From NCBI GenBank assembly GCA_000934665.2, contig KZ538252.1:1-64000 (forward strand): 64,000 bases of DNA. Reading direction: 5' to 3'. This DNA comes from Catajapyx aquilonaris. Lineage: Eukaryota. The position numbers and the translations under genes are program-made. A model generated the notes under the pieces. It was given only the letters and a program-made list of their open reading frames with translations. It did no database searches and was not told where the DNA came from. Below are positions 1 through 64,000 of the stretch, one piece after another. Each line of letters starts with the position of its first letter. Within the stretch, counting starts at the first letter, position 1.

Positions 1-325
1 TAACGAACTTCACCGGCTGGATTGAGTGACAGCGGCTGGAGAGGAGGGGGGAGAGAAGGGGGTGGGCTATTGTTCTCGGGGAACCGGGGGAGTTGGCTGT
101 ATACATTAATTTCGCGATCTCGGGTTTGCGTCTACATTTAATTTGGCGATCTCGAAAACGGCAGGGAAATTCGCGGTTTTGAGGATTTTTGGACATTGTA
201 ACCCGGTGGCAAGGAATCCAACGGCGTAAGTCCGACGTCTCTGCGACGCCGGGAAGTGCGAAATCTTTTTCATCCTATATCCTCCTCCTCGGCGTGGGGC
301 TTTATATATATTAGAAGATAGAAGA
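1..325 (-). mobile_element. Probable 5' end of a non-autonomous Helitron-like element running off the left edge
   Basis: The minus strand reads A|TCTTCTATCTTCTAATATATATAAAG, resembling the 5' end of the complete Helitron at 12720-12992 (A|TCTTACATATATAAATC). The 3' end is not in the window. Confidence 0.4.
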
Positions 326-354
326 TATGGATTAACTATGGATTAACCATAACT

Positions 355-930
355 CATATTTGTTTCACTTATATTTAATCTAGAGTTAATCAAATAGTTA
401 TTTTATCAGTTATATTTATGAGTTGTATTTTACTGATTAAATTAATTACATTTGAGTTTGTCTTATTAGTTATTTTATATTTATTATTCACTAGCATTTA
501 TGCTATATTAAATAAATTGTATAAAAATAAAATATAATCAATAAAATGTAAAATTCTAGCTAATAATAAATATACAATAACTAATAAAACAAACTCAAAC
601 GTAATTTAATCAATAAAATACAACCAATAAATATAACTGATACAATAACTATTTGATTAACTATAGATTAATATAAGTGAAATAATATAACTCATAAACA
701 TAACTAATAATATGTAATAAATATAACTAATAATATCTAATAAATATAACTAATAATATGTAATATAACTAATAATATCTAATAAATATAACTAATAATA
801 TATAATAAATATAACTAATAATATCTAATAAATATAACTAATAATATCTAATAAATATAACTAATAATATGTAATAAATATAACTAATATGTAATAAATA
901 TAACTAATAAACATAGCTAATAAGAAGTAA
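355..930. repeat. AT-rich long inverted repeat (~361-510 vs ~545-690) followed by a ~23-bp tandem array (TAATAATATCTAATAAATATAAC)n
   Basis: TTTCACTTATATTTAATCTAGAGTTAATCAAATAGTTA is mirrored by TAACTATTTGATTAACTATAGATTAATATAAGTGAAA. Tandem units are visible at ~700-920. Confidence 0.8.
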
Positions 931-1921
931 TAAATAAAAATGAACTATCTTGGCCAATATTGAGCCAATAATGAATCGGCTCCTCCACACCCGCTATGAA
1001 TAAACGGCTAAATCACTCCACTTAAGGCTACTTTTTATCCCGGCCCAATACCAATGTCTGCCAAATCAATACCCCCCTCCCCCTCCTCCCTTTGACATCC
1101 CTCCGGATGAATAAACCTCCCTGAAAGACATAATTACGAGTAGAGTAGGGGGAGGGGTTATTCACGTGTCATCCCCAGAATGAACTAAGGGGAGGGGGGA
1201 GTTGTGCCAATCCTTCTTCTTCTTCTTCTTCGTTCCTCTATAGTCTGGCCTCCAACCCTATTTGGACCCGGTATAGAAAAGAAGGCCTCCCTCCCCCTCC
1301 CAAAGTCCTCTGGAGAAAAGCGACAAGACAGTTCCCTCCGTCGCCCCGCCATTTATTCTACTGTCTCCCCATGAATTCAAGGGGGATAGATTTAGGGGCT
1401 GCTCAGGCCGCAGCAACTTTTTTGGTCCAATGGCCCTCCTCCGCCCAGCTCCTTTTTGCCACTACGTATTTTTAAAAAAAAATCCAGGGTCTGACCGCAT
1501 GCTGGTTGGTAATTGAATCGCCAGCTGGCAGCACGGCTTTAGTTCCATCGGTGGACCTGAGGCTATGCAGCAGCATCAAGTAGCGGGGTATGAATGAAGC
1601 CCATAGGCCATGGTCGGGTAGGGGGGGAGGATGTCCCTAAAGGCCTCAAATGAACTCAAACCTCGCAGCTTTCATTGGCATAAATTATGGAAATATTGGG
1701 AGGGGGAGGCTGCGGTGCTTCCAGCCATCCCCTCCCCACCCTGCCCTCCAGCGGCTATAGGGACAGATATCGGGAATGAGAGGTATATATCTCCGCTGGG
1801 ATTGATCAATCATGACAATCCGCTATTTATCATGTCCCGACCTCCAAGTCCATCTGACATATCGGGCAACTTGGGATTCTCTTATTTGCGCTAAGACATG
1901 TAAAAATGTGACTTTACTCAC

Positions 1922-2001
1922 CGATAGTTCAATGAGATGAAACGCTGCTCCTCCAATGGGACGGTCTCGCTGACGTTCCTGCATCTGCTATACCGTAGCA
2001 T
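1922..2001 (-). other. Possible first coding exon of a gene continuing left (MLRYSRCRNVSETVPLEEQRFISLNY..)
   Basis: ATG at 2001, open frame ending at a strong donor CG|GTGAGT at 1921. No homology recognised. Confidence 0.2.
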
Positions 2002-2398
2002 TCAAATCAGTCAAAAACGCTGCTGCAGATGTGCTGAAAAATGCTCGATTAATATGCGAAGCTATATATGGTCATCGGCAAATTTTTCATCCAGATAACG
2101 GCCTTTTTTCAGTACATGAGCCGCTGATTTCACGGGAAAATTTTAAATCGTAATTTCAACCAACATTATCTGAAAACACAGTCTGATTATTTACAGGCTA
2201 CCAAAAACTGCAAAATAACATTGAACATCGAACATTTCTGTATTATTGTCACATGCTGAGCCATTTTACCTCATAAGCAACATTATTGTAGCTGTCTCGC
2301 TTAGTGTACATAGCACATAATGAGTAATATTAATGCAGATTACATATGCAGTGAAGAGCTGTAAGAAATCACAGTGTAAGTCACACATACACATTGTT

Positions 2399-4199
2399 TC
2401 AATCCTGATAGCACTCGGAGAGGACACGGATGTTCTCTATGCTCTCCGCGTACTCGTCTGGCTCCACTCCCGATTCAAACAAAGTCCGGTTCCTCCAGGC
2501 AGGCATCTTCCCAGCCACGCCAGCCAGTCTCCCTAGTTCCGCACCCACTGCCTGTGAGCTCTGCACACTGGTCATCACTGGCACTGACCTGACCTGGCCC
2601 TGTCTGGGCTCTCCTCCAATAAGTCCGTCAAATGTCACGTCCGATGCGAATATGTTCGGATAAGCGACGCTCACTCGGAATGGATCGGACGTCAATCCGC
2701 ACACTGCCGTGGTTGTCTGGGGATACGCCCTCTGCATGTGGGCGCGACAAAGTTCAGATGGGTTGGCTGCTCTGGTGTTTGGGTTACTCTTGGTATCCGC
2801 ACTGTACAGCGTCTCTGCTCCTCTCACTGACAGAAGCTGAGTGTAGATACGCTCCTGTGAAGCCTCCAGAGATGACAGAATGTTGTCCAACCCCCCGTCC
2901 ACCTGCCAAATTTGTAGCATCAATATTTTGAACCCGTTGCACGGTTTTCTAACCAACCTTAATTCCTGCAGGCAGCCACGTTTGGAGAGCGGCCACCTTC
3001 CGCCCAGATTGAGAGATGATGGCGGCCATCTCAGAGGCGGATCCCCAGTCCGAGTGGAGGTGTGGCTGCTTCAGTCGGTGCGGGAGGGTGAGTGTGTCCA
3101 GGGCAGCAGCCAGGACTGCACTGGTATGGTATGGGCGGTCAAGGTCAAGGGAGGGCAGGTGAGGGGACTTGTTGGCCGACAGAGGAACAAGAACAGACCT
3201 GTGGATAAGCACAATTTAGATTTTTCACTCTTGCCGCATATCAACAAGTACAAACCTGCGTGAAATTGCATCGTAGCACAGGACAGTGTTGGAGATAGGT
3301 CCTTGTTTGGAGTTGACTGGAAAGAACAGGGCTGATTGACCCGAATATTCGTCAGCTAGATGAGATGCAGCGTTAGCAGCCATCCCAGAGAAAGCGTCGC
3401 TGGTGTCGACAATCACGTGAAAAGCATCGGGGTTGTCGCACTCTTCAACGAGGTGGCGGATCCGATCCTCAAAGTCATCCCGCAGGTCTGGGTTCTCCGT
3501 GAAGATGGATGTCCCTTGGCCGAACCATCCAAATGGAGGGATGTCCGGACTGCTCTCTGGGTGGTGGTTGCGAAGAGTCATCACAGTGCGTGGGTGCAGA
3601 TGGGGAATCAGGAAGTCAGACCAGAGGCAGACGTCGGAGAGTGGGGCGGACGCTGACGACGACGCAGGCTGATCTGTGACGAAGCGTTATCACCAAAATG
3701 CGCATAGGCAGATCCAACAACTGACCTTCTCGCCCGTCGTGGCACGTGTCCTTATCCTCATCGTCGCAGGTCATGTTGTCCCCCTCCAGCTTGCGAACGA
3801 ACGGGTTCTTTGGTGCGGACTGCTGCCTGCACATCACCACAGCCCCGTCCCACCTGGCCTGGCTCTCCTTAATCGGTCCCCCACTGGTACGCTCGTACAG
3901 CTCCCCCGCCTCGCTCAGGCCGCCCAGGCTGCCCTTCAGATCCACCAGCAGGAGACGAGGCGTGAACGTCACCTCACCCTGTCGGAAGCGAACAATGTCA
4001 TCCGCATCTCATCCGGATACGACCAGACACGTACCCTGCCTGTGACCCCCTCTTTGTACAGCACGTCGCAGTCCACCTGCGACTGACTCTCCCCTCCTGC
4101 GTAGTTGAAGCTGGCCTCCTGCGCATTCCACCAGTGCGACCCTACAAAGTTTGCGTAGTGGCCCAGCTGCAGGGTCAGCACCTCTCGTCTCGCACCCAT
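2399..4199 (-). CDS. MSTO1: Protein misato (tubulin/FtsZ-like); about 5 exons with short GT-AG introns (first two exons 4199-4035 and 3978-3726)
   Basis: N-terminal REVLTLQLGHYANFVGSHWWNAQE, TFTPRLLLVDLKGSLG, WSDFLIPHLHPR, FEDRIRHLVEECD and PYHTSAVLAAALDTLTLP are Misato/DML1 hallmarks. Confidence 0.93.
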
Positions 4200-4249
4200 C
4201 TGCAACGGACACATGTAAAGGTAAGAGTGACCACATGTAACAACCCATC

Positions 4250-4394
4250 TGACCTTTGACCTCTGCTGGTACTGCTGGTTACAATTAACGAGGGCCAGAC
4301 CCTGCCTGTTAATTGCAATTAAATTAAAAAGCGAGCCGGATCCGCGCCGGGTGCGGTTTGCACAAATCCAATATGGCGATCCAGTGTTGCCAAC
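4250..4394. promoter_or_regulatory. Candidate bidirectional promoter motifs between misato and PTS
   Basis: The ATGs are 359 bp apart head-to-head. The interval holds TGACCTTTGACCT (4250-4262), YY1/Pho-like AATATGGCG (~4370) and CAGTGTTGCCAAC (4382-4394). Confidence 0.45.
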
Positions 4395-4558
4395 GGCTCG
4401 TTAATTTCGCATTAATTTTAAACCAGTTTTGTAGCCATTACTTATCATCGTGCATAGTACAAGCGCGTCAGTTATTATATCTAGTTAAAAGACAGCTGCA
4501 AATTTACATTTAGAAAGTACATTACCACCTGTTCTGTCCACTATTTTTTTGTCCTGAA

Positions 4559-5060
4559 ATGTCCCGGACACCTGTGGCCTACCTGACCAGAAGGGAAAAG
4601 TTCAGCGCAGCACACAGGCTATACAAGTACTGTACCGCACCTTGCACCAATTGCGCTTACTATTTAACATCCAATCCGCAGCGATGGGATGTCCGAAGAG
4701 GACAACCTCCGCATTTATGGGAAGTGTGCCCACCGCAATGGGCACGGACACAACTACACTGTGGAGGTGACGCTGAAGGGGCCGGTGGATCCCAGGACGG
4801 GGATGGTGATGAACCTGACTGACCTGAAGAGGGCCATGGACCAGGCCGTGATGGACGTCCTGGACCACAAGAACATAGATAAGGACGTGGAGTACTTCAA
4901 GACCAGGGTCAGCACCACTGAGAACGTGGCCGTCTTCATTTGGGACGGGCTGAAGGAGGTGCTGCACATACCCAAGCTACTGTACGAGGTCAAGGTGCTG
5001 GAGACGGACAAGAACATCGTGGCATACCGCGGGGAGTTTGCGGAAACGACACAGATCTGA
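4559..5060 (+). CDS. PTS: 6-pyruvoyl tetrahydropterin synthase (purple); exons 4559-4626 and 4682-5060
   Basis: [20 protein letters not shown] (catalytic Cys and Zn-binding His), LDHKNID, STTENVA and ETDKN. A 55-bp GT-AG intron joins the frames. Confidence 0.96.
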
Positions 5061-5320
5061 GCTTCCTGATTGTTAAAAGATTGCGAACAATATATTCAGT
5101 AAAATTAATTTTTATTTCAATGTACGGTATAAACCCAAAACAAATATTCAATAGTAATGGTGCGTTTACATGTGAGCGATTTGATTGTGTGATGTCATCA
5201 CCGAGCGATGAATTAAATGGTTTGAGGTGAAAGTAACAATCGATTTTCGCCTCAAACAATACTGGTTACTTTGGTTACGCTTACGCAGCGATGTTACCGC
5301 TGGCGATGACATCGCGTGAT

Positions 5321-5649
5321 CAGGGAGCATATACTACATAAGAGGCGCAAACATTCGATTTCCGCGTCTCTCTGTTTGGGGCGTTGCCAAGGCTGGCGGC
5401 CATCTTGAAGTGTGGGGAACTCCAACGAGGTATAAATAGGGTACAGGCAAAGATAGGGTCCACCATCTTTGATTCGCGCATGTGGCAGCCAAAACCATCA
5501 AAGATGGCGGACCCTATTTTTTCCTGTACCCTATTTATACCTCGTTGGCGTTCCCCACACTTCAAAATGGCCGCCAGCCTTGGCAACGGCCCCAAACAGA
5601 GAGACGCGAACATCAAAGGCTGCGCCTCTTATGTAGTATATGCTCCCTG
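5321..5649. mobile_element. Near-perfect palindromic MITE (P-element-like CA..TG ends, 7-bp TSD)
   Basis: Ends are CAGGGAGCATATACTACATAAGAGGCGCA and TGCGCCTCTTATGTAGTATATGCTCCCTG, flanked by GCGTGAT at 5314-5320 and 5650-5656. The whole element is self-complementary. Confidence 0.88.
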
Positions 5650-5706
5650 GCGTGATCAAATAGCTCACATGTAAACACACCTTAATGCATATATCCTGCC
5701 CGCAGA

Positions 5707-6776
5707 CTAAGCCAGCTCTTTAGACGTGAAGTACACTTCGCGTGTGAGTGTCGTTGTGATGCAGGGCGTCTGCTTCTTCCTGAACGGTTGCGGCTTGTTG
5801 GAGACGTTCTTGTCAAAGTGGAAGGCCACCAATCGGCACACGTCGGCCATCATGCTCAGGAGATCCTTCTTGGTGCTGTGTGCGTTCAACACGCGGCAGA
5901 GGGAGTCGATGAACCAGGAGCCCTTGCTGGTGTAGCGCCATGAAAAGTAACCTGGGGAGTAAACTCTGGTTAATCCGGACCAACACGAGGGCCGGTGGGA
6001 CTTACCTGGGATTGACGAGTATGCAATAAGAAAATCGGCATGAACTGGTATCTTGTACACTTCAACTTTATCAGGAGAAAGCTTGCTGAATGCCGACACT
6101 TGACTGCTGGGATCCACCTGGTCACCCTGGCAGGCCTGTAAACACAAGGTGGTAAACCGCGATTCCCAACATTTCATGAGGGGTCACCAAACCTGAATGA
6201 AGAACAGCTTCGGCTTCCCCACAAGTGAATGGCACTTGTTGGCCGTGAATGGTTCCCACAACTCCTGCGGCTTGTAGCGGCCATCCTTTGCGAACAGCAC
6301 GCCCGATTCGCCATGGGACAGCACAGCCACAATGACGCTGTCGTATTCCGAATGATCCGTTCTGGCCACTGTTTGAGACGCAGCAATGATTATCCGAGCA
6401 TTGCGGCCGAACAATGGAACTTACAATCTGCTATTGCGTTCTTGACGTCCGCCACAGTGAGGTCGTTCTGAAGTGTCACCTCGTACCCAACCTTCTTCAG
6501 CGTCTCCACCAGGTTGTTGGCGTCCAGCGTGGTACCGGTCCTGGCCATCAGGTTCAGATTGGGGTTGAACTCCATGTGGTTCAGGATCAGCGCAATCCCT
6601 CTGGGCACACGGTCCATCTTGTAGCGGGAGTCCTCAGCGGACAGCGCGACGTACGGCAGTTCGTATGACGCATGTGTCCTCCTTGTCGCATCCGGAGTGA
6701 GGTGCCCTTCTTCGTTGGGTGGCCTCCTGATCACCTGTGCGTCCACCTGTGTTTCCTGAAGATGATCAGTCTCCAT
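5707..6776 (-). CDS. Effector caspase, DrICE/Dcp-1-like, short prodomain; 4 coding exons
   Basis: RGIALILNH, RTGT, LSHG (catalytic His), GKPKLFFIQ|ACQG (catalytic Cys), YKIPVHADFLIAYS, SWRYTSKGSWFI and KQTPC. Introns are GT-AG and ~55 bp. Confidence 0.93.
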
Positions 6777-6998
6777 TGTCTGCAACCAGGAAGCGATGCA
6801 ACCTTTATCTGATTAGTCGTGTGACGTCCTGATAATGCATGTCAACATTCATATGACATCACGGGCATGCTTCATTGTTACATGCTGCATTGTTGTGTGG
6901 ACAACTGAAGGCAACAATTATAAATACCTGACAATTTCACTGTACCTTTTTTTGTTGAAGCAACACTCCAACAATGCAGCCTCTAGTGGAAAAACGAT

Positions 6999-7113
6999 GG
7001 ACGATGGCAAATTGTTTCGATACTGCCTCACAATGCAGGGTTGGAAATAAGGCTGGACGATGGCAAAATTAGGACTATTGTTTCGATACCATCATGGCGC
7101 AGGGTTGGAAATA
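6999..7113. repeat. Short direct duplication (~50 bp x2)
   Basis: GGACGATGGCAAATT..GTTTCGATAC..ATG..GCAGGGTTGGAAATA occurs twice. Confidence 0.6.
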
Positions 7114-7429
7114 CATGGTTTTGACATGCTCATGTTTTTGGTTCTTTTTTATCATTTTGAAAGGCTGGAAAGGGGACGAAAATTATGATTTCAAAATGAC
7201 TACTAAACATGCCGCATGTATACCGGATGACCTGAAATGTGCAAGCGAGCCATTGTTGCTTCGGTTGCAACAATCATTGCCATGGCAATGCATTTAGAAC
7301 AGGTCCATTTAGATATAAAGTGTTTCAATACTAGTCAGAGGTTGTTCCCGTTTGTAACAGACAATTTAGAGGTACTGGTATGATGCGATGTAATATTGTA
7401 ATTGATTCAACTTGTTACTACCGCACCAG

Positions 7430-8353
7430 ATGAAACGACGGCATGATCTAAGGCGGCACCAGAATCAGCCCCTCCGAGACATGAAGGGCCTACAGGAAGA
7501 TATGGAGCGCCTGCAGCTATCCGTGGCCAACGCAGACCTGGTCAACACCTGGGAGCAGGAAGAGCGGATGGAGCTGGAGCAGACAGTGAATGAGCTGGAG
7601 CGGAAACTCCGGGAGGAACAGCTGAAGGCGACGGAGCACTCCCTGTCCGAACACCACCGGAACCTCCTGGCGGACGCTCGGCTGAAGAATGAGCAAGAGA
7701 GAGTGACGCACCTGCAGGACGACCTTGAGAAGAAAAACAAGCTGTGTGACACACTGATGCAGTTTGTGGACACATTAGGAGCGGTCCTGAAGGTGCCGGA
7801 GAATGCGGTGGAAAAGCCTCTGGAAGCTCGGCTGGAAGAGCTGGCCACTGCAACAATTAGTACGCTGAAGACCGACACCACCCGAAGCGACCTGGCCACC
7901 CTAGAAGTAGACATGAACAGATTAGTGTGTTCCGTCAACGAAATATCGGCTGCCATGAAGCGCAAGAGTGACACCCTGGAACGCCTGATGGCCTTTTACC
8001 GCCACAAGCTCTCACGAGTCCAGGAGAGCCTGGACCAAGTCTTGGCCTGCAACAGCGTGGACAGGTTCACAAAGAAATTCAACACCCTCTGGCCGTTGCT
8101 GAAGACGGTTCGTAAAGACATAGGTCGGATCAAGGCCAGCCTGGAAGCTGAAATGCAGGTGGTGCGGAACACTAGTCTGGACAACGATATGTTGCAGTCG
8201 GTCGAAGCCATCAGACACGAGGTACAGGCCAAGACAGTGGCGGCAGGAGACGTTGCATCCGAGATGTCCTCTCGCAGCATCAGGTCCGCCATCCACAAGC
8301 TGAAGCTGGCCGACATGCAACTTGGACTTGGCTCTATGGACAAAATGCTCTGA
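7430..8353 (+). CDS. Uncharacterised coiled-coil protein (~307 aa from ATG 7430; an upstream exon is possible)
   Basis: Long ORF with GC3-rich codons like neighbouring genes and an E/L/K/Q heptad-rich sequence. AATAAA at ~8403. No family recognised. Confidence 0.7.
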   Translation: MKRRHDLRRHQNQPLRDMKGLQEDMERLQLSVANADLVNTWEQEERMELEQTVNELERKLREEQLKATEHSLSEHHRNLLADARLKNEQERVTHLQDDLEKKNKLCDTLMQFVDTLGAVLKVPENAVEKPLEARLEELATATISTLKTDTTRSDLATLEVDMNRLVCSVNEISAAMKRKSDTLERLMAFYRHKLSRVQESLDQVLACNSVDRFTKKFNTLWPLLKTVRKDIGRIKASLEAEMQVVRNTSLDNDMLQSVEAIRHEVQAKTVAAGDVASEMSSRSIRSAIHKLKLADMQLGLGSMDKML

Positions 8354-9720
8354 AGATAATATACACCTCATAAGTTGAGAACAGTGACATATTATTATCT
8401 TAAATAAACATATACTGTATATATAAACACAGCTCTTACAGTACAAAACTGTTCCATGTTGTTATTTAGAGAGTTAAATTATTTTTTTTCCATCCATATT
8501 GTCATGAGTTCAGACAAGTCGTCATTGTTGACCGCTCAACAATGCAGGGAGGGAAAGGTACAGTAAACACATTTTTGAAACCAGTTTGTCAAAAAGGCAG
8601 GTGAACTCAAAAACCGTTACAGTAAATGTTACAATAATGCGGCCCTTCCGTCGTAACAACCGTTAAAAGCAATCAATCACAGAAGTCGATCTAACATTCT
8701 TTTTATCTCGTCGTCTGGTGCCGTCGGGAACGTACATTCCCGAATTACTATGCCATTTAAAAAAATTGATATGGTAGCACTTGCTTCGCTAGGAGGCATC
8801 TCAAGGAGGGAGAGAGTTACAAAGGAAAGTAGCTCCACCTTTTTATCTCTATTCCTCACCATTTTTAAATAGAGGAACTTCCAGCTGGAACCGATTTTTA
8901 AATACATTAAATTACATGTGTAAAGCTGGATACTACTTTGCTTTTTTTTTTTAACACTCTTTAGAACCAAAACGCGGTTTGGTTACGAGCCAGTTACATC
9001 ATGGAAGAGGACACGTAAACTGCGAAAAACAATGGCAATGACGCATTCATACTCACGCATGCCAATACCCTGACTTTGTTGGGAGATAAAAACCTGCACC
9101 CCATGAAAAAACTGGTTATCTGAAAGATGCGTCACTCTTTGATGTTGGCTTGGATCGAAGGTAAGGGAAGCGGCTTTCCCACGACAGTTCTGACGACACT
9201 TTGGGACGAAAAATGCAGTGAATGGGTCGCACGCCTCGTTAGAACAGGTGGCAGTTTAGCTCCTACGCATTTAAAGCATTGCCGATCAGCCTACGTCTGA
9301 CCCACTATGCATACGACACAAAAAAAAATAAATGCAACATATGCAATAAATATTGGCTGTCAACCCACAAAAGATACATAATCTACATTGATCGGAAGAA
9401 CACTTAACACTGAATTCAAACTATACATCACACCGATATCCAATAGAATTTTATGTTAATGCCCCGATGTCCCTTGCCTTCGAACCAAGCGACACTAATG
9501 TGCTCTCGAGTGCTTATCTCAACTGCTTTCAATCCCTGAGGACGCACGGACACATGGAAAAATTATGGTCTGCGCACCCTCGTCACACGCTCTCATTTAC
9601 GCCAAGTCACACTCACACAATGTGGGTGGGGAGGGCCACCAATCTGTGCCTATACAGTCCACTGTACACACTCTGCACCGGGAAAAAAGTTTCCGTCAGA
9701 CACTGGCATCCACTGGGAAA

Positions 9721-12700
9721 TTAGTCCGAGTCTGAATCGTCCCCGTCGTCGTCGAAGCCATCCAGATCAGCATCCTGCAGCAGGCCAGCCCCGAGGGCGT
9801 ACTCTATCAAGGCAAGGTGGCAGAAGACGTACTGGTCTGGCATCTGGATGCTGTAGGCGCGCTGGGAACGAATCCTCTCCACCGTCCCCTGCACGTCCAC
9901 TGTTGAGACGTCCTCCAGTCGCCGGATGCAGATGTCCAAGGTGCACAAAGTACCTGCAAAAGGACCGTCAGTACACAGCTTCACTCCTCTCCGCCAACAT
10001 ATACGTACCTGTCCGTCCGATCCCAGCGCTGCAGTGCACCACGATGGGCGGCCCTAGTGGATGGCCTGCCCAGGTGTCTCCCATTTCCTGCACAGCCTCT
10101 GCCTGCCTCTGCCTGACCTTCCCTAAAAAGTCAAGCATGGCACCGGCACTGTGTGGCACCCCGTAGTCAGGCCAGCTGGTGAACTGCATGTGGGTCACTT
10201 TTCTAGACTCCCCTGTCTTGAGGTTTGTCAACGATTGGGAGGTCACCATGTAGTCCGCCTGCTCTTCCACCCCAGTTGCCCTCACTTTGAACCCCTCGGT
10301 GGTCACCTCCGCTCCGTCTGACATGGGCCAGTACTGGCCGCACTTGGGTCGCCCCCTCTCCACCACCCGGGTGGTCATCACCACCACCAGAACATGCTGC
10401 TCCCACACCATTCGCCAGAAGTCATCAAAGGTACGCGGAAGGGGTCCCTGTGTCGAGATGAATGCATTTTTCTGCCGGTAGCCATCCACAAAGTTGGCGT
10501 TGATGTAGTCCCCTCCATCGTCGTCGCCTCCACTTTGGGACAGCATCACTCGACTGTGGTCGTAGCACAGGACATCCGTGTACCTGAAAGGCCGACGTGC
10601 GATACAGACGTCCTCACATCACCATGGGTGCAAATTCCTACCTGTTTTTAGGCAGGTTTGGTTTCCGTCTTGAAGAATTAAAAGTCCCTGTAGGCGATCT
10701 AGACTTCAGTTCCAGGTAATCCCTGCAGAGTCCCTTTTGTCCCCTCTGCCTCACGTGGTCAACAAACTCCGAGATGGACATCCCCGGGGTGTCAGGTATG
10801 TGCAAGCTGTCGTCATCTGAGAACCCACTGCTGGCAGAGGAGAGAGGAGGCTCCCTGTCCCCATTGCAATCCCCAAGATGGTGATGTGTGGAGTGGGATG
10901 TGTGGTGGGAAGAGTGGCGCTGATGGTGGTGGTTTCGGGGGTCCTCCTCGTCAGGGGTGGACTCCAGGGAATGGCAGCGGGTCTTGTCCGAGGTCCCCAC
11001 CGATGCAGTGAGGACCTTGTCGCTGGTGCAGCTGTCCTCCTCGCTGGCGTTGTTCCCCATCAAGTCGCCCTGATTTCATAAAAGATGTGGATCAGCACAG
11101 GAGCATGATTCTATACTTTGCTTCAACATCAGCATTGTTGGGTCGGGAGGGAAATACCCCCAACAAAAGCTGGCATCCCATCAGAGAATTCAAGGTATAT
11201 GTCGCCATATGGTTGTGGTTGGCTGTGGGGAGATGGCAGGATGTCGGCACGGGACTAAACCCATAGCATGATAAGCCTTGCTTCACAGGTTTTACCAAAC
11301 CACAGTGGTCAGATATTCCCGATTGTGTGGTCCGAGCTTCAGTGATAACACCAAGGGTGTAAATCGCAGGGGTTATTGGACCATGGTGTTACATAAAAAG
11401 TGGCTGGGTATTTACGGAAGCATTACATAAGGCTTGCAAGTCTGTGCCAACTGAAATGACTAACTCAAAAAGTCCTTGATTTTTGCAAAATGAATTTTGA
11501 CACAAATTATATTACAACTTGTGTGGATTGGTCAGTCACATTACGTATGGTTCAGAATTATTAAACAAGCCCTCAGAGGACATGCTCACCTCCTGTAGTC
11601 CTCCGTTGTTGTAGTCACCTATCCCTTGCGAGCCGTTGTTCTCGTGCATCGTTGTCTGCCCACCGTTGTTAATGGTGGGTGAGTCCATGATGGCAGGGGT
11701 GAGGAGGCTGCTGGAGGACAGTGTGGGGGATATGTCGCACAGGAGGTCCCCATGGCGGTTGGTCAGGGACTTGAGGCAGTGCAGCAGCCAGGCATCGTGG
11801 TTCACCGGAAGCTGACCTCCCAGCGTCTCGGGCAGTGCGTTCAGTGGGATATGGATTGGAAGCTGCAAAGGCGGCAAGGAAAGGATGAAACATCCGTACA
11901 GCCCCAATACTCTCATCACAACGATCGGATTTTCTCCGAGTCGCCTTTCAAGCAAATGCATCAACATTCATCATATGCAAGTGGGTTACGTTCATAGGCT
12001 TAGACTATAACTCCCTCATTCATAATGCATGCCACGGCAAAGTAGCCTACAAGCCGGTAGCATCCCTTGACATGTATTGACAAAGCCATAACAGCGTGCC
12101 ACGGCCAGAGTTGCCTCGGCTCCTCCAATGCTCTTGACGTAACCTGCCCCTTTCGCCTGCAGCCACCCTTAATGACCTCCCCTCCTGTTCTGTCAAAATA
12201 CCATCCAATTAGCGGTCTGCATGCAACCCCAATTACCTGTGGGAGGCTGACGGTATACACTCGGTCCCTCAGCTTCTCCCTGACGAATAGCCTCAGGATC
12301 TTAAACGGCGCTTTGAACCACAAGGGAGCGGTCACTATCAGCACCTTCTTCAGTCTGGCCGGATAACCTCCCTGCAAACACACAAAAAAATTGGTCACAA
12401 TCAATATTTTAAGCCGGGGGGCCAATTAACTTTTAAATCAAGCACCGGCGGAGAGAGGGCCACGCTTGGTGCCAACGCGCTGTAACATAATGACAAAATA
12501 ATAAACTGATTAGCCCCTATTGAACCGCTGCCGATGCCACCCATTGTGCACATAAACAGGCATATTATGGCACAAATCTATGCCGTTTCATCTGACAACA
12601 CCCTCGTTATGTGAAACGTAAAATATTAGCCTACAAATAATTAATGGTGGAATATTCAAAATTAAATTTTGAATATTTAAAACTAATACTGAGTATGTTA

Positions 12701-15700
12701 AATACTGAAATATTGAATACTAGCAGGGGACCCGTTCTTCGCACGGTGATTAATAAACAAAAGAAATCTGTGGCCCCATTGCCACAGATTCGACACCAAA
12801 ATTCATTTTAAAAACAAAAATATCTCAATTTTGGCTATTTAGGCTCAAAAAATGGCAGTTTGTGAACTTTTCCCTAAATCAGCAGCATGTACGACAGTGT
12901 GCTCAGTTTCAGGTCTCACAGTAGCCTGGAGTGGGTTAGGTAGGCGTGACATACACACATACGGACAAACTTTCCGATTTATATATGTAAGATCTTACAT
13001 ATTGAGTTATTGAATATTTGTTTAATTTAAAAAATTAAATTCGGAATATTTTTAAATGAAAAACTTACATTTGGAATATTTTAAAAATTAAATAATTACA
13101 TTTGGAATATTTCAAAAATTAAATAATTACATTTGGAATATTTGTAAGAATTAAATTTGTAGTATTTAAAAATTAAATGATGAAATTTGTAATATTTTTA
13201 AATTAAATAATTACATTTGTAATATTTTAAACTTAAATAATTACATTTGTAATATTTAAAAATTAAATAATTACATTTGCAATATTTTAAAATAATTTAA
13301 TTAATTAATTATTTATTTATTTTACCCCATTGGGAGAATCGGCTCTCCATTAGGGGGGTTAGAGGGCAAGGATATAAGGATATGGAAGGCAGGAAGCGGC
13401 TGTGGCCTATTATACGGAAGCGATCCCGGAATTGTCCTGCGGGGGGGACACCGTGGAAAACCACAGAAAACCACGGTCAGGGTTGTCGGCCCCGGGACTC
13501 GAACCCAGGACCTCCCAACCACCACACCAACCTGCTTCGGTAATAATTTAATTATTATATATTTAAAATCAATATATACTAATTTTAAAGTTACACATAC
13601 ATATATTTTTTTAAAAAAATTCAAATTTTTATTAATCTTTCCAACAATTTCGATCCCCCAACCCCCAAACCGTCGCTTAACAAGTTTTCCTTCTCCCAAA
13701 ATCGCAACTCTTTTTGGTACCATGCCAACAGCCATTCGCACTTGTTTCTCTATCGATTAGGCATTGCCCCCTTTCAAGATCCGCAAAACGCAACTATACC
13801 GAGGTCAACCTTCTATACTTTGTTGTCAACACTCAACACTTGAGCACACACACACACCTTCACTTCACTTCCCCCATCTAAGACTGGATGGAACTTGCAG
13901 CTATCTCTAATTTTAGTGTGGACAGAACTTGCCAATAGTTCCCCCCCCCCCACCCCACCCAAGCCCCATTCTTTTTTTAGTGGGACACACAGCAGTGTCC
14001 CAACGATCAAAACACACGCGTCATATACGAGGAATTCGGTCATGGTCAGACTGAGTCGTAATCGAAGGTGCCGCATTGCCAGGACTCCTGCCAAATAGGT
14101 GAAGTTCAGGATAGGTCAGGTGTTTGGTCCACCCCCCACGAAAATGTCAAGGTCATTGTCACAAACATCGCAAAAAAATGTAATGCCCACAATATTTTCC
14201 AACCAGTAGCGCCACGTGTGAAAATACTCGCCGAATAGTCTCACGTTTTCGGGGCGACGTGAAACTGACCGTGAAACTGGCCGAAAACGAACTTTTTTTT
14301 TACTTATAGTAAATTGCAGCAAAATGGCGGGTCAAAAAAAGCAGGTGTTGCTATACCCCGTCCAAGCTCATAAGACAGTCTAATGCCACCCTCTATGGAA
14401 ACCCTCATTTAACTGATTCGTCGTCAAATATTAACATCACTGTTATAACACACCCACTTTTTAAGTTCAAATCCAATATGTCGATCACGGGTCACTACAC
14501 ATTCCGGGAAGGGGGTGGTCACAAGTCCGTACTGGTGTTTGGCAAGAGGGCTTCTACGTATGGCATGCATGGCCGCGGGGACGCAGGTTCCCACAGTTTG
14601 TCTGCAGGGAACATGCGCAAAAGGAGGGGGGAGGAGGAGGGGAGAAGGGTGCAGATTGATCAGGTGGGTGGGGGAGATGGGGGAAGGAATGAGGGTGAGA
14701 GGGTGGGGGGGTGCACCCACAGCTCTTTTGCTATCAACAGAAAAGAGAATCCGGATTTACCCGGAGCTTCCCTGCACTGGACTGCGTAAGAGTACGGCCG
14801 GTACAGAATCTGGGCTTGCAGATGGCACTCCCGTACGATCTGCAGGAAGAGTAGGAGCAGTGCTGAGTGCTCCTCATACTGGCCCGCGCATGTGCAGTAG
14901 GTCCTACTGGTGGATGTTCCTCCTGTAGGTCCTACTGCACATGCGCAGGCCTGTGGGAGGAGCATCCTGCAGACTGGTCCTCCCACCAGCACGCGCATGT
15001 ACAGGACCGGAGAGCATCCTGCAGATGCGTACTAGAACCTACAGGAGGAGCATCCTGCAGACTGCTCCTCCCCCTGGCCCGCGCATGTGCACTAGTCAGA
15101 AAGTTGCCAACGTGTGACGTCCCATCGTCTCTGATTGGCTGGAGTAATTGTGGACTGTTCACGTAGGCCACTATCTTGCGTTTCTATAAATAGTGGCCGG
15201 CTCTGACCTCATAGTCGACACAGATTGGTTTGAATAGTAAGGGCCTTCTGGCTGCATCCAATCGGTGGTTGACCGTGACGTCAGTGCCGGCCACTATTTC
15301 CATACAAATGCAAGATGGCGGCCTACACAGTCCATAATTACTCCAGCCCAGAGGTTCCCAAACTTTTTGAGGCGTGGAGCACTTTTCAGGAGATATATTC
15401 GTGACGGACCACTAACATCATCGAAAAATTTCGGGGGGGGGGAGCGCCAAGCGGAAATTTTTGGGTTCAAGGTGACACAAGCTACTGAGAGATTTGAACT
15501 TATTGAAGAATTTCTTTTTTCCGCAACCTCTTCGAGGAGCACAGTTTGGGAACCTCTGCTCCAGCCAATCAGAGACGGCGTGACGTGACGTCACAAGTTG
15601 GCGACTTACTCGAGACTCTCAGGCCTACAGGTGGATGCTCATCCTGTAGGTCCTACTGCACATGAGCGGGCCAGTGGGAGGAGCACCCTACAGATGCGCA

Positions 15701-18700
15701 GTAGAATCTACAGGAGGGGCATCCACCTGTAGGACCTACTGCCAAGGGGTTATTCACTAAAGGTAGTCCGTGTACAGTACATCTTCGTAGGTAGTCCGAA
15801 GGGTATAGTCCGGGTAGTCCAGCATGGACTACCCGAGTAGTCCGAGTAGTCCAGGGGTAGTCCGTGTAGGCGAAAAATGTAAGTGAATAATTCCTTGCCT
15901 ACTGCATATGCGCGCGCCAGTGGGAGGAGCAGTCAGCAGGATGTTCCTCCTTTAGGTTCTATTGCGCATCTGCAGTGCTCCTCCCATCGGTCCTACTGCA
16001 CATGCGAGGGCCGGTGGGAGGAGCACCCTGCAGATGCGCCGGCGCAGAACCTACAGGAGTGCGCCTCCCACTGGCACGCGCATGTGCAGTAGGCCCTACA
16101 GGCAGATGCTCCTCCTGTAGGTCCTACTGCACATGCGAGGGCCGGTGGGAGGAGCGCAGTAGAACCTACAGGAGCATCCAAGGAGTCTCTTTACGGGCCA
16201 CCTGCAGAACCGACGCGACGCGACGACCCTTAACCTTTACATCCCACTGTAATGAAGTGTCCTGCCCATTCTTGCGGTTCGGTTCGATATGTTCATTTCC
16301 AGGGAACTACAGTACTGTACGACGCCTGTTAATAATTCAGATCTTGCACGTGTGCCTTTATTTTCTCCTCCACCCACCACACCCTGCCTCGCCATTCCTC
16401 GCACCCTGTTTTGGTCGGGAAGAGCTGTCATACCGCGTTAGAGGTGCAGACGACGACGGGAATTAATTTCTCATAAAGGATATTTTCCATGATCCCCGGG
16501 TATGGTGACAGGGAAGGCTTCCAGTTGAATGATGAATCGGGGAGAGGGGGGGACCCTGCAACTCTCTCGAAAAATGCGGTGCCGAAATCATTATAATTCC
16601 TGGGGAACGGGACAGAGCATTGTGGGCTCCCAATCGATTGGTTATTTCTGACCCACTAATTGAAAGGGTGTGCCCAACGCTGTTCTAATTATGCCATCTG
16701 TTGGCTGGACAAACACTCCTCTTCAAAAAAATAATTCCGGAAGCCTTCATTTGCAGAAATCAAAACCTGCGAGGCATTGTATGAAGTCCGTGGCAGTCTT
16801 CTAGAGACATCGGAAGCACTAGCTACCATATGTAATCTTATAAGGATTCTCATATTATAAAGTCTACACATAAGGTCCCTATTAAGTCCTCTATAATGGT
16901 CCCTGCAAGAGTGTAAGGTCTGTATTAGGTCCCTATAGGGACCCTGTAAGACCCCTAGGTGTCCGTAAGGCCCCTTATTAGGTCCCAATAAGGTCATTAG
17001 GGCCTTATAAAGTCCCTATAAGGGCTTTATAAGGTCCATGTAAGGGCCTTATAAGGTCCCTGTAAGGTCCTTAGATCCCTATGATGTCCGTATACGTCCT
17101 TATTAGGCCTCTGTAAGGTCCGTAGGTCTTTATTAGGTCCCACCAAGGTCCTTAGGTCCTGATTCGGTCCCTGCAAGACCCATATGAGATTCCTAATGGT
17201 CCATACAAGGTCCACCTCTAGGATCCTTATTGTATCCAGTGCTTCAGGTGGCTATAATCATTCATCAATTGTATGGTCCTCGTGGTGTCTCAGCTGGTCC
17301 ACAGACGTAACAGTAGCCTCCTCAGGACTGACAACTTCCTGAACTTCACCCCATCCGTGACAGCCCCCCAGGCTCGTCGTAAGGTTGTGGTGTGTTCTTG
17401 GCAGCCGCTCTTCGCAGCTGGACAACCCTATTCTTAGCCATCCGGTAGAGACGGGGGAGGGGGAGGTCACGTGCTCAAGAGTGATATTTTTCACTTCGGT
17501 GTGAAGGACAGAATGCTACATTGCACATTCGTTTTAGATACCCTGCTGGTACGGAATGCGACGTGTTGCGCAACGACGGTTTAGCACTGTCACCTAGTGT
17601 CGTAGATAAGTCATCTTCTGGACCACACAATGTTTCATAAGCTCCCAGACACGTGACGTATTCCCGTCGCCGTGACTTTGGGTGTGGTTATCAAGGCACG
17701 TGAACCATCGCATTAGCCCACTGACACTAAACCTTTATTGGCAGCCCTAAATCCAGCTCTGCCTGAAAATTTCACGAGGGACTAATGAAGCCACTAAGGT
17801 TCGACGTGTACACTTTTCAACCCTATATAGGAAATTGATCCACCAACCGTCCTATAGCTTGATCCTAGATCAGCTGACGGACAAAAGTCACACTCTCTGC
17901 AAGAATCGATATGAACCCGGTTGTAAAGGAAGAGCCCAGGCATATCTTCTGCTTCCAAGATGGATGCCGCGGTGAGCTGGTGGTCGCCACTTGCAGACTA
18001 ATTCCGGGACCATTATTTCAGGGCTTCCTGGACATTCATCACTCTCTGGAGGAATCCAGAGGGCTTCCGGATACCTCCGGCGCGAGGTGCATTCGGAGAG
18101 GTGATTGCCTCGTCAATTATTTCCCGGGACAGGAGATGGATGAGGTGCCACCTGGTGTCGGCGTCACTGAATCAACCAGCCACTTACAGGGTACGGGTAT
18201 TGTTTCTTAGCCTCCAGCAGGGCCCTTGGAGGATAAACAACAAACCAGCACTTAGCTCAGATGTGCTAGTGGTCGTCTGAAGGTCCTGCTGGAGGCTAAC
18301 AAACAACATCCATAACAAATCACGCGAGCGTGATTCGAGTGGATTTTTTCCTAATTTACAGGAAAACCGGAAGTGGCCGGAAGTTGCCGCTGAATCCGAA
18401 TCCGAAAACAGTGTGTCGCTATCTCGCACGGTTTAGGCTCTAATACGTGTCCACAGATATACATAGTTGTTCTGTGCCTTTTTCTTAAAGAGAGAAAATG
18501 TCAAAAACGAGTTAACTGGATATAGCAGTGGCCGGTCACTGGAAGTTGACCATGAAACCTATTCAGGGTCCACTGAATCCGAATCCGAAAACAGTTTGTC
18601 TCTATTTCGCACGGTTTAGGCCCTGACACTTGTCTACGGACGGACAGTCGCTCTATACGACATTGTTTTTTTTAAATGGCAAGTCACGCCGTGATTCGAG

Positions 18701-21700
18701 TAGACTTTTTCTCATTGTCAAATAAGTTCAAATTGGACAACGTGGAATGTTGTCAGTCTCTGGCTTCCGAAGGCCACCCACCTGGAGACTTGATCTTGGC
18801 GAATAGAGTGGACCCGGAAAACCGGAAGTGGCATGTCACTGGCAGTTGACCATTATGCTAATTAGGGTACGCTGAATCCGAATCCGAAAACCGCTTATCC
18901 AGTAATCTCTTGCGGTTTAGGCCCTGATACCTGTCCACGGACAGACAGTCGTTCTATAACTTTGAAAAAATGAGAAAACGTCTCAAACGGGCACACTGGA
19001 TATAAAACAGGCTCCCATTCTATAGTTAGGAAGCAACCAATGTGCTGAATCAATAGTAGCTGCACCCACTGACGCAACGTCAGTGTCCTTTTCAAGCCAA
19101 TTTCGACTTGGCACATTCATATCTGCCTTCTTGAAGTTTTCCAGCAAAAGTTTGGCCCACAAATCCTCTCATGGATATCCAGCGGATTACAGGAAAGGAC
19201 GTGTCTTCCCCAAAACTGCAATATTTCCCCCCTGCCATCCAAACAATGTCACGTCCGTTACGGTGCAACGCTCTAATCCACTTACGGACCAGCAGTTTGG
19301 GACAACGCAGAAATGTTCGCTTCCCCCTCCCCCCCNCCCCCCCCCCAAAAAAAAATGCAAGACTAATGAACCATACTGCGGACGAGGGGGTCAAGTTGCA
19401 GCATCAACTCTCCATGTGTGCGCACGTCATGTAACATTCATACGTACTGCTTTACAGCGGCTCTAAAACTCTCCCAACGTCAATACTAATTATCTTTTGA
19501 TTACTGTCCCGCTTACCCAATCAACGGACCCCTCGTCCATGTTGCCAAAGTCTGGACAAATGCTGGTGAAATCATCACTTAAAGCACTCCCCATTCACTA
19601 ATAGCTGCTATTGATCCCTCTGTTGCTTGGGATCCTCAAGGGGAAGGTCTTTGATATTGGGAGACCGAATGTGGCAGTGGTAGGGGCACGTTGTACCAAA
19701 CTACCCCATGAACCAAGGGGGTCGTCACTCCTCAAAAAAGTGTACACCGGCTCTCTTGAGTTGCGGCTCTCCTCGGCTCTCCCCGGGCTCACCAGCAGGC
19801 TCACCCACCGTCTTATGGGCTCACCGATGCCTCGGAGAGCCGCAGAGAGCCGAGGAGAGCCAACTACGTCACAACCCGCGGGGTTGATGATATGACGTAG
19901 TTTTCCCTCGGCTCTCCGCGGCTCACCAGTGAGGGTGTACACCGGCTCTCCGAAGTGACCATGAACCTTCCTTCCCTGCGGATACACCCGTCTTCAGCGG
20001 ATATACGCCTGACGCCTTTATTTCAGCTGATACCAGTCTAGGAAAGTAGGTAAAAGTACGAAATCTCCCGATATGAGAGCGTAACCTCTTCAAGGATATG
20101 TAGCCATGGATTGGTAGCCCATGAAGCATCCCTCATGAGCGACTCAAATCACGTTCGTTTGAGGAAACCTGCTGATTCCCGAATGGAAATGTCGTCGGCA
20201 GGCATCGGGTGCAACCAGGACCGCCCTGGGGAAGGATCCGGAAAACGTGGAGCGATTCCTAATTGCTACTTTTGATATATAAACAAACCAATAAGCACAG
20301 CTGCTGATCAACACTGACTGTAACTGCCATCTGAGAAGCCAACGGTCCTTCAGTAATCCGGACTAACGGACGACTTAATCTGTTCTCTCAGCCTGAATTG
20401 CCAGCTCGCACTTAATCGCTGATAATCTGCTTACTACCCAGCTAACACGATCTCCAATGAAGCGAAAGCCATTTTTGAGGCTTTCTGCAGAGGAGTTTTA
20501 GTCCGGATCAATTCTTGTGGAGGACTATATAGAAGCCCGTATTCCACGACTGGAGGGAGGAAAGTGATCTTGCTTCCAAAAAGGACTTATAGTAATTGCG
20601 CTCACCTTTGCGCGGTTTCTGGGGAGGTGGCCTAATGAGCAAGATTTCCACTCAAACGGGGCATGTCAGAGTCCCTTTGCTCATTCCCCGTGAAGATCCG
20701 CAACAGGAGGTGCTCGGGTATTGAGCTTTTCCCAGCAGCACCATCAAGGCAACTCAGCCGGCACCACCCCAGTGAAAATACCCACATGGCTCTCACGGGG
20801 GATCGTATGGAGATTCGTGCGCATGAAATCACCATGATATCAACCTATGACATTATGTGGATAATCCATGACATCATGTAGACACTCCATGACATCCCAA
20901 TGGATTATCATATGGATTATCCATAGAGATGTCATGGAGTGTCTACAGGATGTAATGGAGTGTCTACAGGATGTCATGGAGTGTCTACACTATACATGAT
21001 GTCATGGAGTGTCTACACTATACGTGATGTCATGGAGTGTCTACAGGATGTCATGGAGTGTCTACACTATACATGATGTCATGGAGTGTCTATATGGGCA
21101 CTCCATGACATCATGTAGTGTCATGGGCTGTCGCTAAGGATCTTGTAGTGCTACAGACACTCTCAGACAGTGGAGCAGTATTCTATACATGCTGATTCCC
21201 CTTCAACTTACCTTCAACAATGTGAGGATCTTCTGACTCAGCTCGTAGTCGAAGTTGGCGTACCTCGACTCAGTCATATCGTAGATGAAGACCAGCCCAC
21301 ACTTCTGAGTCTCGACGCTCTCTAGGGCGACGTCCAGTTGATATACGACACCCTGTACACAAAAAAAGGAAGAAGAAATCGATTGTAACTCCTCCTTTTA
21401 TGCTTCCGAAGAGCTCTCTTTCTAAGGTATCGTCAAGTTATGCGCTCCCAGACATGGTCAATACTTCCATTGCACATTCAACTCCCCCACCAAAAAATAG
21501 GGCAACAGTCTGACAATCCCACCGTTGGGGGCAAGGCTTTCTCCGAAATGAATGTAATGTTGGCTAGTCCCTGGGAAAATTGAACCCGTGCCAGAAGCTA
21601 TGCCATCCATTTCTGAAACCCTCATATTTCTATCACCGAAGCACTGCAGTGACACAATTCAATTTGTCGGTCCTGAAATGCACCCATGGTCTCAAAACTA

Positions 21701-24700
21701 AGGCTATGTCTATTAGGTCCAAAAAAATATTTGTTTTCGCCAAGTAATGTCCACATGGACTGCACTTATTGTATGTGGACTGTCCATTAATTGTATGGGG
21801 AACACGCGATGATTTCGTACCTACAGTACATTATCGAGGGTAGGAAATGGGGCTGCTTCTACACTCTCAAAAGCATACATCTTCCTGATTCGACAGGCCT
21901 GGAGAGAGCTTCTACACCACGAGTGGCTCAGGTGGTGTTCAAGTGACCCCTTCAGAAGCGAGAGCTCCACCCTGCACTCTCCAAAAACCGCTTTTAGCAT
22001 ACATATAGATACCCCGCCATAACTCAGCCCCCTCCCCATAATTCCGGAAAACCTGGTCCAAGAATAGGTCCTATCTCTATAGAATATCCACACAGGGAGA
22101 GGCTACAACTGCGCACTTTTACAACCGGCCATAACCCCACACTTGAGGCGATAATCCGCCCCCATAATTTTTGAGTTGAATAATTACCTGTGCCCCCAGA
22201 GTTTCCCCAATGGCTACGTGCAAGTTATGGCAGGGCATAAACCGAAATCACCTTAGTGGACACTGGGATGACCCTAGAGGGACTATAAACTGAACCTAGA
22301 ACATATCAGCTCAATTAGCACCCGAGATGCTACAAAACAAACAGAAAAGTGAGTTAAGAACTCAAAATTAATGTCCTCTCTTAAAAAATTGAAGGAAAAA
22401 TTGCACTCAAAAAAGTAGCAATTTCGCAACATGCTTTTTTTCAGTGAATTTCACTCCATAAAGATTTACTTCAACTCTAATCGAGTGGCAAATTACTCGA
22501 AACAAAAACGAAAATAACTAGGAGACTACTCTTTCTTGAGTGAAACCCATTTCGCTCATTTTGAGTGGTTTTTCGCTCTAATCTGAGTGGAAACTTCCCT
22601 CGAATTGAGTGAAAAAAATCATACAATCTGAGTGAAAAACTTTCATTCTCAAGTGATCCAGTAATTTCCACTCAAAAAGAGTAGGAGTCAAATCAAGTAG
22701 GTGAAAGAGTGAGAAATGTATCAAAACGAGTGAAAACGTCACTCAAACTAAGTGAAAAATCATTCAATCTGACCGTGAGTGAAATTTTCCACTCAAGTGA
22801 TCGAGTAATTTCCACTCAAAAAGAGTAGGAGTCAAATCAAGTCGGCGAAAAAGTGAGAAATGTATCAAAACGAGTGAAAACGTCACTCAAACTAAGTGCA
22901 AAATCATTAAACCTGAGTAAAATTTCTCCACTCAAGTGATCGAGTTATTTCCACTCAAAAAGAGTGGAAGTCTAATCAAGTAGGCGAAATAGTCAATCAT
23001 TCAAATCGAGTGGAAAAACACTCGAAATTTTTTAGAGTGTACAGTCGCGGAAATGAGTAAGTTAGCAGACCTGAAGCTTCCTAGAGCCACATTGTATACT
23101 GCTCCCAGAGCTTACAATATTACAAAAAATGGACTAACTGAATTATGCAGCTCTCTTCCAGCTTGAATACGGAAAAACTCTCTCAAAAACACCAAAAAAG
23201 TTTCGCCATGTCGGTTCCACCTCCCATTTAACTGCCAAATTTCCCCGGCCTTCTGCCGCTAGCATCCGCTCCATAAATCCCTGATAAACATTAGGCCTAG
23301 CTCCCATAAGGCTCGCGAAATGCTTACAGTCGGGCAGTTAGCCAATAGCAAGGCAGCTTCCTGGCAGCCACCCCAGTTACGTGCGACCAATCATGAGTTA
23401 CAGGTGGGTACGTCAGACCAATTAGAGTCCGATACGTCATCTGGGCCAATTAGGGTCCGACACTTCCGGCCAATCAAGATTCGGCAGTGTCCCTCGTGGC
23501 AGGGGTTTTCATGTGATGTGGAAATGGGCTTACCTGAAGTGTTGTCTTGTGTGAGGTTCGATGTGGAAAGTGCTGTCGGGCAGTGAACACAGCTACAGCA
23601 GCGCCTGTGGCATCGCGCGTGGGCTACACAGCAAAACAAAAGGATAACTAAGCCAAAACGCTATTGGTTCATCGTGTTTCATTGTGACCTCCCGGACTCC
23701 TGTGTATTAAAATCTTTAAAAACAAAACAAAAAAATGGCGTTACCAACATGCCCAAGTGTATTTTGTTTGCGTCCAATCTAGATGACAATTCCCCAGGAC
23801 CATCTGGTCCCCCTACCCTCCCAAACCAGAGGGAAGTTAGTTCATATACTTTGCTCCCAATCGATCTGGCCAAGGAAGCTGGGTATAGGTCCCTGAGGTC
23901 ACACGAGAAACTTCCAGCAGCCTTTAAAGGGAATCTGCCAGAAACTGAGGAAGGCCAAGGAACTGCTGGAACTGACAGGGTGATCCATGCAAATGCATCT
24001 CAAGTAGTAGATGCCAGTTCTAGGAGGCAGTTACATAAGGAAAAGTCCTACAGATTCTTCTGGTAGGGATGGTCAGGGCATGGGTCGCAACGTGCAAAGA
24101 ATTCCTTTAATTTAAAGGAATTCTTTGCATGTTGTGACCCATGCCCTGACCATCCCTACCAGAAGAATCTGTAGGACTATCCTTATGTAACTGCCACCTA
24201 GAACTCCTAGAACTTAAAAAAAAGTTCTATGAGTTCTAGGAGGCACAGTTACATAAGGAAAAGCCCTACGAATTCTTCAGGTAGGGGTGGTCAGGGCATG
24301 GGTCACAACATGCAGATAATTCCTTAAAAGGCCATCTTGCAGTATACAATCCCAAGAATGGTAACCTGAGGCTACCGTACTTCCTGCCCTCTTCTTCCCC
24401 TCAATATAGCGGTCTTTGGTTAGACATGCACACAAACAGAGCCGTCCAAATTGCCCTGGAAAGCCCAAGGGCTGGAAGCAAGAGGGTGAGTCGCTGGGGT
24501 TCTATCCTTAGAATGATGCTGGCAAAGGGAATGGGATGCTGAGAAGGATTTCCGTGCAGATGGCACCCCTGAGATGTACTGAATCATTCTCAGGGCTCCC
24601 CTTCTCCTAAAGTCATAGGAGACTCGTTTCCTGACTTGAGGATTAAAGCCTGGGGGACATTCGTTTCATTTTCCTTAGGATGGGGACCAGAATTGAAGAC

Positions 24701-27700
24701 AGAACGTCTATCGGTACCTTACCATTAATTCTACTGGTTTCCGCAGAAATCCGGCCAATCCCAACCGCCTCAAACCGTTACAATGTATCATTTCACCAGG
24801 TCACAAACACAGCATTCGAATGACGCCGACTAAATTAGCCGCAGCTATGAGTAACAGCCCGCGCCGGCAATTTCCAACTAATTAGCACGGCTAATAGGAC
24901 CAGGCACAACAGCGTAAATGAAACTGTTTTCGCTTCTACGGAAACCCTTTACTTCCAGGCAAAGTGCGCGTATTTCCAACCGCCTGTTGTATAGAACTCT
25001 CGGTTCGTTGATCGTAAATAACGGTTGAGACTTGTCGTGCCATTAGTAAGGAAGATCCTGGCATCGACAGACACCCAATCAGATGCCGCTAAACAGAGGA
25101 GTGAACCACTAAAATCGCGAAGTGGAGTTGCGGGTGGCGGCCATCTTGGATCGTTACCCGCCATATCAGTAACCGCTGAAGTGAAATCAATTAACTATTT
25201 GGGTCACTTCCATCGACGTCTGCACATATCTACGTTACGTAACCGATGTTCTTTTGTGTAACTTCCTCGAATGAAAAGGGGGCAATTCCTCACTTGCACT
25301 TTCCATTTGAGCGCCTCACAATAATGGATGTGCATTTATCACGCGATCGTCGAACCCTCTATATACCCACTGCTGGAATTATGCTGACGTTGCCCAGGAT
25401 TGAACCGGACACGATAAGCTATCGTATACCTGGGGATTAGCCCCTATTGGGATTTATGGCCCAGTCACGCTAGCCCTTCCTGCCCACCAATTTTGTACTT
25501 CACAAATACTTCCATGGAAAAAAGTTTGGAAATGACAATTATGCCTCCTTATTTACAGAACTGATCAGTTTCATGACTATAGTGTACAGGAATATTACTA
25601 GTCATATGCCAAATATGAAATAATATATGATTGGGCGTATAGGCTCGAATTTCCAGTTCACTGAAATACATATATGTACTATCAACACATGCTTAAATAA
25701 GCAATTTCACAGATAGCATTGTGCTCCACAATAATAGCTATAGTCATATCCAACAAGCAGCCAGCATTGTGCCAGTTACATGGTTGAATTACTCAAATTT
25801 GACCCTTGACATTTCTACGAATATTTCTATTCACATTATCCTTTTATGGAACAAAAATCACAAACTCTTTCTTTGATGTTCTCTCCAACAATATCTCCAC
25901 ATCTCAGCCTTTACCGTTACCTATACGCCTAACTCCAGCCCATAACTTTCAGTCTTTCCTACATGTAACCAAGATAAGGCTCAAATAATATCCTACCCAG
26001 CTTATTCGGCCGAAATCAAAATACCAGGTTTTCCTTCCATCGACAACACACCAACAATACTAATAAAAAGTTGCACGCCTCGTTTCCTCATTTCCCAGGC
26101 CATGTTCCGGAACTCCTATGGAGTGACTATAGTTCGCAGCTGGCCCGTTTTTTTTTGTATGTTCACACCATTGTTCCTCAACAATGTGCCTTCCTGAAAA
26201 CGGGACGTATCCCCACATAATTGAATCATATCCCGAGGGAGCCTATGCCTCCCCCAAATACCAATCGATTCCCTTATTAAAGTCAGATTAGTTCTGGAAA
26301 TGTCGGGGACTTATAATAGACCTCTACCTGGTACGGGACGCAATTAGGGCAGCTCCTGCTGATTCTAGGAAGGACTATAAATATTGTCGATAGAAATGGT
26401 GGGGGTGATGTTTACTACAATGCATACTCTACAACCAGAAAAGGTCAACAAAAAGTTGCTAGTACCACTGTTCTTCAACACTCAGGTCATACGTATAATA
26501 CCCTTTGACTATCATAATACCCTATAGGCCTATACTATACACGATGGCCTATACTAATACCTGATGACTACAACATACACATTATATCAATTCTGAACTC
26601 TACCATTCATACTGAACACGTGTAAGTTTTCACATCTTCAAATACAATGCAAAGGGTTTGAATTACTGTTCAAGTTCGATTTCCCATGCTGATGATAGAT
26701 CACTCGGGTCAGGCACCACCTGGCCTGCCCAACTCATCATCAGGGCGGCAATTCAAAAATCGGCCCAATAATGCCCCATTGAATGATATTCACCAACTGA
26801 CTGGCCAACTGTATTTGTGCTGGAGCGGTGCCTTCTCTGGCTCAGGGGCTAAATCGACTGGCGCCAGTCAAATGGGAGGCGCTTGTGTGCAGAGTGGTGG
26901 GGGGAATGATTGAATATGCAAAAAGCAATAACATGCAAAAAGCCTCCCCTTTTCCAGCGTGACATCGCGCTGGGGGAATGTCATTCCCTTTTCTGCCAAT
27001 GGAAACTTGGGCTTTTTTGTGTGTGGGGAGAAGCCAATGGTAATGTGGCCAATTCGCACCGAGCCATGCGGAAGTTCCAGAACCGATTTCTTCAATCTGC
27101 TTTTGCCTTGAGAAATACCTCTCAAATTGCGTGAAAATGGCTGCATGGGCATGTCAGAGCGCTTTTCTTTCTAACTCTACATTACTCTGCTACATGCATA
27201 ATTACACAGGCTAAAAACTGAGCACTGAGAGCTCACTACAAATGTTTTTCTCTGGATGGTAAAAAACTGCATATGTTACCATACTCACAAGTATCGTGAA
27301 CTTTCCAGTCACCAGCTCACTCTTGAGGGGGTCACGTGAAGGGTCGAATCTGTTGAGGCCCTCGGATGCCCTGGTAGCCTCGTGTTGCTCATACAGTGAC
27401 ACAGCTCTGTGCACGTCGAACTTTCTGGCCATCAAGAACTTGACAGCGGTGTTCCATGCCATGGGTCCTGCATGGCGCTGACGACGAAGGTTGTTCACCA
27501 CTTCGATGAACTCCTGTGTCGCCTGAAATGAAAATTGTGGAACATTAGTAAAGAACGCTGTTTATTACTAATATTTCTGCATCTACGTGGGAGGATCTAG
27601 AATTGCACGTGTCTCCATGGTGACTTGCTGACGTTCGTAGAAGAAAATCATATTCCGAAAGCCCTTCCACAAGTACTCTCTAAATCCTTTTCCAGGCTTC

Positions 27701-30700
27701 CATATACATCCGACCTCTCGGGAAATGCAATATCGAACATCGGATTACAGATCCAAAATAAATATGTAGATGTCGCTCCGTAATGTAAGCCCGATCGCAT
27801 TACCTGGGCACCAAAAATAAATATGTAGATGCCCTCCCCCCACTGGTTTCATCTGCATATCCATGAACTACAAAAAACCAGATTTATTTGGTACGTTCTC
27901 TTTACAACGCAGTTAAATCCGCCACACCTAGGAGCCAATTACGAGGTCTTCTTTGTGGTTCTCTTCAAACCAACACAAGTGGCTTGTTATCATCACTTCC
28001 CATTCCCTGCAGGCACATTGGCACCAAGCCACCTTGTTTCCACGAAAACCTTTTTTTTCTCTCTCTCTTCTTCCATGGCTTTTGTCAGGATCATTTAGCT
28101 TTAGTTGCTTCTATACAATCCCAGCAGAGTCTGAATACACACACACACAGTCTCTAGTTTAATTCAGTTGTCTCAGCCGTTTCATTGGGAATAACTCCAA
28201 GGACCGGCTCTGAATGGGAACGCTTCTTGCCGTTTGTCCCCAGCAAGATGAATGGGGGAAAGGAATGTACTGTGGGGTTGGATCCAAAATGGTGTAATTA
28301 TCCAGCCCCCCCTGTTCAAGCTCGAGGCATTATAATTGCATTAATATTCAAGGCCGGCTGTGAAAACGTTAATCCTGCAATGAAGCAGCCAATATGACTC
28401 CTTGTATATTACACTTCATGCTCTCAATAGTAATAAGAATAAATTTTATTCTGATTACTATTGAGAAAGTGAAGTATAATTTTATATACGTTTTCTTACT
28501 AGAAACCTTACAAGTACATCCATTACAAAACAGCGCTATATATAAACCATTTTTCCTTTATAGGTAATTTAGAGGTAAAACTTGCCACCTATTATGTAGC
28601 ATAACTCCGGCTTCAGTTCTGCAAACAATCATTAATTACATTAGAGATTAGACCAATCACATTACTTTCTGGACCTGGGGCTATAAATCCCTCTGTGGTG
28701 GGAAAGAAACCCTTGGAAGTAAAAGCGGTGGCAATTAGGGTGAACTGAGGAAATTATCTTGCAGTAAATGAAACCTCAGAAAGTAGTTTCTATAACTTCC
28801 AAACTTTCAAATCAACACAATATCAACCTTTAAAGATCATCATTTCTGCAGCCCATTTATGAAATTGCAGCCAACCTTCATAGGGTTAAGAAAACTTTTT
28901 TCTCCGGCAAAAACGACGTCATCCGAGTGGACATTGCCGACCATTGAATTATCCGGAAATGGAGGGTTCCGCCCATTTGAACCAAAGTTTCCAATGGCCT
29001 TCCTTCCAGCCCTTCTTACAAGACCGTTGAGCTGACATGGTGGAAAATAAAAATGCTTCAAGAAAAACTTCTTACTATATTCCTCCTTCGTCCCCAGAAA
29101 TTGATCCACTGGAAGAACCGCAATCCCCGCCCCCCCTCCCCCCATCTTGACAGTAATCAAATCAGATTGGCCTAATATGAGGTTCTAAGTTCATTCCCTA
29201 GAAATAACATGCACATATCTAGGATTTCTCCAGGCCTCAGCTTCTTTCCAGGAATAATTTGATTTCCCCAGCACAGAAGAGAAGCCATGCTAACGGTTAG
29301 CCATACATGTAACTGCGTAGTTCCCTCTAGTGCATACACTGGGCTCTCATGCAATTTTAATAAATTTGAACGCCGGGTGAAAACGGTGCTCCCGGTAGAA
29401 AATGAATAGAGTGCTCATTACTGGTCCCTTTGATAGCAAAATGCCATACCTAACAAGATGACGTATGAAAAAAAAGGTGTTGACCAGACTGGCTATGACC
29501 TCCCAAAATAGTCCTGTTATTATTAAGATATGCGTGAATTCACTGTTTAATTTTGTAAATATTTTTATGAACAAATCACAAATGAACAACATTACTAAAT
29601 ATTTATACAGGTATTCTCTACACTGTAAACCGCAAAGCACCAAAAGAGCATCACCCATGATGCAGAAACACTTGTTCAATGCTCTTGTGATGCTCTTTTA
29701 ATGTTTTTGTTGCTAAAAAGCATCAAAAAAATTCCAAGTACATTACAAGAGCATTAACAATCGATGTTCATAAGTAGTGATGCTTTTTAAATGCTTTGAT
29801 GATGCTCTTGTCATGCTCTTTTTTGCTAAAAGAAAATCATTAAATGAGCATTACAAGAGCAGTAACAATTGGCACTTCATGGGAGACTCAGTAGTAATGC
29901 TCTTATAATGTTTTGCGGTTTACAGTGATAGGCATTTATATGGTTTAAAGCAGATATCCAATATGGATTATGAGGTGCCACTCATGGTTTCATCTCAGGA
30001 TCCGTATCGGTCCAATATTGGGAGTCAATATTTGGCTCCATCTGGTGATAAACACTCTCTGCAGTGCTGCCACCTGCCGTATTTCCACTTATCTCACATG
30101 TTCATGCATAGCTAACTTTCCTCCCTCGTTTTCATTATCGTCCCTCACCACTTTAGCTTTTCCTTAATCCTCCTTCCAGCCCAATTTTGGCTGTAATCTT
30201 AGGCACGCAGCGTGAAAGCCCTTGGCAGGCCATATTGCAAGGAAAAGCCCATGTATGCTATGTAATCTTTCTCCCAAAAAATTCCTGAAACAAAAAATTG
30301 GACGTGCAGCTTCATAAACATTTTTTTGAAAGTGAAAAATGGCCTTGTCTTAAACTCCCTTATTTCTCCAACCCCAGAACAGTAAGGTGCTGGATCGATC
30401 CTTCCACCATCTTTTCCTGCATTTTCAAGTGGGCCTTATTGAAACTGCAGACTCTAGAAAGAATAAGAAAAGGAAATTCCCCACTTTTACTTTCATTTCC
30501 ACATTTCCGGTTCGATTTCCTGTTATTACATGTGGAAACCGGGACATATTGTCTTCATTACACCAGCCCACACTTTCGCTTCACAGAATCTGCTGAACGT
30601 CTCAGGTCAGCACATTTCAAAAACTTCCAATCTTGCGTCTCACACACGTACGACGTACGTGAAATAAATTCCTTCTCACGCGGTTCGTTTTTCAACCGCA

Positions 30701-33700
30701 AAATTCGACGCCTATACATACCCCTAGGTGGAATGTCGAAAAAATTTCCCGGCCGAATTGAATACAACAGGCACGGGTAGGTTCCAAGTTTAGAACCTGG
30801 AGTGGTGGTATATGAACGTGGAGAGTGGAAATCCGGTATTTTCAATTACTCTCTGTACGCATCAACGCATGGATAACACCACCTTTTATTCCCTGCAGAT
30901 ATTACGTTTTCCAGGAAATGATGCGTTGTAGGACTGACGAAAGGGCAGACCTTCAAACGACCCTTTCGATTTTTCCAGGTTTTTCAAAGTCAGAATATAT
31001 TCTCTCTGTCTCTACACCTTAGACAGAGTCTGAATAGCATTGGCTTCTTATTCAATCAATCAGATGAGGCATGTACGCTACATGAAGGGTTGTACACTTG
31101 TTTAGAAGGTGAAGTTCCCATGTACCCATAGGGACTCTTGGGTGTAAATGTGTAGTAATGTCTTGTAGACATTATAGACTCTTTGTGTAATTTCGTGTAG
31201 ACATTAGGGACTCTTGGGTGTAATGTCTTCACATTACACCCAAGAATCCCTATGGGTGCATGGGAACTTCATCTTCTAAACAAGTGTAACCCTTTCATGT
31301 GGCGTATACGCCATCTCTCATCTGACTTCTGTTGTCCACTGCACCTATGACGTCAAAAACAAGTCAAAATTCAATATTGCTAAAATGCTCCAAAATCGGA
31401 CGATTCCTCTAATCCCACCCATTACCTCAATGGCTCGTTGTCAGAGACGTCTCCTGGAAATAAACCCTGGCAATTTCCCGCCCCGATGGCGTTCTCTTCC
31501 TACTTTTACTCCTGCCACTGCTCCTTAAAAAAGTCTCATTTCGTCCCTCCAAGCTTCCATCGGAATGATTGAATCACAGAGGACGTCCGCCAGAAACCAT
31601 CTCTTCCGCCATGTCGCCATTCCCAGAGAGAAATATAAAATGGAAAAGACGACGATACCGACCAAGGACCTGACGCTATTAAAGAAAAGCTTCTATAGCT
31701 ATACTTGGGATGTAATTTCAATAATGGCCTCCACCTGTAGGTTACATATAGCAACAAAACCCAATTATTTTACCTGGCGCGTTATGCCATAATGTCCCCC
31801 TACAGACATACAGATCAGCCAAGTATCGCGCGTATCAAACCGCCTTCGGGTATTGCATTAATTGGCTAACCACGGTTCAAATAGACCTTCGCACTGATGG
31901 CACATCGATTTTAAAAACGAGGTTAACCCAACTTGCTCGCATAAATCGACTCCCGAAGGTGTACAAGGCCAGCCACACACGCACTATGCAATTTCATTGT
32001 CTATTTGAGCGCGACTAATAACGATTAGCCCCTAGTTGGAAACAATGCTAATATTACACCCCGTTATGATTAAGTTATTGGAAACCGATTTGTTGTACAC
32101 TCCTGGAAGCAACTGTGGGCAACTACGTTAAAATGTAGGTGCCCACAGTCGCTTCCAGGACTTGTTCTGGTACCACTTGTGGTATCAGAACAATTGTGCC
32201 AATAAGGAAAGAAGTTCTATAGGCACCCTGCTACTTGGAGCAATCACTTGGTCCCATATACCCGCCAGCTATTCCCTCCCATAAACAATAGTTCAACCTG
32301 CTCTGGAGAGACCAATAGGATGGAAGGTAGGGAGGTGGTGGGTCATTAGCGATCTCTATACTGGCTGTTGGAAGTTAACGAGCAAAGTTCTTCCTTCGGT
32401 GGGCCTGTGAAATTCGGTGGGCCTGTGAAATTACTCCAGCCATTAAGGCCTGTAAGATGAGAGAAATTATCAAATGAACTATTGTTACTATAGGTTCCTG
32501 ACCAGCACAGGCTAACATTCGAGCCTCTGATTACAGTACTGTCCCTTAATAATAGATGTCCCCCAAAGCACGACACCCGGTAGCCAGGAGACTATCTGCA
32601 GCGTCTATAGGGACACCTTCCTCTGCCATCTGGCGAGTGCAGTTTCAATACCACCATCAAGCCGGTCGATTTTCGGCCAACGCCAGCCTCTCCAAGCGAT
32701 AGTCTCCTGCATTACTATCAAAAGGACCGATACGAACTGTGAGCATTACTTTGCATGGCAACCCCTCGTTGGTTTCCAAGGGCCCACCCCACCTCTTCGC
32801 AGCACGCACCGATGCGTTCTTCCTTTTTATTCCCTCTGGTGATAAAGTTATGCCTGTGTGAGCAGGAATGGGATGTATTTTTCTGGTATAAAATGCCTGC
32901 TTACATCACTCGCCGTTCGCATTGTTATTTCTGGGTTAGTCTTTGCTCAGTGGAAGCCACGTGGGAACGGTCTGTTGCCGCATGACTTGTCCGGCCGTAC
33001 AATGAATGTAATTTGGCCGCGGCATCTGATCTGCTGAATTGCTCAAGGCTGCGGTTTCCTAGAAACTGAGAAAATTGCTTTGCAGGGAAAGTCACTAGAT
33101 AGGCGACGTCTATGGTGAATCAGGAAACTCCTGTGGTAGTCAGGTGACTTCCATGGAGAGTCAAAGGCCCCATATGTCATAATGGAGGTAGCCATGAGAC
33201 TTCCATGGAGAGTCAAAGGCCCCATATGTCATAATGGAGGTAGCCATGAGACTTCCATGGAGAGTCAGAGACTCCTACGGTAGTCATAAGACTTCCATGA
33301 TAGCCAGGAGACTTCCATAAGGCCTCTATGGAGAGTCATATACGGCCCCGCAGAGTCATGAAACTCCTACGTAGAGTCATAAGACTTCCACGGCAGCCAA
33401 GAGACTTCCATTGAGTCATAAGGCCCCTAATGGAGGAGTCATAAGGCCCCCATAGAGAGTCATGAGACTCCTATGCAGAGTCATAAGACTTCCACGGTAG
33501 CCATGAGACTTCCATAGAGAGTCATAAGGTCCCCATAGAGTCAGGAGACTTCTATGGATGGTCAGGACACCCATGACCGGCCTTAGGAGACTCCAAGGTC
33601 CTGTTGTATCAACACAGATCTTACCATCAAATTAAGCCCCCCATGGTGATGACATCGCCCGGAAATGTCACACCATTGATGCTGACCCGTTTCCTAGGAA

Positions 33701-36700
33701 GCATCCCTCTCACCTGACATGGTGGGGTGATGTCCATCAATTCCAGCTCATGAAACGTCAACGCGATTTCTAGGAAGCGCCTTGGCAACCCATCCGGCGT
33801 CCTCCATTTTTAGCCACGATCGTGAAAAACATGAATTACTAATATATTCCTGGCTCCAATCTCATCATCAAGCAACAGCTGTCGGCAGCACTATTCATAG
33901 ACCATGCGGCAGATGGAAATCGATACGTCGCCGGGCGGGTCAGAGTTGAGGTCGGGTCAAGTGCATCGGTCTTGCACATAACCGGGGTCCTTCCCAGATG
34001 TGGGTCAGTCTTATTTCCAGCATGTGCCCATTAACCCGATTATCCTCCGTGCCGGGGTCACACCGAGTTAATATTTCAGACGTAGGTACCCGGTATATGA
34101 AGAATGCAGGGTATGCTAATGAAGGCCGGTATCGATTGCGAAATAAGCCAGAAATACTCTCTAGAAAGGGGTTATCGTCTGGCCTTACACAGTTCTATTG
34201 CAGAGCCAGGTTGATTTACCCGCCAATTTGATCTATTGGTCACTCCCAGTCGGTGCACCTCACCTGGTCACTCCACGACGATTGGCTAGCCAGGCTCCAG
34301 TCTCCTTAAAAACCATGACCGAATAACGCACCCATTTCCGGTCTGATTAACTTTGTCTTTCCCACCCGCATAACAGTTCATCATGAGAATATGGCACATG
34401 CCTTCCGGGGGCCCAAAGTTGACTTTATGCGTGTCCTCAAACGATCTAGGAGTGACAGGTTGTGATTACTCGTAGGGGTGTGGCGAATGAATTGGATAAA
34501 CACGCAGGGGGTGAATCACACGTTACATAATACTGCGTGAAAGCCTAAACATAATACCATGCTGGACATTGGTGTCGTATTTGTGGCGCGCCACGAGCAA
34601 AAAGAACGAATCGAAATTTGCCCTCATCCGGGTGACCACCACTTGATTCAAGTGAAGATGGTCATGCGGAGGACAAAGTACGACAAAGTATCGAAATTTG
34701 CCCTCCGTATGACCACCATCATCCGGATGACCACCTTCACTTGATTCAAGTGAGGGCGGTCATCCGGAGGGTAAGATTCGATGAAGGTGGTCATACGGAG
34801 GGCAAATTTCGATTCTTTTGCTGCCATCGACTCGTGTCGACGCAAGTACGACACCATCAATGACCAGCATTGTATAATGTCACTCGGTATGTATACTGCA
34901 ACAAAAATATTGAGATCTTCGGTCCAAATGGAATATCAACCAATGTTGTCTTGTGCACGCCTTCACAAGACATCTACCGAAGTATCGTCCCAATCTTTTT
35001 GTTCGTTACAGCACCACCATTGGAGCTACCCAACCCCGGAAACTCCTTCCCCTCGTCCTTGACCATGACCCTTTCCCATCCACAAGTGTCAGCCCAGAAC
35101 AACAAAAAAAAAGCGATGCAATGCCCCTCTAGAGTCACTGACCCTCTTGTGTCCTCCGGTGCTCCACCTGCTGGCACCCGGATCCTCCGACATCCCAGGC
35201 ATGTGTCACCCTCCTCAAGTGTTGTCACACAGCACCAACTAATATATCCTTCCAAAACAGCCAGCAGCACAAGAGTCAATAAGTGTGAGAGGAGCCCCCC
35301 AGTCTCTCTCTCTCTCTCCTCCTCCTCCTCCTCTTTGGTCTGGCCTCTGCGCATGCACCATGCACTCACATGTGTGTGCGAGGGTCCTCCCAAGGCCATC
35401 TCTCGGAGAGGGCCCGTAGTTCGCGTGAAAAGTTCGTTCGCCCTCTCACATTGTTAAAGGATTAATTGGGTGAACCTGCATGTTGCGAAATGTCTCTTCT
35501 GCACGGTATAGCGTTGCGTCAGCTTGGAGGGTGGGCCTAACTCAATTTCGACAGGGGAAATGCTGGGGACATTGGGGCACAATATTAATGATATTGTGCC
35601 TTGACAAAGTTGCCCAATTTTCAGTGGAGCAAAGTTGATTATAGGAGTGGGAGAGTCCGATATCCCTTTCTTGGAGGCTAATTTGAGCTAGTCAGGTCTG
35701 CTACCTTTCCGTTCACCTCGTTTAGTAAGTCCCGAATATTTTTCGTTGGCGACCTCAGATATAATCGTCTCATAAAATTCCCATGCAACCCATCAGTGGT
35801 ATACACTGTAAACCGCAAAGTTCCACAAAGCATCGAAAGAGCACCATCCATAGAAAAACAAATTTTAATGCTCTTGTGACGCTCTTTTAATGCATTTAGT
35901 TGCTTACAAGCATCAAAAAGCAGTACAAGGGCATTAACAATTGATGTTCAATGAGACATTTAGTAGTGATGCTCTTTTAATGCTTCGGTGATGCTCTTTT
36001 AATGCTTTTAGTTGCTAAAAAGCAACCAAATCATTAAAAGAGCATTACAGAAGCATCACCAGAGCATTAGAATAGCATTAAAAGTTGATGTTCCATGAGA
36101 GACTCACTAGTGATGCTCCTGTAATGTTTTGAGGTTTATAGTGTAGTCAATGACAATAATCGATAAATTAACACATCTCGTTTACGGGCATATTTTTCCA
36201 GAGAAATACAGTTGACTCCGGATATAACAGACTTCACGGGACCACGGAACGAAGTATGTTATAACCAAACCGCCACTTTTGCAACGAATACGCAAGTTTT
36301 CTGATTTCCATACGCTTACAATGCACACTATTGCATTTTATTAATTATGAAACTATTCACAACAATGCAAAATTAGTTCGCCCGTAAATTAGGCAGGGCC
36401 AGAAAATATTCTGCCGTCTCCTTGCCAAATATACCAGAAATGGTATGATTGTGAGTAACTTAGATCAGTGACAGATGCGAAATCCCCCCGCCAGTATTAT
36501 CTGCCTTTTTGCGCGTGGGAAATGAATTTGAATAATAAAAAACAGCATATTTTCCCGTCGAGAGGCCAAAATATGGATTGTTATAGTAAATGTAAATGAG
36601 TCTGTTATATCAAGAGTAAAAATACACAGGGTATTATGTATGGCGGGACCGGCCTTTCCAGCCTGTTATAACCGAGACTGCTATATCCGGAGTCAACTGT

Positions 36701-39128
36701 ATAATCATTTTGTAAAAATAATTTGTCATCCTTCTTCACGACCCCACAGGTTTGTTCGCGACCCCATTTGGGGTTCTTCACAACCCCAATGGGGTCGCGA
36801 CCCACAGTTTGGGAAGCACTGCCATAGGTGATCGAACTCATCACAGTACTGTACATCCAAAAATCCCTCAGCCGCATTCTGATGTCACATGTCCGGAACT
36901 CTGGCTTCAGTAGGCGAGGGAGGGTTTGACAAAAACCAATGCAGGAAAATCCCATTGACGCCCCCTTCTGTACGCTTTTGGGATTTGGCTTGATGCCAAA
37001 AACTAGCGAGATACACCATGTTTCCCCCTTTGTATCAGTCAGGGTTGGAAGCGGATACAAGCAGGCCGCACTCGCTTGACACCAATTGATTATTGGTTTT
37101 CACGTCCTGCCAATGCTGCTTTTTCCTGCCACCTCTTTTTTGTCACATTGTTATAGAGAACTCCGAAAGCCACTTTTTGGCTTATTGTTGGTAGTGTCGC
37201 AAGGCAACAGTGTCCACTGGCTGGGGTTGTTGGAACCTAAAGGGCCTTATGTGGCTCTTACAAAGGATCCCTTCCAAGATTAGTTCTGCAGTGATCCACA
37301 ACTTTAGTTTAGTTAGTGTGGGTCACTACAATATCAATCCTTGTTCCTCATGGATATTGTAATGTCTGGTTCCTCTTGGGCATTATATCTTGTTCCTCAT
37401 GGTTCCATGTCCAAGAGGATAAGCTACATTAATAATGCCCCTACAGACATTATTCATGTAGCTTGTTCTTCATGGACATTATTTTTTCATACGTCTTGTT
37501 CCTCTTAGACATTGTTCATGTATTGTTCTTCATGTTTCCATGTCCATGAGGAATAAGTTACGTAAATAATGCAATCATGGACATTATTCATGTAGCTTGT
37601 TCTTCATGGACATAATTCATGTCTCGTTCCTCTTGGGCATTGTTCAAGTATAGCTGCTGGTTTCTCATGGACATTAGCCTTGCTCCTCTAGTCCTCAGTT
37701 ATTCCAGCTTGGTGACAGGACACTATATGCACTGTCTAGTTTTGATCAGCCAGTACAGTGGGGTTCAAACCCTCCAGCGTGCATAGTACATTTCCCGGTG
37801 GAGTAAACTGTACAAACACAGACTTTGCAACCCTCTGGGTACGAATCGATAGTGGCGCGGCAGGCTCTTGATCCTTCCATTATTATCGAATCCATAATTA
37901 CAGCTTGGGTCTGCCACCAGCTCCGCATCTCCCCCCTCCCAAAAAGTCGTTGGCCCAAAAATATGCCCTGGGGAGGTCCCCCGCTCCCTCCTCCTCCTCC
38001 TCAACCCCTCATCACAGCAGCCAGGAAGCTTGTCGAGAAGGAAATGGCCTTGCTCCAGTTCCCTTTCCCCCAATTCTGTCGGGTCCATTCATGACCACTT
38101 GTCCAAAGGGGACCCAAAAACTGCATCCAGTCCATCCGGGCGGGGGTTGTACCGGCCTGATGGTATCTCTCACATGTTGCATCAAGGACGCCGAAACCCT
38201 CCCAGCATGACGCTTCCGGCCGTATTTTTTTACGCCATGTGTGAGGTTGGGTTGCCATGCTTGGCAGGGGGACCGTCCTCAATTGTTAGATGTCAGATTG
38301 TTGGTATCGGATGGTGTACTTTTGCACTCAGTTCCTTGTAGCTCCACACTATGTTGCCTTGAACAATAAATTGTCGCGAAACCTGTTTCCACAATGTGGA
38401 AAGCCCTTCAATGAAACACAGCGAAATGTGAGGTTCAAGGCCAGTTGCTTGAAAAACAATGTCAGATTATAATAATGATAATAAATTTGCAAATTGATAT
38501 GCCCTCCACATGCGATCATTTAAATTTTTAGAGCAATATCAGGTCCAATAATTTTTATGGAAGCAAGTGGCTCTGAAAATAATTTTCAGGGCCACCAAGG
38601 GCCTCTTGCTTCCATAAAAATTAAGAAGAAAAGCTACGCATTCCTAATACATATTCAGAGAATTTCCTTAATTTTCACGTTGTTCTGTACATATTTAAAT
38701 ATTCATCTGTCGAGGCCATATTATGAAGCTGAACATTGCAAATTCATTATATTCATTACAGTATATTAATGGACGTAATGAGACACTGTAATAATAATAA
38801 CAATAACAACAACATTATTATTCTTGTTGTTGTTGTTGTTCATCAGATTTATTAATACAGTTGAATCCAGATATAATAGCCTCGGCTATAACAGACTTTC
38901 AGTTATAACACTTTTTTCTGCGGTCCCTTGAAGTATGTGATTCAACTGTATCATCATCATCATCATCATTATTAGGTCACCTTAGGTTTGTCATATTCGG
39001 TCAAACGAGATGGCACGGTGTTGTACACCATGTCATCGCTGGCTACCCCATCTTTGGAACAATGCCATGAAGATATGTATGTATGTATGTATGTGTGTAT
39101 GTACGTATGTACGTATGTATGTATGTAT

Positions 39129-39173
<45 letters not shown>

Positions 39174-39754
39174 GCTGACTACGTCCACCATCTCTAAGGG
39201 TGTGAACTAACTACTACAAAGACCTGCACTGTAATCGTAATCAGGCCCCAAAAACACTTCCAAAGCACCCCCCATTGTTCTATATATTTTTCCCCTCATG
39301 CAGATTCTGGCACCGTTACCCGTGCACCTGTGTCCTTCTGCCAGATGCTGCCTCATCCGTCACTTACATTAGATAACAAAACCATCGATCTGATGACATC
39401 ACAACCTGTTGCCATCGCATGACACACCCGCCAAAATGTACACTTACCATACGATGCCATACCATCGAAGCACTTTTTGAAGAAAAAAAAAGCCCGGTTC
39501 CAAACCAAGGGGTCACACAACCCGCACTTCTTCACACGCACACACATTTAAAAAAAACGCACTGAAAAAACTGCGTTGTGAAACATGTGGACTCCACAAC
39601 CCTCAGAGGGTGTGACTGGATCTGACCTGCTGGCACCGTAGTGCCAGGTCGGTTCTAGACCGGGTCCAGGTCACAACCAGGGTGGAACAAGGGGTCAAAA
39701 AGGAGGTCAAAAGTGCCCTACCTCTTCCTCCTCCGCCGTCAAGATCGGCGCCAT
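9721..39754 (-). CDS. PTPN9: Tyrosine-protein phosphatase non-receptor type 9 (Sec14/CRAL-TRIO plus PTP). Exons: 39754-39722, 27522-27289, 23623-23534, 21352-21212, 12371-12237, 11862-11590, 11069-10642, 10583-10009, 9953-9721
   Basis: Joined protein reads MAPILTAEEEE|ATQEFIE..AVKFLMARKFDV..GKFTIL|PTRDATGAAVAVFTAR..TTLQ|GVVYQLD..GLVFIYDM|GGYPARLKKVLIVTAP..KNRYTDV..DYINAN..WPDYGVP..VHCSAGIGRTG..QMPDQY. All junctions are GT-AG and phase-compatible. Confidence 0.95.
12720..12992 (-). mobile_element. Complete non-autonomous Helitron (273 bp)
   Basis: The minus strand begins A|TC and ends with hairpin CCGTGCGAAGAACGGG followed by CTAG|T. It is inserted in an AT dinucleotide with no TSD. Confidence 0.8.
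13020..13320. repeat. AT-rich ~30-bp minisatellite (AAAATTAAATAATTACATTTGGAATATTTT)n
   Basis: About 9 degenerate tandem units are visible. Confidence 0.85.
13310..13540 (-). mobile_element. tRNA-derived SINE, same family as 57261-57530
   Basis: B box GGTTCGAGTCCC, shared body (ACCCTGACC.TGGTTTTCTGTGGTTTTCCA..GGACAATTCCGGG..ATAGGCCACAGCCGCTTCC) and A-rich tail. Confidence 0.85.
15349..15558. mobile_element. hAT-like MITE with 8-bp TSD
   Basis: TIRs CAGAGGTTCCCAAACT / AGTTTGGGAACCTCTG. TSD CTCCAGCC at 15341-15348 and 15559-15566. Confidence 0.92.
15743..15897. mobile_element. MITE with CAAGG..CCTTG ends and 8-bp TSD (P/hAT-like)
   Basis: TIRs CAAGGGGTTATTCACT / AGTGAATAATTCCTTG. TSD CCTACTGC on both sides. 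Internal (GTAGTCC) repeats. Confidence 0.88.
16850..17230. repeat. Degenerate ~10-bp tandem repeat (TAAGGTCCCT)n
   Basis: Directly visible low-complexity array. Confidence 0.8.
18360..18960. repeat. Three copies of a ~90-120 bp unit (CTGAATCCGAATCCGAAAAC..CGGTTTAGGCCCTGA..ACGGACAGACAG), possibly Helentron/DINE-like
   Basis: Units start at ~18390, ~18573 and ~18871, with a GACA/GACG microsatellite. The family assignment is inference. Confidence 0.6.
19714..19958. mobile_element. MITE (family shared with 58791-59057) nested inside an older repeat (shared with ~46265-46455)
   Basis: CAAGGGGGTCGTCACTCCTCAAAAAAGTGTACAC matches the reverse complement of the 59057 end. CCATGAAC flanks both sides. 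The right TIR is truncated. Confidence 0.75.
20840..21130. repeat. Minisatellite (GATGTCATGGAGTGTCTAC)n with inverted copies
   Basis: Directly visible. Confidence 0.85.
22375..23039. mobile_element. Foldback-like element with ~122-bp internal tandem repeats (x3)
   Basis: Units AGTGATC.AGTAATTTCCACTCAAAAAGAGTAGGAGTCAAATCAAGT at ~22650, ~22795 and ~22935. Degenerate termini (C)ACTCTAAAAAATT. Confidence 0.6.
24017..24328. repeat. Three ~95-bp units in forward-reverse-forward orientation
   Basis: GTTCTAGGAGGCAGTTACATAAGGAAAAG..GGTCAGGGCATGGGTC..ATTCCTTTAA at 24017, its reverse complement at ~24112-24203, and a forward copy at ~24232. Confidence 0.85.
29621..29927. mobile_element. MITE with CACTG ends (family shared with 35804-36143)
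   Basis: CACTGTAAACCGCAAA / TTTGCGGTTTACAGTG, with internal AGAGCAT repeats. Confidence 0.85.
31080..31300. mobile_element. Palindromic MITE
   Basis: ACATGAAGGGTTGTACACTTGTTTAGAAGGTGAAGTTCCCATG.. is mirrored by ..CATGGGAACTTCATCTTCTAAACAAGTGTAACCCTTTCATGT. Confidence 0.75.
33110..33600. repeat. Minisatellite (GAGACTTCCATGGAGAGTCA)n
   Basis: Directly visible, including an exact 52-bp duplication at ~33146-33266. Confidence 0.85.
34564..34863. mobile_element. Palindromic MITE-like element
   Basis: TGGTGTCGTATTTG..AATCGAAATTTGCCCTC is mirrored by GAGGGCAAATTTCGATT..CAAGTACGACACCA. Confidence 0.7.
35804..36143. mobile_element. MITE with CACTG ends and TA flanks (family of 29621-29927)
   Basis: TA|CACTGTAAACCGCAAAG ... 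GAGGTTTATAGTG|TA. Confidence 0.82.
36209..36699. mobile_element. Tc1/mariner-like MITE with TA TSD
   Basis: TA|CAGTTGACTCCGGATATAACAG ... CTGCTATATCCGGAGTCAACTG|TA. Confidence 0.9.
36730..36821 (-). mobile_element. hAT (Charlie-like) MITE end fragment
   Basis: The minus strand reads CAGTGCTTCCCAAACTGTGGGTCGCGACCCC, a typical hAT terminus and subterminal motif. Confidence 0.6.
37330..37700. repeat. Degenerate tandem repeat (CTTGTTCCTCATGGACATT..)n
   Basis: Directly visible. Confidence 0.7.
38858..38948. mobile_element. Short deletion derivative of the 36209-36699 Tc1/mariner-like MITE
   Basis: TA|CAGTTGAATCCAGATATAATAG ... ATTCAACTG|TA. Confidence 0.7.
39074..39173. repeat. Compound microsatellite (TATG)n(TAT)n
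   Basis: Directly visible. Confidence 0.95.
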
Positions 39755-40399
39755 CTTTAATTCCTATGCCACATTCAAGGTTGGAAATAACGGGGCAGGA
39801 AGAAGCGGGGTTATTTCCAAGAACTGATCAGATATGGCAAAAACACAAGTTCCCAGGAATTGCGCAGTTTTGATCAATCATTTTTTTAAATTTATTTAAA
39901 ATAAATAGGATATGCAGGGTTGGCACTATGGGCATTTCCACTAAAAATAAAATGACCTATGACACAAATAAACAGCAGGGCATATGTATTCAAATGTTTT
40001 CAAGATTCATTGTGAAAGATACACTGATATTGATATAAAATAATGCATTTAAAAAACAACTTAAAACATGACATTAATGATCCAGGTTTGCGGCTATAAA
40101 ATGATGATAAAACCTGATTGAGATCATGGTAGCATCTACCGACCCTTTTTTTATGTTACTTTTTTAAAAATGCAACGCCACAAGGCTTTGTCACATTGTA
40201 AACCATTTCAAACTCACATTAACTATAAATGGGTGCGGAGTGTCTTCAGGACATAAGGACTCTGCATTTTCAAAATAATTGTGGGCAAGGAAATTTCTTC
40301 CTCGAAACTAAAAAGCTAATCACAGTTTCTCCGGTGCGAGTAACCACGATGGGTGTGCTCCACCACTGACGTGGTAAACTCTGCTGATAATCCCGGCGT

Positions 40400-41911
40400 C
40401 TATCCTTTCCCAAGAATAACCTTGTTATCAACAAAAAACGACATAAATGCGGCTCGGTCGAATTTGGCTCCTAACCACACCCTGGGCTTGAAGTTGTCAA
40501 AAGGCAACGCAGGTTTGTTTCCTTCTGAAAAGGGAAGAAACACAGTTACAATAATGACAACAATGATGATCAGAGCAACAACGACGCAAATGATAAAGCA
40601 AACAACCTTGGAATAGTGCTCTCCTAGTAGCACGAGTGCCATTTCGTACCACAGCATCTGGAACCATTTTTTTGTACGTCCTGCATGACAGGTCATCTTT
40701 TGCGGCCCTGGAAGAAGACAGGTAAGGTCAGTGGAGAAAATCCATGCTGTGGATGCAAAATGTCCAGGCCTCCTAACCTGGCGGGTGGATCGGTGGCCCT
40801 CTTCTTCTGGTTCGGTGAAGTCCAGTGTTGTTGCTCCGATGCATCCCCGACTGACTTGTGTCGATGGCGGTGGTTACGAGACGACTGCTGGTTGAAGCGC
40901 TCAGGAGGTGTCTGCTCCCGAACTTCAATCCACTTCCTCAGTCGCCTGAAAATAACACGTAAACATGTAGTAAAACTGCTTTATTTAAAACTAACTGAAA
41001 ATGTCACGACTTACTTGATGAAAGGCATGACCATGAAGAAAGAGTTGGTCCCTCCGGCCTTTGACTTGGGCACCGGATCCTTCCTGTTGGCAGGGAGGTC
41101 TGCCAGAGGAAACCACTGAACACTCTTAATCTCACACCTGGTCTTGGGTTGGAACACCGTGTCCATGCTGACCCCAGGTACTATGTACAGGCGAGAAAGC
41201 TGCTCGTGTAGGACAGCCTCTATGTACTGGTTTGGGTCTATCATGGTGCTTATGTCAAACCCCGTCTCCTCCATCACCTCTCTGGACAATCAAGGAAAGA
41301 TCAGACATGTACATCATGCAAACACTACAAACATGTACGGACCTCGCAGCACATTCGTTAGGTTCCTCTTCCTTGTTGACCTTCCCCTTCGGAAACCCCC
41401 ACGAGGCACGTGCCCAGAACCCCTGGACCAACAGGCAATGCTTCATGTCCGCATCGAGTAATATGGCGCCGTAAGTGGGCACCGACTGCTTGTACTCCTT
41501 CCATTTAAGCAGAATGTCGTCCAGGTCAGGAACATACGGGTGCAGTGACGGCACATGCTGAATGACCAAATCGTTAATTAATAACCCAACATGCCGACTG
41601 CGAGGACATACCTTGAAAATGTGTGCTGCGAAATCCTTAATCCCGACAATCCTGAGGTTGAGCTTCTGCTGCGTGCAGTAGAAGTCCAGGTAGAACCAGT
41701 GAGCCAGCTCAATCTGGAAGCAGAGCCGCACCAGGTCGTTCCTCTCCTCCTCCGGGATGTTGATGATGAACCGGCTGCACAGGTCGTCCATTATGTACAT
41801 GGGGATCTTGGAGTTGGCCGCACACAAGGGGACCAGCGGAGGTGGAGGTGCGCACACTGGAAGGCCAGGGGAGGCTGCCAGGTCAACAGACTTGTTGCCC
41901 TTTCCATCCAT
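40400..41911 (-). CDS. DCP2: mRNA-decapping enzyme 2 (Nudix); 6 coding exons
   Basis: Box A ([36 protein letters not shown]), Nudix box [45 protein letters not shown] and C-terminal [10 protein letters not shown]. Confidence 0.95.
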
Positions 41912-42498
41912 GGCTTGTGCTGCAACAATGTTATTCACACCATGTCATCACCACTAGTGTGACACCTACATCTTTCATGACATTTGACCTTTGAACTGAC
42001 CTGTGTCTTTTCTCCTGCCCAACCCAAGTCAGAGCCACAAAATTGGGGAAACCATGCCGCAAAACCAAAAGAAGAAGTCACCGAACAATAAAAATATTAA
42101 TAACGCGAATCTGCCATCTTGGAATCAGGGTTGCCAACACATTCCTCAGCCACATCTCATCTACTATCTTTATAAAATGTGTATTTTACTAAATATTGAA
42201 AAATTACACACAACAACTTGCTGCATATAAAAACTTTTAATAAACATATTATCTAATTAATTGCAATCAGACAACACTGCTTTTCCCCCCGCCTGAAATT
42301 AAAACGGGGGCCATAAAGGGTGTCATTCCAAGTAAATATCTTTTATTTATTTATTTAATTTTGACTCATGATGGCTGCATTAATTAATTTATTTATTATT
42401 ATACCCCTTGCTCAGGACATGATGGCTGCATTTTGGGTGAACACCATGTGGAAGATTTGGGGAAGATTTGGTATTGTCTACAACTGATGGCAAAATGG

Positions 42499-44225
42499 TC
42501 ACTTCCCGATGCAAAACTCTTTAAAAATCAGGTCGAGAATGTCTTCTGTGCTGACTCTCCCTGTGATCTTCCCAATGCTCCTCACTGCCTTCCTCAGCTC
42601 CTCGGCCATCAGGACAGTGTCGCCTTGTCTGGACCACATCTCCAGGAAATTCTCCAGACACGACACACACTTCTCCAGGTGCATCCTGTGTCTGGTCTGG
42701 GTCAAGTTGGGGTGAGTCTGTGTTGGATTAGCACATCTGAAAGATAAAGTGAGTTAGCAATGGCTGCAGAAGTGTGAGGAGCGGTGAGGAGTATTGTGAG
42801 GAGCTGCTTACAATTGCGACACATGCTCCTTCAGGCAGTTCAGAAAGTCTCCTACTCCTTCTTCAGTTTTGCATGACAACCAACACACTTTAACCTCTGG
42901 AACATCCAGCATGTCCTTGTTTACAAGCAGATCCACCTTATTAGCAACAATTAATATCCTGCCGGATGTCTCAAGATTCTTCATTGCATCACTTGCACCC
43001 TGAGAAGCATCAAACATCAGGACAACCAGATCAGCCTCCTGAGCACTGCTCCTGGCTCTCTTCACTCCTTCTATTTCTATGGGGTCCAGACTCTCCCGAA
43101 TTCCAGCAGTGTCCCATAGAATCACAGGGAATCCTCCCAGATTCAAGCAAGATTCAAGGACATCTCTGGTTGTCCCAGGAATCGGAGACACAATTGCTGT
43201 TTGTCGTCTGCCTGTAATAAACAAGCCATAGATTGCTAATGTTTCCATTGTTTGTTGAAGATTTGTAAGGACAGCTTACAAAGCAAATTCAGCAAACTGC
43301 TCTTCCCCACATTAGGCTCTCCAATTATAGCAATCTTCACACCACTCCTCAGCCTCTCTCCTTTCCTGTCATCCCTCAAGTGGTCCTGAAGTTCCCCCAG
43401 CAGGAGTGTCACTTCTTCCTCAACAGTTGACATCACATCATCCTCAATATTCTCATCCTCCCCAAAGTCGATATATGCTTCTGCATTGGCCAAACACTGC
43501 AAAGACACTATTGCTCACAACTTCATTGTAACGAACCAAACCACAGACCTTCGTGAGAGTGGATGTCCATTTGTTGTAAATTCTACTGAGAGCTCCTTCC
43601 ATCTGATTCAGCGCTTGCTTCCTCTGTGCTTCAGTCTCAGCCTGAATCAGATCAGCCAATCCCTCCACTTCAGTCAAATCCAGTTTACCATTGTAAAACG
43701 CTCGTTTGGTAAATTCGCCTGAAAATGTAGTGATTAGAAAAAAGCACGTATCTGAAGCAGTAGAGGACACACCTGGTTCTGCCATCTTCAATCCAGGCAC
43801 CTTTCCTAGAGCCCCCAACATATCCTGGACCACAGCAATTCCTCCATGGACATGGAACTCACAAGAGTCCTCCCCTGTGAAGCTGCGTGGACCAGGAAAC
43901 CACAGAACTAGACCTTTGTCTATTGGCTCACTGCTCACTGGATCTCGTATCTTCTTGAGGACCGCCTTTCTCGGAACAGGAGGACTGTCCATTCTGACCA
44001 TTTTGGTCAAGGCAAATGCTGACCTGGGGCCTGACACTCGGATCACTGCAACTCCACATTTACCACCACCTTGTACCCGGAGAAACATGAGACAATGAAA
44101 CTCCACGACACATCATCTGCAGACATGGTCTTACCTGATGACAATGCAAATATAGTAGAACTGGTTCCATTGCACCTGATACCAACCCCACACAATGTAA
44201 CAAAACGTTTCAATAGTAAAGTCAT
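42499..44225 (-). CDS. GTPBP3: Mitochondrial tRNA modification GTPase (MnmE/TrmE); multi-exon
   Basis: [49 protein letters not shown]1 GEPNVGKS, G2 PGTTRD, G3 DTAG, G4 NKVD and C-terminal FCIGK. Confidence 0.96.
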
Positions 44226-44265
44226 TGCACAATTTCACAAATAGCCAACAGTTTATTTCGTGTCT

Positions 44266-47200
44266 TCACCACGGTTCGTACATCATCAGAAGAGAGTCAC
44301 CTGTAATATGTCGTCCAATATTAAATTGTATAACATACACACATGTGTACTCACATGCTAGATTGTAAAGTCGATCCCTTTCCTCCATGTTCTCGCACAA
44401 TGCCTCTAGAATCACCATGTATCTGAACAGGGTGTCACGAGGCCACACTGTTTCTCCAGCGTAGTTCGTCACCACATCAAAATTCTTCAAGACTTCATTA
44501 AACCACTCCGTGTCTGCAAACAGGAAAAGAAATAGTGAATAATTATGTTTATGATGATTATTGCGCTGTACAGTACCAACGCCACTGTCTGCTTGTTCGG
44601 ATTTGTCAACAGTGGACTGGGTCAGACCCGAGGTCAGACCACTCGAAGCAGACGTGCCTGAATCTTTTCGTTTGGGTGGCGACAGACCACTGGGACTGTA
44701 GAGAAATCATGCTGTGTTACGTCATGTAACAACACCCTACTGAAAGAACACAGTACGCACATGTCCTCAATGTCCTCATTGTCCTCCGTGTCTTTCTCAT
44801 CCTCGTCAATTTCCTCCGGAACTTCCATTTCCAAGTTGGCCATTTCACCATACCTTTCCATATCTTCAGCAAGATCCTCAACCTCTCCACCTAAGGTGCT
44901 CCTGATTGCCTGGAAGTCGTTCACTGCACAACGGATTAGAACAGCGACAAAAGACAGAATCGACATAACGCACCCATGACTGCCACGAACAGATTGAAGA
45001 AGATGAAGTGTCCAATCATGATCCAGAGTATGACGTAGACGTAAACAATGGGCGATTCCACACCTCGTTGAAGATCCATCATGATCTCAAACCAATGATC
45101 AAGGGTTGTTAGTTGAACAAGGGTTATGACTGCACTAAGCAAGTCCTGAACAGGAATACGGTGTGGTTACACTTCTGATGAGAGCAGCCGTCCCAAGGAG
45201 AAACACCATAACTTCAAAACTAGTAAGGGTGAAAGTCGCGTGCATGCCCGGCACTGGGCCAGGGAGGGATTAGTGCATGGCATGCACGCGAATTTCACCC
45301 TTACTAGTTTTGAAGTGTGCTTCACTTACACCCATGCATCCTTTGTACTTCAGGTCAAGCCCGGATCTCGTGTGTCGCTCAAACAGGAAGATTCCCACGA
45401 TCGAAAATATGTACATCATGATCAGAAGTAGCAAGAGGACGTACAGCATCGACTATAGAAATGAACAACAATAATTGTTCAACCACTTCTGATAATCATC
45501 AATCAACACTCTACGCACTTTTCCTGCTTTGATAATGGCCTCCATTAGAACTCGAATCTTCTTGAACCTAGTGACCATCTTGAGAGCCCTGAAGATCCTC
45601 AACACTCTCAGATTGTTCAGAAGTGAGAAGTAGGCCTGAAGTGTGTCCACATTTTCTTGACTATCAGTCGACACCAGAAGACCCATCACGGCTGGTAGCA
45701 ACGACTACAACAAACATGTGTAAACCTACAGACTGTTCCTATACATTGTCAATCAGTTCTCACCGTGAATGTGACCACAAAGTCAAATATGTTCCAGGCT
45801 TCACCCCAGAATTCCTTGAAGTCGTCCAGCCATTTCAGTAGGATTTCTACGACGAACATGATCAGACAGAATGTGTCGAAGACATCCAAGTAGTAGATGG
45901 CTATCTCACTCTCAGGTGTGTGCATGTCGCCCAGTTCTGTCGATTGTAAGTGAGAGGCTTTTGGATTGTTACGAACAATGTGTGCGCACCTGTTTGAGCA
46001 GCCAGAACGATCGAGTTTCCGAGGATGATTAAGAGCATGATGAACTTGAAGTATTTATCCGCCAACAACCAGTGAGACCAAATGTCCAGAGGAGGATATC
46101 TGCTGAGGCGAACCGCCATCATCCTCAGACGTATGTCAACTTCATCTTCCTCCTCACCTTCATCCAACTCCTGATAATGGCAACAATAACAATGTTTTTT
46201 CCCACCACTGATATTGTCCACTTTACTGTCCCACAACACAACTGGATAGTGTGAAGATGAACCACTTTGGAAAGGACTTTCGTATTCGGGAGATCGAATG
46301 TGACAAGGGTATATAGGGGCACGCTGTACCAACCTACCCCATGACCTAACTTTCCTTCCCGGCGGATACATATATGCATATCATTCAGCGGATACACGCC
46401 TAGGAGAGTAGGTAAAAGTGTGGGGTCTCCCAATACAAAAGCGGATAGTCCCATTTTGTCCAAAGACATGTTCAACAAAACAGTATCGATAATAATAGTT
46501 GTTACTAATTAAGCTTTCACTTTTTAACAATAATTAGTAATTATAATAGTTAAAAGTGAAAGGTTAGTTCTGACATCAGTTTTAAACACGTGAGCAATTT
46601 TTAAAATGGTCACAGACCGTAAAGGAGCCTACAACAATTTTAATTCTAATTATTATAACAATGGCTGACCACGGGCCAATTCAATTGCTCACACATTAAT
46701 TTAAGAAAATCAATGCAGGTTGCATGTGTCAACACGTCAAATGATTGCGAGTAATCATGCATATGAATTTTTAAGTCAAATTGAAATTATTATAGTTAAC
46801 TATTCGGCAATTATCTGCAGTTGTCATCAAAAATAACAATTAAAATATTTTCCATGTTCCTAGTGCCCTCTGTGGTCATTTCAAATGTGAAAAAAATGCA
46901 GAACATACCCCATAATAATTTCTCAACTAATATTTTCTTAATAGTTGTTATACACCTCAAAAGTAATTCTTTCATTGGTCGATATGCCTTTGGAATGTTT
47001 TGTACAGTATACTGCTGGCTTCAAAAGAGCGAATCGAAGCGCCGTATTCATTCCGGCCATTCGCTCTTTTGCCTCCAGCGCCACCAGCACTGTACTGATC
47101 CTCATAATAAATCAAGAACACCTCACATCGTCCTGTGAATGTGCCAAGAACATCACCAGACCATCCGGATTCAGCAGCAGCATCTCCCTCAACGAAGCCG

Positions 47201-47430
47201 GATCTACAACCAACCAGTTCTAATGTTTAAAAAAAAGTCCCTATACAAAAACCTTGTTGTGTACCTTTCACATCTTCAGCATCATACGAGGGTATGATCA
47301 TTTTCTCAGTAGAATCCACCCTTGCATTCAACCCATGAAACTTTTCAACAATCCTAGTCCTCATATATTGCCCTTCTTCGGACACCATGTCCTCTAGGGT
47401 GTTTACAGTCTTCCTAAATCCTGTATACAT
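44266..47430 (-). CDS. CATSPER2: Cation channel sperm-associated protein 2 (6-TM pore subunit of CatSper); about 10-11 exons
   Basis: RLSRYPPLDIWSHWLL, EILLKWLDDFKEFWGEAWNIFDFVVT, S4 LRVLRIFRALKMVTRF, pore TLDHW, VNDFQAIR coiled coil and C-terminal VWPRDTLFRY..LEALCENMEER. These closely parallel mammalian CatSper2 (RPPLSLWAGW, EILLKWL..WKSAWNVFDFVVT, TLDHW, VWPRDSLFRY). Confidence 0.92.
45190..45320. mobile_element. Small palindromic MITE in a CatSper2 intron (second copy at ~49388-49510)
   Basis: ACTTCAAAACTAGTAAGGGTGAAAGTCGCGTGCATGCC ... GGCATGCACGCGAATTTCACCCTTACTAGTTTTGAAGT. Confidence 0.8.
46265..46455. repeat. Interspersed repeat; uninterrupted relative of 19640-20090
   Basis: GGGAGATCGAATGTG..TAGGGGCACGCTGTACCAACCTACCCCATGA..TTCCTTCCC..GCGGATAC matches the sequence flanking the 19714 insertion. 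Confidence 0.75.
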
Positions 47431-47626
47431 CTTTGGTTCTTCCTATATATGACCAGTTCCAGCCAGGGTATATCGATCAAGCTGTAACAATAAACAAATT
47501 ATCTTCTCTACAACCCCCTCTCCAGCAGGTGGGGGTGTTCCCAACCCCTAACCACCAAAAAAGCAAGAGTATTAGGTCGATATTAGGCAACCTGTATCAA
47601 TTTGTTGAGACATGTAAACAAATGGC

Positions 47627-47640
47627 GTTCGTATGGAAAC
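47627..47640. promoter_or_regulatory. Candidate RFX X-box in the CATSPER2/TTLL bidirectional promoter
   Basis: GTTCGTATGGAAAC has one mismatch to the X-box consensus GTHNYYATRRNAAC. Confidence 0.5.
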
Positions 47641-47718
47641 GGTTCTAAATATTCGTAATCAACAGTGTGGGCCCAGGAAACAACCGGCTCCGTGCTTTAT
47701 ACGGCAGCCATGTATTAG

Positions 47719-50700
47719 ATGGACGACCCCATATTCCAAGGTATGTCCAAGAATGTCAATGATGTCCAGCAGGAATGTTCCAAGTCCAGCAGTGATTATC
47801 CCATAGGTATTCAGAAACTCCTGGTGATCGCACGTAAGACGGCTGAAACGGGTCATTGGGGTTCGAACAGATCACGTCGAGGCAAAATGCTGGCCAATGT
47901 TCCTGAAGGATCCAGCGACAATAATGGTCCGTTGTCGGATGAGGAAGATGATGGTGAGGAAGATGCTGAGGAGGAAGAGGAGGCGGAGGAGGAAGAGAAG
48001 GAAGATGCTGATAAGGGATACACGAATGGGTCGCCAGTATTGAGCCGCGAATCGCAGTTGGGGTTCTTCTCGGAGTCTGAGAGTGAACCAGGTATGTTGG
48101 TACTTTGAAGCAAATGGTGCCACTGTTGCTGGGTATTCCCCACAATCGATGTGGATAAATCGCTAAATATCGATTGTGGGGAATCGGCCACTGGTGTGTA
48201 TTTATAATATTATAAATACACACCAGAGGCCGAATCCTGTGTCGAGGACACCTGTAATGGACAGTCACTTAAAGGGACACTCCACTCAAAATACAAGTTG
48301 GGCTCTAAAAATCGGGCAAAAAATCCTGACTCCGAGGGTATAAGCAGTTTTTCTGAGAGACGAACGGTAAGGCCAGGGCGAAAGCTGGAAGTGTGTCATT
48401 CGAAAACCGCGCTCAAACGGGCCCGGCGCAGGTGGCGACGCCACCCTCTGAGGGTGACGTTGGATAGTAGCGCCGCCCTTCCCAACGGCGACTTGGATAA
48501 GTTCCCTGCGGGTATAGGGATCCGCGGGGATCTGGTTGTGTCCGAAGCCAACTTCCCCTAGTGCCCGTTGGGAAGGGCGGCGCTCTATCCAACGTCGCCT
48601 AACTTGGCCAGGTGGCCAGGCGGCGCCACTCTCGAACAGACCTCGAATTTTTTTCCGACTTTCGTCTCTTCCCCTCACATTACCGTTCGTCTCAGAGATA
48701 AACGGATGGTATCACCGGAATCAGGATTTTTTGCCTGATTTTTACAGATCAACTTGTATTTTGAGTGGAGTGTCCCTTTAAAGGAGTAAGGTAGCAGACC
48801 TGAAGCTCAAAATAGCCTCCAAGACGGGTATTCCCACATCCTGACATATTGTGAGGGGGGCACTGTGGCGCGGCGCCCACAGGTTTGTGAGCGCCTCCAC
48901 GAGAGGCGCTCACAAACGCCACCACAGTGCTCCCCTCAGGAAGAGGTAAGATAGCCTCTCTTGGAGGCTATTTGAGCTTCAGGTCTGCTACTTTACTCCT
49001 ACCTGATGCTCAAAATAGCCTCCAAGAGAGGTGCTCCCCCCTGTTCCGAACAAATTGTGAGGGGGCACTGTGTGGCACCTACAGATTTGTGAGGAAGAGG
49101 TAGGATCGCCTCTCTTGGAGGCTATTTTGAGCTTCATGTCTGCTACCTTACTCCTACCTGAAGCGCAAAATAGCCTCCAAGAGAGGCGCTTACAAACATG
49201 TGGGTGCCACCACAGTGACCCCCTCACAATTTGTCAGGAGAGGTAGGCGCGGTAGCCTACAAGACTTCTTCCTGACAAGTCGTCAGGAAGAGGCTATTTT
49301 GAGCTTCATGTCAGCTACCTCATGTGGAAGTGATTGTACTGAACATATTAGAGTTACTGGACAATTCAGTGGACACCAGTTCTGCTGTCCCAAGGAGAAA
49401 CGCCCTAACTTCAAAACCAGTAAGGGTGAAAGTCGCTTGCATGCCCTGCACTGGGCTAAAGGGGGGATAAGTGCAGGGCATGCACGCGACTTTCACCGTT
49501 ACTAGTATTGTAGTTAGGATGTACCTCCTTGGGACGGCAGAAGAGTTATGTAAACAGGCTCAGTTGCTCAAATTTTTCCAGAGAGAAGTGCTCATAGTTT
49601 ATCCCCTGCCAAGAGTGAGAGTACAGAGCAATTATATGGCAAAGCGCGTACTCCTTCCGCTCCTCCTTCCTTTCACTCCACGGCGACTTTGAACGGCCAA
49701 ATAGGTACGGTATGTCTAGCAGATAAATCGTAGTATAGTGAATGCTTTTTGTCCTACTACCTCCAGATCCACCGACGCCAGAACTAGAGTACGGAACTAC
49801 TACAATAACAACCAACGCTTCTACCCTGGAATCAACTCTAGCAGCGCTCAAGAAGTCCCACAAGAAGAGGAAAAGGAAAAGGTGACAATGTCCTTCCCAG
49901 TGTCTCTGTAAGATCTGTAAGCATCTTCTTCTTCTTCTTAGGAACCTAACAATAAACACATCCAACTGTAAGTACGAAGTGGTGAAATCAACGGCCCGTA
50001 AATTCGGTATGATTGAAGTAGGGGATGAAGATCAGTGGAACCTCTGCTGGACCGACTTCTCAGTCTCCATCGAGCGTGTTATCGACATGAAGCGATTCCA
50101 AGTGAGTACACGCTGAATCCAAGTCTGGTTCACACTACTAAACATCCCTGTTGGATGTTTGATGTTTCAGAAAATCAACCATTTCCCTGGCATGCTTGAG
50201 ATTTGTCGAAAGGACCTCCTGGCGCGGAACCTGAACCGCCTGAAGAAGCTGTTTCCAAGGGACTACGACATCTACCCTCTGAGCTGGTGTCTCCCTGCAG
50301 AGTGAGTCAACTATTACAGAACAGGTGGCATCACCGCGACCTCAGACACATCTGATCATAGTTCAGCGATTTCTGATCAGATCTTAGTCCTCATAGTTTA
50401 CAGATGTCTGATTTAGTCCTCACAGTTCAGGGAAGTCTGATCACACTTTAGTCCTCACAGTTCAGGGAAGTCTGATCACACTTTAGTCCTCACAGTTCAG
50501 GGAAGTCTGATCACACTTTAGTCCTCACAGTTCAGAGAAGTCTGATCACACTTTAGTCCTCACAGTTCAGAGAAGTTGATCAGACATTAGTCTTCACAGT
50601 TGAGAGATTTCTGATCAGACATTAGCCCTAATCACAGAGATGTCTGATCACATCTTCTGAGTCTTACCGATCATGAGTGAGGGCTGGGCAAGAACTTTCG

Positions 50701-52956
50701 TGTGTCTGTCCGCGGTGACTTCCCCTCCAGCGTTGTCCTGAATGTCCACACTGTCCCGTTCGGTCTAGCTTAGGCGATCTGATCGCCTACGCCAAGAACA
50801 AGCGCAACAAGACCTTCATCTGCAAGCCGGACATGGGCTGCCAGGGCAGGGGAATCTTTTTGATGAAGAACCTGAAGGACGTCAAGCCAGGAGAGAAACT
50901 CATCTGTCAGCTCTACATTGCCAAGGTATCATCTCGTAGTGACCTCGCTCTTTTAGAGTTGTGACACTAACTGGTTTTGACACTTGCAGCCATTCCTGAT
51001 CGACGGTTTCAAGTTCGACCTGCGTGTCTACATTCTGATGACCTGCTGTGACCCTCTGAGAATATATGTCTACAAGGAGGGATTGGCCAGGTATGACCCT
51101 TTGAGACACTAGAGGACAGTGTATGATTCGACACTCTTGTTTTCAAAGATAGGTCTACCGCTGCAGGAAAGATGGGTAAACTCATCGACAGATTATAACT
51201 ACTCTCTTGTTATCCACACGATATGACTGTACCTAGCTCTATTGCATGTTGTGCACAAGTGACACATTTTCTTGAGATTCGTAGATGCCACTATCAGTAC
51301 CATACTTCAAAGGTGCTGCACCTCTTCACCACTCCTACACTTGACACAGATACTCTCAGAGTTTCGACTTAACAGCGACGTGCAGTGTATATAATCACAG
51401 TGTGTTGCAGGTTTTCGACTGTGCCATACCAGGAACCCACCATGGAGAACCTGAACAACCAGTACATGCATCTGACCAACTACGCTGTCAACAAGCACAA
51501 TGATGGCTTCCTTGCAGGAGACGATGTTGGCAGCAAAAGGTTGGTTCCCTTGCATGGTGGGTCATACCGGGTACTGACCATTGTTCTCACAGACGCATCA
51601 CCAGTGTCAACCGTTGGCTCCGTAACCGCAACTACAATGTTGGTGAGCTGTGGGGCCGCATCGACGACATGGTGGTGAAGACTGTCCTGTCGGCACACCC
51701 TGCCATCAAGCACAACTACAGGTCGTGCTTCCCACACCAGGAAGGACTCAGCGCCTGCTTCGAGGTACTTGGCTTCGACATCCTGTTGGACCAAGGGCTG
51801 AGACCGTACCTCCTGGAGGTCAACCACTCCCCGAGCTTCCACACGGAGCAGATGGTGGACAAGCATGTCAAAGAGGCTCTCTTGTCTGATACCTTCGCAA
51901 TGCTCAACCTGGGGAGGTATGACAGAAGGCGGGTGATGGAGGAGGACAGAAGGAGGGCCCAGGAGAGACTCCTCCAGAAGACAAAGGAACAGGGGAAGAC
52001 CACAGAGGATGAGCACATCAAGAGGACGGAACAGGCACAGGCAAAGTTCGAGGAGAACAACTGCGGTGGGTTCCGTCTGGTGTACCCCTGTGCTGATGAG
52101 AGCAAGTACAAGAGATACTTCGACCAGGGGTTTGGGTCGCTGTACCAGGAGACAGCCGCATCAAGGGCCAGGGAGGAGTGCACCAGGCAGCAGCAGGAGG
52201 AGTTCCAGTCGAAGGTCAAGGAGGAGTTGCTCAAGAGGCCCAGGCAGCTCCTTGGTCAAATGGGACAGATGTATGGTGGGAAGAAGGACCAGCCGCCTGA
52301 GTCACCCGAACACTGCAGCAGGGCTCCCAGCAGAGGAGCCACCTGTTCCAGCACCAGCACCAGCATCACCAGCAAGCCACCACGAGCACCTAACCGACAG
52401 AAGGTCAGAAAGGTATGTATGTGATCAGTGCCAATGGGGTGATATGCTCGTGTCATACAATCCCCTCACCCTGCAGCACGCCAACAAGTACAACTGGAGC
52501 ACCCCTAGCAGATACCTGAACCAAAAGCGCAGCAGTAGCAAGCTAGTGCCCCCTTCCCTGTGCTCGTTTGAACCCATACCCATCCGTGATGCCGAGGAGG
52601 AGGAGAGGATCCGCAGCCTCTCCTACCGGGAGCTCCTCATCCGCAAGAACGGGGTGGATGTCCAGCTGCACCAGGACCTCTCCAAGATGAAGCTGGCTGC
52701 AGAGATCAAGAAGCACACAAGAAGCCAGCAGATCGCCTTCCCAGGAGACAACCCCAGCATCCCCAACAAGAACCATGTAGGCACCCAACCAGTCACCACC
52801 GCGAAGAATCTTAGGTCGCCCCTAGACTTATCCAAATGGTGTTCTGCCAAAAGTGTTACAATGTGCAGCAGACCTCACCCGCCGCGGAGGCCAAAGTGGG
52901 CGCAGAATGGGAGGGGGAATATATCAGGCCAGCCGCACAACAACACTGACAGCTAG
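47719..52956 (+). CDS. TTLL6: Tubulin polyglutamylase, TTLL6/TTLL13 family; multi-exon (3' end approximate)
   Basis: NCKYEVV..WNLCWTD.SVSIERV..FQ|KINHFPGMLEICRKDLLARNL, ICKPDMGCQGRGIF, PFLIDGFKFDLRVY, EGLARF, MHLTNYAVNK and CFEVLGFDILLD..PYLLEVNHSPSF. Confidence 0.92.
48273..48777. mobile_element. Kolobok-like non-autonomous transposon with TTAA TSD
   Basis: TTAA|AGGGACACTCCACTCAAAATACAAGTTG ... CAACTTGTATTTTGAGTGGAGTGTCCCT|TTAA (perfect 28-bp TIR). Confidence 0.88.
48782..49320. repeat. About three tandem palindromic MITE-like units (CCTGAAGCTCAAAATAGCCTCCAAGA..TCTTGGAGGCTATTTTGAGCTTCA)
   Basis: Units at ~48782-49000, ~49001-49156 and ~49157-49320. A related end is at ~23055. Confidence 0.75.
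50350..50650. repeat. 35-bp minisatellite (CTGATCACACTTTAGTCCTCACAGTTCAGGGAAGT)n in a TTLL intron
   Basis: About 4 near-exact units plus several degenerate ones. Confidence 0.9.
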
Positions 52957-54711
52957 CAGACACCAGACATTGCACTGTAGTTCTTTAGACAAACGACAAA
53001 AATCCTGGTATCCTACATTGTGTGAAGAACGTGCAAAAAAATATTTGGAATGAAAAATTGTCCATGCATTATCACTTGAGAGCATGACGGTCAATATACT
53101 GATAGTGTCCCGCAAATGTTTTAGGTAGATATGGTAAAAAGTACTGTCGAGGCTAACATTACATAAAGAGTGGCTCTACAACTTTACAAGCTGTAGGAGC
53201 TGTTCATGATGTGGCCTCGGAAGTACTGTAATGAAGGTGCCCAATCCACAGACAGCCGACTAATTTATACGAACAATCCCTCATTAATTTTTCTCATATC
53301 ACAAATATCGCAACATTTTCATCCAATAAAACTTTCCCACGGATCTCAAATTAAGAGGAAGAAACCACCCCGGCCACATTCAGCAACCACCAGTGCAAAG
53401 CAAGTGAGCACTTTTTCATATAAATTATGACGGCTTCTGCAAATTGGGCACCTCGCAGTTAACACCATTTTCTCTTGCCTTCTTTTACATCCTCCTCCCT
53501 CTCCCGCCCTCCCTCCAACACCCTCCCGTCCTCTTCAGAACAAAAACAAGACTTCAAACGAACGGACTTCGCTGCTCATGGGTGCATGCGACCCAAACTA
53601 CGCGTACCATAGTAGTCAGAATCAACTTAGGCCAATAAGCCCTACGCCACATATGCCGGATCAATTGAGAACAATACCCGGTAAGCAATCAATTGATATT
53701 TAACACTTAGAAAAAGTCAACTGCAGATTGCATCTCTTTTCAGCCGACCCTGCACTGTCTGTCCTCTACGGCCAATCTTTGTCCATTACTTCGACCAGGC
53801 AACATCATACTTCAAGAAAGTCCATCTACAACCTGGGCACCACAACTACTTCAAAATCCATAGACGGATTCTACAGGGAAACCTAAAAATTATTGTTACA
53901 TATTTGTAATTTTATACATCACACTGTGTAGACACGGCTGTAAGGGAAATGTTGTTAGTGGCAAACGGGTGTGTGCTGGGAAGAGGCACAATGGAATACA
54001 GATTTTTAAACTAGCAGTAGTTTTTTTTATTGTATTCTATTGCACATCCACCTCATTAGCGGGTGAAACAAATCATTCATCACTTAACATACAGGATTAA
54101 TCACAATAATATGGATATAAAACAAATGCTATTTGTCACTCGGGTGTATCATATGCAACAGCATGAGAGGGTGGAGCGTGTAAATTGCATAACGCTGCTT
54201 GTGGGTGATGCGGCAATGACTTCCCGCCAGGCGATTCTATTCTCCATTGCAGGGGACAATGCGATTGGATACAACAAAGTTTGTTTGTCTGTTTGTCCAT
54301 GGCAAGAAGATGCACCACAACATTTGGCGCCTTACAATCGAGAATAGAATTGCCTAGCAGAGGCCACAGTTCTGCTATGCACTCGGCCAGTACTCATTTA
54401 AGAAAAATTTGTATTTCCTTTTATTTGCCCATTTGCAATTTTCTCACACCAAATGTTCGACTGTAAATTCCTTAAAAATTTAATACAAAAATTAGAAGGT
54501 AGGTAAAACTAAAAGTAGATATATTACAATAGCTGCCCACATCTAAGCACTAAAATCTCCCCCAGACATTTACTACTTTGATTCGAATGTGAATACTGAT
54601 GATTATTATGAGACGTTAATCACCAACAGCGTTATGTAATTTATCTACAGATAATAAAGATTGAATGGGTTAGTTCCTATGCCTAAAAACACTTTAAAGA
54701 TCGAATGAGAT

Positions 54712-55920
54712 TCATGGCTTGAACTTGACCAAGGGAATGTTTTTGGCTTGAAGGCACTTGTCACATACCCACTCTGCATACACCTCGGCTGTTAAGAGGT
54801 GATAAGCTGCCTCGGTAAGACCAGTGCAAACCCTAGAATGGAAAGTAGGATTAGACACTGAGCGCTGAGTGTACAGGGCGATGGGTACCTATGAAACCAG
54901 AAGTTGCATCCAGACTCGCAGAGGATGGCCTGGTCGTTGTCATGCACCTCCTTGTGGCAGATCCCACAAGGGTAGATTGGCGGTGCGTTTGGATTCTGCG
55001 GGTTGAACACCATGGGCTGGTCCGGTGGGTAGATCTTCCCGGTGGAGACTGGCATTGGCTTGGGGCCACCCCCTCCGCCCATGGGTCCTCCGCCCATCGG
55101 CCCACCACCCATCGGACCGCCACCCATGGGTCCTCCCCCCATAGGCCCACCCATGCCCCCTCCCATGGGGCCGCCCATCCCCATCCCGCCCATGGGCCCA
55201 CCCTGGAAGGGATGGTGGTGGTGGTGCCCTCCGCCCATGGCCATGCTCACTGGGGGCATCCCATTCATGTTCCCCATTCCGCCTCCACCTCCTCCTCCGC
55301 CGCCTCCGCCTCCACCGGCCATGCTGTTCAGGCTGTTCATTGCATCCATCATCGGTCCCAGTCCTCCGAGATGGTTCATGTTGCTTACGGGACACATCAC
55401 ACTGGCCCTGGGTCCACCGCCACCCATGGGGCCGCCCATGCCCATGCCCATCGGCGGGGGCGGCGGGTGGTGCGGAGGGGTGTCGTCAAACGGGTTGGAT
55501 GCAACAATCGTGTCGCCATACCCTGAAATGCAATGTAATTAGTCTGTGTCGCTACAGACATACGGACAAGTGTTACCTGACAGCGGTGGAGGCACCAGGT
55601 CGGGCAGTGACGGAGATGCCTGTGCCGCGTTGTTAGAGGCTGCGTTTGACGTCCTCCTCTTCTTCTTGGCGTTCCCCCCTGGGCTCTCTGGAGGGCCGCC
55701 CCCTCCCGCCCCGGGGCCTGCCCCACCTCCGCCCCCTCCTCCCCCCGCCCCACCCCCAGGGGACTTGAACTCCCCCGCCACCGCCGACGAGGGGATTCTC
55801 TTCCTTGCAATCGCACCAGTGGAATGGCAGGCCGCGGAAGGAAACTGTGGCCGCTGTCTAAGGAGCAGGGGCCGGACCAAGGGCGGAACAAGACCGGGGG
55901 CCAAACTGTGGGGCTGTTCC
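54712..55920 (-). CDS. PYGO: Pygopus (Wnt/beta-catenin co-activator); 5' start uncertain (possible lone ATG exon at 56081)
   Basis: NLS KKKRRTS, NHD DLVPPP..DTIVASNPFDD, and PHD finger PCGICHKEVHDNDQAILCESGCNFWFHR|VCTGLTEAAYHLLTAEVYAEWVCDKC..IPLVKFKP*. Confidence 0.93.
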
Positions 55921-56254
55921 TGCACAGGGAGTTGGGGAGGGGGGGGGGCTCAATTGGAGGGGGGCCTACTCCCTGTGGTTGGGAATTGCGAGCGCTGATT
56001 GGCTGTCGGGAGAAATCCCCGTCGTCTGATTGGTCCGATTGGCCAGAGAGGATGGTATCGACACTGGTTGCTACCGACCATCGTTTTACGTTTTTAATGA
56101 AACTCTTCTAAAATCACTTGTCAAGTCATAAAATTAGAGGGAAAAATTAGGGAAAAAAATTAGTCTGGTGAGTATGCCTGGTATTGTATGGTTTTAAAGG
56201 TCGTCATTGTGGGTATGTTGCAGGTACTGCCAAATTACAGTTGGGGGCAGCGGG

Positions 56255-57142
56255 ATGGGCAACGCTAACATTAAGCAGCATATGGAGACGGCTACCAAGA
56301 CAGGGGCCTTCCAGTTGCAGAGGAGCAAGCTCAAGGAGGTACCGTTACACTGACTACCAAACTGTACATGCGTAACATATGAACTGTCCGTAGTTTCCGC
56401 CCGAGTTGCTGCGGGTTGCGAAGAACATACGCACACTGGACCTGTCCGATAACCGCATCGGAAACATTCCTAGTTTCATCCAGGAGTTTGCGATATTGAA
56501 GAATCTTAATATGAGCCTCAACCATATTGGTATGTTCCTGTTCCTGTTTAGGCACTGGCCGTGGCGTCTGTATTAATTAAAACCTTGCAGATATTCTGCC
56601 GGATGAGCTGACCACCCTGGCGAAACTGGAGAGCTTGAATCTGCATGGGAACCGCCTGACCCGCCTCCCGCTGAATGTAAGTGGTCTGACCCACTTGAAG
56701 CAGGTGGACCTGTCCGGCAACCGCCTCAAGGAGTTCCCGACGGCCCTCTGCTCCCTCTCCCGTCTGGACTCACTGGATCTCTCCGGAAACGTCATCACCG
56801 CCATCCCAGCCACAATCAGCAGCCTGAACGTAATCGAGCTGAACCTGAACCAAAACCAGATAGTCTCCCTTCCGCAAGAGCTGGCCGACTGCCCACGACT
56901 CAAAACGCTGCGGTTGCAAGAGAACTGCTTGAATCTGGCGGCCATACCAGACCGGCTACTGACGGACTCGCAGGTTTCATTGATTGCTCTGGAAGGGAAT
57001 TTGTTCGACAGCAAGGCGCTGATGGAGCTACCCGGATATGAAAAGGTGCAGGTTATGCCCGCATTATTTATTACGTTCGTTCATGACGCCTACGTTTCAG
57101 TACATGGAGCGGTACACGGCCGTCAAGAAGAAGATGTTCTGA
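56255..57142 (+). CDS. LRRC57: Leucine-rich repeat-containing protein 57; exons 56255-56338, 56394-56529, 56591-57045, 57101-57142
   Basis: MGNANIKQHMETATKTG N-terminus, LRRs, CPRLKTLRLQENCL, DSQVSLIALEGNLF and C-terminal YMERYTAVKKKMF*. Confidence 0.93.
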
Positions 57143-57260
57143 GCACCCAACCCATCCGCAGCCGCCCGCTACTGTCCGCCATTTCATATGAAATTCCAAG
57201 CTTACATGTATATATTTCTGAATGTACACAAAATTGCACAAATATAATATATAATATAAA

Positions 57261-57530
57261 CCGAAGCAGGTTGGTGTAGGCCCTGTAGGGGATAAGGAGC
57301 CGGCCTGCTAATCAGGAGGTCCTGGGTTCGAATCCCAGGGCCGGCGACCCTGACCATGGTTTTCTGTGGTTTTCCATGGCCCCCCCTGGACAATTCCGGG
57401 GTCGTTTCCGTAAAAATAGGCCACAGCCGCTTCCTTCCCTATCCCTGGTCCCATCAAATGGTGGTATTCCACCCCCCTAAGCGAGCCAAAGGCTCTAGCA
57501 AGGGGTATGATAAATTTAAAAAATAAATAT
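57261..57530 (+). mobile_element. tRNA-derived SINE
   Basis: tRNA-like head with B box GGTTCGAATCCC, body shared with 13310-13540, 3' hairpin and A-rich tail. Confidence 0.85.
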
Positions 57531-57757
57531 ATAATATATTGTAAAAAGTCATACCATTTGTTGCATGTTGAAAAGTGCGCCTGTCGTTTGTCAACTGTTG
57601 ATTTTAGTTTCCCCGGCAGATGGGGACACATGGCGGCGTCGACAGTGCTGCCATCTGCCGGCTGGTCCCGTCCGCTGTTCGGTTCATTGTCTTTGGATCG
57701 TTCTGTTGGTTCCCTTGCCTTCCTTCCTTCCACTGTTGAGAATCCCCCCCCACAACA

Positions 57758-60700
57758 ATGGCCCAGGCTGTGGCCTCCAAGTTCTCGGTCCTTCGGGTGG
57801 AGGACGAGGACGGCGCCGAGTGGAAGACGACCGGAGGTGGGTCTGGAGGAGGGAGGAACAAGGGCAGCAATGGGCACCACCACAACAACCACCAGCAGCA
57901 GGTGCAGGATGCCCCGCCACCCAAGCCCCTTCCTCCGGGTCTGGCTGGGCCCAACAGCCACCCCCACCAGAACAACAGCAACAATGTGCAGAAGCAGCAG
58001 AAGAAGCTGGAGAAGAAGGACAGGAGCCAGAAGAAGAAGGAGGCCAAGATGGAGATCGAGCAGGTCCTGCGGAGATGACATTTTTTTTGAAGTGGAAGGC
58101 TGATGGTGCGGGGTTTGTTACAGCTCAAGTCGCTTGCGTTTGGAGCACCCAAGAAGGCCAAGGGCAAAGGTGGGGCTGGCGGGAAGCAGCTTGGGGGTGA
58201 CCAGTGGCAGGAGTGGAAGAAGAGGGACTTGGAGGTGCACAATTTTGACCTTTCATTGTTAAGCGATGGTGGTAAATGTGAAATTAATTGCTAATGGTTA
58301 ACCCTTTGTATCTCGCGGCCAGTATGATCATACCATCAAACAGAATTTTTTAAAATTCGACGGAAACTTCTTTCACCATGGCCATAAAGGCCGGTATCGA
58401 CATGCGAGTTCCTCTTACGCGAGAAATCTTGTACATCGAGACGGACTCTTTGTTGCCTCAGGGCCCCTCTTGTCCCTCGAAAAGGGGATTAAAGTTGAAA
58501 ATTTGCAACTTTTCCTCGTTCCTCGTATCCGGGCTTGCACAGTCGGCTCCTCGTATGCGAGAAAACTTGTACGTGGATACCGGCCTTAAGCTGGGTATCC
58601 ACGCCAGAGTTTTCTCTTATCACAGAAGCAAACTGCGCATCAGAGGAAAGAGAAAATGTAGACAATTTTCAACTTTAATCCCCTTTCTGATGGGCCAGAT
58701 GGGCCCTGAGGCGACATAGAGTCCGTCTCGACAGACAAGTTTCTCATGCAAGAGGACTCATGGATACCCAACCTTAGGAAATGTTCATAGCAAGAGGGTA
58801 GTCACTTTGGAGAGCTGGTGTACACCGTCACTGGTGAGCCTCGGTGAGCCGGGGCAAAACGCGCCTTTGTACCTCATCATTCCTCGTCATGTAGCGTAGT
58901 TTGCCTTCGGCAGCCATGCTCACCAACATGCTCATCAGTGAGTATACACCGGCTCACCCATGGTCTTACTGGCTCACCGATGCCGCAGAGAGCCATGGAA
59001 AGCTGCAATGCGACAGAGCCAGTGTGCACTTTTTTGAGGAGTGACTATACCCCCTTGGTTTATAGTTTCTATGTTCATGAGTATTTACGCCACTCGCGTG
59101 ATATTTTTAATGGCATATCACAAGCCAAATGTCTCATAGTGAACACTTACTGCATGAATTTAAATATACATAGCTCCCTGCCGCATATTTCCCAGTAAGT
59201 AGACGTGCAACTGACAACCATTAAAAGATTCCTGAAATTCTGCGACTTACTTTTTGCCCGGGGGGGGGAGAGACGAAATAAGAATGATCTGTCGAGGGTA
59301 GGCAAACTCCCTCGGCGCCATTGCAGCAATGTCAGCTCCTGGACGGACTGCTCCGAGCTCTAGGCAGTGGCCACTTGCCACCTGAGCCGCCTCTTTTGCA
59401 CCTGGTGGACTGTTAAAATTTTAAAAACTGACACTTAATATTTTCATAATTATTCATCAGAGGGACGGAGGGCAATCATATAGGATTATCTTGGATTTTT
59501 TGGGGGGGGTGGAAGCTGCCTAAAAGAACCCTGCATAGATGCTGCTGATGATGTCACTGTCTCGTGTATAGCATATGAGGCAGTATATATGGCTCTCTCA
59601 AGATGCAACTCGGGTTTCTAGGTCTCGGATGCTTCAGGCCCCTCTTGTGCATGAATCGAGAGCGAAATCAATGACCAGTGATTTTCACCTGGGGCGCTAT
59701 TTTTAAACCCAAACCCAAAGAGTGCATAATTGAGCAGGAGACTAACGGTTAATGATTGTGGACAAATACCCACCCAAGAAAACTGGCAGCCAGAATTGCT
59801 GCAGAGAAGAAAAATCCTAAATTTTGGGCATTTATACTGGAAAAAGTGTTCTGGCTTTTCCCTGAATCAGCAGCGTGAAAGCCATGAGTGTGCCAAGTTT
59901 CAGTACTCTCAGTAGTCTGGGAGTGGGTTAGGTAGCCATGAGATGCATACATACCAACGAACTTTCTCTTTTATACAGGGTGTTCTAAATTCGTGGGTAG
60001 TTTTTTAAATAACTACTATTGGGCAATATCCTCACGACCCGCGAATTTGGAACACCTGGTATATGTAAGATTGGACGACACGTTGCGATGTCACATTTCT
60101 CCACGCAGTTTGTGACGGAGGCGTATGAGCAGGATATGCAGCAAGCGATGCTGTTGTCCAAGCTGGACTACGAGGAGAAGAAGGACTTCTACGACGAGAT
60201 GAAGAAGGACAGGGTCAACTTGGCAGCAAACGATGGTTCCAAGGGGAAGGAGAAGGCGGGGAAGAAGAAGGAGAAGAAGGAGAAGAAGGGGAAGAACCAG
60301 CCCATGTCCTTGGAGCAGTTCAACAACTTGCAGCCATCACAAGTGGGTCATGTTGGCAAAATAGGCATACAGTAACCAAACGCTCTTTACCGTGCCAAAA
60401 TCCCGGAATTAAGTTACCGTGTGCTTCTCTATTCAACAGAAGTCTCAGCTCGCAATCGGTACCCGTGATCTGGACATCAATTAATGCAATCCCAATCCAT
60501 AAGGGAGGTGACCCTGAGGTGGCATCAAATTATCGCCCGATCTCCTTGCTAAACAACATACTAAAATATTTTACGTCGATCCTTGCTTTTCGACTTCGCA
60601 GATGGTGCGCGGCACACGATGTGATTCCGAAATCGCAGGCGGCATTTCGAGCAGGCATGGGGTGTCTTGACCACGTTTTTACTTTGCATGTTTTGACGCA

Positions 60701-63119
60701 AAAATACGTAGCTAAGCCGAAGGGAAAACTTTACGCAGCATTCATTGACTTGTCAAAAGCGTTTGATTCTGTGGAGCACGATTTTCTTTGGCGTACAATG
60801 GCTGTCTCCGGGATAAGTTCTAACTTTATTAGGTTGATTAAAGACATCTATGTGAAAGCACACATTATATCCGGGCACCCAGGTCTGGAACCTGTGGGAA
60901 TAACAAAAGGTGTGCTGCAGGGAGAATCACTGTCGCCCACCTTGTTTAACATATTCTTGGCTGATCTGGACGCGGCACTTGCAAAGGGATCATCCCTTAG
61001 TTAATTTAGGAGTGAACCAAAAGGACATCCCGATGTTGATTTACGCTGATGACGTGGCTTTGCTTGCGGATAATCCGATTTATTTACAACAACTGCTGAC
61101 GAGGTTAAATGAGTACTTTGTAAGTGAGGGGTTATCGATTAATCACAAAAAGTCTAAAGTCGTGGTATTCCGGAAGGGAGGGCGCCTATCAAGTAGGACA
61201 CAGTTCATGTTGGGGGGGCCTCCCTTTGGAAATAGTTAATAATTTTCAATATTTAGGGATTCCCTTTGCAATGTCGACTAAATTCACCAGAACTATGGAA
61301 GGTTTCAAGTCAAAAGCCATGGCGGCTATCAACTCAGTATGGTCCTTACTGGTGAGGCTCAGGATACGCGATTACAAAATCGCTATGAAGCTTTTCTACT
61401 CGAAAATTGTTCCAATTATCTAGTGCGGTTTCCCAATCTGGGGGCTGCGGTATGTTTATGAGATGGAAGTGATCAGAATCATTTTTTGAAAAAGTTGTTT
61501 CTGTTGCCTCGGTCGACGGCGGGCTTTTTTCTCAGGTTGGAGCTGAAGCTGCCGCCCCTGGCCTACTGTCTTTTTAGGCAGATAATTCGATTTTATAATA
61601 AGTTGGTGGAAAAGTCGCCAGACACATTAATGGGAAGCGCATTTTCCTACGAAAAACGAATCCACTCAGGAGGACAGACGGTCACATTTAGTTGGCTATC
61701 CAATTTCCGGAAGATGTTGACGGAATTGGAGGTATCCTTCCCGCCCGAGGGTGGATTAGACGTCTCAGTTGTTCTGCCAGAGATCCTGGCAAGATTAAAA
61801 CGCCGGGATAGCTTAGCCCTAGGAAGTTCGAATAGTTACTCAAGCTACGCGAGCTCATTATTAATGAACGGACCAGCAGATACCTACTTATCAGCTTTGT
61901 TACCTCTGCAAATCACTCGTCTGATAATAAATATAAGAAACCTTTCCGCTAATTATTACGTATGCGGAGAGGTGCTGCGAGTGTTTCAAGATGAGCCATG
62001 TGATTATTGTTGTATGATGCAGCCTCAGACTCTCCACCATTTCATTTTCGAGTGTCCAGTTTTCAATGGGCCCAGGGAGCGTTACCTAACAGACTTGCCC
62101 CATTCCCCTCCAGATCGCTTGCTATGGTCCTTCGCAAATATAACAAAGGATCAGGCCTTCAATGTTTTTTTCTTTTTTTAAACGGCCCTCCGTATACAAG
62201 AATTATGTCAAAATTGATTATTGGATAATATATTTCATGTATTTTGGTATGGCTTGCTGTGCACGGTAATATTGATGACAATGCTATTTGTATGTAGGGA
62301 GCAGGATTCCCCCAAAGACCCCGCAAGGGGTGGCACGGGGTAATTGGAAAAAAAAAAAGGCATACAGTAACTGTTCATTGCAAGCTGTTCTCATCCCAAA
62401 ATTTTTCCAGATTGACAGCCATGAAAGTAGCCCAAGTGTGGAAGGAGTTGAGAAACCAACGTCTGGCAGTAAGAAAAAGGGTGCCCCAGCCTCCGTCACA
62501 CCGGCAGTGGAGAAGGACCCTGAGTTCTTCGATCGCATAGCTGACGAAGCAAAAGCGGCTGTGCGCCAAGAGAAGGAACGTGAGGAGAAGAAGGAGGCGA
62601 CCAGGCGGAGGGACAAGTACATCCCTGAGCTGATCAAGATGAATCGTTTCGAGGAGGAGCTCAAGGCCAAGGAGGAAGAGTGCAGGTTTCTAAGGAAGGA
62701 GGTGGAGAAGCTCCGAGTAGACTTGCAAAATGTCAAAACTAGGAACAAAAAGCTCTGCAACATTCTGGCACAGGGAGAGAGTGAGTCTGCCCTTTCGAGG
62801 ATCTCCCCATAATTTCTAACATTGTCCGGGATGCTAATGCCGTTTCGTTTATTTCTGATTCAGTGCGAGACAAGGCTGAAGTAATCGTGGAGATGGAGAG
62901 GTTAAGGAAGGTGAAAGACGAACTGACTGAGGAGGTAAGCAGTCTCTCCGGCCAGCTAGAACAGGAGCGGTCAAAGGTCAGCAACCTCACATCAGAGCTC
63001 AAGAAGAATCAAGTAAGCACACGTTCGTTACTTCTCACAGGGAATTAATATCGGACAGCTGTTATACCAAGTGCATCTTTCCGCAGGGCAAGAAGAAGAA
63101 CAACTCTTCAAACGACTGA
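57758..63119 (+). CDS. GKAP1: G kinase-anchoring protein 1; exons 57758-58063, 58124-58234, 60109-60342, 62411-62780, 62864-63012, 63087-63119
   Basis: ASKFSVLRVE, LKSLAF, WQEWKKRD, YEQDMQQAMLLSKLDYEE, DPEFFDRI, VKTRNKKLCNILAQGE|MRDKAE and LEQERSKV. Junctions are phase-compatible GT-AG. Confidence 0.9.
58791..59057. mobile_element. MITE with CA..TG ends and 8-bp TSD (P/hAT-like)
   Basis: CAAGAGGGTAGTCACT / AGTGACTATACCCCCTTG, flanked by GTTCATAG / GTTTATAG. Confidence 0.82.
59976..60059. mobile_element. Tiny Tc1/mariner-like MITE
   Basis: TA|CAGGGTGTTCTAAATTCGTGGGT ... ACCCGCGAATTTGGAACACCTGG|TA. Confidence 0.7.
60377..62358 (+). mobile_element. 5'-truncated non-LTR retrotransposon (LINE) with frameshifted RT, in GKAP1 intron 3
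   Basis: RT motifs NYRPISLL, QAAFR, FIDLSKAFDSV, GVLQGESLSPTLF, YADD and FQYLG; C-terminal CDYC..HFIFEC zinc knuckle; poly(A) at 62348-62358; TSD GGCATACAGTAAC at 60364-60376 and 62359-62371. Confidence 0.95.
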
Positions 63120-64000
63120 ACTGTTTCACCCGATGTCATAAGGTCGGATTTATTTTTTCAACATTAACATGATAGCAGTGGTGCTACTGTGTCGAATATG
63201 ATGAATTTTTTTGTCCACTTTATGGGTCATGCACATCATGATTTTGGCTTTCTTGTTCTTTATTTTTACTCCGCTGTTACGTAGGATGTGGGAGAAGCTA
63301 CCTCAGTCACTTTGAGATGTGCAGGGCCGTCGTATTACTTAATTATTGGGTGAAGGGAAGGGGGGAGGCGGGTGACATGGTTGCATTTCAATTACTGTTT
63401 ACGTTCGTTGTTGATCTGTGATTTTTACATTTTTTAAATTTGTACTTTGCCTTATTCTGTTAGAGACATTGCTAGACTGTAAGAATTGTTTGTTAGAATT
63501 TTTTTTATTAAGTTTCGTTAGATTCACAGTTTTGTTCACGAGAGGCTTAAGAGCAAGACTGAAACTTTTTTTCGTTCCGATACTTGAAAGGCGAATGAGA
63601 GTGTGAACGTGCCAAATTTTTTTTTCCCCTTAGAAGTTGATGCCCACTGACGAAGCAACAGCAGGTGCGCGAGCCATTGATGATAAAACTAGTTTAAAAG
63701 CTGTATCGGTTGTTTTGCAAGAGACACAAAATCTTCCAAACTTATCTAGTAGTTGTGACGAGAAGTTTGAAGACTGTAATTTAGAGTTTCAGAGCACAGG
63801 TAGTGTTACTGATAGTTGCGATTGAGCAGAAGGGAGGTGCCAGAGTGGTGTACAAAATGAGAAAGAGTCAGAAGAGGGCATCTACTTTTGTACCTCTGTG
63901 TGTTGCGCTTTGTAAAAGGGCAAAGTAAAGCATTTGAAATAATAACTTGTGCGGTTCATTTATTCCTTCCTTGCCGCTACGTACTTAGAAAAACCAGTTG

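Follow-up and report, generated by a model that had tools for sequence, protein, structure and literature searches.

A CatSper2 gene divergent from a TTLL6/13-type polyglutamylase gene in Catajapyx aquilonaris, and the weak X-box-like match between them

In a 64 kb stretch of contig KZ538252.1 of Catajapyx aquilonaris (the window, 64,000 nucleotides), a gene for a CatSper2 channel subunit and a gene for a TTLL6/13-type tubulin polyglutamylase diverge across a short spacer. A sequence-only reading took them for a sperm-flagellum module under one RFX-bound promoter, which raises the question of whether the two are jointly controlled or simply neighbours. We consider the probable answer to be a divergent gene pair of the ordinary kind, in an invertebrate genome whose genes are tightly packed, with RFX control and the 'module' as unsupported hypotheses.

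Two divergent genes and the spacer between them

The gene models, built from coordinates, flank the spacer as follows.

44266..47430, minus strand: CatSper2 ortholog, 11 coding exons, 517 aa (exons 1-6: 47430-47265, 47203-47127, 46170-45990, 45936-45764, 45704-45519, 45452-45330; exons 7-11: 45145-44974, 44923-44761, 44695-44577, 44513-44355, 44300-44266)
47431..47718, no strand: spacer between both start codons, 288 bases
47719..52956, plus strand: TTLL6/13-type tubulin polyglutamylase, 9 coding exons, 821 aa (exons 1-5: 47719-48091, 49767-49881, 49942-50101, 50171-50301, 50769-50925; exons 6-9: 50990-51090, 51411-51539, 51593-52412, 52477-52956)

Neither model contains internal stops (0 in each), and GT-AG borders are found in 10 of 10 CatSper2 introns (50-956 nt) and in 8 of 8 TTLL introns. 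Whole-length homology, an Ion_trans domain, the pore motif and the terminal motifs of subunit 2 identify the minus-strand gene as a CatSper2 ortholog, as first proposed. Residues 6-515 align with a Priapulus protein named CatSper2-like by NCBI (36.7% identity, E 7e-109), a Patiria CatSper2-like protein matches at E 1e-90, and the closest database proteins bear the NCBI name 'CatSper2-like'. Ion_trans (PF00520) was detected on four exon ORFs (E 5.5e-8, 3.6e-6, 4.1e-4 and 1.6e-10), which jointly cover profile positions 32-230 of 241, three of the four alone scoring above the 25-bit cut-off. Defining features of CatSper are a T-x-D-x-W pore and an S4 helix in which every third residue is basic. 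The pore here is TLDHW, aligned with the same motif in the Priapulus, Patiria and eel CatSper2-like proteins, and the S4 helix, LRVLRIFRALKMVTRFKKIR, shows this basic spacing.

The PDB searches with three exons returned CatSper chains of named subunit 2 only, with none of subunit 1, 3 or 4. One exon matched 9ubw_B (E 0.0034) and 7eeb_B (E 0.05), two designed TIM barrels scoring above them; another had 7eeb_B as the best of 8 matches (4.4e-4); and the C-terminal exon had this mouse CatSper2 chain, 7eeb_B, as its sole match (7e-5). By these pairwise searches, the gene appears nearer to subunit 2 than to subunits 1, 3 and 4. Its pre-S1 PPL..W..W aligns with mouse residues 83-123, and its C-terminal VWPRD..LFRY...LEER corresponds to residues 544-580 of the 588 in mouse. 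Collinearity with the Patiria and Priapulus proteins extends to the N-terminal exons, and homology of the N-terminus gives the start at 47430 good support. The gene encodes an intact CatSper2 ortholog, a pore-forming subunit of the sperm flagellar Ca2+ channel, and adds a further lineage with CatSper on the arthropod side, in which the channel is reported to be patchily kept (PMC6660944).

The plus-strand gene had been read as a TTLL6/13-type polyglutamylase, and its TTL domain, closest named relatives and elongase residues bear this out. The TTL-type ATP-grasp core (PF03133) lies on four exon ORFs (E 7e-8, 1.6e-9, 6.9e-13 and 2.6e-20). Residues 140/165-732 are about 50% identical to proteins named TTLL6 or TTLL13, and among the best 120 of 524 matches nearly all named entries are TTLL6 or TTLL13, the remainder being unnamed or hypothetical, with one row TTLL9. 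The nearest known systems are mouse TTLL6 (PDB 6vzt, 8u3z) and TTLL13. Mouse TTLL6 is the top PDB match, with 8e-60 from exon 8 and 4e-20 from exon 5; at 8e-60 it ranks ahead of TTLL7 (1.2e-29) and TTLL11 (1.4e-11). Identity to TTLL6 and TTLL13 is roughly 50%. Neither the first 140-160 residues nor the C-terminal tail is related to them, apart from one short conserved stretch in the tail (52558-52686).

The GCQGRG motif of the TTLL model lines up with residues 178-183 of chain 8u3z_N, so that equivalents of Cys179 and Gln180 are kept, and EVNHSPSF places a His at position 362 (mouse TTLL6 numbering, by offset from 8u3z_N). Gln180 and His362 are reported to separate elongases from initiases, with TTLL13 the only other elongase to have the same residue at the His position (10.1101/2020.06.07.139295). 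Because equivalents of Gln180 and His362 are kept, the enzyme is expected to lengthen alpha-linked glutamate chains on tubulin. The locus provides two clean gene models, for CatSper2 and for a TTLL6/13-type elongase, in a genome without a close annotated relative.

The positions first given for this locus were exact. Read from the letters, the CatSper2 ATG is at 47430 (minus strand) and the TTLL ATG at 47719 (plus strand), the interval 47431-47718 is 288 bases long, the 14-mer GTTCGTATGGAAAC occupies 47627-47640, and the stop codons end at 44266 (CatSper2) and 52956 (TTLL). The head-to-head claim fares less evenly: the divergent orientation and, through N-terminal homology, the CatSper2 start both stand, whereas a TTLL start at 47719 is only inferred, from frame, splice phase, codon usage and candidate ranking. 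The gap between start codons would widen to as much as 456 bases if a later in-frame ATG serves. Where a bidirectional promoter is defined by TSSs <1 kb apart, what the locus offers is divergent genes with start codons 288 bases apart, the TTLL one in a putative exon.

The 5' end of the TTLL gene

The weakest link in the head-to-head claim is the first TTLL exon, which is followed by a long, repeat-filled intron.

47719..48091, plus strand: putative TTLL first coding exon, 124 codons, acidic, recognised by frame, splice phase and codon usage
48092..49766, plus strand: TTLL intron 1, 1675 nt, packed with high-copy foldback repeats

Exon 1 is without a homolog in the protein comparisons, in which no TTLL homolog aligns upstream of 49886, and no Pfam family was found on 47719-48108. 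Acidic and low in complexity, the ORF is faced by long ORFs on the opposite strand. Together with an in-frame ATG at 49742 and the unusual length of intron 1 (1675 nt, against 53-467 nt for the gene's other introns), these observations would fit a TTLL 5' end elsewhere, for example at a TSS near exon 2 with the ATG at 49742 in use, or in an exon not yet recognised. In that case the ORF at 47719-48091 would either not code or be part of something else, and there would be no shared promoter. We regard this as rather unlikely. The ATG at 49742 is within a pyrimidine tract directly before a good acceptor, with high-copy repeat upstream, and the length of intron 1 is accounted for by repeat insertions: 16 of the 17 inverted-repeat pairs in 47000-50000 fall inside it, and word depth in the DNA run reaches 39,325 there, against a baseline of about 30.

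Exon 1 also behaves as coding sequence. Its phase-1 donor (CAG/GTATGT) is compatible with the phase-1 acceptor at 49766, and its codon-usage score of +0.31 in its own frame is the best of six frames and above the 99th percentile (>99th) of non-coding windows. All three of its sub-segments score as coding in that frame. Among 72 ATG-to-donor candidates in 47431-49766, it ranks first (1/72) and has the best donor.

The X-box-like 14-mer

The spacer is single copy (depth about 29 in the DNA run), and searches of 47431-47718 returned neither an Rfam family nor a tRNA; a look for RNA cover of the spacer and of either gene's 5' end found none. The CatSper2 core promoter presumably lies here, as does the TTLL promoter if exon 1 is real; most likely the spacer would hold two closely set or overlapping core promoters. 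It also holds the two motifs on which a role for RFX had been based.

47586..47591, minus strand: lone canonical RFX half-site GTTGCC, 36 bases from the 14-mer
47627..47640, no strand: X-box-like 14-mer GTTCGTATGGAAAC, fails three consensus forms

The label 'RFX X-box' given to the 14-mer is not borne out: the 14-mer fits none of the three consensus forms tried, and its rarity is not significant. Measured upstream from each start codon, it lies at 79-92 bases (TTLL) and 197-210 bases (CatSper2), and of its halves around an AT spacer one is acceptable (GTTTCC AT, minus strand) and the other degenerate. The worm-type X-box consensus is GTHNYY AT RRNAAC. Searched as GTHNYYATRRNAAC, this form has 0 exact matches to the 14-mer, which is reached at 1 mismatch; at that tolerance the 64 kb window holds 19 strand matches at 14 distinct sites (13 besides the 14-mer), where shuffles expect 10.6 +/- 3.8 and reach 19 in 4/100, and the chance of one such site per 288-base interval is roughly 5-6%. 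The most degenerate fly consensus, RYYNYY N1-3 RRNRAC (from PMC2375033), has 119 strand matches in the window, none of them at 47627-47640. A third form, GTNRCC N0-3 RGYAAC (as quoted in PMC10530576), has its single window match at 5265-5278 and does not match the 14-mer, which by its letters departs from it at 3 left-half positions and 1 right-half position. Against the palindromic consensus GTTRCCATGGYAAC the 14-mer has 4 mismatches, a level that 134 strand positions across the 64 kb window equal or better, about one per kb. Overall, matches equal to or better than the 14-mer come once per 1-5 kb of the window, and judged by its letters it matches weakly, at chance level. The window contains 96 copies of GTTRCY, or about 0.4 expected per 288 bases, and the GTTGCC half-site is likewise not significant.

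It is improbable, in our judgement, that CatSper2 and the TTLL6/13 gene form a sperm-flagellum module switched on together by one RFX-bound X-box within a bidirectional testis promoter common to both. The idea draws on divergent start codons so close together, on the 14-mer and half-site between them, and on reports that Ttll6 is RFX2-dependent in mouse testis (PMC4745085) and depends on cRFXa in S. rosetta (PMC10530576). Mouse Ttll6 being RFX-dependent, a genuine RFX site would not be out of place in the promoter of a TTLL6 gene. These precedents concern the same enzyme subfamily, but they rest on mutants, ChIP or motif enrichment (PMC4745085, PMC10530576), whereas here there is a sub-consensus motif in one genome; the mouse ChIP is reported for Ttll1 and Ccdc65, not Ttll6 (PMC4745085). 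In addition to the failed consensus matches, a fly study reports that RFX control cannot be predicted from an X-box found ahead of an ATG in one species only (PMC2375033), and the sperm of Drosophila Rfx mutants are reported to be motile, Rfx being dispensable there (PMC4168999). The titles and abstracts of the literature searched name no CatSper gene as an RFX target, and a study of the mouse Catsper2 promoter, where the partner gene is Pdia3, reports CRE and CTCF sites, with 'RFX' occurring 0 times in that text (PMC9714369). The 14-mer serves as a worked example of how little weight a lone sub-consensus X-box beside a cilium gene carries.

Gene packing and comparison with known loci

Close gene spacing is the rule in this window. 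The GTPBP3 ATG (44225) is 40 bases past the CatSper2 stop, with DCP2, GTPBP3 and CatSper2 in tandem, and Misato (minus strand) and PTPS (plus strand) likewise diverge, with a few hundred bases between them. PTPN9 has a cockroach protein as its best match, which marks the animal as arthropod-like. The adjacency of CatSper2 and TTLL is expected to reflect lineage-specific packing rather than a selected module. Because both products work in axonemes, both genes are probably expressed in spermatogenic cells, and by analogy with mouse Catsper2 and Pdia3 they would be separately regulated. The sequence contains nothing to show a single RFX site driving the two. Against ordinary packing, neighbouring axoneme-related genes are uncommon, 5-10% by a rough estimate from the ciliary gene share in animals. 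The 14-mer also has an AT spacer and one good half-site, lies about 80-90 bases before the putative TTLL ATG and has GTTGCC nearby, and the lenient consensus gives a chance of only about 5-6% for such a site per 288 bases.

The closest parallel is mouse Catsper2, which is likewise divergent from a near neighbour, lying head-to-head with the ubiquitous Pdia3 over a promoter region common to both (PMC9714369). That region, reported to be without TATA or CCAAT consensus, drove reporters both ways. Unlike the locus described here, it combines a ubiquitous partner, a CpG-island promoter and two differently expressed genes (PMC9714369); the partner in C. aquilonaris is a cilium/flagellum enzyme. Because the mouse partner is Pdia3, the pairing with TTLL would not be ancestral, and co-regulation does not follow from such an arrangement. 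Mouse Catsper1 offers a second case of a CatSper subunit gene whose promoter is active in both directions, differing in the subunit and in its partner, an antisense lncRNA (PMC5645346).

That selection has conserved the linkage of the two sperm-axoneme genes, within a common chromatin or promoter context and with non-RFX regulators, is very improbable. The spacer is very short at 288 bases, but short spacers are general across the window. The products of CatSper2 and TTLL6/13 genes are functionally related. The pairing is nevertheless absent in mouse, with Pdia3 in its place (PMC9714369), and no second genome with it was found, the one related contig found extending only 494 bases upstream. 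Least probable of all is that CatSper2 and a chain-lengthening TTLL are locked on one bidirectional promoter, with an RFX-type factor reading the degenerate X-box and the half-site.

Were that last reading true, the locus would be a hard-wired unit of 'beat control plus axoneme tuning', and RFX would act in an ecdysozoan male germ line, unlike the Drosophila reports. A pairing both conserved and co-regulated would give a compact natural handle on how sperm channel supply is coordinated with axoneme modification. As it stands, the value of the locus is modest.

CatSper2 and TTLL6/13 as a divergent pair

CatSper2 and TTLL, each from a known gene family, lie divergently in a compact genome, and as a pair they are ordinary. 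The sequence-only reading had placed a CatSper2 gene head-to-head with a TTLL6/13 tubulin polyglutamylase, and its coordinates are exact:

44266-47430, minus strand, CatSper2 ortholog, ATG at 47430
47431-47718, spacer of 288 bases between the two start codons, with the 14-mer GTTCGTATGGAAAC at 47627-47640
47719-52956, plus strand, TTLL6/13-type tubulin polyglutamylase, ATG at 47719

Both gene identities and the divergent orientation are borne out by Pfam domains, PDB matches and models built from coordinates, within eukaryotic DNA characterized by short GT-AG introns.

The minus-strand gene encodes CatSper2. The Pfam Ion_trans family matches four minus-strand pieces (stop-to-stop ORFs). Against PDB, the pre-S1/S1 exon retrieves CatSper2 at E 4.4e-4, the top of 8 matches, and the C-terminal exon has a single match at E <= 1, residues 544-580 of mouse CatSper2. 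The S3-S4 exon matches CatSper2 chains at E 0.0034 and 0.05, ranked below a pair of designed TIM barrels, surely spurious matches, and a word-index search with the pore exon returned no match. When the pre-S1 exon was searched, profile-free, against 1.84 billion representatives, eight proteins came back, three of which are NCBI-named as CatSper2-like (Priapulus, Patiria and electric eel); the top protein, P0121, is unrelated and internally repetitive. The model, assembled from coordinates only, comprises 11 exons and 517 residues, with no internal stops and GT-AG ends in 10/10 introns, and its residues 6-515 align at 36.7% identity (E 7e-109) with the Priapulus protein, covering residues 4-529 of 530. 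CatSper retention is described as patchy among arthropods in PMC6660944.

Exon 1 of CatSper2 alone gives 0 PDB matches at E <= 10, no BLASTP match to the Priapulus protein and, for the Patiria protein, a match no better than E 0.57. What settled the N-terminus was solely the alignment of the full model together with a relaxed tblastn search using CatSper2-like proteins, which exposed exon 2, a small exon (47203-47127) absent from the ORF list. Because the alignment begins at residue 6 and the intron separating exons 1 and 2 is in phase and of a typical length (61 nt), ATG 47430 is very probably the true start, as originally proposed.

The plus-strand gene encodes a glutamylase of the TTLL6/13 type. 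A TTL domain falls on four exon ORFs, and the largest exon has 524 protein matches; the best 120 of these are led by insects, and the named ones among them are nearly all TTLL6 or TTLL13, with one row for TTLL9. Identity in these best 120 of 524 does not exceed 52%, indicating a database without a close relative. Mouse TTLL6 is the best PDB match (8e-60), followed by TTLL7 (1.2e-29) and TTLL11 (1.4e-11). The protein also keeps the equivalents of Cys179-Gln180 and His362 (mouse TTLL6 numbering). According to the preprint 10.1101/2020.06.07.139295, it is Gln180 and His362 that give TTLL6 its elongase, as opposed to initiase, character, and TTLL13 alone among the other elongases has the His362 equivalent. 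The TTLL model has 9 exons and 821 residues, with GT-AG ends in 8/8 introns and a stop at 52956.

The first TTLL exon

The weak point of the layout is TTLL exon 1 (47719-48091), which, judged from its coding and splicing signals, is probably a real exon. One alternative is a start at the in-frame ATG at 49742, which would leave 47719-48091 non-coding. In its favor, TTLL homologs align only from residue ~140-165 onward, and the N-terminal regions of 120 homologs gave no credible match to 47431-49945; the best (E 0.011) falls inside intron repeats. The exon 1 ORF is also acidic and without a Pfam family, and long ORFs occur on the opposite strand too. Against this, ATG 49742 sits within the pyrimidine tract preceding the acceptor at 49766, and the phase-1 donor of exon 1 (CAG|GTATGT) fits that same acceptor. 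The codon-usage score is positive in the exon's own frame in 3/3 sub-segments, and over the whole exon it reaches 0.31, the highest of the six frames and more than the 99th percentile for non-coding windows (0.12). Exon 1 ranks first among the 72 ATG-to-phase-1-donor segments in 47431-49766, under a donor matrix in which its own donor is 1 of 18. The runners-up mostly share its frame, using later in-frame ATGs (47743, 47887) or the weaker donor at 48082. The length of the resulting intron 1 (1675 nt) is itself accounted for by high-copy foldback repeats. Thus, frame, splice phase and codon usage make the proposed start at 47719 probable, although no homolog aligns to the exon that it opens.

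A two-codon uORF (ATG TAT TAG) lies in 47710-47721 and ends directly before the putative TTLL ATG; it is relevant only with a transcription start site (TSS) upstream of 47710.

The spacer and the proposed RFX promoter

The spacer 14-mer had been read as an RFX X-box, a label that the motif searches do not support. The RFX consensus is given as GTNRCC N0-3 RGYAAC, with GTTRCY as the monomer, in PMC10530576. Its single match in the window is at 5265-5278 and not at 47627-47640. This other site, an exact match (GTAACCAAAGTAAC, minus strand), lies a short way downstream of the PTPS ORF (4668-5057) and, in turn, upstream of the 3' end of a caspase gene, with no cilium gene evident beside it. For the most degenerate of the fly consensus forms, RYYNYY N1-3 RRNRAC, the window contains 119 strand matches, none of them at 47627-47640. 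GTHNYY AT RRNAAC, a worm-type X-box consensus, has 0 exact matches; with one mismatch allowed there are 19 strand matches at 14 sites, 47627-47640 among them, where shuffles expect 10.6 +/- 3.8. The 14-mer differs from the palindromic X-box consensus GTTRCCATGGYAAC by 4 mismatches, a fit equalled or bettered at 134 strand positions. From these counts, the chance of such a site per 288 bases is ~5% under lenient scoring and ~30-45% under strict scoring. The spacer also holds a lone GTTGCC half-site (47586-47591), which adds little because the window contains 96 of them. Matches to the DRE-like TATCGATA number 22 at up to one mismatch against 16.7 expected, showing no enrichment, and Rfam and tRNA scans of 43000-54000 found nothing. 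According to PMC2375033, finding an X-box ahead of an ATG in a single species was not predictive; only conservation between species was.

The CatSper2 ATG is preceded, at a distance of 13-19 bases, by a TATA-like TATATAG (47443-47449, minus strand), which is too near for a TSS ahead of that ATG. If it were used, CatSper2 translation would begin at the next in-frame methionine, codon 15.

The proposal built on the X-box was a single bidirectional RFX-type testis promoter co-regulating the two genes as a sperm-flagellum module. Reduced Ttll6 in Rfx2-knockout mouse testis, reported in PMC4745085, favors it. Drosophila spermatids express Rfx, yet mutant sperm are motile, and the control of testis motility genes is called unclear in PMC4168999. 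Mouse Catsper2 is head-to-head with the ubiquitous Pdia3 and not with a TTLL, and the region between them is active in both orientations, with CRE and CTCF sites and RFX never mentioned in the text of PMC9714369. The TTLL pairing is therefore not ancestral to mammals, and a head-to-head partner of CatSper2 can have quite different regulation. The module is a hypothesis, which this precedent weakens.

Sequencing and metagenome data were neutral. Run X5 is RNA-like: it alone shows joints with CT..AC ends, at 54831/54888 and at 55521/55576. It has zero cover of 47137-48070 and of the TTLL exons, which is uninformative on expression either way, and inside CatSper2 only two low-depth unspliced pieces (44595-44848 and 46526-46772). 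Among 80 metagenome loci kept, contig L001 is the only one in which a CatSper2 ortholog is clear and carries the C-terminal motif, and none has a TTLL match at E < 0.4; with just 494 bases upstream of CatSper2, L001 is uninformative for synteny. Introns are very few in the L001 ortholog (495-2251), where an uninterrupted run makes up the first 360 codons; it has the same C-terminal WPRD motif.

Neighboring genes and repeats

Close packing is common in this window. GTPBP3 and then DCP2 come after CatSper2 on the minus strand. The ATG of GTPBP3, a TrmE-type GTPase, is at 44225, 40 bases past the CatSper2 stop (44268-44266). An AATAAA (44258-44253) lies between the two, the stretch from it to the ATG lacks an AG, and an in-frame stop precedes the ATG by 12 bases. 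Either the 5' end of housekeeping GTPBP3 must overlap the 3' end of CatSper2, or both must be co-transcribed. Misato and PTPS form a second divergent pair; together with the close GTPBP3, they indicate that short spacers are normal here and that a divergent pair alone is unremarkable.

The best match of the window's PTPN9 is a cockroach protein (75%), in a list crowded by receptor phosphatases. Together with the insect-led TTLL matches, this supports an origin no more precise than arthropod-like. The minus-strand gene at 54017-55576 has an X5 depth of ~43 and two introns of 54-56 nt (at the X5 joints). Its long ORFs carry no Pfam family, and their overlap in several frames suggests low complexity. 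Across 13000-40000 (~27 kb), flanked by dense genes on both sides, ORFs of at least 75 aa are all without a Pfam family at E <= 1e-4.

Examples of the intron 1 repeats, and a retroelement part, are as follows:

48135-48150 and 48169-48184, TTLL intron 1, perfect 16-nt repeat pair
48180-48237, TTLL intron 1, 29-nt hairpin
49380-49542, TTLL intron 1, 73-nt repeat arms
60129-61236, plus strand, reverse-transcriptase ORF of a retroelement (Pfam RVT_1, E 1.4e-24)

Foldbacks fill 48135-49542 of intron 1, where word depth in the DNA run reaches ~39,000 over a baseline of ~30; they look like a very abundant MITE-like family. TTLL intron 4 holds a tandem array at 50340-50640, with units of ~45 bases by eye.
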